A stretch of DNA of 64,000 nt from Arenicellales bacterium. Lineage in GTDB: Bacteria > Pseudomonadota > Gammaproteobacteria > Arenicellales > Poriferihabitantaceae. The notes beneath the pieces were generated by a model, which saw only the letters and a program-made list of their open reading frames with translations, ran no database searches and had not been told where the DNA came from. The DNA lies in assembly GCA_963665165.1 (NCBI GenBank), contig OY761989.1, positions 1,775,734 to 1,839,733 on the forward strand, given 5' to 3'. This document shows, in pieces, positions 1 through 64,000 of this stretch. The first letter of the stretch is position 1, and each line of letters starts with the position of its first letter. The position numbers were made by a program, and so were the translations under genes.

Positions 1-616
1 AGAAGCCCGCAGCAATCACCACATGCTCGGCCGTGACCTCACACTCCGGCATTTGCAGGCGCCATTCCCCGGAAGGGGTCCGGTTGATGGCCCGCGCCGG
101 ATTGTTGCGGAGGACGCGGGCGCCGCCCGCCCGCGCCCGGCGGGCCATGGCATGAGTGGCCTGGGACGGATCGACATAGCCGTCGGTGGGTTCGTACAGC
201 GCCCCGAGCAAGTTCCCGACTTTCATGAGCGGGAAGACTTCGGCGATTTCAGGCGGGCCGATCAGTTCGAAATCGATACCCATCTGCCGGCCCACGGAAA
301 TGCCGTGGCGAAATTCATCCATGCGATCCCGGTCATGGGTCACGCGCAGGCCCGCGCAACGATGATAACCGGTGGATTCGATCCCCTCCTCCTCCAGTCG
401 GCGATAAAGGTCGGTACTGAACTGGCGCATGAACAGGTGGGTCGGGCTGAAGCTGTAGTGGGTGCAGAACCCCGCCGCGTGCCAGGTCGAGCCGGCGGTC
501 AGTTCGGACTTCTCGATCAGGGTCACATCGCGCCAGCCCTTTTCCACCAGTTGCAGCAACAGGCCGCAACCGTAGATACCGCCGCCGATGATGGCGACCC
601 TTGTATGGCTCGTCAT
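1..616 (-). CDS. FAD-dependent oxidoreductase of dimethylglycine/sarcosine dehydrogenase type, N-terminal ~205 codons (3' end outside window)
   Basis: The minus-strand frame is open from the window edge to the ATG at 616-614. Translation MTSHTRVAIIGGGIYGCGLLLQLVEKGW...ELTAGSTWHAAGF has a GxGxxG fold and the TWHAAG motif shared with the 23484 gene. The start lies 1 nt after the stop of the upstream mttB-like gene. It is absent from the ORF track because there is no stop in the window. Confidence 0.8.
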   Translation of the reverse strand, partial: MTSHTRVAIIGGGIYGCGLLLQLVEKGWRDVTLIEKSELTAGSTWHAAGFCTHYSFSPTHLFMRQFSTDLYRRLEEEGIESTGYHRCAGLRVTHDRDRMDEFRHGISVGRQMGIDFELIGPPEIAEVFPLMKVGNLLGALYEPTDGYVDPSQATHAMARRARAGGARVLRNNPARAINRTPSGEWRLQMPECEVTAEHVVIAAGF

Positions 617-617
617 G

Positions 618-2216
618 TCAATACCACTGATCCGGCATCCGCGCCTTGCGCCGGGCCACATAGTCCTCCAGGCCATCCAGAACCGCCGCATCCAGGGCAG
701 GCTCCCGGTAGTCCCTGAGAGCCTGCTTCCAGAGTCGGTTGGCGCGAACCGCCGCATCCGGGGAACCGTCCGCCTGCCACTGTTCGAAGGCGTTGTTATC
801 CGCCACGCTGGAACGGTAGAATGCGCGGTCGAAATTGCGCAGGGTATGCGGACTCGAGAGGAAATGAGCGCCGGGTCCGGTATCGTAAATCGCATCCAGG
901 GCCTGGGACTCGTCGGAAAGATCGACGCCCTTGCAGAAATCGATGAGCTTGCCGCAAAGATCGGCGTCAATCATGGTTTTCTCGTAACCGGTCACCAGGC
1001 CACCCTCCAGCCAGCCGGTGGCGTGGTTGATAAAGTTCGCTCCGGCCAGCACCGCCATGGTGAGGCCCATCACCGCCTCCTGTTCCGCCTGGGCATCGGG
1101 CAGTTTGGAAGCCGACAGGGCGCCCACCGTATGCAGGGGCAGGCCCAGCCGCCGGGCAAGCTGGCCCGACGCCAGTACCAGTTTGGCCGCTTCCGGGGTG
1201 CCGAAGGTAGGCGCTCCGGACTGCATGGAAATGGCAGTGGCGAAGCTGCCCATGAGACAGGGGGCGCCCGGACGCACAAGCTGGGTCAACGCGCACACCG
1301 CCAGGGCTTCGGCCAGAATCTGGGCCAGAGTGCCCGCCACAGTGCAGGGACTCATGGCTCCGGCCAGAGTCCAGGGGGTACAAGCCACCGCCTGGTTATG
1401 GGCGGCATAGGTTCGCAAGGCGCCGGACATGGCCGAATCCAGCACAAGCGGCGCATTGGTATTGGCTACGGAATAGAGTACGCAATGCCGCTCGACGAAT
1501 TCCTCGCCGAACACGATTTTGGCCATAGCCACCGAGTCCGCAGCCCGTTCCTCACCGATCAGGGCGCCGAAGCAGGCCCGGTCCGAGTACCGGAAATGCC
1601 CGAGCAACATGTCGAGATGGCGTTTGTTGGTGGGAATATCGACCGGCTCGCAGACGACGCCGCCGGAATGATGCAGCCAGGGAATAGTCTGGTGGATCTT
1701 CACCAGTTCATGAAAATCGTCAAGCCTGGCATAACGCCGGCCACGATCCAGGTCATGCACGAACGGGGGACCCCAGGACGGCGCCAGCACGGTGTGATCG
1801 CCCCCGATGACCACATTGTTATCCGGATTGCGTACATGCTGGATGAATTCACGCGGCGCCGAGGCCGTGATGATCTGGCGGCAACAACCCGGATCGAACC
1901 GCACCCGGTTGCCCTGCACATCCGCTCCCGCCTCGCGGTACAGACGAATCGCTTCGGAATCGTTGCGTACCTCCATGCCGACATCCCGCAGGATGGCATC
2001 GGCGTTTTGTTCAATCAGGCAGAGCCCCTCTTCGGAAAGTACATCGTAAGTCGCGATCTGGCGATGAATACAGGGAGCCCGTTCCGGCCGGGCGCTTTTG
2101 CGCGCCGCCCCACGCCGCCGCCCTGCCCGGCGCCCCGAACCAGTCGCATCGCCCGCTGACACTGGCGGAACCGGGGGTACTCTGCCCGTCCGGGCGGGCT
2201 TGGTGGAATCGGACAT
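618..2216 (-). CDS. MttB-superfamily (trimethylamine/glycine-betaine type) methyltransferase, non-pyrrolysine
   Basis: 532-aa ORF with an Arg-rich N-terminus followed by YDVLSEEGLCLIEQNADAILRDVGMEV, typical of bacterial MttB-family proteins. The frame is uninterrupted, with no in-frame TAG. Confidence 0.85.
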   Translation of the reverse strand: MSDSTKPARTGRVPPVPPVSAGDATGSGRRAGRRRGAARKSARPERAPCIHRQIATYDVLSEEGLCLIEQNADAILRDVGMEVRNDSEAIRLYREAGADVQGNRVRFDPGCCRQIITASAPREFIQHVRNPDNNVVIGGDHTVLAPSWGPPFVHDLDRGRRYARLDDFHELVKIHQTIPWLHHSGGVVCEPVDIPTNKRHLDMLLGHFRYSDRACFGALIGEERAADSVAMAKIVFGEEFVERHCVLYSVANTNAPLVLDSAMSGALRTYAAHNQAVACTPWTLAGAMSPCTVAGTLAQILAEALAVCALTQLVRPGAPCLMGSFATAISMQSGAPTFGTPEAAKLVLASGQLARRLGLPLHTVGALSASKLPDAQAEQEAVMGLTMAVLAGANFINHATGWLEGGLVTGYEKTMIDADLCGKLIDFCKGVDLSDESQALDAIYDTGPGAHFLSSPHTLRNFDRAFYRSSVADNNAFEQWQADGSPDAAVRANRLWKQALRDYREPALDAAVLDGLEDYVARRKARMPDQWY

Positions 2217-2356
2217 TCAATGGCAACAGGATTGTGGCAAACGATTTTTCATTGGATAATAGCCATAATCATGATAACCGTCAAAACCCGCCTTGCCGGC
2301 AGGTAATGGCAACCACTTGCGACATCGGCCCCCATGTCCAGTCCTCCAGTCCAGCC

Positions 2357-3727
2357 ATGAAGACCACTACCCGAATCTCCGACCGGATCAACGACGACCC
2401 GGATCACTTCATTCTGCCGGTGGACTGGAATACCGACGCCATCGTCAATCGCCGGGAACGTTATTACGCCGCTTCACAACGCGCCTTCGTACCCTACAAA
2501 ACCCCGCTGATATTCCGGCGCGGGCAGGACCAGTATCTCTGGGACGAACAGGGCAACCAGTATCTCGACTGCCTCAGTCAGAACCTCTGCGTCAGCATCG
2601 GTTACAACAACCCGGCGGTCACCCGGGCCGTACAGGCGCAGGCGGCGCAGATCCAGCACTGTACCACCATGTTTTTTCATCCGGTGCCCGCCCATCTCGC
2701 CGAAGAACTGGCCGCCCGCTTCCCGAAGGGCGAGGAATGGGTCGTCCATTTCACCAATTCCGGCGCCGAAGCCATTGATTTCGCGCTTCTGCTCGCCCGC
2801 TCCCACACTCGCAGAAACAGCATCCTTTCACTGACCAACGCCTATCACGGAGCCACCTTCGGCGCCCAGTCGGTGACCGGAATCAGCCATTTCCGCCACC
2901 CGGTCCCCCTGCTGGGCGATATCCAGTTCGTCCCCAATCCGGACCAGTACCGGGGAATTTACGGAGAAGGCGTCGAACCCTATCTCGACGCAATCGACCG
3001 CGCCATCCACTATGGCACCAGCGGCCGTATTGCCGGGATGTTCTTCGAGCCGGTCCAGGGTTACGGCGGCATCGTTCCCGCGCCGGACGGCTATCTCCAG
3101 GGGGCTTTCGAACGGGTGCGCGCCGCCGGAGGATTGTGCGTCGTGGACGAAGTCCAGTCAGGCTTTGCCCGCACCGGGGAAGGGTACTGGGCATTCGAAC
3201 GGGACGGCGTCGTTCCCGACATCGTGGTCCTGGCCAAGGGCATCGGCAATGGCTATCCGTTGGGGGCGGTAGTCGCGAAGCGCGACATCGCCGAGGCCAT
3301 GGCGGACAAGTTTTATTTCAATACCTATGGAGCCAACCCGGTGTCCTGCTCGGCGGGGCGGGCGGTATTGCGCATCATCGACGAATGCGGCCTGATTGAC
3401 AATGCGCGGACAGTGGGCGCGGCCCTGCTGCGGGCGCTGGAAGACATGAAACAGAAATATGACCTGATCGGCGATGTCCGGGGGCGGGGCCTCATGATGG
3501 CGGCGGAACTGGTCAGGGACCGCGCAACCAAGGAACCGGCCACGGAGGAAACGCACCGGCTCTTCCAGCTTACCCGGAAACACGGCCTGGTGGCATCCAA
3601 ATCCGGCTCCTTCCGGAACGTGTTGCGAATCTGCCCGCCGCTTTGTATCCAGATGGAGGATGTGGCCTTTTTCAAGCAGGCTATTGACTCCAGCTTTGCC
3701 GACCTGTACGCCGGAGTGACAGCCTGA
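2357..3727 (+). CDS. Class-III PLP-dependent aminotransferase (omega-aminotransferase type)
   Basis: Matching segments include LWDEQGNQYLDCLSQNLCVSIGYNNP, FTNSGAEAIDFALLLAR and VVDEVQSGFARTGE. The start is uncertain: ATG 2357 gives 456 aa, and ATG 2306 or GTG 2234 are also possible. Confidence 0.85.
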   Translation: MKTTTRISDRINDDPDHFILPVDWNTDAIVNRRERYYAASQRAFVPYKTPLIFRRGQDQYLWDEQGNQYLDCLSQNLCVSIGYNNPAVTRAVQAQAAQIQHCTTMFFHPVPAHLAEELAARFPKGEEWVVHFTNSGAEAIDFALLLARSHTRRNSILSLTNAYHGATFGAQSVTGISHFRHPVPLLGDIQFVPNPDQYRGIYGEGVEPYLDAIDRAIHYGTSGRIAGMFFEPVQGYGGIVPAPDGYLQGAFERVRAAGGLCVVDEVQSGFARTGEGYWAFERDGVVPDIVVLAKGIGNGYPLGAVVAKRDIAEAMADKFYFNTYGANPVSCSAGRAVLRIIDECGLIDNARTVGAALLRALEDMKQKYDLIGDVRGRGLMMAAELVRDRATKEPATEETHRLFQLTRKHGLVASKSGSFRNVLRICPPLCIQMEDVAFFKQAIDSSFADLYAGVTA

Positions 3728-3789
3728 ATGGACGACCCGTTTCAGCCCCGGCTTCGGCGATACTTTAATCCATAATCGAGGATCCCGCT

Positions 3790-4764
3790 ATGGCATCAGA
3801 CACCGCCACCAGCTACCGCCCCGAACCCATCCCGGTTCCGCCCTTGTACGCCTGGCCACCGAAACCCCTGGCGGCGCTGCGCTATCTGCTGGTCGACCTG
3901 ATGTATCCCTGGGGATACATTTATGCCGCACTGTCCGTGATTCTGTGGCAATGGCTGACACCCTCCATGGAAACCATGGCCACGCTGTCCCCGGGCTGGA
4001 TGGCCCTGATCTGGCTCCGCAACGCCGCAGTACTGACCCTGTTCGCCGGCGGCCTGCACTGGCGGCTCTACATCCGCCGCCGTCAAGGGAACGACTACAA
4101 GTTCAATATCCCGTGGATGGCGCGGAACGATGCCCGTTTCACATTCAATGACCAGGTCAGGGACAACCTGTTCTGGAGCCTCGCCAGCGGTGTCACGATC
4201 TGGACATTGTACGAGTGCCTCACCTGGTGGTGGTATGCCTCGGGACATATCGAGTGGATCCGTTTCCGCGAAGCTCCGGCCTGGGTCGTCATCATGGGGT
4301 TCGGGGTACTGTTCTGGTCGACTTTCCACTTCTACCTGAATCATCGGGTGCTCCACTGGCGTCCGCTTTTCAACATCGCCCACGATCTGCATCATCGTAA
4401 CTCCAATACCGGCCCCTGGAGCGGCATTTCCATGCACCCGGTGGAGCACCTGATCTACTTCAGCCTGTTTTTCCTCTGGTGGGTCGTGCCGATACATCCG
4501 GCGCTGCTGATCATGACCGGGCTTTACCAGGGCGTCAGCCCGGCAGTATCCCACTCGGGGTTCAGCCGCCTCAAACTGGCGGGCGGAATCGAAGTACCGG
4601 CCGGAGACTATTTCCACCATCTCCATCACCGCTTCTTTCATGTCAACTACGGCAATACCGTAACGCCGCTGGACAAGGCAATGGGCAGTTGGCACGACGG
4701 CAGCGTCGCAGGCAAAGCCCTGGTCAGACAACGGATGCGCCGACTCGGCAACCCCGGCGCCTGA
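3790..4764 (+). CDS. Fatty acid hydroxylase / sterol desaturase family membrane protein
   Basis: Three histidine boxes (HFYLNHRVLH, HDLHHRNSN, HHLHHRFFH) and several hydrophobic segments. Confidence 0.8.
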   Translation: MASDTATSYRPEPIPVPPLYAWPPKPLAALRYLLVDLMYPWGYIYAALSVILWQWLTPSMETMATLSPGWMALIWLRNAAVLTLFAGGLHWRLYIRRRQGNDYKFNIPWMARNDARFTFNDQVRDNLFWSLASGVTIWTLYECLTWWWYASGHIEWIRFREAPAWVVIMGFGVLFWSTFHFYLNHRVLHWRPLFNIAHDLHHRNSNTGPWSGISMHPVEHLIYFSLFFLWWVVPIHPALLIMTGLYQGVSPAVSHSGFSRLKLAGGIEVPAGDYFHHLHHRFFHVNYGNTVTPLDKAMGSWHDGSVAGKALVRQRMRRLGNPGA

Positions 4765-4832
4765 CCGCCTGCCGGACAGTTGTGGCAACGCTGCTGTCCG
4801 CTACAAACCTTCTGGCGGACGGCCCCGGTACG

Positions 4833-5306
4833 CTATGCGGTTGTTTTTCCGTTCATGAAGAGCAAAACGATTCCGGACAGGATCAGCATGACGCCGAACA
4901 ACTGGTTCAGGGCGATGGGTTCCTTGAGGACAAAATAAGAAACCAGCAGGGAAATGGCAATGGTTCCGCCCACGATTACCGGAATCGCCACGTTCGCGGG
5001 CATGGGTCCGGACAGGCCGGTCCCGCCAAACAGGTAGAAATAACCGATTTCGGCGGCGCCGATACAGATACCCGCCATCACCGCCCAGATATAGGAAGGG
5101 GTGGACAACGCAAACACATGTCCGCCACGCCCAACCAGGACCGCCAGGAATATTGTGGAAGTGACCACCGCGCCAACCTGGAGACAAACCGTCGCCAGAA
5201 TGGTAGTCGTGGCAGATGCTGGCACGTACCCCCCGGAGACCTTGATAAACAGATTGTACCCCGCATACAAAAAGGTAATCAGGGCCAACAATGCGATACT
5301 CGACAC
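4833..5306 (-). CDS. Small EamA/DMT-superfamily-like membrane protein
   Basis: 157 aa, almost entirely hydrophobic helices (LITFLYAGYNLFIKVSG...LILSGIVLLF), resembling a single EamA domain. Confidence 0.55.
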   Translation of the reverse strand: MSSIALLALITFLYAGYNLFIKVSGGYVPASATTTILATVCLQVGAVVTSTIFLAVLVGRGGHVFALSTPSYIWAVMAGICIGAAEIGYFYLFGGTGLSGPMPANVAIPVIVGGTIAISLLVSYFVLKEPIALNQLFGVMLILSGIVLLFMNGKTTA

Positions 5307-5358
5307 GATGATTCTCCTGTCATGGTAAATTAATGACCGACCTGTTCATTTTTGCAAA

Positions 5359-8300
5359 TTGTCACAAATGCAATCGCTTGAATCAATCCGGTCCCGGATC
5401 AGGAAATCGTACCTGATGGATGAGCGGGAGATAGTACACGACCTGGTCCTGCAATCGGAAGTCACGCCCGAGTCACGCAAACGTTTTTCCGACCGGGCCG
5501 CAACCCTGGTAAATTCCATCCGGGAGGCCGGACAACCGGGATTCATGGAAGTCTTTCTCAATGAATATGGTCTTTCCACCAATGAAGGAATCGCGTTGAT
5601 GTGCCTCGCGGAAGCCTTGTTGAGAGTGCCGGACACGGAGACCATCGATAATCTGGTGTCGGACAAGATTGCCCCGTCTTCCTGGGGCCGCCACCTGGGT
5701 CAATCCAGTTCGTCTCTGGTGAACGCGTCCACCTGGGCGTTGATGCTGACCGGGAAAGTCCTGGAGAACGACGACGCCTCCTCCACCATGGCCAGCGTCC
5801 TGCACACCGCCATGAAACGGCTGGGAGAACCGGTCATCCGGGCCGCGGTACGGCGGATCATGAAAGAAATGGGCAACCAGTTCATTCTGGGAGAGACCAT
5901 CGAACAGGCTTCAATCCGGGCGAAAACGTTGCGGCAGAAAGGCTATACCTGTTCCTGGGACATGCTGGGAGAAGCTGCTGTCACCGTGAAGGACGCCGCG
6001 AAATACTTCGAAGCCTATCGCGCAGCAATCGAGTTCCTTGCGACGCGCGCGGACTCGGACCGGGTTCGTGACAACCCGGGTATTTCAGTCAAATTATCGG
6101 CCCTGCATCCCCGCTATGAGGTAAGCCAGAAATCCAGGGCGGCGCGAGAATTGACAGACCGCGTCCTGGCCCTGGCGTTGCAGGCGAAACAGGCCCGCAT
6201 CGGCCTCAACATCGACGCCGAGGAAGCGGATCGGCTGGACCTGTCCCTCGACATTATCGAGTCTGTGCTTCGTGACCGGCGTCTGGCGGCCTGGGACGGT
6301 TTCGGGGTGGTCATCCAGGCTTACGGGAAAGGCGCCTCACACGTGATCGACTGGATCTGGTCGCTGGCCGTTGACCTCGACCGGCGGCTGATGGTCAGAT
6401 TGGTCAAGGGCGCTTACTGGGATACCGAAATCAAACGGGCGCAAGTCAGCGGCCTCCGGGACTTCCCGGTGTTCACGCAGAAATCGGCCACAGACGTATC
6501 CTGGATTTGCTGCGCGAAGAAACTGCTCGGGATGACAGACCGGATCTATCCCCAGTTCGCCACGCACAATGCCCATACCGTCTCCGCGGTCCTGGAATCG
6601 GCCAGCGATTATTCCCGGTTCGAGTTTCAGCGTCTTTACGGAATGGGAGAAGTCCTGCATCGTCTGGTCCATGAAAAACACGGAACACGATGCCGGATTT
6701 ATGCGCCTGTGGGCGCTCATCGCGACCTGCTCGCGTACCTGGTACGGCGGCTTCTGGAAAATGGCGCCAATTCATCTTTCGTCAACCAGATCGTCGATCA
6801 AAAAATTCCGGTGGATGACATCGTTGCGGACCCGTTTGAAAAATCCGGAAACGAATCACTGAAAGATTCAACATCTATCCGGAATCCGAAAAACCTGTAC
6901 TCCCCCGAGCGCCGGAATTCACGAGGCTGGGACATCAGCAACGAAGACGACCTCACTGAAATCGACCAGACCCGGATGCCGTTCAAATCCCGTCAATGGA
7001 ACGTCAGCCCCCGGACAGCCTGTGAAAGCAAGGGCGGCAACCCGCATCCTGTTTTCAATCCCGCCAATCCGCGCGACCGGGTGGGCAGCGTCGTGTACGC
7101 CACTCGCGAGGATACCGTGCAGGCCATCGGCTCGGCACAAACCTGGGTACACGAGAGCGCGGACAATCGCGCCCGCATTCTGAACCGGGCCGCAGACCTC
7201 TACGAGGAAAGTTTTGGCGAGTTGTTCGCGGCGCTGACTCGGGAAACCGGCAAGAACCTGATCGACGCCATTGCAGAATTGCGCGAGGCCGTGGATTTCC
7301 TGCGTTACTATGCCGCCCGGATCGGACCTCTGGAGAAGCGAACCGCGCGGGGCTTGGTCGCCTGCATTTCCCCCTGGAACTTTCCTCTTGCCATTTTCAC
7401 CGGACAAGTGGCCGCCGCGCTGGCCGCCGGGAACGGCGTACTGGCGAAACCGGCGGAACCCGCTTCCATTATCTCGGCGATCGCCGTCAGGCTCCTGCAT
7501 CAGGCCGGAGTCCCGGAACCGGTTCTCCAGCTCCTGCCGGGGCAAGGCTCCGTCATCGGGGCGGCGCTCAGTGAAGACCCCCGCATCGAAGGGATCTGTT
7601 TTACCGGTTCGACAGCAACCGCACAGACCATAAACCGGGCCATGGCGGAACAGGGTTCTCCCAGCGCCGCCCTGATCGCGGAAACCGGAGGCATTAACGC
7701 GATGGTGGTCGATTCAACGGCGCTGCCGGAACAAGCCGTCAAAGACATCATGGCCTCCTCCTTTCAATCCGCCGGTCAGCGCTGCTCGGCGCTGCGCGTC
7801 CTCTATTTGCAACAGGACTGCGCCAGCGAATTCATGAAGATGCTGCTCGGCGCCATGGACGAGATTACGGTCGGCGACCCCTGGTTGTTTTCGACGGATG
7901 TCGGCCCGGTCATCCATGCGGACGCGCGAGACGCCATCAACCGCCATATCGACACGGCCAGACGCGAGGGGCGCTTGATCAAACAATTGGAAGCACCCGG
8001 CCACGGTAATTTTGTCGGGCCGTCCGTAATCCGGGTAAACGGGATTGAAGACATTGAGGCAGAGGTCTTCGGGCCCTGTGCTGCATGTCGCCACTTTCGA
8101 GGCGCATGAAATAGACCAGGCGGTCGCCGCCATCAACAAAAAAGGGTATGGCCTTACGTTTGGATTGCACACACGAATCGATGGCCGTGTGGAACAGATG
8201 ACCTCACAACTGAAAGTCGGCAATCTCTATATCAACCGCAACCAGATCGGAGCCATTGTAGGTTCCCAGCCTTTCGGCGGGGAAGGATTGTCCGGCACCG

Positions 8301-8863
8301 GTCCCAAGGCGGGAGGACCGAACTATGTACGGCGGTTCACGAAGGATCATTGCGAAACCCACCCCATCGAACCGGGGCCGGTTGCGCCAATGAAAATCGT
8401 GCAGGAAGCGCTCGATAATCTGGCCGAACCCCGACAATCGCCTCTGGCCACCCGGAACCTGCCCGGCCCAACCGGAGAATCCAATCGCCTGTCCCTCTTC
8501 CCCCGTGGAAAAATTCTCTGCCTCGGACCAACCCTGGACACAGCCGGGAAACAGGCGGACATGGCCGGGGAGAATGGCTGTCCTGCGCTCATCGTGACGC
8601 CCGGCGCAACAGGGGAAAACTCGGTTTCAGGATTTCTGCCACGCGAAAACCTGCTGTATCTCAAGGGATTTGACGCGGTTGCCCTGTGGAGCGGCCCGGA
8701 AGATTTACGTGAAGCCAGAAAATTCCTGTCACAGCGCGACGGCGCCCTGATCCCGCTCATCACGGACACCGAAATGAAAGATCGCTGCACCCTCGAACGA
8801 CACGTGTGCATCGACACCACAGCAGCCGGCGGAAACGCGACCCTTCTGGCCCAAACCGGATAA
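5359..8863 (+). pseudogene. putA: Bifunctional proline dehydrogenase / P5C dehydrogenase PutA, split by a 1-nt frameshift near 8077
   Basis: ORF 5359-8109 carries the PRODH and most of the ALDH part (WNFPLAIFTGQ, ETGGINAM). It ends ...AEVFGPCAACRHFRGA*. ORF 8045-8863 in the +1 frame continues ...GPVLHVATFEAHEIDQAV. Removing the T at 8077 (ggg ccc T gtg ctg cat) restores EVFGPVLHV. Confidence 0.85.
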
Positions 8864-8888
8864 CCGCACGAATCGTCATTTCGTATGG

Positions 8889-8921
8889 CGCCCCACCCTC
8901 CATCGTAGGGGCCGGTCACCG
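8889..8921. repeat. Inverted-repeat copy A (partner at 17445-17477), overlapping a GC hairpin after putA
   Basis: The reverse complement of 8901-8921 (cggtgaccggcccctacgatg) equals 17445-17465 exactly. The next 12 nt match at 9 of 12 positions. Hairpin gggccgg-N8-ccggccc lies at 8909-8930. Confidence 0.7.
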
Positions 8922-8992
8922 TGCCGGCCCGCTACCGTTGAGAACTTCCCGGACAGTAATGGTAGAGAGACCGCCCCTCAGGAGCGACCCTG

Positions 8993-9232
8993 TCAAGAAA
9001 TCTTGTAGCCGTAGCGTCTGGACAGCGGCAACTCAATCCCGTTCTCTGGCCCGAAATATCGCTGGAATACTGCTGACGGTTTTGTATGCCCTTCCGAGCG
9101 CCCACGCTTTTCGTGGATCAGAAGACGAACAAACTCTTCCATTGAGAGACCTCTGTTTGCCGCTTCCCGCTTGACCCACGATTTATCACCCGGATCAATA
9201 CCTCGACCAACAATAGTGGAACTCATTGGCAT
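8993..9232 (-). CDS. FitA/VapB-like ribbon-helix-helix antitoxin, orphan (no PIN toxin downstream)
   Basis: 79 aa. The segments IDPGDKSWVKREAANRGLSMEEFVRLLIHEK and the C-terminal FQRYFGPENGIELPL resemble plasmid-stability/FitA-type antitoxins. Only about 130 non-coding bp follow the gene. Confidence 0.55.
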   Translation of the reverse strand: MPMSSTIVGRGIDPGDKSWVKREAANRGLSMEEFVRLLIHEKRGRSEGHTKPSAVFQRYFGPENGIELPLSRRYGYKIS

Positions 9233-9425
9233 ACTCCCTGAATTGGATTAGCTGAGAAATTTTCGTTAATCTATAAGATAACAGACTATTAGCAGATCGC
9301 GCTATCAATATTATTTTATAAACATTCCACGCAGCGGTAATTATGACATCCATATCATAGTGACCATTGTCCAGGGCCTGTCGGTTGCGGGCCGGAGGCG
9401 GTACAGAGCGATGCGCCAGGGAAGA

Positions 9426-10310
9426 TTATTGCTGTGACGATTTTAGTTCCGCTATCGAAGTGAGTATTTGAAAGATGTAGTCCGCCATAATAATCATGTT
9501 CATACTGTGCTTGAATGTAGAGTATTGGACAAGCCCATGAGTGGATGCATGGCGGTTGGGAACGAAATCATTCTCATACTTCCCTCTATTGCTATCATCG
9601 ACCGGTTCATACAGGTGATCAACCAGTCGATCAAACAATATCCATCCATATGCCTCGTTTGGTAGAATGTTCTTCAGGCTGGTGCTATTTCCAAGTTCCT
9701 CCAGCATCTTCTTTGAAGAAATTGAACCAGCTGTATCATTAAAGAAACGAATTCGAAATTCCCTGTCAATTTCTGGAAACAAGACACGACAAACGCACCG
9801 ATAGTGGCCAGTACCGTGTGCAGAAAGCGCTTCACGGAATGTCTCCTTGGTTTCCTCTTTGATGTGATAGTGGTTCAATCTTTTTTCGATATCTTGTCGG
9901 ATATTTTCCCAATTCGTTTTATAGAAATTTTCCAAATGTGCTTCAAGATGGGAAGAATCGTCTGCGTATTTTTCAACATAGTCTATTGACACAGTATAGT
10001 AGGGTAGCCATCTTGTCTGGTGGACTGAATCAACAAATTTGTTATACCTGACAAGGTGCTGGATATAAGGAGCAAGTGTTTCGAGATATGGTGCAATAGC
10101 TTGAGAGACGCGAGTCATTGATTGAATTAAGGGCTGAAAGGGCTCCAACATTTGATTCAATGCAGTACCTATACCCACCAAGCTTTGGATGGTTTGATTA
10201 TCTGCCAAATCCGGTACTCCTGATTTGTCCATTTGTGGTCGCTGCAATCCGTTACGCTGTGTCGTTGCTATCGAAGGATCTTGTGCGTCCTGTACTGTAT
10301 GCTTGCTCAT
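9426..10310 (-). CDS. Hypothetical protein with a HEPN-like Rx4H motif, in an AT-rich context
   Basis: Long ORF in a visibly AT-rich stretch. The C-terminal VPNRHASTHG fits Rx4-6H, and an upstream helix reads EALSAHGTGHYRCVCRVLFPEIDREF. ATG at 10310; the track starts at TTG 10337. Confidence 0.5.
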   Translation of the reverse strand: MSKHTVQDAQDPSIATTQRNGLQRPQMDKSGVPDLADNQTIQSLVGIGTALNQMLEPFQPLIQSMTRVSQAIAPYLETLAPYIQHLVRYNKFVDSVHQTRWLPYYTVSIDYVEKYADDSSHLEAHLENFYKTNWENIRQDIEKRLNHYHIKEETKETFREALSAHGTGHYRCVCRVLFPEIDREFRIRFFNDTAGSISSKKMLEELGNSTSLKNILPNEAYGWILFDRLVDHLYEPVDDSNRGKYENDFVPNRHASTHGLVQYSTFKHSMNMIIMADYIFQILTSIAELKSSQQ

Positions 10311-10632
10311 GTCGCGATTGATGCTTACGCACCGCAAGACTTTTACAATTTATTGTTCACTCTGGCAGTATACTACATAGGTCTGCAACTCAGCTAATTA
10401 TCTGGTCTAGTCGTTCCACCAAGCCTTCGCTCGCAGGTGCGCGTAACTCTTGAATATCTGCATGGGTCTGTGCCTGGAGACCGCAGACACCTCCTCGTCC
10501 CACGGTTCTGATCCTCTACCTTAGTGTAAAACCACAGCGATTTACGCGCGTCTGAGCGATGGTGGCTTATGCCGCTATTGCATTTTGGGTTGATTTAGTC
10601 AAAATAGCCGACAAGATGGCCTGGATCACTCC

Positions 10633-10773
10633 ATGGTAACCCTGATTGCGAAAAACACGAAGCACGGCTTCGCCCAGCCAAACGACCTGGCCTGCGGCGA
10701 ACCGGTGGCAGTCACCAGGCACGGGAGGAACGACAGAATAATGGATCAAGACATGGATCCAGAAAAGCAGTGA
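10633..10773 (+). pseudogene. Phd/YefM-type antitoxin, N-terminal remnant (46 codons)
   Basis: MVTLIAKNTKHGFAQPNDLACGEPVAVTRHGRND resembles the Phd/YefM N-terminal pattern (compare GEEVEITRRGRE in P1 Phd). It is about half the usual length and no toxin gene follows. Confidence 0.4.
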
Positions 10774-10781
10774 TCCTCGTG

Positions 10782-11005
10782 ATGGCGATGATCACGCCCG
10801 AACGCGACCTTGAAGAAGCCCTGGTCACCAGACTATCGGACCTCAAGTACGAATATCGCGCCGACATCCGTGATAGAGCCACGCTGGAAAAGAACTTCAG
10901 GGAAAAGTTCGAAGCCCTGAATCGCGTCACACTCACTGATGGTGAGTTCAAGCGGCTCCTCGACCAGATCGTCACACCGGATGTGTACGAGGCCGCCCGG
11001 ACACT
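10782..11005 (+). pseudogene. hsdR: Type I restriction enzyme HsdR, N-terminal ~75-codon fragment
   Basis: MAMITPERDLEEALVTRLSDLKYEYRADIRDRATLEKNFREKFEALNRVTLTDGEFKRLLDQIVTPDVYEAARTL matches the characteristic HsdR N-terminus. The similarity stops at the palindrome that begins at 11006. Confidence 0.6.
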
Positions 11006-11074
11006 CTGTAGCGGAACAAAAGTTTTTGCAAATTTCGGCGAAAAGTCTTTGCAAAAACTTTTGTTCCGCTACAG
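11006..11074. repeat. Perfect 27-bp inverted repeat with a 15-nt spacer
   Basis: ctgtagcggaacaaaagtttttgcaaa (11006-11032), spacer tttcggcgaaaagtc, then tttgcaaaaacttttgttccgctacag (11048-11074). Both flanking gene fragments end at the arms. Confidence 0.9.
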
Positions 11075-11390
11075 CCATCCCATTGAACAATGGGTTGTCA
11101 TTGGGAGTGGTCAGCCACTGATCAGCCAATGTCTGGTCCGGTAACAGGATTTGCAGGGATTTGTAGATACCCAGGATATAGCTGGTACGTTCCAGCAGAT
11201 CCCGTGTCAATCTGGCCTTTCCTGGCTGACCCTTCCAGTTGTAGAGGATCTTCTCGTTGCTGAGCCCCAGCAGGGTCATCTGCTGAGCGCCGGTCAGGCG
11301 CCACTGACTGAAAATAGCAAAAATCGCCGATAACAGCGAATTGGCTACATTGGGGTCACGTTGTAACAGTTGCTCAGTTTGAGCAATCAT
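11075..11390 (-). pseudogene. Xre/MbcA/ParS-type (DUF2384) antitoxin, C-terminally truncated, no RES-type toxin
   Basis: LLGLSNEKILYNWKGQPGKARLTRDLLERTSYILGIYKSLQILLPDQTLADQWLTTPNDNPLFNG matches the DUF2384 pattern. The frame then runs into the palindrome. Confidence 0.55.
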
Positions 11391-11542
11391 GATGATCTCT
11401 GATAATGTATTTTTACAGCGCTTTAATACAGCCTGACAGACTGAACAATACAGTCAACCATATCAAATATACTGCTTGTTTAATCCAGTGGGAAAACTCA
11501 ATTCAACACCATCGCCTTCCGGCATTCAAGGGGTTTTGATGA

Positions 11543-11587
11543 TGGTGGCCAGGGATAGAATCGAACTGCCGACACGAGAATTCTCAG
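11543..11587 (-). repeat. Direct repeat of the tRNA-Phe 3' half (distal att-like site)
   Basis: tggtggccagggatagaatcgaactgccgacacgagaattctcag versus 17571-17615: 42 of 45 positions identical, same orientation. Confidence 0.85.
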
Positions 11588-11634
11588 AGCCAGGAAATTT
11601 GGTAACTTTTTGATTATGCTGAACCAAATATGAC

Positions 11635-11748
11635 TCAGTGCCTTTGTATAAATCTTTCTAAGCTAGCGTAGTTGGAATTTGCCCGCAAGGTGTCCGCAGC
11701 GCTCCACAGGCGTTTCTCTATCGCTCCAATGCGTTCGAGTTGTGACAT
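11635..11748 (-). pseudogene. hsdM: Type I R-M methyltransferase HsdM, N-terminal stub (37 codons)
   Basis: MSQLERIGAIEKRLWSAADTLRANSNYAS matches the HsdM N-terminal LW-AAD-LRanS signature. The frame ends after 37 codons, next to the att-like repeat. Confidence 0.5.
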
Positions 11749-11810
11749 TAAACATTGTCCATTTTCTGATTTTTTTAGGCACTTCCCTTTTGGCTCACAT
11801 ATTCACTCAT

Positions 11811-12752
11811 TCACAGTCCCAACGCTGCCTGGAGTTTTTGCAGCGATTCCTTCTGTTTCTTTTTGTCCATCTTCCGGATATTGATCAGTTTCCACTGAAT
11901 CGCGGGCAGTTGATCAATGCCTGTCACTGCCAAAAGAGTCCAATCCGGTTCCCCTTGCTTGATCGAGAGCAGGAATTTCTTCTCGTTCTCTGTCATTGTG
12001 TTTTTGATTGTTTCGATGAGCCTGTCACGGACTGCCACCAATTCCTTGTGCTCAACTTCTTTGGACGTCATTCCAGCCAACTCTTTTTCGAACACCTGTC
12101 GAAAATCTTTCAGATTGGGTGTGAGTAGTTCGTTCATCGGCCGGCCGTGGCTTGCAAGATAAATAACGAATGCAGTGCGGATTTCATCTGTAATGCCTTC
12201 GTTCTCCATCAGGATCTTGATGTCGAAGATGTCGCGTGGATGCTGGCGGTCAAGTGCTGCACATAGTTTTCCGCCGTACAAATCCACAACAGCCAGTGTA
12301 TTGGCCGTCACCGAAGCCTCGAACATTATTTCAGCCTGCTCGCTCAACTCTCGTTCCACAGGCGTAAATACAGTACCCCGGAGCACCAGATTGGGCTCGA
12401 TCTTGATCGTTGCCCCTGCCGTACTGACGGTTAGTTTGGAAATATGCTCTGCTCCCCTTGTCCGAATCTTGTGCACGGTTACTCCAGATACAGTTCTTCG
12501 GATCGCAGCGGCGATCCGCTGCAATGCCTCACCAATGTTAGCCAATGCCGTGTCGCGCGAGTCCAGGGGCAGGTACGTCAGGTCGATATCGACCGACAGT
12601 CGCGGCATGTCGCGCACAAAGAGATTGATCGCCGTGCCGCCCTTCAGTGCGAAGCACTCCGCCGCCGCAACATGGGGCATGACTCGCAGCATGAGTTGTG
12701 CCTGCTTGAAGTATGGACTGTCCTTCATGCCGAATTTACCGATACCTCTCAC
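11811..12752 (-). CDS. abiEii: AbiEii/AbiGii-family nucleotidyltransferase toxin (type IV TA)
   Basis: FALKGGTAINLFVRDMPRLSVDIDLTYL... is typical of the DUF1814/AbiEii family. GTG 12752 overlaps the abiEi stop (GTGA); an alternative ATG lies at 12728. Confidence 0.85.
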   Translation of the reverse strand: MRGIGKFGMKDSPYFKQAQLMLRVMPHVAAAECFALKGGTAINLFVRDMPRLSVDIDLTYLPLDSRDTALANIGEALQRIAAAIRRTVSGVTVHKIRTRGAEHISKLTVSTAGATIKIEPNLVLRGTVFTPVERELSEQAEIMFEASVTANTLAVVDLYGGKLCAALDRQHPRDIFDIKILMENEGITDEIRTAFVIYLASHGRPMNELLTPNLKDFRQVFEKELAGMTSKEVEHKELVAVRDRLIETIKNTMTENEKKFLLSIKQGEPDWTLLAVTGIDQLPAIQWKLINIRKMDKKKQKESLQKLQAALGL

Positions 12753-13522
12753 TGCAGATTCGTGTTGGGAACGGTGATGTTGTATTTGGCGTCCAGCCGT
12801 CCACCTTTGACTATCATGCGCTTGCCTTTGCCGAAGTCCACCTTCGAAAGGTCCAGTTTCTTAACCCAGGCATGGTTGCAAGCCTCTGCGAGAAACATGA
12901 ACAGCCGCTTCACCTTCACCGAACGGCACTGTTCCAGCAGCGGCTGCACTAGACGCGGCCGCAAGGTGGTCAACCCCTCCATGAGCAGGTTGGCCTCTTC
13001 AAAGGATTCTTCCGCGGGCACGAGATACAGCACTTCCATCATGGCGCGCTCGGGCGCCGAAACGGTCATGGCATAAGCGACCAGTTCCTTTTTGGAAAGC
13101 CCTGCATTCGGATCGTCAGCAAACAGCTTGGTAGTGGAATAACGAAGCTCCACCCCCCAATCATATTGCCGAAACCAGGCGGGTAGCCGGGTGCCGGGGC
13201 TGCCGAACAGTGATACGCTCCCACCCTTCCCCATCGCCAGAAAATGCGCATACCCTTGCATCTGCAGCGCCGTTTTGGCCCCCGCATGAATGGGCAGCTT
13301 CAATTGTTCCTGGAGGGCATGCAGGCCACCGGTCCACTCAACCGTACCACCGGCACGCACGTAGGCGCCTTGGCCAATGCGCTGTATCCAACCACTTTTC
13401 TGATACTCGTGCACCAGTTGCTGGTAGGCGCCCTGGGCCTCCAACCAGCGCGACACCGCCACAGTGGCTTGGGGCCATGCTGTGAGCAAGCGGCTTAATT
13501 TACTTCGGGTTTCACTATCCAT
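12749..13522 (-). CDS. abiEi: AbiEi-family antitoxin / transcriptional regulator
   Basis: MDSETRSKLSRLLTAWPQATVAVSRWLEAQGAYQQLVHEYQKSGWIQRIGQGAYVRAG is an AbiEi_4-type N-terminal wHTH. The gene is translationally coupled to abiEii. Confidence 0.85.
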   Translation of the reverse strand: MDSETRSKLSRLLTAWPQATVAVSRWLEAQGAYQQLVHEYQKSGWIQRIGQGAYVRAGGTVEWTGGLHALQEQLKLPIHAGAKTALQMQGYAHFLAMGKGGSVSLFGSPGTRLPAWFRQYDWGVELRYSTTKLFADDPNAGLSKKELVAYAMTVSAPERAMMEVLYLVPAEESFEEANLLMEGLTTLRPRLVQPLLEQCRSVKVKRLFMFLAEACNHAWVKKLDLSKVDFGKGKRMIVKGGRLDAKYNITVPNTNLQ

Positions 13523-13729
13523 GCTTGTTAATCTAGCGCAAAAACAAACCTGCCTCAAGGTGGAAGTTTATTTTAAGACTGATTTAACAGATTTTTTTTG
13601 TTAATTGAGTATTTAAGTAAACCATACGACAGTAAACATTCCATGCGGCCCGTAGTCGGCCAGCTTTCGACCCGCGACCGACAAGCGATCTTTCTGTAAC
13701 TTGAGTCGCGGGCCGGTGATTGACCGCGC

Positions 13730-14035
13730 TCAACCGGTCGTGTGCAGATCCATCCCGTCATCCAGTGTCGGCAGCCGGGCGATTGTCGTACCGTACTTCT
13801 GTTCCGCAAGGCGCAGTTCATAAAGTTTCTGGAGGTTGAGCCAGAACTCGCCCGACGCGCCAAAGAAGTGCCCCAGGCGTAGGGCCGTATCGCCGGTGAT
13901 CGTCCGCCGACCGTTTAGAATCTCGGTGATGCGGTTCACCGGCACTTCGATCCGCCGCGCCAATTCCGTAGCGCTCATGCCGAGCGCGTCGAGATCCTCG
14001 CGCAGCGTCTCACCGGGATGGATGGGGTCACGCAC
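13730..14035 (-). CDS. higA: HigA-family HTH antitoxin
   Basis: VRDPIHPGETLREDLDALGMSATELARRIEVPVNRITEILNGRRTITGDTALRLGHFFG. GTG 14035 is preceded by GAGGAG 7 nt upstream. The track start at 14086 is a TTG inside the higB stub. Confidence 0.8.
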   Translation of the reverse strand: MRDPIHPGETLREDLDALGMSATELARRIEVPVNRITEILNGRRTITGDTALRLGHFFGASGEFWLNLQKLYELRLAEQKYGTTIARLPTLDDGMDLHTTG

Positions 14036-14048
14036 GTCAAGTCTCCTC

Positions 14049-14093
14049 TCAATGATAATCGACGATTTCGACTTCGGTCGGCCCAAGACTACC
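14049..14093 (-). pseudogene. higB: HigB toxin, last ~14 codons only
   Basis: The minus-strand frame reads GSLGPTEVEIVDYH* with an in-frame stop immediately upstream. VEIVDYH is the typical HigB C-terminus. The rest is replaced by the abiEi remnant. Confidence 0.5.
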
Positions 14094-14095
14094 CT

Positions 14096-14309
14096 ATGAG
14101 TAGGTCAGCCTCTTCAAAGGATTCTTCCGCGGGCACGAGATACAGCACTTCCATCATGGCGCGTTCGGGCGCCCTGGGCCTCCAGCCAGCGCGACACCGT
14201 CACAGTGGCTTGGGGCCATGCTGTGAGCAAGCGGTTTAATTTACTTCGTTTTTTACTATCCATGCTTGTTAATCTAGCGCAAAAACAAACCTGACTCAAG
14301 TTGAAAGTG
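14096..14309 (-). pseudogene. Second, internally deleted abiEi copy with its upstream region
   Basis: 14096-14173 matches 12981-13058 and 14174-14309 matches 13433-13569, each with a few mismatches. Relative to the intact copy 374 bp are missing, and the junction lies in a GGCGCC present at both breakpoints. ATG at 14263. Confidence 0.85.
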
Positions 14310-14334
14310 GATACCCCGCAGTAGATGCAGGATG

Positions 14335-15028
14335 TCATCGGTGATTTAAAACCAGTTTGTGGTTCTGAAACAGGTCCAGCACTCTTTCCGACAGGGAAAG
14401 CCGCTCCAGCCACAAAACTTCTCCGGTATCAAGATCAAGCGCCTTCCACTCGATTGAGCCACGTACAGAGTTTCTTGAGTTCAGACTATAAGCTTTCCTT
14501 GGATTTTTTGAATCATATCCGGACCGGTTGCCAAATATGCTTAAAGCCGATGTCTCCCATATCGAGGCTTGTTCTTTTGTTGAATTCGGGTGTTCTTTTA
14601 GCTTCCTGTCCTTGGCAAGCTCGTGCTTGTCAAACGGAACTCTCAACAGTCTGAGGTGGTTTTCCAGTTCATAAAATGTGTCGTTCTCCTGGAGCAGTTT
14701 TCTTTCCTTCAGCAACCTGAATACTTCATAAATCTCGGTAACCCAGATCTTTGAAAAGCATGTTCTGATACCAGTGTGCCATGGGAAGTTCGACCCTGGA
14801 GCCGCTCTCCCTGGCGCTGTCGATGACCGCTTTCGTCTCGTTCTCCATACACCGCAGAACGAGATCCAGTGCCCCAATGTTATGAACTTCCGGTCCAAGC
14901 ATGGAGAGCGGCAGTACCCGGCCACCCAGCTGGATAGAGATATCAATCCAGGATTCATAGAGTTTTTGATCCTGCCGGAGCGCCTGATAAAATGCCTCCT
15001 CGATAAGGTCACTGATGGATGTGGGCAT
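14335..15028 (-). pseudogene. Hypothetical gene, apparently frameshifted (or two short overlapping genes)
   Basis: Frame A (15028-14726) gives a plausible 100-aa protein ending ...HWYQNMLFKDLGYRDL*. Frame B looks protein-like only from about 14745 down (VTEIYEVFRLLKERKLLQENDTFYELENH...). The switch is next to a TTTT run. Confidence 0.4.
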
Positions 15029-15527
15029 GGGTCCAAATTTTTATAGAGACACTGAGACGCCTCAGATTGGTCTAACTACTCCATGGGCATGAGCAGTCAA
15101 GCATCTCTTTTTCTTCATTATTCATGGAAGTCTCCTGTGTGCATAAATGCCGAACGATTACTGTTTAAGCCGGACTATAGGTGGTGGCCGCGCCGGTGTA
15201 AAATCTTGTCGACACTGTAGCTGCAGGAGAATTGCTATGACTGAGGGCGTGGACAACGGGAGCATAGATCATTCCATGATTGATAATCTGCTGGTGTATC
15301 TCCGGGGGCAGAATGTTCCAAGGCACGGAATGTGGATTTCGCTACTCTTGCCTTTTCAGTGTAGCGAGGATGAGCTGGTTGGTGCATAACGAGATGCAGG
15401 GAGCTCGAATTCATAGAGTTTTCGTATATATTCCAGGACGGGAACAAAATCCGGGTTGGCAGCGTCACTGAGCTGGGGCTGGGTCATATTCGGTCTATTC
15501 CCGGCAGTACACCTAGTCACTTGTGCC

Positions 15528-16136
15528 ATGGGTCAACAAATCAAATACGATTCAGTTCCTGCTCAATTCCCCACACATTGCCATCCTGCATCATTGTGGC
15601 AAAGCTTGGGTCGCCTTGTGGCAACATTCGGCTGGCTGGAAGAGACCTTGTGGAATGCAATCTATGCGTACTCCCTGATCCCCTTGGTAAACGATGCTGA
15701 GGCAAGAAAGCAGAAGCTGGCGGAGATTGCAGAAAAATTAGAAAAGGCTCAGTCAGACACGTTGAGGTCGCTTATTAAGAAATATGAAGAGGCTGTACGG
15801 GCATACCCAAAAGCTGAGGAAATCCACGAAGGGTTTGATAGTGAGATCAGGCGACTTCGCAATGCTACGCAGTACCGGAATATATTTTGCCATGGGGTCT
15901 GGCTAGAGCCACCAGATGATCGCGGCAAGGCAACTATTCTCTATAATGACCGCAGCAGGGGAGAGGTTACTATGGATGTGGATTGCAGGTTTTTGGACAC
16001 CCTGCAGCGAGATGTGGCTATGGCTATATGTGATGTGAGAAATACAGTTACATTTCTAGGCTGGAAATTTCCTGACTGGAGCGGCCCCGGCAAATCAGTG
16101 ATTGATGAGCTGGCAAGCCGGGCGCTCGATGACTAG
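15528..16136 (+). CDS. Hypothetical protein with a HEPN-like RNxxxHG motif
   Basis: 202 aa from ATG 15528. The segments LGRLVATFGWLEETLWNAIY and ...RRLRNATQYRNIFCHGVW fit Rx4H. No neighbouring partner gene was recognised. Confidence 0.5.
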   Translation: MGQQIKYDSVPAQFPTHCHPASLWQSLGRLVATFGWLEETLWNAIYAYSLIPLVNDAEARKQKLAEIAEKLEKAQSDTLRSLIKKYEEAVRAYPKAEEIHEGFDSEIRRLRNATQYRNIFCHGVWLEPPDDRGKATILYNDRSRGEVTMDVDCRFLDTLQRDVAMAICDVRNTVTFLGWKFPDWSGPGKSVIDELASRALDD

Positions 16137-16350
16137 ACAACCTGTAGCGAAACAGGTGATCGAGGTGTGGAAAAGTGCTGCAAGGGATTGCCGGTTGAGC
16201 AGCGCCGATCTCAATTTACTGCCACCCGGCAGCATCGCAAGACCGGGTATCATCTCAAACATAAGTAGAACATTTAGTCGCTTAGAGTGACTTTTGGCCC
16301 CGTACCGCAAGTGACCCCTACAAAGCTGTCTTTTTAAGTTGCTTTGTGTG

Positions 16351-16377
16351 GTTACTAAAAGTAACTTTTGCTATAAT
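16351..16377 (+). promoter_or_regulatory. Putative promoter/operator of the zeta module
   Basis: Palindrome gttactaaaagtaac (16351-16365) lies just upstream of TATAAT (16372-16377), and GGAG sits 8 nt before ATG 16405. Confidence 0.3.
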
Positions 16378-16404
16378 TGCGTCATATATCCAGGAGAATT
16401 CATT

Positions 16405-16755
16405 ATGAACACCGAAATGAAAGTGACCAAAATCGATCCCGATTCTTTGAACAAACTACGTATGCTCGCAGAACGATTTGATCGATCTGCACCGATGCAA
16501 TTAAAGGTTTTAATTGATAGCGCCTGGCGCGCGAATCCCGCTGAGCTTACCGACGCCGAGTTTTTCGACGGCATGTTCGATGAATTAATCGCAAATGCCG
16601 AAGAAGGCATCCCCACGGATGCAGCGCTTGAAAGTGCTGCACACGCCCGTGAGCTTGGCGCCATTAGCTGGGGCAGCGAAGGCGGCAAGTGCATCGGTAC
16701 GACAGTCGATGGCACACGCATCGACGTAGACGGCAACGTGTTAGCCGCCAGGTGA
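16405..16755 (+). CDS. Putative antitoxin of the zeta-type toxin
   Basis: 116-aa acidic protein (MNTEMKVTKIDPDSLNKLRMLAERFDRSAPMQLKVLIDSAW). It has a good SD, and its stop overlaps the toxin start (GTGA at 16752-16755). Confidence 0.55.
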   Translation: MNTEMKVTKIDPDSLNKLRMLAERFDRSAPMQLKVLIDSAWRANPAELTDAEFFDGMFDELIANAEEGIPTDAALESAAHARELGAISWGSEGGKCIGTTVDGTRIDVDGNVLAAR

Positions 16756-17441
16756 ACTACGATCAGCCTGTCCTGGTCCTCATCGGCGGGATAAATGGCG
16801 CTGGTAAAACCACCCTCTATTACGAGCAGGTAAAGCCCTTCCTGGATAAGTCGGGCCGAAGTTATCCTTTCGTCAATGCTGACGAAATGGAGAGGGCGCG
16901 ATTTCCTGACGAAGTTGGCCAACATAGTCTCGAAATGGGCAAGCTGGCTGCCAGGATTCGAGATCAATATTTAGAGTCTGGTCAATCGTTTGTGACAGAG
17001 ACCGTCTTCTCTCATGAGTCGAAGAATCAACTCATCGAGGATGCACAAAAAGCCGGATTTAAAGTCATGCTTAACCACGTCCACGTCGATTCCCCGGACG
17101 TGGCCTATAAGCGCGTTCAAACCCGTGTGCAAAAAGGCGGTCACGACGTACCGAAAGATAAGGTGTTTTCTCGCTATGATCGCACCGTTGCCAACATTCA
17201 AAAGGCTTGCTTGACCGCCGACCAAACATACGTTTGGGATAATTCCCGTAGTCAAGGCCATACGGGTGTCATGCATCGCTTTGTTATGACAATGGCGAAG
17301 GGCGAGATCACTAAATTATCGCCTCAAATACCTGCCTGGGCGTTCAGGATGTATCGCATCCAGATAGACGAGTTCAATCAAACCAGGGCACGAAAAAGCG
17401 CGAAAAGCGCGAAAAGCAACGAGGATTTTCAGAGCGAGTAA
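16752..17441 (+). CDS. Zeta-toxin-family P-loop kinase (COG4185-like)
   Basis: Walker A VLIGGINGAGKTTLY, with FVNADE, FVTETVFSH, RVQTRVQKGGHDVPKDKVFSRYDRT and VWDNS. Confidence 0.8.
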   Translation: MNYDQPVLVLIGGINGAGKTTLYYEQVKPFLDKSGRSYPFVNADEMERARFPDEVGQHSLEMGKLAARIRDQYLESGQSFVTETVFSHESKNQLIEDAQKAGFKVMLNHVHVDSPDVAYKRVQTRVQKGGHDVPKDKVFSRYDRTVANIQKACLTADQTYVWDNSRSQGHTGVMHRFVMTMAKGEITKLSPQIPAWAFRMYRIQIDEFNQTRARKSAKSAKSNEDFQSE

Positions 17442-17444
17442 AAC

Positions 17445-17477
17445 CGGTGACCGGCCCCTACGATGACGGGTGGAGCG
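17445..17477. repeat. Inverted-repeat copy B (partner at 8889-8921)
   Basis: See copy A. This copy lies between the zeta toxin stop and the tRNA-Phe 3' end. Confidence 0.7.
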
Positions 17478-17570
17478 GGGGACGACTTTGTTATTGTGAC
17501 AGTTGTTATGGGGACATCGGTCGCGGGCCAAAGGCAGGCTCCAAACGATGCTCGAGCGCCGACGAATGAT

Positions 17571-17646
17571 TGGTGGCCAGGGACAGAATCGAACTGCCGA
17601 CACGAGGATTTTCAGTCCACTGCTCTACCGACTGAGCTACCTGGCC
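17571..17646 (-). tRNA. tRNA-Phe (GAA)
   Basis: The reverse complement GGCCAGGTAGCTCAGTCGGTAGAGCAGTGGACTGAAAATCCTCGTGTCGGCAGTTCGATTCTGTCCCTGGCCACCA folds as a cloverleaf. The anticodon loop is CTGAAAA and the CCA end is encoded. Confidence 0.95.
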
Positions 17647-17707
17647 ATGAATTGGAATAGCGGACGCGCATTAAAGAACAGGACGCGGTATTAGTCAAGT
17701 GATTTGA

Positions 17708-18283
17708 TCAAACCAGCAGTCCCCGGTACCGGTTCCAGTCGAAGCGCGGGCCCGGGTCTGTCTTGCGGCCAGGGGCGATATCGCTGTGCCCGATGATATG
17801 GTCGGGAGTGATTTTCGGGTATGCCGACAACAGGCAGCGGGTCAGCCGCGCAAGGCTGAGGTATTGGGCGGATTCGAATTCATCCCGGTCGCTGCCCTCC
17901 AGTTCAATCCCGATTGAAAAATCATTGACCCGGGGCCGTCCCCGGAACACGGACAGACCCGCGTGCCATGCCCGATGATGGGTCGGCACGAACTGGATCA
18001 ACCGGCCCTTTCTCTCGATATAGAAATGAGCGGAAACCGCCAGTTCCGCTATATGTTCAAAATAAGGGTGCGCTCCGGGGTCAAGACAGTTGGTGAACAG
18101 GTCTTCGACGTATTGATTGTGGTAACAGCCGGGAGGCAGGCTGATCGCGTGAATGACCAGAACGGAGACATCGAGGCGGTCGGGGCGTTCATCGAAATTG
18201 GGGGAAGGAATGAAACAAGCGTCCTGTACCCGACCGGAATCGGCACAATGCGTGAACGGGGAAACAAGCGGTGCGGTGGTCAT
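17708..18283 (-). CDS. ampD: 1,6-anhydro-N-acetylmuramyl-L-alanine amidase AmpD
   Basis: SPNFDERP...LVIHAISLPPG...AWHAGLSVFRGRPRVNDFSIGIELEG...GHSDIAPGRKTDPG. Confidence 0.9.
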   Translation of the reverse strand: MTTAPLVSPFTHCADSGRVQDACFIPSPNFDERPDRLDVSVLVIHAISLPPGCYHNQYVEDLFTNCLDPGAHPYFEHIAELAVSAHFYIERKGRLIQFVPTHHRAWHAGLSVFRGRPRVNDFSIGIELEGSDRDEFESAQYLSLARLTRCLLSAYPKITPDHIIGHSDIAPGRKTDPGPRFDWNRYRGLLV

Positions 18284-18298
18284 GCGGTTCCCTCCGGG

Positions 18299-19561
18299 TC
18301 ACTGCAACCGTTCTATTTTCAAACTCACAATCGCCTTTTCCGTGCGTTCTTCCACGACGAACCGGTATCCCTGTTCAACCAGGTATTCACCCTGTTCGGG
18401 AATATGTCCCAGTTGCGACATGACCAGTCCGCCAATCGTATGCGCCACCCGGGTATTCAGGTTGATTTCCAGAATTTCATTGACCTCGGATACCGACTGT
18501 CTGGAATCGACCAGATATTGATTTTCCTGCAATTTCTGGAAAAAGCGTTTTCGCCGGGGCAGATACTCTTCAAAATCATAGCCGACATCGATATCTCCGA
18601 CCACCTCTTCGACAATGTCCTCCATGGTAATGATGCCGATTGCGGAGCCGAATTCATCCACGACCACGGCCATGTGGTCGTCACGTTGCCGCAGGATAGG
18701 CAGTAATTGGTCGATCGTTTGAAATGGCAGGACATACTGCGCCGGTTTGACGAAATCATCCAGCGACTTTCCGGGAGTGGTTGAATCCATCAGGTCCCAG
18801 GTGGTCAGGGTGGCGATGCCGATGATGTTGCTGGTATTGCCTTTGTAGACAGGCAGCCGGTTATAGCCCTTGCGCCGGACGGTGGCTATGGCGCGCAGAA
18901 TATTGCGCGTATTGCTGATCGCGGTTACTTCGGCAATCGGAATCATCGCCTCCCCCACCGTGGTTTCTCCGAACCGGATGACCCGTCGAATCCGCCCCCG
19001 GTCGAACGCGTCTATGGACGAGGTTCTTTCGGTCATATCGACCACCAGCCGGATCTGCTCACGGGTCATGAACAGATTCTGTTCGACCTTGCCGCCGCCC
19101 ACCAGTCTGGCGATCAACCGGGCAATACGCGAGAAAATGAAGATCACCGGATAAAAGACCAGGGAAAATATCTTGATCGGATAGATCGCGACCGGAACGA
19201 TCTCGTCCGACTTTTGCTGGAAGATGCTTTTTGGAACGATTTCGCCCAGTATCAGGAGAATCGGGGTCAGAACCAGGAAGGCGTAAAGGTCACCCCGGCC
19301 GTCAAATTCGCTGATGAACAACAGGGTTCCCAATGTGGTCAGCGCCACGGTCGCCACGTTGGTGCCGACCAGGGTCGTGCCCAGCATCACATCGGGGGTT
19401 TTGAACAGCTTGAGCGCCTCCTGCGCGCCCCGGTTACCCTGATTGGCCTTTGCCGTCAGTTTCACCTTGTCCGAATTGACCAGGGCAATTTCAGAGCCGG
19501 AGAAAAATCCCTTCAACAGCAACAGGACGATGATGGCGAGTATCAATGCAACTCCGGTCAT
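18299..19561 (-). CDS. CNNM (DUF21)-CBS-CorC/HlyC family membrane protein
   Basis: N-terminal DUF21 helices (FFSGSEIALV), a CBS pair and a CorC_HlyC-like C-terminus (DEFGSAIGIITMEDIVEEVVG). Confidence 0.85.
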   Translation of the reverse strand: MTGVALILAIIVLLLLKGFFSGSEIALVNSDKVKLTAKANQGNRGAQEALKLFKTPDVMLGTTLVGTNVATVALTTLGTLLFISEFDGRGDLYAFLVLTPILLILGEIVPKSIFQQKSDEIVPVAIYPIKIFSLVFYPVIFIFSRIARLIARLVGGGKVEQNLFMTREQIRLVVDMTERTSSIDAFDRGRIRRVIRFGETTVGEAMIPIAEVTAISNTRNILRAIATVRRKGYNRLPVYKGNTSNIIGIATLTTWDLMDSTTPGKSLDDFVKPAQYVLPFQTIDQLLPILRQRDDHMAVVVDEFGSAIGIITMEDIVEEVVGDIDVGYDFEEYLPRRKRFFQKLQENQYLVDSRQSVSEVNEILEINLNTRVAHTIGGLVMSQLGHIPEQGEYLVEQGYRFVVEERTEKAIVSLKIERLQ

Positions 19562-21072
19562 GGCGCCTTCTCCGTCAAACCCGGTTCGTCTGTGGATCGG
19601 ATACCGGCGGTTTCTTCAATATCTTCCGGTATTTCCTCCGATTCGGCTTCCTTTTCCCCGTTCGAATCGCCGCCGGAGTCCTCTTCTGTGCGGACCATGT
19701 CCTGCGCATCGGCGAATCCGCCTTCATCCATGCCCTTGGCAACGCGCACCCTGGCAATACGGTGGTCATCCATTTCAATAATCTGGATCAGGATGTCTTC
19801 ACTCTCGACGCGGTCTCCTTCCCGCGGCAACCGGTCCAGCAGGCGGAAGGCATATCCTCCGACCGTGGTCATTCGGGGATCTTCAATGCCGAAATTCGTC
19901 AGGTTATTGAAATCATTGAGCTTCATGTCTCCGGGGACTTCGTAGATGTTATAGTCTTTTTCTGCATAAAGCCCCGCGGTCGCTTTCGAGCCTCCACTGA
20001 CGTCCCCGAAAATGAAGTTCAATACGCCGCGCATGGTGATGAAGCCTTCGACCCCGCCGAATTCGTTCAGACAGGCCGCCGCCCGAACCCGGTTCGATTG
20101 GAAGAAATCGAACATCTCATCGACTTTTTTAGTCAGCGGTACGACTACCGGGGGATGCATGATGTCTTCAGGCTGGAGCGCTTCAAGGTCTTCATCGTCC
20201 AGCACCAGGCGTAAAATGTCTTCGGCATGGACGAAGCCGACCAGGTTGTCCCGGTGGGTCTTGAATACCGGCACCCGTGGATGACGGTAGGCAATGAATT
20301 TCCCCACCATTTCCGGCACGCTCATTTCGACATTCAGGAACGCCATCCGTGTCCGCGGCGTCATGACCTCGACGATTTCGGTTTCATTGGCCTCCAGCAA
20401 ATTGTAGATCAGGGCGCGCTCGGTGTCGTCCAGCGTACCTTCTTCGGAAACCTGCTCAACCAGGGTCAGGAATTCATCCACATGCAGAATGTTGTCGGCG
20501 GTCCTGATTTCACCGACGAAAAGGGTCGTGATCCGGTCTGCGATGCCCCGGATAGCCCAGCGAACCGGCGCAATAACCTTGATCCACAAGGCCAGCGGCT
20601 GAGCCACGATGCGGGTGCTGTAACGAACCGGATTGCCAACCGCAATGGTTTTCGGCGTCACTTCACCGAGCAACAGCATCAACGGGACCATGACCAGCAA
20701 GTTGATGACCACGACCTGTTCGACCTCATAAAGAGTGGCCAGTATGAATGCCATGTTGGCGGTGGCGGCGATGTTGACGAGTTCGTTGCCGCTGAGGATG
20801 GAAATGATCAGCCGCCGGGGCTGGTCAAGCAACTCATGGATGGTTTGCGATTGAGGGTTCTGTTCGCGGCGAAGCTGCTGCAGGTCGAGCCGGGAAAGGG
20901 AGAATAACGAGATTTCAGAGCTGGAAAAAAACGCCGAGCAAAGCAGCAGGCAAAGCTGCACCCCCAGCCGGACGATCATATCCGGTTGCGCAAGCATGGC
21001 CGTGTCGAATGCGAAGTATTCGCCCACAGACAGCCAATGCTGATTCATGGTGTGCAGAAACTGTTCCATCAA
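19558..21072 (-). CDS. CNNM (DUF21)-CBS-CorC/HlyC family membrane protein with an acidic C-terminal tail
   Basis: FFSSSEISLFSL, a CBS region, NEFGGVEGFITMRGVLNFIFGD and an acidic tail. Its stop overlaps the start of the downstream paralogue by 4 nt. Confidence 0.85.
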   Translation of the reverse strand: MMEQFLHTMNQHWLSVGEYFAFDTAMLAQPDMIVRLGVQLCLLLCSAFFSSSEISLFSLSRLDLQQLRREQNPQSQTIHELLDQPRRLIISILSGNELVNIAATANMAFILATLYEVEQVVVINLLVMVPLMLLLGEVTPKTIAVGNPVRYSTRIVAQPLALWIKVIAPVRWAIRGIADRITTLFVGEIRTADNILHVDEFLTLVEQVSEEGTLDDTERALIYNLLEANETEIVEVMTPRTRMAFLNVEMSVPEMVGKFIAYRHPRVPVFKTHRDNLVGFVHAEDILRLVLDDEDLEALQPEDIMHPPVVVPLTKKVDEMFDFFQSNRVRAAACLNEFGGVEGFITMRGVLNFIFGDVSGGSKATAGLYAEKDYNIYEVPGDMKLNDFNNLTNFGIEDPRMTTVGGYAFRLLDRLPREGDRVESEDILIQIIEMDDHRIARVRVAKGMDEGGFADAQDMVRTEEDSGGDSNGEKEAESEEIPEDIEETAGIRSTDEPGLTEKAP

Positions 21073-21219
21073 GATTTTCGGTTAATAACAGACTGGGGGG
21101 GTGTTCGGACATGTAAAAGCATGCTCCTCAAGATTGAATTGCCGTTAATATGACTGAATATGACTTTGATTTCAATTAAAATTGTATAATCCGCGTGACA
21201 CTTTTCCAGGGTACGACCC

Positions 21220-23418
21220 ATGCCATCGAAGCCAGTTATCGACAAGCCCCCGCCAGCGCCAGCCCGGACGCTGGACAACGAGCCAGCCGCCCCGGACAAG
21301 ATCGACCATGACCTGACCGCCTGCGATCTTTATCTGAACCGGGAGATCACCTGGCTTCAATTCAATCGCCGGGTACTGTGCGAGGCGATGGATGACGACA
21401 ATCCCCTGCTTGAGCGCCTCAAGTTCTTCGCGATCTTTGCCTCGAACATCGATGAGTTTTTCATGAAACGCATTGGCGGCCTGAAACTTCAGGTGATGGC
21501 CGGCGTTGTCGAACTGACGGTGGACGGCCGTACCCCGGAACAGCAACTGGCCGAATGCCGGGCGCTGGTCGAGGAACTCGAAGTGGTCAATGACCAGGCG
21601 CTGCCTGAACTTCTGGCCGAACTGGACGCCAGGGATATCCGCATCCTGGATTACGATGAACTGGACCGCAATCAGCAGGACACCTTGCGGCATCACTATC
21701 TGGAGAACATTTTCCCGCTGGTCACGCCCCAGATATTCGATCCGGCCCACCCTTTCCCGTTCATTTCCAATTTGTCGCTGAACATACTGGTGACCCTGCC
21801 CGCCATCCAGGATGAAGACCCGTTCCTGGCCCGGGTGAAGGTCCCGGTTGGCGCTGACGTGCCGCGCTTTGTCCAGCTTCCGGGCGTCAGTCATTTCGTT
21901 CCACTGGAACAAATCATTGCCCACAATCTGGATCTGCTTTTCCCCGGGGAACAGGATTTCGAATTCGACTATTTCTATATTTCAAGGAACGCGGCGGCGG
22001 AAAGGCAGGAATCCGGGGTCAGTGACCTGCTCGCAATGATCGAATCCGAGTTGCGCGACCGGCGAATCGCCCCGATCGTGCGTATCGCGGTCAATCGGGG
22101 CATGAGCGATGACAGAAAGAAAACGCTGGCCGAGCAGTTTGGCCTGAATGTGGAAATGGACGTTTTCGAATCCGGCAGCCTGCTCGCCCAGAAGGACCTG
22201 TTCGAACTGGTATCCCTGCCACGGCCGGAGCTTCACTACCCCACGCATCTGCCGATCAACCATCACAGGCTGCAGGATGGGCAGCGCAGTATTTTCCACT
22301 CCATCCGGGAAGCCCATTCGATGTTGCTGCAGCATCCCTATGAATCATTCAATACTTCTGTCGTCCGCTTCCTGAAAGAGGCGGCCAATGACGAACAGGT
22401 ACGGGCGATCAAGATGTCCTTGTACCGGACGGACGAGGAAACACGTATTGTCGATTTGCTGATCCAGGCCGCGAACAACCGGAAACAGGTCGCCGTGGTG
22501 GTTGAGTTGAAGGCGAAATTCGATGAGGCCGCCAATATCAAATGGGCCGAACGAATGGAGCGCGCCGGCATCCATGTCACCTACGGCGTAATTGGCCTGA
22601 AGACCCATTGCAAGGTGTTGATGGTGGTGCGGCAGGATGTGGACAAGCTCAGGCGCTATGTCCATATCGGCACCGGGAATTACCATGGCGGCACGGCCCG
22701 GCAATATACGGACCTCGGGTTGTTGACCTGCGACCATCATATCGGCAACGACACCACCGAATTGTTCAACTACCTGACTACGGGCCATTCCAGAAAGCGG
22801 ATTTTCAAACAACTCCTGGTTTCTCCGAAGCAACTGAAAAAAGAGCTGATCGACAAAATCAACCGGGAAATCACCCATGTGGCCCAGGGCGGCAAGGGGT
22901 TGATCCAGATCAAGTCGAATGCCCTTGAGGACAGGGACATCGTGGAGGCCCTGTATCGCGCCTCGGCCGCGGGGGTAAAAGTCGATCTGATCATCCGGGA
23001 CACCTGCCGATTGCGCCCGGGTATAAAAGGACTATCCGAAAATGTGACCGTAATCAGCATAGTCGGCCGGTTCCTCGAACACAGCCGGGTGTTTTATTTC
23101 CGCAACAAGGGGGCGGAGGAGTATCTGATCGGTTCCGCCGACCTGATGAAAAGAAACCTGGAAAGCCGGGTGGAGGTGGTGACCCCGATCAACCGGAAAT
23201 CATTGAAGGATGAGCTTCGCCTGATTCTCGACACGTTGCTCGACGACGATGTAGATGCCTGGGAAATGCAATCGGATGGTTCCTATGTCAAGCGAACCTG
23301 CAAGTCGCCCGCCGCCGTCGGTTGCCAGCATCAATTGATTGAATGCGCCCAGACCCGGCTGAAAACCAGGCGCCGCAAGAAATCCGTGCGAACCCGAAGC
23401 ATCAAGAAACGGAATTGA
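21220..23418 (+). CDS. ppk1: Polyphosphate kinase 1
   Basis: 732 aa: YLNREITWLQFNRRVL, FASNIDEFFMKRIGG, and two PLD-like HKD regions (GLKTHCKVLMV and RFLEHSRVFYF). Confidence 0.9.
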   Translation: MPSKPVIDKPPPAPARTLDNEPAAPDKIDHDLTACDLYLNREITWLQFNRRVLCEAMDDDNPLLERLKFFAIFASNIDEFFMKRIGGLKLQVMAGVVELTVDGRTPEQQLAECRALVEELEVVNDQALPELLAELDARDIRILDYDELDRNQQDTLRHHYLENIFPLVTPQIFDPAHPFPFISNLSLNILVTLPAIQDEDPFLARVKVPVGADVPRFVQLPGVSHFVPLEQIIAHNLDLLFPGEQDFEFDYFYISRNAAAERQESGVSDLLAMIESELRDRRIAPIVRIAVNRGMSDDRKKTLAEQFGLNVEMDVFESGSLLAQKDLFELVSLPRPELHYPTHLPINHHRLQDGQRSIFHSIREAHSMLLQHPYESFNTSVVRFLKEAANDEQVRAIKMSLYRTDEETRIVDLLIQAANNRKQVAVVVELKAKFDEAANIKWAERMERAGIHVTYGVIGLKTHCKVLMVVRQDVDKLRRYVHIGTGNYHGGTARQYTDLGLLTCDHHIGNDTTELFNYLTTGHSRKRIFKQLLVSPKQLKKELIDKINREITHVAQGGKGLIQIKSNALEDRDIVEALYRASAAGVKVDLIIRDTCRLRPGIKGLSENVTVISIVGRFLEHSRVFYFRNKGAEEYLIGSADLMKRNLESRVEVVTPINRKSLKDELRLILDTLLDDDVDAWEMQSDGSYVKRTCKSPAAVGCQHQLIECAQTRLKTRRRKKSVRTRSIKKRN

Positions 23419-23483
23419 CGGCTTTTGTCCGGTCGATCCACCCCCATCATGATCTTTTTTTAACTCAATAGAGAGAATTCATC

Positions 23484-25943
23484 ATGCCTGCGAAACTTCC
23501 AGCAAAAGCAAGCGCTGTCATTATAGGCGGCGGCGTCATCGGCTCCAGCGTGGCTTACCATCTGGCCAGAATCGGCTGGAGCGATGTCGTGCTGCTTGAA
23601 CGCAGCCAGTTCAGTTGCGGAACCACCTGGCATGCCGCCGGGCTGATCGGCATCATGCGCGCCAATGAAAGCCACGCCAGAATGGCCCGGTATTCGATGT
23701 CGGTTCTGTCGGAAATCGAGAAGGAAAGCGGGCAGTCGACCGGGTTCAAGCAGGTGGGTTCAATCAGTATCGCACACAGCGAGGGACGATTCGAGGAGTT
23801 GAAACGGGTGGCGTCGATGAACAACGCTTTCGGGGTAACCCGTGTGGACATGATCACCCCGCAGGAAATCAAGGAGCTTTATCCTTATCTGGAGACGGGG
23901 GATCTGCTGGGCGGAACCTGGGTTGCGCAGGACGGTTACGCCAGTCCGGTGGACGTAACCGCCGCCTTTGTCAAAAGCGCCCGCAATCGGGGCGCCTTGT
24001 GCCTGGAGGGGGTGAAAGTAACCGGCATCGTGGTTGAAAACGGCCGGGTTTGCGGGGTCAACACCAGTCAGGGCGATATCGAGGCCGAATTCGTGGTCAA
24101 TTGCGCCGGTATGTGGGCGCGGGAGGTCGGCAGGATGGCCGGGGTCAACATCCCGCTCCATGCGGCGGAGCACTATTACGCAGTGACTGAAAAGCTCGAC
24201 TCGCTGCCGCTGGACCTGCCGGTGATGCGGGATCATGACAATGGCGCTTATTACAAGCAGGACGCGGGCAGTCTGCTGGTCGGACAGTTTGAACCGAACG
24301 CGATACCGTGGGGGCAAAACGGGATTCCCGAGGATTTCAGTTTCGATGAAATCGACGGCCATTTCGATGAACAGATGATGCCTGTGCTTGAAAAGTCGAT
24401 GGAGCGTGTGCCGATATTGCAGCAGGTCGGCTGGCGGAAGTTCTTCTGCGGGCCTGAATCATTTACCCCGGATGACCAGTTCCACATCGGCGAAGCGCCT
24501 GAAGTACGGAATTTTTTCGTGGCGGCGGGTTTGAACTCGATTGGCATCCAGAGTTCCGGCGGCGTAGGCAAGGCGCTGTCGGAATGGATGCATCACGGTC
24601 ATGCGCCGCTGGACTTGTGGAGCGTGGATATTCGCCGCATGTATTCATTCCAGGGAACCAGCCAGTATCTGCAAAACCGGGTCAGCGAGACTCTCGGGCT
24701 GTTATACGGCCACCACTGGCCGTACCGGCAGATGGAGACGTCCAGGAACGTGCGCCACTCTCCGATCCATGAAAAACTGGTTGAACGCAATGCCTGCTTT
24801 GGAGAAGTGGCCGGGTGGGAGCGTCCGAACTGGTTTGCCCCGCGAGGCGTCGAACCGGAATATGAGTACAGCTTCGGCAAACAGAACTGGTTCGAGTATT
24901 CGGCTGCGGAACACGAGGCGTTTCGCGGGAATGTGGCCCTGTTCGATCAGAGCAGTTTTTCGAAATACCTGGTACAGGGCAAGGACAGTTGCCGCGCGTT
25001 ACAGAGAATCTGCAGCGCCAATATCGATGTCCCGCCCGGCCGGATGGTATACACCCACTGGCTTAATCAACGGGGCGGTATCGAGGCCGACCTGACAGTG
25101 ACCCGGCTTGAAGAGGACCGGTATCTGGTGGTGAGCGCCGCGGCCGTGACCCACAAGGACCTGGATTGGCTGGCGCGTAATATCCCCGGGGACGCCTTTT
25201 GCACGGTTACCGATGTCACCAGCAGTCTGGCGGTTCTGGGCGTAATGGGTCCGAACAGCCGGGCGCTGCTCAGCGATGTCCTCGACATCGACATGAGTAC
25301 GCCCGCATTCCCGTTCGGCATGTCCAGGCCCGTCGAAATAGGATGCGCCGTCGGACGGGCCGCCCGGGTTTCCTATGTCGGGGAATTGGGGTGGGAGTTG
25401 TATATCCCGGTGGACATGGCGCGTCATGGATTCGATACGCTGTGGCGGGCCGGTGAAAAATACGGTCTGGCAATGGCCGGACTGCATGCGCTGGACAGTG
25501 GCCGCATCGAAAAGAAATTCGTGCACTTCGGACACGATGTCGCCGACACGGATACGCCATTGGAATGCGGGCTTGGATTTGTCTGCGATTATGAAAAGGA
25601 TATTCCTTTCATTGGCCGCGACGCCATGCTCCGGCAAAAAGAGACCGCAAGCTGGAAAAGGAAACGCATGGTGCAATTCCTGCTCCAGGATCCCGAAGAA
25701 GTACTGTATCACCACGAACCGATTCTGCGGGACGGCAAACGGGTCGGACATCTGACCTCGGGCAACTACGGCCATACCCTGGGAGGGGCCGTCGGCATGG
25801 GATATGTCTACCATGATGATGGGGTGGATGCGGACTATATCGCCTCCGGGATGTTCGCCATCGAGGTCGGTGGCCGTATCGTTCCGGCCCGGGCCAGCCT
25901 GTCCGCAATGTATGATCCCGGGGCCAAAAGAATGCGGGGCTGA
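23484..25943 (+). CDS. Dimethylglycine/sarcosine dehydrogenase-family FAD oxidoreductase with a C-terminal folate-binding aminomethyltransferase (GcvT) domain
   Basis: [27 protein letters not shown], then [10 protein letters not shown] and [10 protein letters not shown], typical of GcvT-like domains. Confidence 0.85.
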
Positions 25944-26021
25944 TTGACTGCACGCGGGGGACCACCTAGAATACGGCGGCAATTCCAGATAAATCAAATA
26001 ATTAACACCGAGGATAACTTC

Positions 26022-27116
26022 ATGATTCACTCCCGCATTACAAAATCCGGGCCGTCTTCCGGCCTGAAAACCCTGATCGCCTCCCTGTCGATTGCAATAT
26101 TGCTGGCGGTTCCGGTACAGCAGGCTGACGCCGAAGACAAGATCAGGTGGAAGGTGCAGTCCACCTTCAACACGGCCTGGCCGGCTCTTGGCGACCCCAT
26201 CGCCTACCTTGCCGACACCCTGGACCGGGCGACCGACGGCCGTATCAAACTGAAAATATACGAACCCGGGAAAATTGTACCGCCGCTTGAAATCACCCCT
26301 TCTATCACTAAAGGGGATTTGCCCGCGGCCTATAATTATCTGGCTTATGACCAGGGACGCATTCCATCGGCGGTCCTGTTTTCCGCCGTTCCGTTCGGCA
26401 TGGAGCCCTGGGAGTACGCCGCCTGGTGGTTCGAGGGTGAAGGCGCCGGTCTGGCCGCGGAAATTTATCACCAGCGCAACGTACATCCGTTACTGTGCAG
26501 CACCATCGGTCCTGAAACAGCGGGATGGTACCGCAAACCGATCAAGGGGCTGGATGATCTGCAGGGCCTCAAAATCAGGTTCTCCGGACTCGGCGGGATG
26601 GTATTGAATGAAATCGGCGCATCGGCAACCCTGATGGCGGGTGGTGAAATCTTCGCAGCCCTTGAGAAGGGAACGCTGGACGCAACCGAGTATTCGATGC
26701 CGGCGATCGATGAAATACTGGGATTCCACAAGATCGCCAAATTCAACCTGTTCCCTGGCTGGCATCAGCCTTCGACCTCGACCCACCTGTTGATCAACCT
26801 CGATATCTGGAACGGGCTGTCGGCGTCGGATCAGGCACTGTTTGAAATGGGCTGTACGGCAGCCACGATGCGGGCAATCACTCGTGGCGAGGCGCTGCAA
26901 GGGGCCCAGATCCAGGGGTTTGCGGATAAAGGGGTAACCGCCGCCAAGCTGCCCGATGACGTCATTGAGGAACTCAAGAGGGTTTCCCTGCAGGTGATCA
27001 ACGAGGAAGCATCCAAGGATGCCGATTTCAAAAGGGTATGGGAATCCCAACAGGCGTTCCACGAATCGTACCAGGTCTGGAAAGAGTGGGGTTATCTGCC
27101 CAGGAATTTCGATTGA
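26022..27116 (+). CDS. TRAP transporter substrate-binding protein (DctP type)
   Basis: Signal peptide (LIASLSIAILLAVPVQQADA) followed by KIRWKVQSTF. It precedes the DctQ/DctM genes. GAGGA lies before ATG 26022. Confidence 0.85.
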   Translation: MIHSRITKSGPSSGLKTLIASLSIAILLAVPVQQADAEDKIRWKVQSTFNTAWPALGDPIAYLADTLDRATDGRIKLKIYEPGKIVPPLEITPSITKGDLPAAYNYLAYDQGRIPSAVLFSAVPFGMEPWEYAAWWFEGEGAGLAAEIYHQRNVHPLLCSTIGPETAGWYRKPIKGLDDLQGLKIRFSGLGGMVLNEIGASATLMAGGEIFAALEKGTLDATEYSMPAIDEILGFHKIAKFNLFPGWHQPSTSTHLLINLDIWNGLSASDQALFEMGCTAATMRAITRGEALQGAQIQGFADKGVTAAKLPDDVIEELKRVSLQVINEEASKDADFKRVWESQQAFHESYQVWKEWGYLPRNFD

Positions 27117-27242
27117 CCGGATGACCTAGATCCCGGGACGGCTGACTGCCGTAATACCTGCCACACGACTCCGCAGTCGATTGTTCCGGCTGCGGGGTCT
27201 TCTGTTGATTCAATCCGGCCCCCGTGTTAAACAGGGAAATAC

Positions 27243-27833
27243 ATGTCTGAAGTTACAGAAATCGTCGAATCCCTGGAGCATCACGATGCTCTGGTTGAAA
27301 CGCCCCTGAGCAGGAAACTGGATGCCTTCGTTTTGTCGGTATGCGATGTGTTCAACTGGATCTGGGTTGTCCTGCTGCTGGTCATTATCGGCAATGTGAT
27401 CCTGAGGTACGCATTCAGCCAGGGCATGATCGAACTCGAGGAGTTACAGTGGCATCTGTATGCCGTCGGCTGGTTGATGGGGCTTTCTTCAACCTTTATC
27501 GTGGATGGTCATGTCCGGGTTGACGTGCTGCATGACAAATTGTCCTACAAGGGCAAAATGTGGTTCGAACTGGCCGGGCTGACGGTGTTGTTTTTGCCAT
27601 TTGTCATCTTTGTACTCTGGTATTCACTGGATCTGGTTGCGCTTTCATGGTCTACCAGCGAACGTTCGACCTCGGCCAATGGCTTGCCCGCCAGATGGAT
27701 TATCAAGGGTTTCCTGACTTTCAGCTTCATACTGCTTTGCCTGGCTGGAATCTCGAGGTATATCAAGGTCCTGGCCTCGTTGAAATCGCCGCCCGCCCCG
27801 GATCAGGGGTCTCTTTCCAGCGGCGCGGCGTAG
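27243..27833 (+). CDS. TRAP transporter small permease (DctQ type)
   Basis: 196 aa with 4 hydrophobic helices, positioned between the SBP and the large permease. Confidence 0.8.
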   Translation: MSEVTEIVESLEHHDALVETPLSRKLDAFVLSVCDVFNWIWVVLLLVIIGNVILRYAFSQGMIELEELQWHLYAVGWLMGLSSTFIVDGHVRVDVLHDKLSYKGKMWFELAGLTVLFLPFVIFVLWYSLDLVALSWSTSERSTSANGLPARWIIKGFLTFSFILLCLAGISRYIKVLASLKSPPAPDQGSLSSGAA

Positions 27834-27842
27834 CCAATTTCG

Positions 27843-29204
27843 ATGATTGAGTTCGAGGCCAACCACTACATGGCGCTGGGGCTGTTCGCCTCCTTTATCG
27901 TTTTCATTTTCCTGGGCTACCCGGTTGCCTGGCTGATGGGGGGGCTGGCGATCCTTTTCACCCTGATATCCGTACTGTCGGATACCTGGCTGGACACGTT
28001 TTTCGGGGTTGACTGGGGATATGCCTCAATCATGGTAGACCGGATTTACGCAGTCATGAGCAACTGGGTGCTGGTCGCCCTGCCGATGTTCATATTCATG
28101 GGAATCATGCTGGACCGGTCGGGTATCGCGGAAGACCTGATGACCGATCTCGCCAGGCTGTTCGGCCGGATGAGAGGCGGCATCGCAATTGCCGTGGTAT
28201 TCATCGGGGTACTGCTGGCCGCGTCAACCGGTATTATCGGCGCGTCTGTCGTGCTCCTCGCAATATTGGGCATCCCGTTGATGCTGAAGAATAAATACAG
28301 CCCGGAACTGTCCTGCGGCGTGGTTTGCGCGACCGGTACGCTGGGGATACTGATTCCACCGAGTATCATGCTGGTCATGATGGGCGACCAGATCGGGATA
28401 TCGGTTGGCGACCTGTTCATGGGGGCGGTATTTCCCGGTTTGCTGTTGGGCGCCCTCTATACGGTCTATATCGTCAGCTATGCGTGGTTTGCGCCCAATG
28501 TGGCGCCCGCTCCTGAAAACGCCGAACCGGTCACGGCAAAAATCCTGCTCAATGTACTCCGGTCCACCATACCTCCGGCGTTGCTTATCTTTGCTGTGCT
28601 CGGCAGTATTTTCTTCGGGATCGCAACCCCGACGGAAGCGTCCGGAGTCGGGGCGCTGGGAGCGACCCTGCTCGCCCTGATGCGCGGCCGCTTATCCTGG
28701 AAGGAATTGAATGATGTCGTCCGGAAAACCTCCAGAACTACCGCCTATATATTTGCGCTGTTTGTCGGCGCGACCGCGTTTTCCCTGGTACTGCGTGGCC
28801 TGGGCGGCGATGAGGTGATCGAGGGAGTACTGACCGCTCTGCCTTTCGGCACCCAGGGTGTGGTTATTGTCGTACTGTTGTCCGCATTCATTCTTGGCTT
28901 CTTTCTGGACTGGATTGAAATTACATTGATCATCCTGCCCCTGATTGCGCCGGTAATCAGCGATCTGGGGGTTAACATTGTATGGTTCACCGTCATGTTC
29001 GCAGTCTGTCTCCAGACCTCCTTCATCACACCGCCGGTCGGTTTCGCGCTTTTCTACATGAAAGGAGTGGCGCCCAAGGGGATTGAGATTACCCAGGTCT
29101 ATAAAGGCGTAATCCCGTTCGTACTCCTTCAGTTGGTTGCCGTATGGGTCATATTCCAATGGCCTTCGCTGGTTACCTGGCTACCTGATATCGCATACCG
29201 GTGA
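27843..29204 (+). CDS. TRAP transporter large permease (DctM type)
   Basis: 453-aa polytopic membrane protein with GTLGILIPPSIMLV and FITPPVGFALFYMKGVAP. Confidence 0.9.
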   Translation: MIEFEANHYMALGLFASFIVFIFLGYPVAWLMGGLAILFTLISVLSDTWLDTFFGVDWGYASIMVDRIYAVMSNWVLVALPMFIFMGIMLDRSGIAEDLMTDLARLFGRMRGGIAIAVVFIGVLLAASTGIIGASVVLLAILGIPLMLKNKYSPELSCGVVCATGTLGILIPPSIMLVMMGDQIGISVGDLFMGAVFPGLLLGALYTVYIVSYAWFAPNVAPAPENAEPVTAKILLNVLRSTIPPALLIFAVLGSIFFGIATPTEASGVGALGATLLALMRGRLSWKELNDVVRKTSRTTAYIFALFVGATAFSLVLRGLGGDEVIEGVLTALPFGTQGVVIVVLLSAFILGFFLDWIEITLIILPLIAPVISDLGVNIVWFTVMFAVCLQTSFITPPVGFALFYMKGVAPKGIEITQVYKGVIPFVLLQLVAVWVIFQWPSLVTWLPDIAYR

Positions 29205-29230
29205 ACCGGCCCGGTATGACTGGCGGCGGT

Positions 29231-31126
29231 CTAGCCGGAACGGGCGGCGGCGGCGCGCCCGGATTTCTTCAGATGAACCAGCAATAGAGAAACGGCAGCC
29301 GGAGTCACTCCTGGAATCCGGGCAGCCTGGCCGATTGTCTGCGGGCGGGTTTCGGTCAATTTCTGTTGAACTTCAGCAGACAGTCCTCTCACCCCGGAGT
29401 AATCCACCGACTGCGGGATCGTCAACCGGTCACTGTTTTTCTGACGCTCGATTTCGATCATCTGGCGCTCGATATAACCACTGTACCGGGCCTGGATCTC
29501 AAGCTGCCGGATGCTGTCCGGATCGTCAAGCGGAGCATCCAGTCCAGCCAGTTCAACCAGGCCGTGGTAATCCGTCTCCGGTCTCCTCAGCAGATCGAGC
29601 AGATTGCTTTCCCGTTGCAATGGCTGGCCGAGAAGCCTTCGAATCCGCGCCGGATCGGTTTTATCCGGATGGATCCAGGTTCTCTCCAATCGCCCTTTTT
29701 CCCTTTCAATCCGGTTCCTTTTCAGGTTGAAGGCAGCGATGCGCTGATCGTCCACCACTCCCAGCCGGAAGCCCTTCTCGGTCAATCGCAGGTCGGCGTT
29801 ATCTTCACGAAGCTGTAGTCGATATTCGGCGCGGGAAGTAAACATCCGGTAAGGCTCGGAGGTGCCGCGAGTCACCAGATCATCAATCATCACCCCGATA
29901 TAGGCCTCGTTTCGAGCCGGGCTCCAGGGTTCCTCCTGCTTGATCTTCAACGCCGCATTGATACCTGCAATCAAACCCTGGCCGGCCGCCTCCTCATAGC
30001 CGGTGGTGCCATTAATCTGTCCGGCAAAGAACAGTCCGCCGACCGATCTGGTTTCCAGGGAGTTGTTCAAGCCGCGTGGGTCGAAAAAATCATATTCAAT
30101 AGCATAGCCGGGGCGGGTGATCAGGGCCCGCTCAAAGCCTTTGATGGTTCTCACGAAGGCATGTTGCACATCGAACGGCAGGCTGGTGGAAATGCCGTTG
30201 GGATATACTTCCGTGGTGTTCAGTCCTTCCGGTTCGACAAAAATCTGGTGGCTGTCCTGGTCGCCGAAGCGCACCACCTTGTCCTCGACCGAGGGACAGT
30301 ATCGCGGCCCCACTCCTTCAATTTCTCCGCCGTAAAGCGGTGATCTGTGCAGGGATTCCCGGATGATTTCGTGGGTCCGGTCATTGGTATGCGTAATGTG
30401 GCAGCAGACCTGCTCAGGATGCTGCTCTGCGCTGCCGAGAAAAGAGAACACGGGTACAGGCCGGTCACCCGGTTGTTTTTCCAGTTCACTATAGTCGATG
30501 GTTTTGCCGTCGATCCGCGGCGGGGTTCCGGTTTTCAGACGGTCAACGCGAAACGGCAACTCCCGCAACCGGTTTGCCAGTGCGATGGACGGAGGGTCGC
30601 CTGCCCGGCCTCCTGTGGAATGGTCCATTCCGACATGGATTTTACCGTTCAGAAAAGTCCCTGCCGTCAAGACCACTACCGGCGCTTCAATCTCGATTCC
30701 CGACCCGGTTCTGATCCCGCTCACCCGGTCTCCCTGCAAGACCAGGTCATCGACGGATTGCTGGAATACGGTCAGGCCAGGCTGGCGCTCGATCGCTCTT
30801 CGAATCGCAATTTTATACAGCGCCCGGTCCGCCTGGGCGCGCGTCGCCTGTACCGCCGGACCTTTCCGGGAATTCAATATGCGAAAATGAATGCCTGATT
30901 GATCGATCGCCCTGGCCATGACGCCGCCGAGAGCGTCAATCTCCTTGACAATATGGCCTTTGCCAATTCCGCCTATCGCCGGATTGCATGACATTTGCCC
31001 GATCGTTTCGATATTGTGGGTAACCAACAGGGTCCGGCAGTTCATCCGGGCAGCCGCCAGCGCCGCCTCCACGCCGGCATGACCGCCTCCGATCACCACT
31101 ATCTCGAATTTTTCCGGATACTTCAT
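29231..31126 (-). CDS. mnmG: tRNA uridine 5-carboxymethylaminomethyl modification enzyme MnmG (GidA)
   Basis: [28 protein letters not shown]...[23 protein letters not shown]. Confidence 0.95.
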
Positions 31127-31158
31127 TGGCCAGGGCTGGAATCACTTGCAGTCAACGT

Positions 31159-32973
31159 CTATTGATAATAATAATCATACTTCCGCAGAATCTCCCAGGT
31201 AAATCCCCAAGCCTCGTTGAAAGTCAGATTACTGTTGTCGGGAATCACGATCCGGGTATACAGCGACTTGCCCAACCGGTTTTTCAGGTCTTCCAGAATT
31301 GAATCCAGTTGCTCCCGGGGAACCGTTACCAGACCGGGGTCGTCCGGTCGCTTGATGCTGTAGGACAGGGTTCCGGCGATTTTCACCACCCGGACTTCCG
31401 CCACTGTCTTACCCGCCGGACTCCTGGCGGGACGAACCAGCTTGCGATATTGAACGTCCAGACTTTCGTACTCTTCCTGCAGGGTTCGATACTGTTGGGA
31501 AGCAGTATCCGCGCTCGCTTTCAGAGAGGCAATCTCCACTTCCCGTTGCTCGATCAATTCTTTCAGTGACAAAATCTCATCGGTCACTCGGGTGTATCGT
31601 TCCGCTGCGCTTTCATTGATTCTTTCCACTTGCGCCATTTCTTCGGTCAACAATTGATTCTCAAGAGCGGATCGGGACAGCAATCGTCTCAAGTGTTCGA
31701 GTTGCTCCGACAGAGTGTAGATGCGTTCTTCCAATGTGGCTCTTTCGTCAATCAGGGAAGCGACTTCAGCTTCAGACTGCAACTTCAACTCCGCCAGCGC
31801 TTCATCCAGAAATCCGATATTCCGGGTTAAAAGCAGTTCGTTGGCCGTCAGCCTTACCAGTTCGTCCTGTAACCCGCGCTCACTCTCGGTCAGCAAACCA
31901 ATCTGTTCACGCGCCTCCGTCAGGGATTCCGACAGTGAAGTCCGTTCGGCTTCGACGCCTTGCAACGCGGCTTCAAGATCGGACTTTTGCCGGGCCAGTT
32001 CCTCCCGCGCCGCAATCAGTAACCCCACTTCATCCTGCAATTCGCGCTCACTCCCGGTCAGCAAACCAATCTGTTCACGCGCCTCCGTCAGGGATTCCGA
32101 CAGTGAAGTCCGTTCGGCTTCGACGCCTTGCAACGCGGCTTCAAGATCGGACTTTTGCCGGGCCAGTTCCTCCCGCGCCGCAATCAGTAACCCCACTTCA
32201 TCCTGCAATTCGCGCTCACTCCCGGTCAGCAAACCAATCTGTTCACGCGCCTCCGTCAGGGATTCCGACAGTGAAGTCCGTTCGGCTTCGACACCTTGCA
32301 ACGCGGCTTCAAGATCGGACTTTTGCCGGGCCAGTTCCTCCCGCGCCGCAATCAGTAACCCCACTTCATCCTGCAATTCGCGCTCACTCCCGGTCAGCAA
32401 ACCAATCTGTTCGCGCGCCTCCGTCAGGGATTCCGACAGCGAGGCCCGTTCGGCTTCGACACCTTGCAACGCAGCTTCGAGATCGGACTTTTCCCGTATC
32501 AAAGCCACTGTGTCGGCAGTCAGGCCCTCAACCTTGACCGAAGTCTCAAGCTGGGCCTGTTGCAACCGCACATTTGCCTGCTCAAGCTCCCCCCGCGCCA
32601 CGATCACTGACTCCAGGTTCGCCTCCAGTTCAAGCTGGTTCTCGGCCAGCGAGGCAATCCGGTCAAGCGCCTGCGCCAGTGATATCGACAGTGAGGTTCG
32701 TTCGGTTTCCGTGCTTTGCAGAGAGGCTTCCAACTCCGTATTTTTTTGCACCAGATCCTGATTGGCCAGCATCACAGCCTCCCTGGCTGAGATATTGGTC
32801 AGTAACTCGCTGCTCAATCCGAAATTGCGCACCATGATGACGACCAGCGTCATCAGGAATATCATCACGATCACAGTCATGACATCGGTGAACGACGGCC
32901 ATACGCTATCATCCCCGATACCGGCGGCGCCGTGACCGATCCTGAGATCGACAAAGCCGTTGGTTTTCAGCAT
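31159..32973 (-). CDS. Single-TM ExbD/TolR/MotB-like protein with ~460-aa coiled coil and an ExbD-like C-terminal domain
   Basis: The N-terminal SVWPSFTDVMTVIVMIFLMTLVVIMV is a stator-type TM with the conserved Asp context. A long heptad-rich region with 56-aa repeats follows. The C-terminus (LVRPARS...YTRIVIPDNSNLTFNEAWGFTWEIL) is patterned like the ExbD/TolR periplasmic domain. Confidence 0.6.
   Translation of the reverse strand: MLKTNGFVDLRIGHGAAGIGDDSVWPSFTDVMTVIVMIFLMTLVVIMVRNFGLSSELLTNISAREAVMLANQDLVQKNTELEASLQSTETERTSLSISLAQALDRIASLAENQLELEANLESVIVARGELEQANVRLQQAQLETSVKVEGLTADTVALIREKSDLEAALQGVEAERASLSESLTEAREQIGLLTGSERELQDEVGLLIAAREELARQKSDLEAALQGVEAERTSLSESLTEAREQIGLLTGSERELQDEVGLLIAAREELARQKSDLEAALQGVEAERTSLSESLTEAREQIGLLTGSERELQDEVGLLIAAREELARQKSDLEAALQGVEAERTSLSESLTEAREQIGLLTESERGLQDELVRLTANELLLTRNIGFLDEALAELKLQSEAEVASLIDERATLEERIYTLSEQLEHLRRLLSRSALENQLLTEEMAQVERINESAAERYTRVTDEILSLKELIEQREVEIASLKASADTASQQYRTLQEEYESLDVQYRKLVRPARSPAGKTVAEVRVVKIAGTLSYSIKRPDDPGLVTVPREQLDSILEDLKNRLGKSLYTRIVIPDNSNLTFNEAWGFTWEILRKYDYYYQ
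31876..32495. repeat. Tandem repeat, 168-bp unit, ~3.7 copies, inside the coiled-coil gene
   Basis: Units start at 31876, 32044, 32212 and 32380. Units 1-3 differ by single substitutions and unit 4 is more diverged. Confidence 0.9.
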
Positions 32974-33000
32974 TCAGCAGTCCGGGTCCAGGGTTCCAGG

Positions 33001-34017
33001 CTAGGGTTCCAGGCCTCCGGGACGCAACCGGAATCCACGTTGCAACAGGGTCACAACCTCATTCAGATTCTCATTATTCTGGTTGGTCGTGGACATCTGG
33101 ACTTCAATCATTTCCCGAATCAGGGCCAGCATTTCCTGATTGCCCTGGTCTTCCATTGCCCGGGACTCAAGCAATTCCGTCAGTTTCTGTGTCACCCTTT
33201 CCTGAGCCTGTCCCAGTTTTTCAATCAACTCACCGGCGGACTGGATATCCGAGAAATCCAGCGCCTCCTCTTCCTGGCCGCTCTGGAGATGCGGCATCAA
33301 TACGGTTGCGGTCACTTCCTCGACCTTGCTGATCAGGAAAGTCTGGGTATCGGTCAGTTTGATATAAAAATAGCCGAAGAACAAATACGCGAGGATTGCG
33401 GTCAGGGTGGTGGACAATGCGGTGGACATACCGAAAATCATGGTGCCCAATCCTTGTCCGCTTTCCTGGTCGCCACCCGGAAGAATATTGATCTGCCCGC
33501 TGCTCTGCAAAATATCAGAGGCTCCCAGCAGCGAAATCGACAGGGAGACGATCGTTCCGAACACGCCGGTCAGGATCAGCACATTGTGGACGAATTTCAA
33601 AAAACTGTTACGACTGGATTCAGAAGCCAGCAAGGTGGCGGCCAGGGCATTCTGATTGATGTCCTTGCGCCGAAGGCTCAGTGACTGAAGGGTCAGAAAC
33701 CGTTCAGAGATCATCATCTTGCGGGGAATTCCAATCAATGGTTCACTGTCTGAACCGAGGTTGGACTGCAACCGGTTGATCGCCTGCTCCTGGACCCGAT
33801 ACTCCATAAATCGTTTGATCAGTTCAAACATGCCGCAAACAAACAGAAGCAGGATACCTCCGTTGATCAGCCAGCCCACCGCGTTGACCTGGTTATGGAA
33901 ATAAATCTGTGTGATGAGGTCCCGCTGCCAAACCCCCGCGATCACCAGAATTCCCAGAACCAGCAATATTTGCAACAGAATACTTCGAGTGTAATTATGT
34001 GGAGTAGAGTCAATCAT
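33001..34017 (-). CDS. MotA/TolQ/ExbB-family proton-channel-like protein with a helical acidic C-terminal tail
   Basis: Four predicted TMs. GVFGTIVSLSISLLG and GLGTMIFGMSTALSTTLTAILAYLFFGYF resemble the conserved channel helices of MotA/ExbB/TolQ. An acidic helical tail of about 110 aa follows. Confidence 0.7.
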   Translation of the reverse strand: MIDSTPHNYTRSILLQILLVLGILVIAGVWQRDLITQIYFHNQVNAVGWLINGGILLLFVCGMFELIKRFMEYRVQEQAINRLQSNLGSDSEPLIGIPRKMMISERFLTLQSLSLRRKDINQNALAATLLASESSRNSFLKFVHNVLILTGVFGTIVSLSISLLGASDILQSSGQINILPGGDQESGQGLGTMIFGMSTALSTTLTAILAYLFFGYFYIKLTDTQTFLISKVEEVTATVLMPHLQSGQEEEALDFSDIQSAGELIEKLGQAQERVTQKLTELLESRAMEDQGNQEMLALIREMIEVQMSTTNQNNENLNEVVTLLQRGFRLRPGGLEP

Positions 34018-34163
34018 TCTATTTTTCCAGGTTCATTCGTATCGGGTTCGGCTGGTCCATCCGGTGGGCGCCGCCGGCAGAACTGCACGATATTATACCG
34101 GATTATACAAGTAATTATTTTCCGCAGGAAAAACATTCCAGGGGCCGACTGGCAGTACGGATG

Positions 34164-35588
34164 TCATTTACCGATACAGAATGTGCTGAAGATCATTCCG
34201 AGCAGATCGTCACTGCTGATTTCGCCGGTAATCCCGGACAGCGCGCGCTGACAGGAGTTCAAGTCTTCGGCAAGCAATTCGCCGGCACGGAATGTTTTCT
34301 GTTGTTCCAGGCCATGGAGCAGGAACTTCTCAGCCCGGTCCAGTGCATCGATATGTCTTGCCCTGGCGAGAAAATGACTGTCGTCAACATCACGAAACCC
34401 GGCAATGCGCCTGATTTTTTCCTTCAGCATGTCAATACCCTCACCGGTGAGCGCGGACACACATACCTCGTTTTCAGACCCGGAAGCGGGTCGGCCGGTC
34501 AGGTCGATTTTATTCCGTACCAGCAGGACCGGGGCCGGCGTATCCAACTCCTGCAAAAGGGAATTCGTCCGAAGATCCGGGGTATCAGAGTCATCAACCA
34601 CCAGAAGCGCCAGCCCGGCGCGGTTCTGCTGCTGGATCGCCCGGCGCACCCCTTCCGCTTCAATTTCGCTGGCGGCCGGTCTGATTCCTGCGGTATCGAC
34701 AATTTCCACAGGCAGCCCGTCCAGGTCGATGAACTGTCCCAGCACGTCCCGTGTAGTTCCGGGAATGTCGCTGACAATCGCCCGTGGGGCATTGCACAAA
34801 TAATTGAGCAGACTGGATTTTCCCGCATTCGGCAACCCCGTCAACACCACCTTCAGACCCTCCCGCAACAACATTCCCTGTTTACTGGCCTTTTTCAGCG
34901 AAGCGAATAATGACGACAAATGTTCAAGTTGATCGACCACCCTGGCGTCTTCGAGAAAATCTATTTCCTCATCCGGGAAATCAATGGCGGCTTCGACAAA
35001 AATCCGCAGGCGGGTCACCTCCTCCACCAATTCGTTGATCCGCCTCGAAAAGCCGCCCTGAAGCGACTGGACCGCGGATCTGGCCGCAGCCTGTGTGCTG
35101 CTGTCGATCAAATCCGCAATCGCCTCCGCCTGGGTCAAATCCAGCCGCCCGTTCAGGAAGGCGCGTTTGGAGAATTCACCGGGCTGAGCCAGTCTGGCGC
35201 CCGACGCCAGGCAATTCTGCAACAACATCTGCATCACCACGGGGCTGCCGTGAGCCTGGAGTTCGAGTGTCGATTCCCCGGTAAAACTGTGTGGAGCGGG
35301 GAAATACAAGGCAATTCCATTGTCAATGACCAGACCGTCCCGGTCCAGGAAATCGGTATGGCGAGCATGGCGGGGAGCCGGGCACACACCGACCAGCCGA
35401 TTGGCGATACGGACCACATCCGGGCCGGACAGGCGGATAATGCTGATTCCGCCGCGGCCCGGCGGCGTCGCAACAGCGACAATGGTATCGATACTTGCGA
35501 AGCCGGGTGAAATCCCGGATTCCGGTTCAGGGCAGGCTCCTGAATCAGACACTCTGGAATTTTCGGGTAATATAGTATTGCTGTGCAA
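34164..35588 (-). CDS. mnmE: tRNA modification GTPase MnmE (TrmE)
   Basis: DTIVAVATPPGRGGISIIRLSG, the G-domain GLPNAGKSSLLN and DTAGIR, and the C-terminal CIGK. The start is uncertain: ATG 35588 overlaps yidC by 44 nt, and GTG 35552 is an alternative. Either start gives an unusual N-terminal extension of about 20-30 aa. Confidence 0.9.
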   Translation of the reverse strand: MHSNTILPENSRVSDSGACPEPESGISPGFASIDTIVAVATPPGRGGISIIRLSGPDVVRIANRLVGVCPAPRHARHTDFLDRDGLVIDNGIALYFPAPHSFTGESTLELQAHGSPVVMQMLLQNCLASGARLAQPGEFSKRAFLNGRLDLTQAEAIADLIDSSTQAAARSAVQSLQGGFSRRINELVEEVTRLRIFVEAAIDFPDEEIDFLEDARVVDQLEHLSSLFASLKKASKQGMLLREGLKVVLTGLPNAGKSSLLNYLCNAPRAIVSDIPGTTRDVLGQFIDLDGLPVEIVDTAGIRPAASEIEAEGVRRAIQQQNRAGLALLVVDDSDTPDLRTNSLLQELDTPAPVLLVRNKIDLTGRPASGSENEVCVSALTGEGIDMLKEKIRRIAGFRDVDDSHFLARARHIDALDRAEKFLLHGLEQQKTFRAGELLAEDLNSCQRALSGITGEISSDDLLGMIFSTFCIGK

Positions 35589-37275
35589 TGGAAAGCAGGT
35601 TATTGACCACCCAGTAAAGAACCAGGCCAGCCGGGAACCACAGGAAGAAGATGGTAAACACGAAAGGCAGCGCCATCATGATCTTTTTCTGGATCGGATC
35701 GACCGGGGCGGGATTCAGAAAGTGCTGGGCCAGCATCGAAAGTCCCATGATGATCGGCAATACAAAGTACGGGTCCGGTAATGAAAGGTCATTCAGCCAC
35801 CACATGAAATTAGCCTGGCGCAACTCCACACTCTCCAGCAGGGTCCAGTACAATGCGATGAATACCGGAATCTGCACCAGCACGGGCAGACACCCGCCCG
35901 CCGGATTCACTTTTTCCTGCTTGTAGAGTTTCATCATCTCCTGTTGAAACTTCTGCTTGTCCCCGCTGTACCGTTCTTTCAGTGTCGCCATTCTCGGCTG
36001 GAGCTTTTTCATCTTCGCCATCGACTTGTAACTGGCCGCTGAAAGAGGGTAGAAAACCGCCTTGACCAGAACCGTCAGCAGAATAATGGCCCATCCCCAG
36101 TTCAGGGTGACCCCGTATATCTTGCTCAACAACCAGAACAGGGGATTGGCGAGCGGAGTGAACCAGCCGTAGTCCACCGTCAATTTCAATCCGTTCTTGT
36201 TCTGCCGGTCGAGACGCACCTGTTCTTTCGGTCCGACGAACAGCGCGGTCGGCACCACCCCGGTCTGACCGGGATGGACCGTTACCGGCCGGGTTGTCTT
36301 GTAGCCGATGCGGTATTCGGGTTTGGGCGTGTGGTTGTTCACGCCCGAATACAACTGGTAATAATCGGACTCCATCGGCAGCCAGGCGGCCACAAAGTAA
36401 TGCTGCAGCATCGCGACCCACCCATCCGCCGTGGTCATGTTCAATGTTTCGTCCTGAATCTCGCCGTAGTCGATTTTGTCGTACTTGTCTTCCTCGGTAT
36501 AAATCGCCGCCCCGTTGTAGCTGGGTATCCGCCCCAGGAAACCCATTGACCCCGGCTGTTCGATTTCAGTTTGCTTCAACTGTCCGTAAACGAAACCCGT
36601 CCAGGGCTGGTCACTGTTGTTGGCGACCTGGAAATCAACCTCTATCCGGTAGCTGTCTCTCTGGAAACGATAGATTTTTGCATAATCCACTCCATCCGGG
36701 GCGCTCCAGGTCAGCGCCACATCCAGATTCTGGTCGTCGCCCAACTGGTACTCGAACCGGGACGCGGAAAACTCGACATTGTGAGTGGGATACTCCCGAT
36801 CCTGTCCGATCAACCCGCTTTGCGCGACGAACAGGTCCGGATTGTCCCTGTGCATCAGCACGAACGGAACATCGGGCGTATCCACACTGACCGGATGCTT
36901 CAGCAATTCCACCCGGATCAGGTCCCCGCCGCGGGGGTCGATTTGCGCTTTGACCAGGTCTGTCGTGACCTGAATAATCCGGCCATCTTCGCCCCCCGCG
37001 GCTGATGCCGATGCCACACCGACCTCGTCAACCGGGGCGCCCGACCCGGCGCTGTCGATGTTGGCCGTTATCTCGGGGGCGGTAGGCACATCCTCGGTCA
37101 AAGCGGCACGGGGGATATCGACGTCTGATCCTGACCGGACCGCGCCCTGTCCGGCAGTCGGGACGTTTGCGGCCAATCTTTCGCGCTGGAATTCCACCCA
37201 GGATTGCCAGATCATGACCAGCACCAGACCAAGCGCCACGAACAGCATGATTTTTTGAAATGGCATGTTACTCAA
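35545..37275 (-). CDS. yidC: Membrane protein insertase YidC
   Basis: 576 aa: large periplasmic domain followed by WGWAIILLTVLVKAVFYPLS...GCLPVLVQIPVFIALY. Confidence 0.95.
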   Translation of the reverse strand: MSNMPFQKIMLFVALGLVLVMIWQSWVEFQRERLAANVPTAGQGAVRSGSDVDIPRAALTEDVPTAPEITANIDSAGSGAPVDEVGVASASAAGGEDGRIIQVTTDLVKAQIDPRGGDLIRVELLKHPVSVDTPDVPFVLMHRDNPDLFVAQSGLIGQDREYPTHNVEFSASRFEYQLGDDQNLDVALTWSAPDGVDYAKIYRFQRDSYRIEVDFQVANNSDQPWTGFVYGQLKQTEIEQPGSMGFLGRIPSYNGAAIYTEEDKYDKIDYGEIQDETLNMTTADGWVAMLQHYFVAAWLPMESDYYQLYSGVNNHTPKPEYRIGYKTTRPVTVHPGQTGVVPTALFVGPKEQVRLDRQNKNGLKLTVDYGWFTPLANPLFWLLSKIYGVTLNWGWAIILLTVLVKAVFYPLSAASYKSMAKMKKLQPRMATLKERYSGDKQKFQQEMMKLYKQEKVNPAGGCLPVLVQIPVFIALYWTLLESVELRQANFMWWLNDLSLPDPYFVLPIIMGLSMLAQHFLNPAPVDPIQKKIMMALPFVFTIFFLWFPAGLVLYWVVNNLLSIAQQYYITRKFQSV

Positions 37276-37324
37276 TTTTCAGCCGGGTTCATCCGAATAT
37301 GGGTGATATGCGACAGGGCTCCGA

Positions 37325-37561
37325 TCAACGCAATCTGCCTTCCGGAACCGGATCGTCCCCCCCTTCATGCCAGGGATGGCAGCGTCCAATCCGCCTGGCT
37401 GTCAGCCAGGCGCCGGAAATCACGCCATGCCGCTCGACCGCTTCAATCGCATACCTCGAACAGCTTGGCTGGAAACGGCAGTTCTGCCGCAGGAAAGGAC
37501 TCAGCGCCATCCGGTAAATCCGAATCAGGGCAATTACGGTTTTTTCCGGTAGCTTTTGCAT
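37325..37561 (-). CDS. yidD: Membrane protein insertion efficiency factor YidD
   Basis: [34 protein letters not shown]...[15 protein letters not shown]. Confidence 0.9.
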
Positions 37562-37923
37562 TTTCGACTCGCTCTATCCCACAAACTGTCCAGGTCTTTC
37601 TTCAGTATCCGGTTGGGTTGTTCCGCGCCGCCTGCCCTCGACACAACCACGCAATCCACCGAACAACCTGCGGAAGACAGCGTCAACTGATTGGCCCGGA
37701 ATGATTCTCTGATCTGTCTCTTTATCCGGTTGCGTTCAACCGCCTTTTTGCTGATCCGTCTGGAAACGGACAATCCCAGCCTGGCGTGTGACAGCGCGCT
37801 CCCGGCGACATGCAGACTGAAATACCTGCCATGAACTGAAATCCTCCGATCGAAAACCGCCTTGAACTGGGCGCCTTTCAATAACTTTTGATGTCGTCCG
37901 AAACCAGCCGCAAGCGGCGACAT
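37534..37923 (-). CDS. rnpA: Ribonuclease P protein component
   Basis: Basic 129-aa protein ([13 protein letters not shown]...[21 protein letters not shown]) located between rpmH and yidD. Confidence 0.9.
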
Positions 37924-37935
37924 GGGCCAATCTTG

Positions 37936-38070
37936 TCAGGCGCTTAAACGGGCGCGGCCTCTGGCGCGGCGTGCATTGATAATCGCACGACCCCCCCGTG
38001 TACGCATACGTTCACGAAACCCGTGGGTTCTCTTGCGCTTGACTTCGCTGGGTTGAAATGTACGTTTCAT
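37936..38070 (-). CDS. rpmH: 50S ribosomal protein L34
   Basis: Hand translation gives [44 protein letters not shown]. At 44 aa it is below the ORF-track cutoff. Confidence 0.95.
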
Positions 38071-38236
38071 CTTATTTGTTCAATCTCCGTCAGAGGGTTG
38101 CGGAATCTACCCTGTTTGAGCGGAAAATTCAAGTGATTTGATATTCCTTGAAACATCGGTTTGCACAATATATGCTTGGAGAGTAAAAACTCATCCTGGT
38201 CGGAAAATCCGGCCGCAGACCATTCCGGACGACCCG

Positions 38237-39541
38237 ATGCGCACAATCCTGACCGACAAGAAGGTACTCGCCTGGGCGTTGTATGACTGGGGCAATTCCG
38301 CATTCGCCACTACGGTCGTTGCCGGATTCTTTCCGGTTTTCTACAGCATGCTGTCATCCGATCTGAGCGCCAGGGATTCCCAGTTCTGGTTCAACATGAC
38401 CCTGGCCATAAGCAGCGCCCTGGTCGCCGTCGCGGCGCCGGTACTTGGAGCCATAGCCGACTCCGGAAGTTCCCGGAAAAAGTTCCTGGCCACTTTCTCC
38501 CTGCTCGGGGTTCTGATGTGCGTGGGGCTGGCCTGGGTCGGGGCGGGGATGTGGTGGGCGGCGCTGATCGTCTATGGCCTGGGACAGATCGGGTTCTCCA
38601 GTTCCATGATTTTTTATGACGCGCTGATTGTCGAAGTATCGTCCCGGGAGGATATGGATGTCGTATCCGGCTACGGCTATGCCCTGGGCTATATCGGAGG
38701 CGGGCTGCTTTTCCTGGTCAATGTCCTGATGGTTACCCAATTCGAATGGTTCGGCATTCCCGACCAGGCCAGCGCCCTGTCCCTGTCCTTTGTCTCCGTC
38801 GGGATATGGTGGACAGCCTTCACGTTGCCTTTACTGTATGTTGTCGAGGAACCGGGGAAATCGGCCGCTGTCTCGAAAACGGGAGCGATCAGGCAGGGTT
38901 TTTCGCACCTGGCCGCAACCTTTCGGGAAATCCGGAAACTGAAATTTGTCCTGTTGTTCCTGGTCAGCTACTGGCTGTACATAGACGGCGTCGGCACGAT
39001 CTTCAGGACAGCGGTGTTTTTCGCGGACCGCATTCTGAGCCTGCCGGCGGAAAGCCTGATTACCGCGCTCCTGCTGACCCAGTTCGTATCATTTCCCGCG
39101 GCGTTGTTCTTCGGATGGCTGGGTCAGAGAATCGGCCCGAAACGCGGTATACTGATTGGTTTGCTGGTCTATACCGGAGTCGTCGTCTATGCCTGGAAAT
39201 GGCTCGATTCCGCTGCCGATTTCTACTGGCTTGCCGTTACCATCGGCCTGGTCCAGGGTGGAGTGCAAAGTCTGAGCCGGTCCCTGTTTGCCCGTTTGAT
39301 ACCAAAATCGAAGACGACCGAATTTTTCGGTTTTTATAATATGGTGGGCAAGTTTGCCAGTATCTTCGGTCCGTTCCTGATGGCGTTGGTACCCGTCATC
39401 TTCGCAGCCAGCAGCGCCCGGGACAGTATCCTGGTCCTGATCCTCCTTTTCGTCCCCGGCGGCTACCTGCTCTATCGCCTCGATGTCGACAAGGCGATCC
39501 AGGCAACGCAGGCGCTGGACGATCACATCCGAACGACCTGA
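38237..39541 (+). CDS. MFS transporter, UMF1/Atg22-like family
   Basis: KKVLAWALYDWGNSAFATTVVAGFFPVFY followed by about 12 hydrophobic helices. ATG at 38237. Confidence 0.75.
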   Translation: MRTILTDKKVLAWALYDWGNSAFATTVVAGFFPVFYSMLSSDLSARDSQFWFNMTLAISSALVAVAAPVLGAIADSGSSRKKFLATFSLLGVLMCVGLAWVGAGMWWAALIVYGLGQIGFSSSMIFYDALIVEVSSREDMDVVSGYGYALGYIGGGLLFLVNVLMVTQFEWFGIPDQASALSLSFVSVGIWWTAFTLPLLYVVEEPGKSAAVSKTGAIRQGFSHLAATFREIRKLKFVLLFLVSYWLYIDGVGTIFRTAVFFADRILSLPAESLITALLLTQFVSFPAALFFGWLGQRIGPKRGILIGLLVYTGVVVYAWKWLDSAADFYWLAVTIGLVQGGVQSLSRSLFARLIPKSKTTEFFGFYNMVGKFASIFGPFLMALVPVIFAASSARDSILVLILLFVPGGYLLYRLDVDKAIQATQALDDHIRTT

Positions 39542-39561
39542 TACCGGCATTGGCGGCAGAT

Positions 39562-41025
39562 ATGGCCGATCCTGAAATGCATGAAACGCTGGATCCCGAA
39601 AACTGGGACGAAATGCGCGAACTCGGCCACCGGATGATGGATGACGCCATCGACTGGCTGCAATCCATGGGTGAACGACCGGTCTGGCAGCGGATGCCGG
39701 AGGAAGTCACAGCCACCTTCAATCAGCCCTGCCCCGAGGAACCCGGCGACCCGGTCTCGGTATACGAGGAATTCAGGCGCAACATAATGCCCTACCCGCT
39801 AGGCAATATCCATCCACGGTTCTGGGCATGGTATATGGGGAACGGGACGGTAATGGGAGCGTTTGCCGACCTGATGGCGGCCACCATGAATTCCAATCTG
39901 GGGGGCGGATATCATTCCGCGATCCTGGTCGAGGGTCAGGTGCTGGACTGGATGAAAACGATCATGAGATATCCGCGCGAATCCAGCGGCCTGCTGGTCA
40001 GCGGCGGCTCGATGGCCAACCTGGTGGGACTGGCGGTGGCGCGCAATGACGTAGCCGGGTTTGACGTCAGGAAGAAAGGGGTGCAATCCATTGATCGTAA
40101 ACTGACGGTTTACGCCTCCACCGAAGTACACAGTTGCAATCAGAAAGCGGCCGAGCTACTGGGTCTGGGCAGCGAATGTTTCAGGCGGATTCGCGTCAAT
40201 GACGACTTCAGCATGAATCTCGGCGACCTTGAATCCAGGCTTGCCGATGATGTTGCGAAAGGCTTCAAACCGATCTGCGTGATCGCCACGTCCGGGACCG
40301 TCAATACCGGGGCGATGGATGATCTGGACGCCATTGCGGACATTTGCGAACGACATGACATCTGGTTTCATGTCGATGGGGCGATCGGCGCTATCGCCAT
40401 GCTGTCGGATCAGGCCCAACCGCTGCTGGCGGGAATTGAACGGACGCATTCAGTCGCCCTGGACCTGCACAAATGGATGCATGTTCCGTTCGAGGCCGGC
40501 TGCGCGCTGGTCCGGGACGCCAGGGCGCACAAGGATACCTTCTCACTGATTCCGGAATACCTGCAACAATTCACCCGTGGAATTGCGTCCGGCAGCAACT
40601 GGCCGTCTGAATACGGAGTCGAATTGAGCCGGTCCTTCCGCGCGTTGAAAATATGGATGACGATAAAGGAACACGGCACGAAAAAACTGGGGCGCATGAT
40701 TTCGCGCAATCTGGACCAGGCCCGGTATCTGGAGCAATTGATCCGGGCGCATCAAAAACTGGAACTGGTCGCCCCGGTCGGTCTGGACATCGTCTGTTAT
40801 CGTTTCAATCCGGGCGGGATGGACCTCGAATCACTGAACGAACTGAATCGGAGGATCCTGGTTGAACTTCAGGAACAGGGGATTGCGGCGCCTTCCTATA
40901 CGACCCTGCGGGGGCATTACTGCATCCGTGTCGCCATCGCCAACCACCGCAGCCGTAAACAGGATTTCGATGTACTGGTTGAGCAGACAGTCCGTCTGGG
41001 TGAATTACTGGCGCCTGACCGATGA
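39562..41025 (+). CDS. Group II PLP-dependent (aromatic-L-amino-acid type) decarboxylase
   Basis: SGGSMANLVGLAVAR, HVDGAIGA, and SVALDLHKWMHVPFEAGCALVRD (PLP lysine context). Confidence 0.85.
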   Translation: MADPEMHETLDPENWDEMRELGHRMMDDAIDWLQSMGERPVWQRMPEEVTATFNQPCPEEPGDPVSVYEEFRRNIMPYPLGNIHPRFWAWYMGNGTVMGAFADLMAATMNSNLGGGYHSAILVEGQVLDWMKTIMRYPRESSGLLVSGGSMANLVGLAVARNDVAGFDVRKKGVQSIDRKLTVYASTEVHSCNQKAAELLGLGSECFRRIRVNDDFSMNLGDLESRLADDVAKGFKPICVIATSGTVNTGAMDDLDAIADICERHDIWFHVDGAIGAIAMLSDQAQPLLAGIERTHSVALDLHKWMHVPFEAGCALVRDARAHKDTFSLIPEYLQQFTRGIASGSNWPSEYGVELSRSFRALKIWMTIKEHGTKKLGRMISRNLDQARYLEQLIRAHQKLELVAPVGLDIVCYRFNPGGMDLESLNELNRRILVELQEQGIAAPSYTTLRGHYCIRVAIANHRSRKQDFDVLVEQTVRLGELLAPDR

Positions 41026-41480
41026 CCATCAACCCGTATCTGCGGCACGGTAACCGGGGAGCGGAACCTGAAACAGGTGATTGTCCCACTGCCGGTATCG
41101 ATACAGGTCAGATTGGGTTTGATTGTCCCAATGTTGAGTTTTTGGCGCCCTGTATCCGGGTGCGTGCTAACCCCGCCATTTGCCACCAGCAAAGACCTGC
41201 AATCCTGCGAAAGCCCGACCTCATGCGGCGCCGAAAAGCCGGATGATCTGTCGTCGGGAAAACGGCAAATTCCGCAGTCGCTGCAACGTGATCCTGATAG
41301 CTTGACTCCGGCTTCCCGGCATTGCGGATCTGGGCGTGAAACGATCCGGGCCAGTCAGACCACCCGGACATCAGGGCCCCGCGATATCCGCAAGATTACC
41401 TGCAACGGCAGCGGGCAGGCCAAATTCACAAACCGGGGTTTCAAGAGAGACCATATTTAAACGCAACCTCATCTCAATAA

Positions 41481-43070
41481 CTAAAATCCAATGGCGATGC
41501 CATCTTTTCGATGGTCTGATCCTCCCTGATAGCCATTTTCAGTCTTTTGGATCAATTGCGCCCCACCCATACTGAAAATCTGTTCGTTTTCGAAATCAGG
41601 GACATCGTGGCCGCGCTCCCTCAATCCAGCCCGGATACGCTGGTCATACCCCTGTTCCAGCAAAACCTGTTTTTCTTCGGTCACCTGCCATCTTGGCGCG
41701 TCACTGGCTGCCTGGGGGTTCATGCCCTGGTCACAGACGCGCTGGACGATCTGCGCATGTCCCTGCGCCTGCATGTGTCCACCCATCACGCCAAAACTCA
41801 TGACCGGCAATCCGTTACGGGTAAGAAACGCCGGAATAATCGTATGGAACGGGCGCTTTCCGCCCGCCACCTGATTCGGATGACCCTCCTCCAGAGAAAA
41901 TCCCGCCCCCCGGTTTTGCAGACTGATCCCGGTATCGGGAATCACGATCCCGGAGCCAAAACCACAATAATTGCTCTGGATATACGACACCATCATGCCG
42001 GACTGGTCCGCCGTCGTGAGATAGACGGTGCCGCTCCTTGCCGGCACACCGTATCCGGGGTCCTGCGCCTTGCCCATATCGATCATTGCGGCGCGTGACG
42101 CGAGGTAGCGGTCATCCAGCAGGTCAACCGCCGCCCGGTCGATAAAATCCGGGTCTGCGACATAGCGCCGGATGTCGGCAAAGGCCAGCTTCATGGCTTC
42201 AATCTGGCAATGCAGGGCATCCACCGAATCCACTTCATACTCCAGTATCGGACTGTGCGATAAAATGCCGAGCATGATCAAGGCGCCGAGGCCCTGGCCG
42301 TTAGGCGGGATTTCATGGAGATCATAACCATGCCAGGGGTGAGAGACCGGTTCAACCCAGTCGCATCGATGCCGGTCCAGATCCGCCAACGTGAATTTTC
42401 CGCCGTCACGCCTGGATGCCGCGACGATTTTCCGCGCGAGTTCACCGCGGTAAAACGCCTCGCCCTTGCTGACCGCAATCATCGAAAGGGTGCGGGCCTG
42501 GTCCGGAAACCGGAACAGGTCACCCGGTTCCGGGGCCTTGCCGTTCGGTAAAAATGGCGCAAAATCGGGGAAAAGGGCAAACTCTTCCGGTGCAAAAGAC
42601 CACAATCGCGCCGTGATCGGCGTGACCTGGAATCCGTAATCGGCATAATGGACCGCATCCTCGAACAGGGACTCGAAAGAGAGATTACCGAATTTTTCCG
42701 ATAATTCGACCCAGGCGCTGACCGCGCCCGGCACGGTCACGCTATCCCAGCCGGTCAGCGGCATTTCCTTCAGGCCCATGAAATCCCGCTTGTCGAGCGC
42801 CATCGGACTTCTGCCCGACGCGTTCAGCCCATGCAATCGACCGCCATCCCAAATAATGCAAAAGGCGTCGCTGCCGATCCCGTTCATGGTGGGTTCGACT
42901 ACGGTCAGGGTAATGGCCGTGGCCAGCGCGGCATCCACCGCGTTGCCTCCTCTTTTGATTGCCTGCAACCCGGCCTGCGCTGCCAGGGGGTGGGAAGTCG
43001 CCACCATGTTCCGGCCTACCGCCGGCATGCGTTGCGAAGGCCAGGGAAACTGCTGTTTGAAAGAACTCAT
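41481..43070 (-). CDS. ggt: Gamma-glutamyltransferase family protein
   Basis: GGNAVDAALA...GIGSDAFCI...GTVYLTTADQSGMMVSYIQSNYCGFGSGIVIPDTGISLQNRG. Confidence 0.9.
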   Translation of the reverse strand: MSSFKQQFPWPSQRMPAVGRNMVATSHPLAAQAGLQAIKRGGNAVDAALATAITLTVVEPTMNGIGSDAFCIIWDGGRLHGLNASGRSPMALDKRDFMGLKEMPLTGWDSVTVPGAVSAWVELSEKFGNLSFESLFEDAVHYADYGFQVTPITARLWSFAPEEFALFPDFAPFLPNGKAPEPGDLFRFPDQARTLSMIAVSKGEAFYRGELARKIVAASRRDGGKFTLADLDRHRCDWVEPVSHPWHGYDLHEIPPNGQGLGALIMLGILSHSPILEYEVDSVDALHCQIEAMKLAFADIRRYVADPDFIDRAAVDLLDDRYLASRAAMIDMGKAQDPGYGVPARSGTVYLTTADQSGMMVSYIQSNYCGFGSGIVIPDTGISLQNRGAGFSLEEGHPNQVAGGKRPFHTIIPAFLTRNGLPVMSFGVMGGHMQAQGHAQIVQRVCDQGMNPQAASDAPRWQVTEEKQVLLEQGYDQRIRAGLRERGHDVPDFENEQIFSMGGAQLIQKTENGYQGGSDHRKDGIAIGF

Positions 43071-43960
43071 GATGATGCGGCGCCCGACTTGCGTTCACTC
43101 CGGATTGCGATCAGGCTGTATGTTATCACCGAAACCAGGACGATGGCGCTCCCCCAGAGAGTATAACTGCTGGGAACCTCATTGACCCCGATCCACACCC
43201 AGAGCGGATTCAGAACCGACTCGCTCATTGAAAACAAGGCGACTTCCGCCGCTGGAATCAGGCGTGTGCCCACGGTGAGAAACAAAAAACCCAGGCCAAG
43301 CTGGAAAGAGCCCAACAGCATGCAGATCACCAGGTCATGCAGGCTGATGTCGATATCGCCCACCATCGCGGCCGCGATGACAAAAGTGACCAGGCCGGAC
43401 AGTCCGGTAGCGGGGATCATGTCGATATGTTTGCTGGATCGCAGGAGCAACAGGTAGAACGTGAACAGGAAGACCATCAACAATGCCAGCAGGTTGCCGA
43501 ACATGCCGCCGCTGATCAGGCCGTCCAGGAACATCAGGCCAATACCGATCACCGAAGTGAACATCGCCGCCAGACTCCAGGCGCTGACTTTTTCCTTCAG
43601 GAACAGCCACGCCATCAGCGCGGTGACCAGAGGAGCTGAACCGACAATGAACACCACATTGGCGACGGTGGTATGGAGCATCGCAAAAATGTAACAGACC
43701 GAACCCAGTCCAAGTAGAGTGGCCGCCAGGAGTCCCTTGAGGCCCACCGCCCGGTAGACCGCGAATGTCTTTCTGCGGTAGCGAAACAGCATGATTGTCC
43801 CGATCGTGATAAAGAACGTGAGTGAACGAAACAGGATTACCTGCCATCCGTCTGCACGGTCCATACTGCGCAGCATGATCCCGGAAGTACTGAGGAATAC
43901 CCCGCCTGCAAAGACAATCAGGATTCCGATCAGGTATCGATTTTGCAGGATTCCGGTCAA
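43067..43960 (-). CDS. DMT-family (two EamA domains) transporter
   Basis: 297 aa with 10 hydrophobic helices. Its stop overlaps the ggt start by 4 nt. Confidence 0.8.
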   Translation of the reverse strand: MTGILQNRYLIGILIVFAGGVFLSTSGIMLRSMDRADGWQVILFRSLTFFITIGTIMLFRYRRKTFAVYRAVGLKGLLAATLLGLGSVCYIFAMLHTTVANVVFIVGSAPLVTALMAWLFLKEKVSAWSLAAMFTSVIGIGLMFLDGLISGGMFGNLLALLMVFLFTFYLLLLRSSKHIDMIPATGLSGLVTFVIAAAMVGDIDISLHDLVICMLLGSFQLGLGFLFLTVGTRLIPAAEVALFSMSESVLNPLWVWIGVNEVPSSYTLWGSAIVLVSVITYSLIAIRSERKSGAASS

Positions 43961-43986
43961 GGTTGAATCAGGGCTCGAGTCGGATT

Positions 43987-46900
43987 TCAGATTTCCTGGC
44001 CCGCTTCCGCGTCCGGGCTCCGGGCTTTGCCCTGCTGGCGCTTGCGTTCAATCGGGACGACGATCAGTGACATCATGGGGGGGACGATAAGCAGCGTGAT
44101 CATAGCGGAAAGGCTGAGTCCGCCGACCACGACAGAACCGAGGCCGCGATAAAGCTCGGAACCGGCCCCCGGAAACAACACCAGGGGCAACATGCCGAAA
44201 ACGCTGGTCAGCGTAGACATGAAAATGGGGCGGATGCGGTTTCGTGTCGCCCTTTTGATGGCCTCGGTCTCTTCAACGCCTTCAATGCGGATATGGTACA
44301 GCGTCTGGTGCACCAGCAGAATCGCGTTGTTCACCACGATACCGATCAGAATGACGAAACCAAGCATGGTCAGCATATCGAGAGGCTGCAGGGTGGTCAG
44401 GTTGAGCAACGCGAGCCCGCCCGCGCCGCCGGCCGCGGCGACCGGCACGGAAAGCATGATGATCAATGGATAGACAAAGCTCTCGAACAGGACTGCCATG
44501 ACCAGAAACACGATGATAAGGGAGAGCATCATATTAATGGCCATCGCGTTACGGGTTTCCACCAGCTTGTCAGCCGTCCCGGAAATGGTGAGCTGGATAT
44601 CATCCGGGATGCCCTCTTCTTTCAGCGGATCGATGACCTGTTCGCGCAGCAGATCAATCGCCGACTCCAGGGCAAGGTCGGGACTCGGACGAATTTCCAG
44701 GGTAATGGTGCGGAAACTCTCGCGGTGACGGATCTCGGTCGGCCCGGCAGTGACGACTGATTCCGCGAGAGAGGAAACCGGAATGATCTGGCCGCCCGGA
44801 GTGACCACGGGCAGGTTGCCAATGCCCTGGGTCTGGTAGACGCTGTTTTCGTCGCCCTTCAGGACAATGTCCATCAATCTGCCGTCAATCGTGGATTGGG
44901 TCACCCGCAAACCATCGTTGAAGGTATCGATGGTCCGGGCAAGTTCAGTCGCGGTAACCCCGCTGTCGCTTAACCTCAGGCGATCCGGAATGATCCTGAC
45001 CTCAGGCGCTCCCAGTTCCAGTCCGGGAACGGGCTTCCATTCATGACCCTGTTCACGGGGAAACGTTGCCGCGATCCTGCCAAACGCCCGGTTGGCAGTC
45101 TGGAAGATCCTGTCAAAATCCGGCCCCGAAATATCCAGTTCGATTTTCCGGCCTCCCCCTACCCCGCGGCCAAAAATCGAAGGCTGGGTGATAAAACCGA
45201 ATGTACCGGGCTCCCGGAAAACAGGTCTTTGCAGCACCGGCTTGAGTTCCGATATCCTTTCCGCTTCGATGGCGGTGATGCCAAGTATGGTTTGGCCACG
45301 GAAAGCGACATAAAAGAAACGTTCGATTTTCGGCAGGCCATCCGATCCCGGTTCGGGACCGGTTTCCGAAGCCCATAACGGCCTGATTTCAGACTCGATC
45401 CCCTGGGCGATATTCCGGGTCGTCTCCAGGTTATAGCCCGGCGGCGGCACGACAAAACCCAGCAGAAGGTTGCGGTTGCCTTCCGGCAGGTATTCCAGCT
45501 TCGGCAGGGCGTGATAAGCGCCGGCGCTGGCAGCCAGCGTAATGGCAATTGTAACCAGCAACGCCTTGATCCGGCTTTTTACCACGACGCCGACAAACCG
45601 GATAATCAGGCGGGCAAACTGGCGGGCCAGCCAGTCAACCACCGGAATGCCTGCCCGGTGATAAGTCACGGCATTGGGACCATACCCCCCGGTTCTCTTG
45701 AAAAACCGTTTTGACATGGCTGGAATCAGGGTAATCGACACAAGCAGGGAAAGCAGCACCGAGACCGAAATGGCGACCGCAATATCACGGAACAACTGTC
45801 CGGCCTCCAGTTCCATCACCAGGATCGGTATGAACACCATGACCGTGGTCAAGGCTGAAACCAGCACCGCGCCCCAGACCTGTTTGGCGCCCAGGTAGGC
45901 CGCCCTGGCATTCGAATAACCCTGTTCCTTCAGGCGGTAGATATTCTCCAGCACGATGATCGCGGCATCCACCACCATGCCCACTGCAAAAGCGAGACCC
46001 GCCAGCGAAATCACGTTGATCGACCGCCCGAGGGCCGCCATCGCGACGAATGCGCCAATCACCGAAATCGGGATCGACAAGGAAATCACCAGCGTCGCGC
46101 GAAAGGAGCGAAGGAACAGCAACAGGATCAACGCCGCCAGTGAGCCTCCAACCCAGATATTCTGCCGCACCAGATCTATCGCCGAATTGATATAAACCGT
46201 CTCATCGTAAACCTGCTGGAGTTTCAGGCCCGCATTGGGAATCGCGTACTGGTTCAATTCATGGATTGATTCTTTCAACCCGGCCATGATTTCGATGACG
46301 TTGGCCCCGGTCTGCCGCTCGGCGCTCATTGCAATCGCGGAGTTGCCAAGCACCCGGATACTGGAGGTGGGTTCCTTGTAACCGAATTGAACCGTAGCCA
46401 CGTCAGACAACGACACCCGATCCAGCGCCCCCGCGTTGTCCGAGCTTCTGATCAATACATCACGAATGATTTCCAGATTGCTCAATTCTCCTTCGGTACG
46501 CACCACGTAGCGTCTCTTGCCCTCATCGATACTGCCGGCGCCAACAGACACATTGGCGTTGCGGAGCGCCGCCACCAGGTCTGTGACCGTCAGTTGAAAG
46601 CGCGCCAGCAAATTGGGATCGACGATAATGTGGATTTCCCGCTCACTGCCGCCATAGACATTGATCTTGCCGATGCCGGGAACCCGTTCCAACCGTTCCT
46701 TTACGACATTGTCAATGAAATCGCCGTATTCATGAATCGGCCGCTGATTCCCCTCCAGCCGATGCAGGGTCATCCATGCAATCGAATTGTCCTCGCTGCC
46801 AGCCGTATCCAGAGTGGGCTGATCCGCTTCATCGGGGTAATCCGGTACCCGGTCCAGCCGGTTTGCCACCAGCAGCAGAGCGCGGTCCATGTTGGTGCCA

Positions 46901-47190
46901 ACCTTGAATTCCAGGCTGATCCGGCTTTGTCCCTGCAGCGCCCGGCTGGTAATGGATTCCAGGCCCTCAAGGCCGGCGAACTCCTCTTCCTGCTGATTGA
47001 CCAGTTCCCGTTCGATTTCCGCCGGCGCCGCTCCGAACCAGTTGGTGGTGACGGTAATCACCGGTCGATTGACATCCGGAGCCAACTGGATCGGGATCGT
47101 GGTCAACGCGACCAGGCCAAACAGGATCACCAGCAACACTGCGGCCACCACCGCGGTCGGACGGTCGATGGCGGCGCGAATGATATTCAT
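43987..47190 (-). CDS. RND efflux transporter permease (AcrB family)
   Basis: 1067 aa. The N-terminus MNIIRAAIDRPTAVVAAVLLVILFGLVAL and the 12-TM, two-large-loop layout fit the AcrB family. Confidence 0.9.
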   Translation of the reverse strand: MNIIRAAIDRPTAVVAAVLLVILFGLVALTTIPIQLAPDVNRPVITVTTNWFGAAPAEIERELVNQQEEEFAGLEGLESITSRALQGQSRISLEFKVGTNMDRALLLVANRLDRVPDYPDEADQPTLDTAGSEDNSIAWMTLHRLEGNQRPIHEYGDFIDNVVKERLERVPGIGKINVYGGSEREIHIIVDPNLLARFQLTVTDLVAALRNANVSVGAGSIDEGKRRYVVRTEGELSNLEIIRDVLIRSSDNAGALDRVSLSDVATVQFGYKEPTSSIRVLGNSAIAMSAERQTGANVIEIMAGLKESIHELNQYAIPNAGLKLQQVYDETVYINSAIDLVRQNIWVGGSLAALILLLFLRSFRATLVISLSIPISVIGAFVAMAALGRSINVISLAGLAFAVGMVVDAAIIVLENIYRLKEQGYSNARAAYLGAKQVWGAVLVSALTTVMVFIPILVMELEAGQLFRDIAVAISVSVLLSLLVSITLIPAMSKRFFKRTGGYGPNAVTYHRAGIPVVDWLARQFARLIIRFVGVVVKSRIKALLVTIAITLAASAGAYHALPKLEYLPEGNRNLLLGFVVPPPGYNLETTRNIAQGIESEIRPLWASETGPEPGSDGLPKIERFFYVAFRGQTILGITAIEAERISELKPVLQRPVFREPGTFGFITQPSIFGRGVGGGRKIELDISGPDFDRIFQTANRAFGRIAATFPREQGHEWKPVPGLELGAPEVRIIPDRLRLSDSGVTATELARTIDTFNDGLRVTQSTIDGRLMDIVLKGDENSVYQTQGIGNLPVVTPGGQIIPVSSLAESVVTAGPTEIRHRESFRTITLEIRPSPDLALESAIDLLREQVIDPLKEEGIPDDIQLTISGTADKLVETRNAMAINMMLSLIIVFLVMAVLFESFVYPLIIMLSVPVAAAGGAGGLALLNLTTLQPLDMLTMLGFVILIGIVVNNAILLVHQTLYHIRIEGVEETEAIKRATRNRIRPIFMSTLTSVFGMLPLVLFPGAGSELYRGLGSVVVGGLSLSAMITLLIVPPMMSLIVVPIERKRQQGKARSPDAEAGQEI

Positions 47191-48305
47191 TGCGGCTCCG
47201 CGATACGGACGGCCTGCCCCGGCCTCAGTCTCTCATTTCCCCGTACCACAACCAGTTCCCCCTCGGCCAGACCGGCCAGGACCTCTACCCGGTTTCCCGT
47301 GGAATAACCGGTTTCCAGTTCCCGGATTTCCACCGAGTCGGGTTGCGCCTCTTCCGGGTCCTTGACCACGACATAGACGATATTCCCCTGCCCGCGCCGG
47401 ATAATACCGTCCTTGTGCGCGGTCAGGATTTCACGCACATCGGACACCGGAACATAGACGGTCACACTTTGCTCGTTCGCAAGATCGCCGGCCCCGGTCC
47501 CGAGAATCGGTTCGAACCGGACCCGCCTGGTCCGTGTACGGGGATTCTCTTCAGGTATGATTGCCCGCATTGCAGCCTTGTGCCGGCTTCCGTTTTCCAA
47601 CTCGATCCGCACCATGAAGCCCGGCGACAGACCCTTTAACTGAGCGGCCGGAATGTCAGCCTCAAGTTCAAGGCGCCGGTCCGATATCATCCGGAAAACA
47701 GGCTGTCCGACTTGCAGGTAATTACCGACCTCGGTCAGTTTCCCGGTAATGGTTCCGTCGAATGGCGCCCGGATGGTCGCGTTCTCATGCGCCAGCGCGG
47801 CAATTTCAAAAGACACCCTGCTGCTGCGGATTCCCGCTTCCGCTTCATTAACCCGCGAGTAGGCTATATTCTGTTGTTGCAAGGCATCATCGAGGGCGGC
47901 CTGACTGATTGCCGCCGACCCCTTCAGGGCTTTCAGCCGCTCCACTTCCTGCCCGGCCAGGGCAAGCTGGGCATTAACGGTCTTCAGTCGCGCCTGGGCT
48001 TCGATCAATGCCGATTCGGCCTGCTTTTTGCGGAGTCCCGGATTGGCCGTGTCGAGGCGCGCCAACACCTGGCCCACCGACACGACATCTCCGGGGGCAA
48101 CCAGAATTTCGGCAACCGGGCCACTGATACGCACAGCGACAGTGCCGGACTGTTTGGCGACCAGCCGCCCCAGTATCGGCACCGTCTGGGTGAACTGCTC
48201 GGAAATCACTGCGTCAACCGAAACCAGCGCCGCATGTTGGGCATATACGCCGGAAACCCAGGGCAGAGTCAGAATAAACAGGCAACGGATCAGGTTTTTG
48301 TACAA
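47187..48305 (-). CDS. RND efflux periplasmic adaptor (MFP) subunit
   Basis: Signal peptide, a lipoyl/hairpin region (VAPGDVVSVGQVLARLD) and a coiled hairpin. There is a 4-nt overlap with the permease gene. Confidence 0.85.
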   Translation of the reverse strand: MYKNLIRCLFILTLPWVSGVYAQHAALVSVDAVISEQFTQTVPILGRLVAKQSGTVAVRISGPVAEILVAPGDVVSVGQVLARLDTANPGLRKKQAESALIEAQARLKTVNAQLALAGQEVERLKALKGSAAISQAALDDALQQQNIAYSRVNEAEAGIRSSRVSFEIAALAHENATIRAPFDGTITGKLTEVGNYLQVGQPVFRMISDRRLELEADIPAAQLKGLSPGFMVRIELENGSRHKAAMRAIIPEENPRTRTRRVRFEPILGTGAGDLANEQSVTVYVPVSDVREILTAHKDGIIRRGQGNIVYVVVKDPEEAQPDSVEIRELETGYSTGNRVEVLAGLAEGELVVVRGNERLRPGQAVRIAEPQ

Positions 48306-48314
48306 GACGGTATC

Positions 48315-49508
48315 TCAGCTCGTGACAGAGCCGCCCTGCAGGTAGATATCCCGCTTGGGGTAAGGAATTTCCAGGTCATGCTCCCGGAATGCCTGGCGGG
48401 TCGCCAGATAAAGCTGATGCAACGTCCGTCCGCGCAGCGCGGGTTCATCGATCCAGCACAGCAGTTCAATGTTGATCCCGCTGTCCGCAAAGCCGCGCAC
48501 ACGCACCGAGGCTTCCGGCTCCTTGCATACGCCTGGATGGTTATCCGCAACCTCCCTCAATACAACGCACACCTCTTCGAGATCAGCGTCGTATGAGGCC
48601 TGGACACTGAGACGCAGGCGCAATTTGCTCGAAGGGCCGCCGGTTTCGTTGACGATTTTCGCGTTGCCGATGACCCCGTTTGGAATAATGACTTCGATCT
48701 GGTCGCGGGTGAGCAGCCGGGTACTGCGCAAACCGATATGCGTCACCTTGCCGCGCTCGCCGGTATCCAGATTGACGTAGTCACCCAGCTTGTAAGGCAT
48801 GTCGGCGATAATGAAAAAACCCGAGAACAGGTTGGCCAGCGTGTCCTTGGCGGCAAATCCGATGGCGATACCGGCGATGCCGGCCGAGGCCAGAAACCCG
48901 ACCGGGTTGATACCCCACAGGACAAACAGGGCATAAACGCCGACCAGGATAATCAGGACCTTGAATACGATACTGAGCAAGGGTTTGCTTTGGTCATTGA
49001 TCAGTGTGACGCGGTTATTGGCCGACATCGCAGAAGTAAGAGCGCTCACCAGGCGAAATCCGAAACCCAGCCAGACCAGAATGAGAACCGAACCGGTCAC
49101 CAGAACGGCGATATCCGCGATCGCGCTATCCGGCCAACTGGAGGACAGGGCGATAATCAGGCCCACACAGACAACGGTGACGAAAACCGGCTGGTTCAGC
49201 ATGGTGATGATCTGGCTGTCTGCGACCCCGGACAGACGCGCCGCGAGTTTCCGGCCCACCGTGTTCAGCACGAATCGGCGAATGACATAAGCCAGCAGCC
49301 AGAACAGCAGCGCAATGGTGACAGCCTGGACAATCGGATACGCATCCAGAAAGTGCCAGTAAGGTTGCAGGCGGTCGGGCAACAGTTCCACAAATGCCGG
49401 CAGTTCGGCAGCCAGATCAACCGGCGTCAGTTCTGTTGTCTTTTCCGTACTTTGCTGGCTATCGGCCATCGAATCCGAATCCCGGTCATGCGTGTTGAGT
49501 ATGAACAA
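48315..49508 (-). CDS. Mechanosensitive ion channel (MscS family)
   Basis: FAAKDTLANLFSGFFIIADMPYKLGDYV...GKVTHIGLRSTRLLTRDQIEVIIPNG. Confidence 0.85.
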   Translation of the reverse strand: MFILNTHDRDSDSMADSQQSTEKTTELTPVDLAAELPAFVELLPDRLQPYWHFLDAYPIVQAVTIALLFWLLAYVIRRFVLNTVGRKLAARLSGVADSQIITMLNQPVFVTVVCVGLIIALSSSWPDSAIADIAVLVTGSVLILVWLGFGFRLVSALTSAMSANNRVTLINDQSKPLLSIVFKVLIILVGVYALFVLWGINPVGFLASAGIAGIAIGFAAKDTLANLFSGFFIIADMPYKLGDYVNLDTGERGKVTHIGLRSTRLLTRDQIEVIIPNGVIGNAKIVNETGGPSSKLRLRLSVQASYDADLEEVCVVLREVADNHPGVCKEPEASVRVRGFADSGINIELLCWIDEPALRGRTLHQLYLATRQAFREHDLEIPYPKRDIYLQGGSVTS

Positions 49509-49805
49509 AGAGTATAAAGCACATTCCGATCAGGGTACAAACACCCCGACGTCATCCCCGCATCTTCTCATCTCATCCCTCTCCCTGGACAGTAACCGTT
49601 CGAGCAAGCCATAGGGTCGACCTCTTGCGAATTTGCTCTCAATGGCGACCGAGTAACCGACGAAGCGCCCCCTCATCTCCATCGGGACTTGGGGCAGAAA
49701 GTGGAGATTACTCGTGGGGGCGGAACGATATGGTCGGGTTCTCCAGCTACGTAAAGGGATTTCACGGCCGGCGAGACATAGATCGAAGTCAGATTCAAAC
49801 TGCGG

Positions 49806-51308
49806 TTGGCGCTGGGCACCCGGACCAGTTGGCTCGAAGAAGATTATGTCGGCCGCTCACCCCATTACAAGTTGACCATCGGCAACGAAGATAAGGACTT
49901 CTTCCGCGACTCGATTCTGACCGGGACATCCGCCACCAGCCCCAAGACCCGGGCGCAGGTTCGGCTACAAAGCGCCCAAAAGTTCTTCCGCGACCGGTTC
50001 GATCAACAACAGGAAGAAGACCGGAATGGGCACCGCGACTTCCTGATTGACTTCAAGAGGCGGATTGACCGACTGCAGGTCATGCTGTACATCGTGCCGT
50101 CGAACGCCGAAGCGGTCCGGATGTTTGAAACGGTGAACGACCGCGGGAGCCCGCTGACCAATCTGGAAAAGACGAAGAGCATCCTGATGTACGCCTCATA
50201 CCTCGTTGTGGAAGACTCCGCCACCCTGGACAAGCTGCTCTCCGATATGAACGGCCACTTCTCAGAAATCTACAGGTGCTTCCAAGACATCGAGGACGGG
50301 CTCGGGCTTCGAGATGCTGGCGAGATTCAGCGCTATCACCATGTCATTTTCTTCGGCCAAAGAACTTTGCCCAAGCATATGCAGGAGCTCAAGAAGCGCC
50401 TCATGGAGAAGAGCCGGGAAGATCGGGAAGACTGTAAACACTTCATTTACGAGTATGCCCGCAGCCTCCGGCAGGCGTTCGGAACGATGCAGGACATCGC
50501 GAGGCGCAGGCGGGACGGAAGTGGGCTCGGGAGGGCAATCGACAGGCTATTCTTGGTCGGGAGCGTTGGGAACCTGTATCCGCTCCTGATCGCCGCTTGG
50601 CAGAAGTTCGGGGAGGACTCGGAGCGCGAGGAGATCCTCCGTCTGTTCGAGATCTTCGTATTCCGGGTCTACCACGTCGTGAGATGGCGGAGCCATACTG
50701 GCCGAAGCGTATTGAACTCGCTAGCCCATCGTGTCTACCAAGAGGATTTCGCCGTCGGCGATTTCCAGCAGAAGTTGAGGGAACTTAATGACTACTACAT
50801 CACCGACGATCAGTTCCGTGGGGAATTGTCTGGGACGCGCTGCTACGAGAGTCTCGGCACTAGAACGGTCAAGTATCTGCTTGCACAGTACGAGCACGAG
50901 CTCCAAGCGGACGAACAGATTCCGCTACCCCTCGCGGAGATCCTCTCACCCGAGTTCGAGACTGAGCATATCCTGCCGCAGCACCCGGCCGGGGGGCTGG
51001 ATGAAGAAACAGCGGAGGCCCACGAGAAGATCGTCCATCAGCTAGGCAACTTGACCATCGCATCGAAGAAATGGAACCAGATCATGGGCAACCGTACCTT
51101 TGAGGAGAAGCGGGACGGAAAAGGAGACAAGAAGATTTGTTACCGTAATTCGAGTCTGCATATTCAGCGCGAATTGGAAAAGTACGAGCAATGGGGCGAA
51201 TCAACCATTCAAGAGCGCGGAAACGAGATCATCGACTTCGCCATGGAACGCTGGCGAATCAATCCCACGGCTGACCCAGAGGCGGAAGCGGCCCAAGCAT
51301 CCGACTGA
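49806..51308 (+). CDS. DUF262/DUF1524 (GmrSD-like) nuclease family protein, N-terminal region apparently eroded
   Basis: The MFETVNDRGSPLTNLEKTK middle motif and the C-terminal DUF1524-type FETEHILPQHP...LGNLTIASKKWNQIMGNRTFEEK are present. No DGQQR motif is seen. The ORF begins at a TTG, with an in-frame stop at 49779. Confidence 0.65.
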   Translation: MALGTRTSWLEEDYVGRSPHYKLTIGNEDKDFFRDSILTGTSATSPKTRAQVRLQSAQKFFRDRFDQQQEEDRNGHRDFLIDFKRRIDRLQVMLYIVPSNAEAVRMFETVNDRGSPLTNLEKTKSILMYASYLVVEDSATLDKLLSDMNGHFSEIYRCFQDIEDGLGLRDAGEIQRYHHVIFFGQRTLPKHMQELKKRLMEKSREDREDCKHFIYEYARSLRQAFGTMQDIARRRRDGSGLGRAIDRLFLVGSVGNLYPLLIAAWQKFGEDSEREEILRLFEIFVFRVYHVVRWRSHTGRSVLNSLAHRVYQEDFAVGDFQQKLRELNDYYITDDQFRGELSGTRCYESLGTRTVKYLLAQYEHELQADEQIPLPLAEILSPEFETEHILPQHPAGGLDEETAEAHEKIVHQLGNLTIASKKWNQIMGNRTFEEKRDGKGDKKICYRNSSLHIQRELEKYEQWGESTIQERGNEIIDFAMERWRINPTADPEAEAAQASD

Positions 51309-51593
51309 AATAGGGCAAGACCTCCGACCTTTGACGACCTCTCCGCCTCCACATCGGTCTCTGGGGGGTTCGAAGGGCAAACTCCTCGCCAACCCCGTTT
51401 GCCTTACGAGGGACTCCCCACCCTACCCGTACCCCTCGGAGACTCGATATCGTCGGTCCTGGGCGACCCTGCGTCCCGTAAGTTACCCGAAAAGCCCTCG
51501 GCACCCATAACCTGCCGGTATCCACTCCTTATATTTGCAAAACCTCGAAAATAGTTTTATTATTATATAATCTTTAGTAGCAGGAACTTTCCT

Positions 51594-51848
51594 ATGAAAA
51601 CCGTTTCCATCAGACAATCCGGTGGCTCCAATATCGTCAGCATTCCCAAAGTGATCGCCCAAACGTTGAATCTGACGGTTGGATCGAAGCTTGACCTGTC
51701 AATCAGGGACAATTGTATTGTGCTGACGCCAATCTGGAAAGAACCCGCGCTGGAAAAACTGTTAGCCGGGAGTCCCGGAAAATGTTTTGCAGTGACCGAG
51801 GAAGACCGAGAGTGGATTGATGCCGCGCCTATCGGCAAAGAGATCTGA
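51594..51848 (+). CDS. mazE: MazE/PemI-type (AbrB/SpoVT fold) antitoxin
   Basis: MKTVSIRQSGGSNIVSIPKVIAQTLNLTVGSKLDLSIRDNCIVLTP. Its stop overlaps the toxin ATG. Confidence 0.8.
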   Translation: MKTVSIRQSGGSNIVSIPKVIAQTLNLTVGSKLDLSIRDNCIVLTPIWKEPALEKLLAGSPGKCFAVTEEDREWIDAAPIGKEI

Positions 51849-52177
51849 TGTACATCCCGGACCAGGGTGATATCGTTTTGTTCAGTTTCGACCCGAGTTC
51901 CGGCAAGGAAATCATGAAACGTCGGCCAGCATTCGTGATCTCGAAACGCATATTTAATGAACACACCGGCTTTGCGGTAGTGGCGCCAATAACAAGCACG
52001 ATTCGCAATATGCGTCTGGAGGTCGTGTTACCGGAAGGAATGACCACGACTGGTTCAGTGTTGATTCATCAAATGAAATCACTCGACTTCAAGGATCGGC
52101 AGGCTGAGCACATCGAAACCGCGCCTGTGGCCACCACCCGGAAAGTCCTCGAAATAACCAAAGCCGTTATTTCCTGA
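51848..52177 (+). CDS. mazF: MazF/PemK-type mRNA interferase toxin
   Basis: MYIPDQGDIVLFSFDPSSGKEIMKRRPAFVISKRIFNEHTGFAVVAPITS... Confidence 0.85.
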   Translation: MYIPDQGDIVLFSFDPSSGKEIMKRRPAFVISKRIFNEHTGFAVVAPITSTIRNMRLEVVLPEGMTTTGSVLIHQMKSLDFKDRQAEHIETAPVATTRKVLEITKAVIS

Positions 52178-52481
52178 AATTCAGGAATTCAATCTCGATG
52201 AAGGCGCACTCGAACCCGTTGCCGTTGATGACGTCATGTTCTACCCCCGCGTTTCTGAAATAGGGAACGCCGTTTTTCATGTGTGCCCTGACGATCTCTC
52301 CGTCTCCCGAATCAATTTCGAGAAAACCATCAAACAGCGGCACAACCACATAGTCGTATTCATGCCGATGCCAGCCGGTATTGTCTCCTTGCCGCAAGAA
52401 CCGCCATTCGGTTACCCGGGTTGTCCGGTTTTCTATCAGAACCGCAGGTATCGCTATGCCTTTTGTGGATTTATCATTCAT
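52167..52481 (-). CDS. Cupin domain protein
   Basis: 104 aa with GWHRHEYDYVVVP...VEHDVIN beta-barrel motifs. Confidence 0.65.
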   Translation of the reverse strand: MNDKSTKGIAIPAVLIENRTTRVTEWRFLRQGDNTGWHRHEYDYVVVPLFDGFLEIDSGDGEIVRAHMKNGVPYFRNAGVEHDVINGNGFECAFIEIEFLNFRK

Positions 52482-52616
52482 CTCGTGCCGTGCCCTGTTG
52501 CCGGTGAATTTCCGTGTTGGTCATCCTGAGTATACCCGACAATACAAGCGTGGAATTAATGGGCGCCACCAAATACAATTCAGAACCGTCAAAATCAACT
52601 CAAGGCAACGAAAACC

Positions 52617-53327
52617 ATGAACCGGAACAACCCGGACCAACCCGCCTCCACCGAACTCGAAATCATTGAAATCCAGACCGGACTGGACCCTGGAACAACC
52701 ATAATCTGGCTGCATGGACTCGGAGCCGACGGGCATGATTTCGTCCCGGTTGCCGATCAACTTGAACTGCCGGCCAACGCCGCCTTCCGGTTTGTGTTCC
52801 CGCATGCTCCGCTGCGCTCGATCACCATCAATAACGGCATGGTCATGCGAGGCTGGTATGACATCCGGAACATACCGCTCGAAGCAGACGAAACAGGACG
52901 GGCAGACCGGCCGGGGCTGGAACAGTCCTGCGGGATTGTCCGGGATTTGATTGCACAGGAGAACCGGCGGGGGATTGCCGCCGACCATATATTCCTGGCC
53001 GGGTTTTCCCAGGGAGGTGCCGTTGCGCTGTTTTCCGGTTTGAGGTTTCCGTGTGCCCTGGCGGGCATCATTGCGTTATCGGCTTATCTGCCGGATCCGG
53101 ATTCAATCGAAGCCGAACGCTCCGCCCGGAACCGCGCCACGCCGATTTTCATGGGCCATGGCAATCAGGACCCGGTGATTCCGGTCGGCGCGGGGCGACA
53201 CAGTTACCGAACGCTCGCCGAGGCCGGGTACAATGTCAACTGGCATACCTACGATATGCCTCATTCCGTGCACCCTGAAGAGATTCGGGATATTGCGCGC
53301 TTTATCCGGAAACATTCAGGAACCTGA
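52617..53327 (+). CDS. Alpha/beta hydrolase, phospholipase/carboxylesterase family
   Basis: IIWLHGLGADGHDF, nucleophile elbow GFSQGGAVAL, and MGHGNQDPVIP. Confidence 0.85.
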   Translation: MNRNNPDQPASTELEIIEIQTGLDPGTTIIWLHGLGADGHDFVPVADQLELPANAAFRFVFPHAPLRSITINNGMVMRGWYDIRNIPLEADETGRADRPGLEQSCGIVRDLIAQENRRGIAADHIFLAGFSQGGAVALFSGLRFPCALAGIIALSAYLPDPDSIEAERSARNRATPIFMGHGNQDPVIPVGAGRHSYRTLAEAGYNVNWHTYDMPHSVHPEEIRDIARFIRKHSGT

Positions 53328-54656
53328 TCAAGGTCCGCCGGGTATCGAACGCACCAGTTGCGGATAATAATAATACAGTGTCAGGGTTCTCAACACCATG
53401 AAACAGGTCAATCCGAGAAAGAGCCCATGATTCCCGTAGACGGTCTGGAAGGCTATCGCGAGAACCAGGTACCCGATCGTCGAAACCATCATGGCGTTAC
53501 GCATTTCCCTCGCATGCCCTGTGCCGATAAATATTCCATCCAGCTGATAGCTCCAGCAGGATACGATCGGGGCGATGACCATCCAGATCAAATACCGGTC
53601 GGCCGTGCGGATGACTTCGGTCGCGTCGGTAAACAACGCCACGACCACGTTTCCGAACAGGAGGTAAGCGACGCTGACCAGCGCCGCCATCCCCGCCGAC
53701 CAGAGGGTGGTCAACCAGGCCGCCCGCTTGAATCGGTCCCGATCCCGGGCGCCGTAGGCGCTGCCTCCCATGGCCTCGACCGCATGGGCAAAACCATCCA
53801 GTCCATAGGCCATGATCGTCTGGAAATGAAGCAGTATCGTGTTTACCGCCAGAATCAGCTCCCCATGCGCGGCGCTTTGCGCGGTAAAGAACGCGAAGGA
53901 AAAAACCAGGCAGATCGTGCGAATGAAAATATTGCCGTTGGTGCGCGCCATCGCTTTCAATGCGTCCGCTTCGAATATGTCCGGCCACCGCAATCTGTCA
54001 AGCGCTCTGGACAATGGCTTCCGCAACAGGTAAAACCCGCAAAGGGCGGCGCTGTATTCCGCGATCAGTGTGGCCCAGGCCACTCCCGGCACCCCCAGTT
54101 CAAGAATCGGGACGAACAACAGGTCCAGCCCGACATTGGTCAGGTTCAGAACCAGTTGCAGAACCAGCGCCAGACGGGTCTGATGCATGCCGACGAAAAT
54201 ACCGGTGAAGACATAGACGCAAAGAGTGGCGGGCGCGCCCCAGACCCGAATCAGGGAATACTCGGCAGCCAGCGTTTCGACGGCCTCACTGCTGTCAATC
54301 AGATACAGGGCCAGTCCGACCAGTGGATTTCCCAGAATGATCACAGCCAGGCCCAGGACGAATCCCAGCAGAATAAACCGCAGCATGGTGCCGGAAATCG
54401 AATCCTGATCATCGGCGCCATGGGCGCGGGCAATGAATCCGGTAACGCCCATCTTCAGGAAACCGAATCCCCAGTAGATGAAACTGAAGATCAGCGCCCC
54501 CAGGGCGACCGCTCCAATAGGATGCAGTCCCGGTAAATGGCCAACCACAGCGGTATCCACCGCCCCCACCAGAGGCACCGAAATATTCGAAATAATCATC
54601 GGTCCCGCCAACGCCCAGACCGTGCGATGGGAAATTTCCTGCGTTGGCGGAGTCAT
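53328..54656 (-). CDS. MATE-family efflux transporter
   Basis: MTPPTQEISHRTVWALAGPMIISNISVPLVGAVDTAVVGHL followed by 12 helices. ATG 54656 is preferred over the track start at 54725. Confidence 0.85.
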   Translation of the reverse strand: MTPPTQEISHRTVWALAGPMIISNISVPLVGAVDTAVVGHLPGLHPIGAVALGALIFSFIYWGFGFLKMGVTGFIARAHGADDQDSISGTMLRFILLGFVLGLAVIILGNPLVGLALYLIDSSEAVETLAAEYSLIRVWGAPATLCVYVFTGIFVGMHQTRLALVLQLVLNLTNVGLDLLFVPILELGVPGVAWATLIAEYSAALCGFYLLRKPLSRALDRLRWPDIFEADALKAMARTNGNIFIRTICLVFSFAFFTAQSAAHGELILAVNTILLHFQTIMAYGLDGFAHAVEAMGGSAYGARDRDRFKRAAWLTTLWSAGMAALVSVAYLLFGNVVVALFTDATEVIRTADRYLIWMVIAPIVSCWSYQLDGIFIGTGHAREMRNAMMVSTIGYLVLAIAFQTVYGNHGLFLGLTCFMVLRTLTLYYYYPQLVRSIPGGP

Positions 54657-54796
54657 CGGGAAACCCGGGTCGGATAAAGCAGTCAGATTACAACAAACCC
54701 GCCCATAAAACAGCCGCCGAATCATTGAAAATTTAATTGGAAAACCCGAAATATTATCTTTAGAATCCGCCGGAATATCCGCTTGGAGAATCCGAC

Positions 54797-56128
54797 ATGC
54801 TGAATGACCTCCGCGCTTCCTGGGCCTTGCTGATCGGCATCGGATTCATGATGCTGGGCAATGGACTTCAGGGAACACTGCTCGGAATCCGCGCTACCAT
54901 GGAGGACTTTCCCACCTTTGTTACCGGCATCATCATGTCCGGCTATTTTTTCGGCATCCTGGCAGGGTCCATGGTCGCCCCGCGGCTGGTAGAACGAGTG
55001 GGGCACATCCGTGTCTTCGCCGCCCTGGCCTCGATGGCCTCCATTTCCATTCTCGTGCATGGCCTCCACGTCACTCCGATCAGCTGGACCGCGATGCGAT
55101 TCGTCACCGGGTTGAGTTACGCGGGCCTGTACGTGGTAGCGGAAAGCTGGCTGAACGACCGTGCCAGCAACGAGACGCGCGGCCGGCTGCTGTCCGTTTA
55201 CATGGTGATCACCACCCTTGGACTTGGCGGCGGCCAGTTTCTGCTCAATCTGGGTGACCCGATGCAGCTCGAGCTTTTCATTCTGGTTTCGATCATCGCG
55301 TCAGCCGGATTGATTCCGATCCTGCTTACGGCCAAGCCCGCCCCCGGATTTGGCCCGACCGGAAAATTGTCCTTGAGAGAACTTTACCACGCTTCGCCGC
55401 TGGCCGTGATCAGCAGTGGGTTGACCGGCGCCGCCCACGGCACCATTTTTGGAATGGGACCGGTTTATGCAGCCCAGGTTCTGGAAAGGACCGATCTGAT
55501 TTCAATTTTCATGGCGTGTGTTCTGCTGGGCGGCCTGGTTACCCAATGGCCGATCGGCTGGTTGTCAGACCGGATCAACCGCAGGATCACCCTCTCCGCT
55601 CTTTGTACGGTGTCCATAGTCGTTTGCGTCGCCGCCATGTTGCTGGTAAAAGGCAGTATCGCCTACTTCGTCGCTATTGCGATCCTGGGCGGGACAGCAA
55701 TACCCATGTATGCGTTGAACATCGCTTATGCCAATGACCGGTTGAGACCGGATCAGATCGTAGCGGCCAGCAGCAGCCTGGTGATGCTGACCGGAATCGG
55801 TTTGAGTACAGGCCCGATTGCCGTATCGTTCCTGATGGGTCAGTTCGGGTCCGCTCTCTTCTTCGTTGGAATCGCACTGTTCTTCGCCCTGATCCTGGCG
55901 TTTTCAGCCTGGCGTATGCGTATTTCCGAGGCTATTGCCCCAAGCGACCAGAGTCCGGTAATTGCGGCCGGGTTGATCGGCACCCCGGTTTCGGAATATA
56001 TGGCGCCCGACGCGGAAGATTATGTTGAAGCGCTGCTTCAGGATGAATTGCACCTGCTGGACGAGCAAAGCGCCAATGAAGAAAACCGGTCACCCCATAA
56101 AGATACAGGAGGAAAACCGAACCGATGA
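54797..56128 (+). CDS. MFS transporter
   Basis: 443 aa with 12 hydrophobic helices and a GRLLSVYM-type loop. Confidence 0.8.
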   Translation: MLNDLRASWALLIGIGFMMLGNGLQGTLLGIRATMEDFPTFVTGIIMSGYFFGILAGSMVAPRLVERVGHIRVFAALASMASISILVHGLHVTPISWTAMRFVTGLSYAGLYVVAESWLNDRASNETRGRLLSVYMVITTLGLGGGQFLLNLGDPMQLELFILVSIIASAGLIPILLTAKPAPGFGPTGKLSLRELYHASPLAVISSGLTGAAHGTIFGMGPVYAAQVLERTDLISIFMACVLLGGLVTQWPIGWLSDRINRRITLSALCTVSIVVCVAAMLLVKGSIAYFVAIAILGGTAIPMYALNIAYANDRLRPDQIVAASSSLVMLTGIGLSTGPIAVSFLMGQFGSALFFVGIALFFALILAFSAWRMRISEAIAPSDQSPVIAAGLIGTPVSEYMAPDAEDYVEALLQDELHLLDEQSANEENRSPHKDTGGKPNR

Positions 56129-56463
56129 ACGAAGCCGTGAAAGGAAGACAGATCATACGAACCCGGAGTACCGCATTTGGCGAATATTCCTGGGATCCCG
56201 AAAACACCCGCATCCGTATGCTGAGTCTCAGTTACGACCCTGAATCCGGACAAGGCTCCTATATCATGCGAATGGAGCCGGGCGCTGAAACCGAAGTCCA
56301 TACCCATGAATACAACGAGGAATATTTCATCATCGAGGGTGACCTGGTTGAACCGGACGGTACCGCGCTCGGACCTGGAGACATGGTTATTTTCAAACCG
56401 GGGACGCAGCATAACAGCCGCACCGTCAACGGCTGCCTGCTGATTGCAATAGACTACGCCTGA
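56125..56463 (+). CDS. Cupin domain protein
   Basis: 112 aa: EVHTHEYNEEYFIIEGDLVEPDG...GDMVIFKPGTQH. The ATG overlaps the MFS stop (ATGA). Confidence 0.65.
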   Translation: MNEAVKGRQIIRTRSTAFGEYSWDPENTRIRMLSLSYDPESGQGSYIMRMEPGAETEVHTHEYNEEYFIIEGDLVEPDGTALGPGDMVIFKPGTQHNSRTVNGCLLIAIDYA

Positions 56464-56500
56464 AACGCGGGCCGGTAACCGGCGCTGATCCCGCGCTTTT
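56463..56500. terminator. Putative bidirectional intrinsic terminator
   Basis: cgcggg (56466-71) pairs with cccgcg (56090+400: 56490-95), with an inner ccgg-taa-ccgg stem. It is followed by TTTT and preceded by AAA. It sits between convergent genes. Confidence 0.4.
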
Positions 56501-56502
56501 AC

Positions 56503-56883
56503 CTATATCAACCCGAGTAGCGCATATCCCCACAGGCCACCGCTCAGGATCAGGGACATCAGTACCGCAGCGCTCCCCGCATCCTTGGCTTTTTTCGCTT
56601 CACGGTGAAACTCCCTCGTAATCATGTCCACCACGGTCTCAACAGCGGTGTTCAACAACTCGGCAACCAGCACCAGGGCATGACTGAACAAAATGACGGC
56701 CTTGAGCCAGGGATCGAAGGGCAGATACAGACAAACGGCGGACAGCAATACGGCAACAACGACTTCCAGTCTGAAAGCGGCCTCCTCACGCCAGGCAACC
56801 CGAAATCCGTCGATTGAATGAAACAAAGCCCGCCACAGTCGGGGGCCGGTGACGGATTGGGGAATTTCCGGCTGTTTATTCAT
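56503..56883 (-). CDS. dgkA: Diacylglycerol kinase
   Basis: 126 aa: RLWRALFHSIDGFRVAWREEAAFRLEVV...NTAVETVVDMI...AKDAGSAAV. Confidence 0.85.
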   Translation of the reverse strand: MNKQPEIPQSVTGPRLWRALFHSIDGFRVAWREEAAFRLEVVVAVLLSAVCLYLPFDPWLKAVILFSHALVLVAELLNTAVETVVDMITREFHREAKKAKDAGSAAVLMSLILSGGLWGYALLGLI

Positions 56884-56948
56884 ATGGGAAATGATACCAG
56901 CCCCGCCAACAGGTTGACAGGGCCGGATTTACTGTATACTGCGTTGCC

Positions 56949-57752
56949 ATGAAGATCGCAAGACTGCAACCGGCAGAGGGATCGCCCTGTTACGCCATTG
57001 ATCACGGTGGCCGGCGCTATACCGAAGCCGCAGGCAACCTGTACCAGGGTCTGGCAGATACCGGGAAGGCGGTTTCCGGAAAGCTTCTGTCTCCCGTCCT
57101 GCCGACCGATATCTACTGCATCGGTCTGAATTACGCCAGGCACGCGAAAGAAGGGAAGCAGGAAATCCCGGAACGCCCGGTACTGTTTTTCAAATCCACG
57201 TCCTCACTGCAAAATCCCGAAGACCCGATTATCCTGCCGCGAAAATTGCCCAGCGAAAAAGTGGATTTTGAAGCCGAACTGGCAGTGGTGATCGGCAAAA
57301 CCTGCCACAACGTTTCAAGACAGGACGCGCTCAATCATGTCCTGGGTTATTCCTGCGCGAACGACGTCAGCGCCCGCGACTGGCAACGGCTGGGAGGCGG
57401 CGGCCAGTGGTGCCGCGGGAAAACATTTGCCACGTTCTGCCCACTGGGTCCGCTACTGGTTACCGCCGATGAAATCCCGAATCCAAACGCATTGGCCATA
57501 AAGAGCCATCTGAACGGGCAAACCATGCAGGACTGGAACACGGATGACATGATATTCGATGTCCCTGCCCTGATCGAATTCCTGAGTGGTAGCGCCATAC
57601 TGAGTCCGGGCAGTATCATACTGACAGGTACCCCCCATGGAGTCGGATTCGCCCGCAACCCCCCGGTTTTTCTCAAGCCGGGAGACCGGATCACGATCGA
57701 GATAGAAAATATCGGGCGCCTGACAAACCCGGTTATCGAAGAAGAGGTCTGA
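56949..57752 (+). CDS. Fumarylacetoacetate hydrolase (FAH) family protein
   Basis: IYCIGLNYARHAKE...VDFEAELAVVIGK...GTPHGVGFAR. Confidence 0.85.
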   Translation: MKIARLQPAEGSPCYAIDHGGRRYTEAAGNLYQGLADTGKAVSGKLLSPVLPTDIYCIGLNYARHAKEGKQEIPERPVLFFKSTSSLQNPEDPIILPRKLPSEKVDFEAELAVVIGKTCHNVSRQDALNHVLGYSCANDVSARDWQRLGGGGQWCRGKTFATFCPLGPLLVTADEIPNPNALAIKSHLNGQTMQDWNTDDMIFDVPALIEFLSGSAILSPGSIILTGTPHGVGFARNPPVFLKPGDRITIEIENIGRLTNPVIEEEV

Positions 57753-57824
57753 AGCGCTGCATGGGCATGGTTGCAATACCTGCCCACACAGTGTAAAAGT
57801 TTGTTGCCAACAAGCTCACCACCC

Positions 57825-59429
57825 ATGAATGAGGACAAATTGATGAATACGAAACACCCCGCGTTACTTGCCGCGGATCCCAAACGACGGGATTTCCTGA
57901 AAACCTCCGGTGTACTCGGACTGGCCGCTTTGACCGGCGCGTCGGAAATCGTTTTTGCCCAGGACAGGAAAATACTCCGGATTCGGACCTATGCCGATAT
58001 GCGCAGTCTGGATCCCGCCTATTCGCAAGGCGTTGTGGACGAGGAAATTCAAAGCAGTATTTACAGCAAGCTGATCCAGTACAAACCAGGCCGGGAATGG
58101 GGATATGAACTGGATGCCGCGGAATCAATCGAGCAAGTGGACGATACCCATATCCGGTTCAAGCTGAAACCGGGAATCCTGTTTACCGGCGGTTTCGGTG
58201 AAATGACCGCTGAAGACGTAAAATACTCTTATGAGCGTATTCTGGATGAATCCCTGGAGTCCACCAATACACCGGACTGGGGTTCCTTGAAGGAAGTCAC
58301 GGTAGAAGGCAAATATGAAGGCGTCATTGTTTTCAATGATCCTTATCCGCCGGCGTGGAATATTGCCTTGCCCTACATTGTAGGCAATATCATCAGTAAA
58401 AAGGCCTGGGAGGAAGCGGGCGGCAAAGTGGACACCACCACGCCCTGCGCGTCCGGACCCTATATGCATCATGAATGGCAACCGAAGCAAAAAACAATTC
58501 TGGTTCGCAATCCGGATTGGCATGGCGGAGAAGCGGCGTTTGACGAAATCCACATCTTTCCCATCGATGATGAAAATACGGCGCAAATCGCATACGAGTC
58601 CGGAGATATAGACTGTACCCGGATTTCATTGGGTTCGGTCGCAAGCCTGAAAGCTTCTCCGCCGGATAATTCCACGATCGAGGAGTATCCTTCCCTGTAT
58701 TATGTCTGGGTGGGAATGAACGTTGAAAATGAAATCATGGCAAATGCCGACCTGCGAAAAGCGATTCAACATTGTATTGATGTTCCCTCCATATTGCAGG
58801 CTTCCTATTTCGGCGCCGCCGAACCCTCGACCGGCATCATTGCGCCAGGTTTGATCGGCCATCGTCCCCAAAGCATGGTTCCGCCGGAAATGAATATCGA
58901 AAAAGCCCGGGAGAGCCTCGCAGCCGCAGGCTTGGGTGACGGTGTCAGCGTCACACTGGACATACTGAACAAATCGGCCAATGTGACCACTGCCCAGGTT
59001 ATCCAGGCGACTTGCGCCCAGGCGGGAATTACCGTTGAAGTCAATTTGCATGAATCCGGCGCATTCTGGTCCCTGGGTGATTCCAGCGCCGGTGAACGGT
59101 ACAAGGATATCCAGCTTATCCTGAACCGGTATTCCATGGCGCCGGACCCTTCTTATGCTACGGCGTGGTTCGTTACCAGCCAAAAAGGTATCTGGAACTG
59201 GGAACGTTACAGCGACCCTCGATTCGATGAACTGGAAGCGGCGGCCAAATCGACTTCGGACGCGGCGCAACGGGACGAAATGTATCGGGAAATGCAGGAT
59301 ATGATGGAAGCCAGCGGCGCTTACCGTTTCATTACCCACGAAGCGACCCCCGTCATATACCGCAACACCATCAGTCCGGCATTTCGCCCGGACGGCCTGC
59401 CGTTGTTGAGATCATTCAGCAGTAGTTGA
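57825..59429 (+). CDS. ABC transporter substrate-binding protein, family 5 (peptide/nickel type), Tat signal
   Basis: DPKRRDFLKTSGVLGLAALTGA twin-arginine leader. The gene is followed by DppBCDF-like genes. ATG at 57825 or 57843. Confidence 0.85.
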   Translation: MNEDKLMNTKHPALLAADPKRRDFLKTSGVLGLAALTGASEIVFAQDRKILRIRTYADMRSLDPAYSQGVVDEEIQSSIYSKLIQYKPGREWGYELDAAESIEQVDDTHIRFKLKPGILFTGGFGEMTAEDVKYSYERILDESLESTNTPDWGSLKEVTVEGKYEGVIVFNDPYPPAWNIALPYIVGNIISKKAWEEAGGKVDTTTPCASGPYMHHEWQPKQKTILVRNPDWHGGEAAFDEIHIFPIDDENTAQIAYESGDIDCTRISLGSVASLKASPPDNSTIEEYPSLYYVWVGMNVENEIMANADLRKAIQHCIDVPSILQASYFGAAEPSTGIIAPGLIGHRPQSMVPPEMNIEKARESLAAAGLGDGVSVTLDILNKSANVTTAQVIQATCAQAGITVEVNLHESGAFWSLGDSSAGERYKDIQLILNRYSMAPDPSYATAWFVTSQKGIWNWERYSDPRFDELEAAAKSTSDAAQRDEMYREMQDMMEASGAYRFITHEATPVIYRNTISPAFRPDGLPLLRSFSSS

Positions 59430-59517
59430 CTGAATCGATTTAGCGGGTTCGGGACGCGGCTGATGCCAAATTAGCCGCGTCAGACCCGGTATATTCCTGG
59501 AATCCCGGCAGCCGATC

Positions 59518-60462
59518 ATGTTTTTCTATATTCTGAAACGGCTCGCATTGAGCATCGTCATTGTAATGCTTGCGGTGACGGTGCTGTTTTGCATGATTCA
59601 TCTTGTTCCAGGCGACCCGGCGCGCATCCTGCTGGGACCCAGGGCAACGCCGGAACTCATTGCAAGCATGTCGGCCCGTATGGGACTGGATTTGCCGCTT
59701 CCCGTGCAAATCCTGCGATTTTTCGGGAATTTGTTCACCGGCGATCTCGGCATGGATGTCATTACCAATCGACCTGTGGCGGATATTGTGTTCAATCAAT
59801 TGCCCTACACGCTCTGGTTGATTTTTTCCGCGATCCTGTTCGCGGCCCTGATCGGCATCCCCCTGGGTTGCTATTCGGCGCTGCACAGAAATACGTGGGC
59901 TGACCGGGTTACCGGAATATTGTCCGTAGGCTGCATTACGGCGCCGGCATTTGTCGTGGCGCTTTATTCATTATTGATATTTGCCGTAACCCTGCATTGG
60001 TTCCCGGCGGTAGGCGCCGGAGAAAAAGGGGATTTCCTGGATCAGGCGGCGCACCTGGTTTTACCCGCGTTCGCTATTGGATTGTCGTGGATCGGATACC
60101 TGGCGAGGCTGGTTCGAGCGTCGATGCTGGAAGTAATGGGCGAGAATCATATTCGAACAGCGCGCGCTTACGGGCTGCCTGAACGAACCATAGTCTATCG
60201 CTACGCATTGAAACTGGCGGTGCTTCCAACCGTGACTGTGATCGGGGTTGGCATGGGGTTTCTTTTGTCTGCGGCCTTGTTTACGGAAATCGTTTTCGCC
60301 CGTCCCGGTATTGGCAAGCTGATTTTCGATTCCATCACGACGAGGAATTACCCGGTAGTGATGGGTTCAGTGTTGATCAGCACCATCCTGTTTGTCATCA
60401 GTACGACTTTATCGGATCTGGTCAACGCGTGGCTTGATCCCAGGATAAGGGCATCTCTGTGA
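59518..60462 (+). CDS. ABC transporter permease (DppB/OppB type)
   Basis: MFFYILKRLALSIVIVMLAVTVLF N-terminus and an EAA-like loop (IRTARAYGLPERTIVYRYALK). Confidence 0.9.
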   Translation: MFFYILKRLALSIVIVMLAVTVLFCMIHLVPGDPARILLGPRATPELIASMSARMGLDLPLPVQILRFFGNLFTGDLGMDVITNRPVADIVFNQLPYTLWLIFSAILFAALIGIPLGCYSALHRNTWADRVTGILSVGCITAPAFVVALYSLLIFAVTLHWFPAVGAGEKGDFLDQAAHLVLPAFAIGLSWIGYLARLVRASMLEVMGENHIRTARAYGLPERTIVYRYALKLAVLPTVTVIGVGMGFLLSAALFTEIVFARPGIGKLIFDSITTRNYPVVMGSVLISTILFVISTTLSDLVNAWLDPRIRASL

Positions 60463-61295
60463 TTGATATACTCAAGCGGATCACCCGCGAACCTTTGGGG
60501 TTTTTTGGTTTGGTCCTGGTTACACTCATTGTGGCCAGCGCGATCCTGGCCAGTGTCATCTCGCCCTATGACCCGGTTGCGTTGAATATTGTCGACCGGC
60601 TTCAGGGTCCGTCCGCCAGGCACTTGCTAGGCACCGACCAACTCGGTCGCGACCTGTTTTCCAGAGTGTTGTTTGGCGGCCAGGTCGCGTTGAAGGTTGC
60701 CCTGGTTTCCATCTCGGCGGCGCTGGGTACCGGCGTATTGCTCGGCATGCTCGCCGGATTCGGCCCCAAGTGGCTGGACCATATCATCATGTTGTTTTTT
60801 GATACGATCCGGTCGTTTCCCACGGTCATGTTCGCACTGGCGACCGTAGCCCTGGTCGGCCCGTCGCTGGGCACGGTTATCGCAGTCATTATTGTCACTT
60901 CGATACCCAACTATGGTCGGGTGGTGCGTACCCAGACACTGGCCATAAAGTCCAATCAGTTTATCCTGGCGGAGCGGGCCATGGGGGTTTCCACCCGGAG
61001 AATTCTTTTTGTACACATTCTGCCCAACGTAATCGGACCGTTGATCATTCTCGCGTCCATGGATATTCCCACTGTCATCGCTCTTGAAGCCGGTTTGAGT
61101 TTTTTGGGTATGGGGGTGAAACCGCCGACCCCGTCATGGGGCAGTATCCTGAATGATGGTTACACCCTGATACGCAATACGCCCTGGCCGATCATTGCTG
61201 GCAGTATCCCCCTCCTGTTGATCACACTCGGCTTCACCTTCCTGGGCGAATCGTTGCGGGACCTGATCGATCCAAAACTCAGGAAAGGGATCTGA
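60459..61295 (+). CDS. ABC transporter permease (DppC/OppC type)
   Basis: HLLGTDQLGRDLFSRVLFG and FILAERAMGVSTRRILFVHILPN. Confidence 0.9.
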   Translation: MIDILKRITREPLGFFGLVLVTLIVASAILASVISPYDPVALNIVDRLQGPSARHLLGTDQLGRDLFSRVLFGGQVALKVALVSISAALGTGVLLGMLAGFGPKWLDHIIMLFFDTIRSFPTVMFALATVALVGPSLGTVIAVIIVTSIPNYGRVVRTQTLAIKSNQFILAERAMGVSTRRILFVHILPNVIGPLIILASMDIPTVIALEAGLSFLGMGVKPPTPSWGSILNDGYTLIRNTPWPIIAGSIPLLLITLGFTFLGESLRDLIDPKLRKGI

Positions 61296-61304
61296 TCCAT
61301 CCGG

Positions 61305-62273
61305 ATGAACGAAAACGTCCTGACAATCCGGGATTTATCGGTCCATTACGGGACAAGCCGTGGTGAACTCAAAGCGTTGCGGCATGTCAATCTGGATGTG
61401 CCGAAAGGCGCCATTGTCGGCGTGGTCGGCGAAAGCGGATGCGGCAAATCGACTTTGATTTCCTCGATTATCCGTTTATTGGCGGAAAACGCGTCCATAC
61501 CGAATGGAACCATCGAGTTCAGGAACACCGACCTTCTGAAACTGCCTGAAGAAGACATGCGCGCCATTCGCGGGAATCAAATGTCGGTCGTATTCCAGGA
61601 TCCAATGTCAACCTTGAATCCGGTATTATCCATCGGCCGCCAGATGACGGACATACAATATCGCGACAAAAAATCCCGGAGCGAAAAAAACCGGAGGTCA
61701 ATCGAGATGTTGACCAGCGTCGGAATTCCCGACCCGGCCAGCCGACTCAAACAATTCCCTCATGAATTTTCAGGAGGAATGCAGCAACGAATTTCAATTG
61801 CGATGGCATTGCAGGCTGAACCTTCGTTTTTGATCGCCGATGAACCCACCACCGCGCTGGACGCCACACTGGAAGTGCAGATTATTCATCTGCTCAAGGA
61901 ATTGCAGGCGAATATCGGATGCTCCATTTTATTTGTTTCCCATCATCTCGGTGTTATCGCAGAGCTTTGTGATTATGTCGTATTGATGTATGCCGGTGAA
62001 GTGGTCGAACAGGGAACGGTCGCCGGGGTTTTCCATAATCCGGCCCATCCTTATACTGAGCACTTGTTGAAGTGCGACCCGGCCAGTATCTCTACCAAAA
62101 GCCGTACACTGCCAACCATACCGGGAGAAATTCCGGACCTGGTGACCCTGCCGTCCGGTTGTATATTCAAGAATCGTTGTGAGTATGTCATGACGCGATG
62201 TGATACTGAAGTTCCTGAATGGTCGGAGCGTTCCGTGGGCCACTTTGCCAGTTGCCACCGGAGCCTGTCATGA
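61305..62273 (+). CDS. ABC transporter ATP-binding protein (DppD type)
   Basis: Walker A GESGCGKST, signature FSGGMQQR and Walker B FLIADEPTTALD. Confidence 0.9.
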   Translation: MNENVLTIRDLSVHYGTSRGELKALRHVNLDVPKGAIVGVVGESGCGKSTLISSIIRLLAENASIPNGTIEFRNTDLLKLPEEDMRAIRGNQMSVVFQDPMSTLNPVLSIGRQMTDIQYRDKKSRSEKNRRSIEMLTSVGIPDPASRLKQFPHEFSGGMQQRISIAMALQAEPSFLIADEPTTALDATLEVQIIHLLKELQANIGCSILFVSHHLGVIAELCDYVVLMYAGEVVEQGTVAGVFHNPAHPYTEHLLKCDPASISTKSRTLPTIPGEIPDLVTLPSGCIFKNRCEYVMTRCDTEVPEWSERSVGHFASCHRSLS

Positions 62274-63244
62274 ACACGGTTCTCGAAGTCGAGAATGCGC
62301 GAGTACGGTTTCGCAGCATGTCCTCGGTACAGGCATGGATCAAACGGGAGTCCGACCCCTGGATAGATGCGGTTCGCGACGTTTCGCTATCCATAAAAGA
62401 GGGGGAAACATTTACCCTGGTCGGTGAAAGCGGGTCAGGAAAATCAACGCTGGCCATGGCCGTAGCCGGACTGTTGCCCGCGTCGGAGGGTTCGATACGA
62501 TTCAGGGGCCAGGAAGTGACGACCATGAATGGCGCCGGGATGATGGCATACAGAAAACAGATCTCGTTCATGTGGCAAAACCCGGTGGGTTCATTGAGCC
62601 CCAGGCAAAATGTCGGCGCGCTGGTCACCGAACCGTACATCGTCCACGGCCTGACGGAGCGAAACCTGCGGGAGGAGTCGGCGCGGCTGCTGAAGATGGT
62701 CGGACTGCCGGAGCATTTTTCCGCTCGATATCCCCATCAATTGAGTGGCGGGCAAGCGCGGAGAGTGGGCGTGGCGAGAGCGTTGGCGCTGAGTCCAAGG
62801 ATGATTATTGCGGATGAGCCTACCGCGGGTCTGGACGTTTCCGTTCAGGGGGAGATCCTGAATTTGCTGAACAGGTTGCAGGACGAACTGGGTATCAGCA
62901 TGTTCGTCATTACCCACAACCTGAATATCGTCCGGCATATTTCCGACCGCACGGCCATCATGTACCTCGGCAGATTTGTCGAGCAAGGCCCGACCGATGA
63001 CATATTTTCTCATCCGCGGCATCCTTATACTCTGGCGTTGCTGTCCGCCAATCCGGAACCGGACCCCGACGCCAATATTGAACGGATCGAACTGAAAGGC
63101 GAGGTGCCGAGCCTGATGGATCGGCCATCCGGTTGCGAATTCCATACGCGCTGCCCGTTTGCCGCAGAGAATTGCGCCCATGACTTCCCGCCGATTCATG
63201 TTGTCAATGAAAACCACGCGCTGACCTGTCATTACCCCCGTTAA
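62270..63244 (+). CDS. ABC transporter ATP-binding protein (DppF type)
   Basis: GESGSGKST, LSGGQARR and IIADEPTAGLD. ATG 62270 overlaps the upstream stop (ATGA). Confidence 0.9.
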   Translation: MNTVLEVENARVRFRSMSSVQAWIKRESDPWIDAVRDVSLSIKEGETFTLVGESGSGKSTLAMAVAGLLPASEGSIRFRGQEVTTMNGAGMMAYRKQISFMWQNPVGSLSPRQNVGALVTEPYIVHGLTERNLREESARLLKMVGLPEHFSARYPHQLSGGQARRVGVARALALSPRMIIADEPTAGLDVSVQGEILNLLNRLQDELGISMFVITHNLNIVRHISDRTAIMYLGRFVEQGPTDDIFSHPRHPYTLALLSANPEPDPDANIERIELKGEVPSLMDRPSGCEFHTRCPFAAENCAHDFPPIHVVNENHALTCHYPR

Positions 63245-63256
63245 ACGCTTGTACGG

Positions 63257-64000
63257 ATGACCCACTGTATTGACCATCTCTGGATACCCATGCCGGATGG
63301 CGCGAAACTGGGCGCCAGGCTCTGGTTGCCGGATCCAGACCCCGATCCGCCTGTTCCCGCCATTCTGGAATACATCCCCTACCGCAAGGACGATTATTCC
63401 GCGATACGCGATTCAACGACCATCGCCTGGTTCGCAAGCCATGGTTATGCCTGTTTACGGGTGGATATGCGCGGCTCCGGAAGCTCCGACGGCGTCATGG
63501 CGGATGAATACAGCGACCAGGAAATCAATGACGGGGTCAATGTGGTCACCTGGATCGCATCCCAACCATGGTCGGACGGCAATGTCGGGATAATCGGAAT
63601 CTCCTGGGGCGGCATTACCGGGCTGCAACTGGCCCGGCGCAGACCGAAACCCTTGAAGACGGTCATTGCCCTGGGCGCGACCGAATTTCGATACTATGAC
63701 GACGCCGGTTACTACATCGGTTGCATGGTGGGACAGACCATTGGCTGGGCCGCCATGATGTTTGGCTACAATACCCGTCCTCCCGACCCGCTGCTTGCCG
63801 GGCCGGATTGGGAAAGGCTGTGGCGGGACCGGTTGGAGAATACCCCCCATTACCTTGAGCGCTGGCTCGATCATCAACGCGAGGACGACTATTGGTTGCG
63901 CGGAACGACAGGTACGGACTATGACGCGATCGAAATTCCGGTTTACGCAGTCAGCGGGCATGCCGATTGCTGGCCCAATACGGTTCCCCGTTTACTTGAA
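63257..64000 (+). CDS. CocE/NonD-family (X-Pro dipeptidyl-peptidase S15) hydrolase, N-terminal part (continues beyond window)
   Basis: The frame is open from ATG 63257 to the window end: MTHCIDHLWIPMPDGAKLGARLWLP...ILEYIPYRKDD...VDMRGSGSSDG...GIIGISWGG. Confidence 0.8.
   Translation, partial: MTHCIDHLWIPMPDGAKLGARLWLPDPDPDPPVPAILEYIPYRKDDYSAIRDSTTIAWFASHGYACLRVDMRGSGSSDGVMADEYSDQEINDGVNVVTWIASQPWSDGNVGIIGISWGGITGLQLARRRPKPLKTVIALGATEFRYYDDAGYYIGCMVGQTIGWAAMMFGYNTRPPDPLLAGPDWERLWRDRLENTPHYLERWLDHQREDDYWLRGTTGTDYDAIEIPVYAVSGHADCWPNTVPRLLE

Follow-up and report, generated by a model that had tools for sequence, protein, structure and literature searches.

Results

A and B form a conserved gene pair between mnmE and mnmG

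The window, which is the entire 64,000-nucleotide stretch of DNA analyzed here, contains two adjacent genes of interest on the minus strand that we refer to as A and B. The ORF check confirmed their boundaries, and they lie within the following set of features.

34164..35588, minus strand: mnmE, the upstream flank (NCBIfam equivalog NF003661, E 2.3e-127)
34018..34163, minus strand: 146-bp spacer between mnmE and A, containing two TATAAT boxes (ttgTATAATccggTATAATatcg)
33001..34017, minus strand: gene A, a four-TM ExbB/TolQ/ZorA-like channel subunit of 338 aa (ORF, AlphaFold, Foldseek, PF01618)
33367..33603, minus strand: TM3, periplasmic loop and TM4 of A (residues 139-217), the putative ion-pathway core (GVFGT and GMSTALSTT...FGYFYIK motifs)
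33004..33366, minus strand: acidic helical cytoplasmic tail of A (residues 218-338; charge count, AlphaFold helices, conserved LLxxGFRL end)
31159..32973, minus strand: gene B, 604 aa, 27 bp downstream of A, encoding a single-TM subunit with a conserved membrane aspartate, D30
32830..32973, minus strand: short cytoplasmic N-tail and single TM helix of B (residues 1-48; TM prediction, invariant Asp30)
31435..32811, minus strand: proline-free coiled-coil stalk of B (residues ~55-513; heptad analysis), ~68 nm if fully extended
31857..32496, minus strand: 168-bp tandem repeat (56 aa, 8 heptads) in the coil (Tandem Repeats Finder; 3.8 copies, 97% identity)
31162..31434, minus strand: alpha/beta head of B (residues 514-604; RPARS, LYTxIxIP, NEAW and YDYYYQ motifs), probably ExbD/TolR-like
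29231..31126, minus strand: mnmG, the downstream flank, 32 bp past B (NCBIfam TIGR00136, E 6e-267)

The coordinates and the NCBIfam identities of the flanks agree with the initial annotation, which had placed a co-directional pair 27 bp apart between mnmE and mnmG. Its description of the pair as inserted at this site has to be revised, as the insertion is not recent: the order mnmE-A-B-mnmG is ancestral across Arenicellales and is conserved down to ~45% identity in A. The synteny is lost outside Arenicellales, and we saw no functional tie of A-B to the tRNA modification carried out by mnmE/mnmG. Farther upstream of this block are yidC, yidD, and rnpA, while the ten large neighbouring ORFs that were scanned in the window are ordinary transport or metabolic genes. 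A scan revealed no terminator-like site between A, B and mnmG, and A and B probably constitute a two-gene operon. A consensus scan of the mnmE/A spacer found no complete -35/-10 site, so a promoter belonging to A-B within these 146 bp is put forward just as a possibility.

Each of the 70 genomes retrieved contains intact copies of A and B next to each other, and we therefore do not regard them as chance ORFs. These genomes are mostly Arenicellales sponge symbionts, with distant members in the Zetaproteobacteria and Thiotrichaceae, and at one locus (L056) the two genes overlap by 4 bp. The neighbourhood survey, which covered 8-10 kb per side at each of the 70 loci and spanned several orders, found no recurring third gene beside the pair, including at the non-Arenicellales loci. 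The genes inserted between B and mnmG at two loci (L022 and L064) are mutually unrelated. Using E. coli queries, tblastn detected no TolQ, TolR, ExbB or ExbD homologues in the window or the 70 loci, and no TonB/TolA-like neighbour of A-B was found in either. The absence from the window of TonB-, Tol- or Zorya-type partners, remarked on at first reading, agrees with the tblastn result and with the scan of the ten ORFs. A-B had no match in plasmid and phage collections. Direct Pfam, NCBIfam, and PADLOC scans of the window's A and B gave sub-threshold hits or coiled-coil noise (SMC, Rad50, ERM, JetC). The pair had been proposed to be undescribed, and in keeping with this our searches found no curated family, defence-system model or publication describing it.

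Protein A is predicted to adopt a MotA/ExbB/TolQ fold

Protein A contains three strongly hydrophobic helices and a Ser/Thr-rich fourth, and its charge distribution suggests an N-in, C-in topology. The AlphaFold model is of moderate confidence (pLDDT 68). When this model was compared with the PDB using Foldseek, the best 50 matches were all ExbB, TolQ or ZorA chains, with a probability of ~1, target-normalised TM scores of 0.42-0.60 and E-values of 1e-3 to 1e-1. Among the top matches, the alignments covering the longest stretches were those to ZorA chains. At the sequence level, 29 of the 30 A-family members weakly matched PF01618 (MotA_ExbB), the best with an E-value of 3.8e-6. Together with the Foldseek results, these family-wide matches uphold the earlier reading of A as a four-TM protein of MotA/TolQ/ExbB type. 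The profile relationship is thus seen across the family, but the A protein of the window falls below threshold, scoring 10.9 bits (E 0.4) against a gathering cut-off of 22.9. The NCBIfam ExbB, TolQ, and MotA models matched none of the 30 members.

In a profile-profile comparison using hhalign, the best local match paired NSFLKFVHNVLILTGVFGTIVSLSIS of A with a 26-residue segment of E. coli TolQ. This alignment is not significant alone; the short, non-significant local alignments of A with TolQ and of the B head with TolR fall on equivalent elements. Searching PDB sequences with the A-family profile returned only de novo helical designs, matched via the acidic tail, and was uninformative. From a set of 1.84 billion representatives the profile recovered no more than 592 clusters, which sets the A family well apart from the mainstream ExbB/TolQ families. 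As the scores of the window's own A and B are below Pfam thresholds, the case for their homology is built on structural evidence and on evidence at the level of the family. This evidence supports a predicted MotA/ExbB/TolQ fold for A.

The putative ion-pathway core is the site of two motifs, GVFGTIVSLSISLLG and GMSTALSTT...FGYFYIKL, that are present and mostly invariant among the 30 homologues. The invariant residues are G151, F153, G154, T155, G196, M197, S198, T199, A200, L201, S202, T203, and T204. The acidic helical tail noted previously after the last TM is 121 aa long and contains 21 D/E vs 10 K/R residues. Four residues near its end, L325, G328, F329, and R330, are invariant in the same set of homologues. 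Family members with much longer tails exist (P0269, 669 aa; P0355, 526 aa).

Protein B carries a ZorB/MotB-type membrane motif and a probable ExbD/TolR-like head

The TM helix of B comprises residues 30-48 and bears the SVWPSFTDVMTVIVMIF motif. In the family alignment W25, P26, S27, F28, T29, and D30 are invariant (WPSFTD motif), in accord with the single TM in a stator aspartate context that had been recognized in the initial annotation. A profile of the B N-terminus matched ZorB chains in the PDB (8vvn_B, 1.2e-5; 8vvi_A, 3.4e-3; 8qyd_F, 0.042) with the aspartate aligned, while its match to ExbD was weak. The PADLOC ZorB models also matched B, at the N-terminus only (7e-5 to 5e-3). These comparisons support a TM motif whose nearest relatives are those of ZorB and MotB. 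The charge distribution of A places the predicted stalk of B in the periplasm.

The head of B was modelled by AlphaFold with a pLDDT of 90.8 and a beta-beta-beta-alpha-beta-alpha order. The best geometric match returned by Foldseek was E. coli TolR, 5by4 (probability 0.94, TM 0.57, E 0.2), with an rmsd of 2.9 Å over 91 columns. HIV integrase cores ranked above TolR by E-value; with TM scores of ~0.25 and rmsd values of >6 Å, we rejected these matches as spurious. Sequence methods applied to the head gave little: its profile found nothing among PDB sequences, hhalign with E. coli TolR was not significant, and the large homology search with the head-domain profile retrieved six short fragments only.

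Native B does not match PF02472 (ExbD) in Pfam. When the coil was excised in silico, nine of 10 family members matched PF02472 colinearly over the TM and head, from profile position 12 to about 57-114 of 128. One member exceeded the gathering cut-off of 25.4, the best scoring 26.4 bits. The ExbD/TolR-like character previously ascribed to the end of B is supported by the coil-excised family matches and by TolR geometry, but it is not secured by the window's own protein, whose coil-excised construct matched over the TM part only (E 0.24) and whose head matched TolR with the E-value of 0.2 given above. Sequence and model together support a B protein that is probably ExbD/TolR-like at both ends. 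B had also been described as having no OmpA-type peptidoglycan-binding motif, and we found no PF00691 or OmpA match in Pfam at E up to 10, and no match of the C-terminal model to OmpA-like structures using Foldseek.

The stalk of B is a coiled coil of highly variable length

Between the TM and the head, B contains ~455 residues without proline, with a heptad score of 0.78 compared to 0.54 +/- 0.03 for shuffled sequences. The heptad register is nearly continuous, running from residues 72 to 398 and then from 399 to 525, and AlphaFold modelled the final 43 coil residues as a single helix (pLDDT 84-91). Judged by its heptad pattern, the stalk is a real coiled coil, as the first reading of the sequence had it. 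The JGI label 'chromosome segregation ATPase' attached to B homologues is a coiled-coil artefact.

The 168-bp tandem repeat within the coil is absent from the initial annotation. In L001, a close relative, a 168-bp unit is present in 2.4 copies. The length of B in the family lies between 285 and 772 aa, and that of the coil separating its TM from its head between 140 and 625 aa, corresponding to a stalk of about 20-92 nm if fully extended. The giant coil is accordingly not a conserved trait, and its length in the window is due in part to the recent 56-aa x 3.8 duplication. The length variation is produced by independent recent tandem duplications, mostly in multiples of 21 bp: 19 of 26 independent duplications have such a period (binomial p = 2e-11), which means that the heptad register is kept, a further sign of a real coiled coil. 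The periplasm is roughly 25-30 nm wide, and given the 20-92 nm range a fixed-length strut across it is impossible.

Discussion

We consider A-B a genuine sub-family within the 5:2 motor superfamily, and one not described before. The best explanation of the data, and one that is probably correct, is that the pair is a divergent, uncharacterised member of the superfamily that includes ExbBD, TolQR, MotAB, and ZorAB. Under this explanation, five A subunits would surround two B TM helices, and relative rotation would be driven as Asp30 of B gains and loses a proton via TM3 and TM4 of A, which are rich in Thr/Ser. On leaving the membrane, the two B chains would form a parallel coiled coil in the periplasm, carrying a dimeric TolR-like head, which may bind peptidoglycan or another envelope partner. 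With the head carried on the coil, a single B polypeptide would serve both as a TolR/ExbD-like axle and as a reach element of the TolA/TonB kind. A candidate for an output or regulatory role is the acidic tail of A in the cytoplasm, the tip of which bears the conserved GFR residues. A chromosomal housekeeping role in the cell envelope is likely, rather than one in phage defence, and we infer that the stalk serves an envelope function.

A bolder version of this explanation, which we hold as a tentative possibility, is that A-B is a self-contained and unrecognised class of envelope motor, having a length-tunable axle of 20-90 nm and no TonB/TolA-type adaptor, and reporting to the cytoplasm through the conserved GFR-tipped tail of A. 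The ExbD-like axle would then act as a coiled-coil drive shaft or tether. Tandem duplications that preserve the heptads would quickly readjust its length from lineage to lineage, for example to fit the dimensions of the envelope or extracellular layers in sponge symbionts and in sulfur or iron oxidisers.

The pair could instead be an ordinary paralogue that serves as a Ton- or Tol-like energising module, with its transducing partner (TonB/TolA-like, or an outer-membrane or periplasmic target) encoded elsewhere. Paralogues of ExbBD occur commonly, at times at loci not linked to tonB, our neighbourhoods covered 8-10 kb per side, and both the probable ExbD-family homology of B and the predicted ExbB/TolQ fold of A are what such a module would show. 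We nevertheless think this doubtful, because none of the 70 loci from several orders has a TonB/TolA-like or other recurring neighbour, B has a long helical reach of its own unlike ExbD and TolR, and A is set apart by the rarity of its profile matches and by the failure of the NCBIfam ExbB, TolQ, and MotA models to match any of the 30 members.

It seems improbable that the pair is a passive structural element, with B a coiled-coil tether or spacer that A anchors in the inner membrane and ion conduction lost. Changes in coil length are tolerated to an extreme degree, there are no partner genes, and scores against motor families are weak, all of which would suit such a role. The aspartate in the TM of B and the Thr/Ser/Gly residues in TM3 and TM4 of A are, however, invariant even in Zetaproteobacteria and Thiotrichaceae, which would be difficult to account for if no ion pathway were conserved. 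Very unlikely is a Zorya-like anti-phage sensor, in which B would detect envelope damage and the A tail, which is helical and, in some members, long, would signal effectors elsewhere: the B TM is most like ZorB in both the PDB and PADLOC, ZorA gives the longest alignments among the top structural matches of A, and ZorA2 models weakly match three of 30 A members, but no ZorC, D, E, F, G or other recurrent gene adjoins the pair, its housekeeping position is kept over an entire order rather than in a variable defence island, plasmid and phage collections hold no match, the OmpA-type domain with which ZorB binds peptidoglycan is missing from B, and the window's A matches no ZorA model.

The 5:2 motors MotAB, ExbBD, TolQR, AglRQS, GldLM, and ZorAB each represent a distinct conversion of ion flow into work. 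In the reviews and the survey consulted, we did not find the architecture described here, an ExbD/TolR-type axle with a built-in and highly length-variable coiled-coil stalk, to which are added a MotB/ZorB-type aspartate motif on B and a short ZorA-like tail on A. Throughout a whole order of marine Gammaproteobacteria, most of them uncultured, the pair has been passed on vertically at a housekeeping locus. B proteins from 285 to 772 aa occur in nature, and should the length of the stalk affect function, this series is a ready-made test of force reach and stiffness. The effect of coil excision shows that long low-complexity inserts can mask true family membership from standard annotation.

Comparison with known motors

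The predicted fold of A matches ExbB and TolQ chains, with which it shares a G-[LV]-F-G-T motif. B resembles ExbD and TolR in its single TM with a conserved aspartate, its head has the secondary structure order of the TolR periplasmic domain in the model, coil-excised B of nine of 10 family members matches Pfam ExbD colinearly, and the genes are adjacent with A before B as in ExbBD and TolQR. The differences are that A has four TM helices and a 121-aa acidic tail, whereas ExbB and TolQ have three TM helices, and that B has a 140-625-aa coiled coil inserted between the TM and head. ExbD and TolR are compact (~140 aa) and work with TonB or TolA, in contrast to the 604 aa of B with its ~455-aa coil. 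The TM motif of B, WPSFTDxMT, is of the MotB/ZorB type rather than that of ExbD, and unlike the Ton system and Tol-Pal, A-B has no nearby tonB, tolA, tolB or pal and no NCBIfam ExbB/TolQ match.

The layout had been said to recall GldLM/PorLM and ZorAB while fitting neither, and our results agree. ZorB is the best PDB sequence match of the B N-terminus, ZorA chains rank among the top structural hits for A, and both A and ZorA have a C-terminal helical tail. The tail of A is short (~120 aa), however, and the long coil is on the periplasmic B and not on the cytoplasmic side of A. B also lacks an OmpA-like domain, and the pair occupies a conserved housekeeping location without ZorC-G effectors. 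The window's A matches no PADLOC ZorA model, and no recurrent effector neighbour occurs at the 70 loci.

The uncharacterised 'generic ion transporters' (GIT) surveyed by Puente-Lelievre et al. 2025 (PMC12505986) are similar in being non-flagellar A/B operons in which the cytoplasmic domain of A is small and lineage-specific appendages occur, and B likewise has no plug-plus-OmpA module. The main text of that survey does not name the A-B family and does not use the term 'coiled' in any context, and thus describes no coiled-coil axle.

GldLM/PorLM combine a small channel subunit with a dimeric axle whose long rigid shaft crosses the periplasm (PMC9389320). A-B shares the concept of a channel subunit plus a long axle shaft, but no similarity to GldL/GldM was detected by sequence or Pfam, and its hosts are Proteobacteria in which neither gliding nor type IX secretion genes lie near the pair. 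The shaft of GldM consists of globular domains and has a fixed length, while that of B is a coiled coil of variable length. TolA domain II and the TonB spacer are long helical or extended periplasmic elements through which an inner-membrane motor reaches the outer envelope. The B stalk resembles them as a long periplasmic reach element, with the difference that this reach is fused to the B axle itself rather than provided by a separate, third protein that docks onto the motor.

Genomic context and conservation of the A-B gene pair

Genes A, encoding a putative channel subunit, and B, encoding a protein with one transmembrane (TM) helix, a stalk and a C-terminal head, are co-directional ORFs in the mnmE-mnmG interval, as described in the initial annotation.

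Features of the window
17574-17646, minus strand: tRNA gene
31159-32973, minus strand: gene B, ORF, 604 aa
31857-32496: 168-bp tandem repeat in the B coil, 3.8 copies, 97% identity
33001-34017, minus strand: gene A, ORF, 338 aa

A and B are 27 bp apart, mnmG begins 32 bp past the end of B, and 146 bp separate mnmE from the start of A. The flanking mnmG, mnmE, yidC, yidD and rnpA were identified with NCBIfam equivalog models. Ten further large ORFs scanned between ~21.2 and 49.5 kb of the window were all ordinary genes: ppk1, a DAO/GCV_T dehydrogenase, a TRAP transporter DctP subunit, an MFS transporter, a PLP-dependent decarboxylase, a gamma-glutamyltranspeptidase, an EamA-family transporter, an RND pump and its adaptor, and an MscS channel. 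Queries with E. coli TolQ, TolR, ExbB and ExbD (tblastn) had no match within the window.

Two TATAAT boxes with 4 nt between them (ttgTATAATccggTATAATatcg) lie in the mnmE-A spacer (34018-34163) and suggest that A-B(-mnmG) may have a separate promoter; a consensus scan called no full -35/-10 site there. The mnmE ORF as listed (34164-35588, TTG start) shares 44 bp with the end of the yidC ORF (35545-37275). Because the NCBIfam MnmE match starts at residue 33 of this ORF, the true mnmE start is probably further downstream. Elsewhere, GC content drops from 0.58-0.63 in positions 1-8000 to 0.48-0.55, the window minimum, at 8-16 kb, which may be a compositional island.

A survey of one genome per GTDB species identified 70 loci, all in metagenome-assembled genomes. 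Most carriers are Arenicellales, Candidatus Poriferihabitaceae or Spongiihabitans (sponge symbionts); the others belong to Zetaproteobacteria, Thiotrichaceae, Granulosicoccaceae and Acidiferrobacterales. The gene pairing is strict, with A followed by B in 70/70 loci, and in one locus, L056, the two overlap by 4 bp. The order yidC-mnmE-A-B-mnmG is kept in most Arenicellales loci, down to ~45% A identity, indicating that this location is ancestral for the order and that the pair was not inserted here recently. In distant lineages the pair occupies other sites (in L056, for example, it follows uvrB), and no gene other than A and B recurs. Genes occasionally inserted between B and mnmG are unrelated, and plasmid and phage collections contained no match to the pair. 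Upstream, mnmE-A synteny is occasionally interrupted, with gaps of 1.6 to 6.5 kb in three Poriferihabitans/Arenicellales loci (L047, L048, L049). One gammaproteobacterial-type A-B-mnmG locus (L068, JBLHGU010000123.1) comes from a bin labelled Parasphingorhabdus sp., an alphaproteobacterium; faulty binning, not horizontal transfer, is the probable cause.

Protein A resembles ExbB, TolQ and ZorA

Hydropathy places TM helices of A at residues ~12-30, 46-64 and 146-164. The fourth helix (~191-217) is Ser/Thr-rich and lies under the hydropathy threshold; in the AlphaFold model it is a single long helix. Since K/R residues are concentrated in loop 67-140 (11) and absent from 167-190, A is assigned an N-in, C-in topology, like that of MotA. 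The acidic helical tail noted initially spans 121 aa (21 D/E versus 10 K/R) and ends in an invariant L..GFR motif.

The AlphaFold model, built from the family alignment, has a pLDDT of 68. Every one of its top 50 Foldseek matches in the PDB is an ExbB, TolQ or ZorA chain, in agreement with the proposed kinship of A. Within TM3 and TM4 are the invariant motifs G-V-F-G-T and G-M-S-T-A-L-S-T-T, the counterparts, when sequences are compared, of GLFGT and PGIAEAL.ATA in TolQ/ExbB. Pfam MotA_ExbB matched 29/30 A homologues (best E 3.8e-6), but the window A alone reached just E=0.4. NCBIfam MotA, ExbB and TolQ models matched none of 30 members, and PADLOC ZorA2 models matched just 3/30, weakly. When 1.84 billion representative proteins were searched exhaustively with the A profile, 592 clusters reached E<=1e-3 and 116 reached E<=1e-30. 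The A family is small and stands well apart from the MotA/ExbB mainstream. Long repetitive helical C-terminal tails of 220-440 aa, which bring to mind the ZorA tail, occur in a few members, including cluster representatives P0269 (669 aa) and P0355 (526 aa).

Protein B, a probable ExbD/TolR-family protein

B has a single TM helix (residues 30-48), preceded by the invariant W25-P-S-F-T-D30. A profile built from the first 85 residues matched ZorB chains in the PDB (8vvn_B, 1.2e-5; 8vvi_A, 3.4e-3; 8qyd_F, 0.042) and, weakly, ExbD, with the Asp aligned in both, in line with the suggested stator Asp. PADLOC ZorB models match residues 21-78, and NCBIfam PRK09039 ('peptidoglycan-binding protein') matches residues 24-187. 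An OmpA-like domain was not found in B, as initially reported.

In the model of the last 135 residues (pLDDT 90.8), a helix leads into the order beta-beta-beta-alpha-beta-alpha. The best geometric Foldseek match was E. coli TolR (5by4; probability 0.94, TM 0.57, rmsd 2.9 Å over 91 columns), with an E-value of only 0.2; HIV integrase outranks TolR in the list, its matches being poor (TM 0.25). Head sequence profiles alone had no match in the PDB, and hhalign of the head with E. coli TolR was not significant.

We excised the coil in silico from ten diverse B members, joining the N-terminus through the TM segment straight to the head, and scanned the constructs against Pfam. PF02472 (ExbD/TolR) matched 9/10, each as a single colinear alignment that runs from position 12 of the profile to ~57-114 of 128, and in 8 of the 9 it takes in the TM as well as the head. 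The lowest E-values were 8e-6 (26.4 bits, above the gathering score of 25.4), 4.5e-5 and 8.4e-5. The window construct reached just E=0.24, over the TM part alone; the support for the proposed ExbD/TolR-like C-terminal domain comes from the family and the modelled fold. PF02472 also matched 5/19 N-terminal and 2/27 head fragments. We conclude that B probably belongs to the ExbD/TolR family, its TM and periplasmic domain being separated by an inserted coiled coil and its TM motif being of MotB/ZorB flavour.

The stalk is a coiled coil of labile length

Residues ~55-513 contain zero prolines. The a/d heptad score is 0.78, versus 0.54 ± 0.03 for shuffles, and the register is unbroken over 72-398 and again over 399-525. 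Fully extended, the coil would measure ~68 nm (0.148 nm per residue), within the 60-70 nm estimated initially. Giant length is not, however, a family trait: 64 complete homologues span 285-772 aa (median 468), or ~20-92 nm of coil.

In a relative with 94% identity in the A protein, a 168-bp unit is present in 2.4 copies. Tandem Repeats Finder (period 30 bp or more) detected 26 arrays across B genes, many 90-100% identical, with unit lengths and positions varying by lineage. Near-identical in-frame duplications occur in the window and in loci L001, L004, L007 (three 369-bp copies, 100% identical), L016, L025, L035 (96-bp unit, 7.2 copies) and L049. The period is a multiple of 21 bp, which preserves the heptad register, in 19/26 arrays (expectation for in-frame repeats, 1/7; binomial p = 2e-11). 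The pattern favours a genuine coiled coil that has had its length reset repeatedly, and argues against a fixed-length strut. Coils of 47-92 nm are too long to stand perpendicular in a normal periplasm; they would have to be tilted, run alongside the membrane, double back or act as a flexible tether.

Proposed mechanism and relation to known systems

Both subunits are homologous to the 5:2 motor superfamily (ExbBD, TolQR, MotAB, ZorAB), and the Asp of B and polar TM3/TM4 residues of A are invariant. We propose an A5B2 assembly in which ions would power relative rotation. B would form a parallel dimeric coiled coil, for which analogy and the topology of A predict a periplasmic location; its TolR-like head is a putative binder of peptidoglycan or some envelope partner, and the A tail may serve as cytoplasmic output.

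No such family is listed in a 2022 review of 5:2 motors. Among MotAB relatives, a 2025 survey (PMC12505986) describes many 'generic ion transporters' that are uncharacterised and bear odd appendages; coiled coils appear nowhere in its main text. We consider the pair a real, reasonably interesting lead. The claim that it matches neither GldLM/PorLM nor ZorAB stands: similarity to GldLM was not found, B lacks the OmpA domain of ZorB, and Zor effectors are absent beside the pair. TonB and TolA are likewise absent nearby. By analogy the pair appears to work like ExbBD, TolQR and ZorAB, yet it falls short of each one's curated thresholds and defining accessory features; its architecture can be read as the fusion of a TolR/ExbD axle with a TolA/TonB-like reach.
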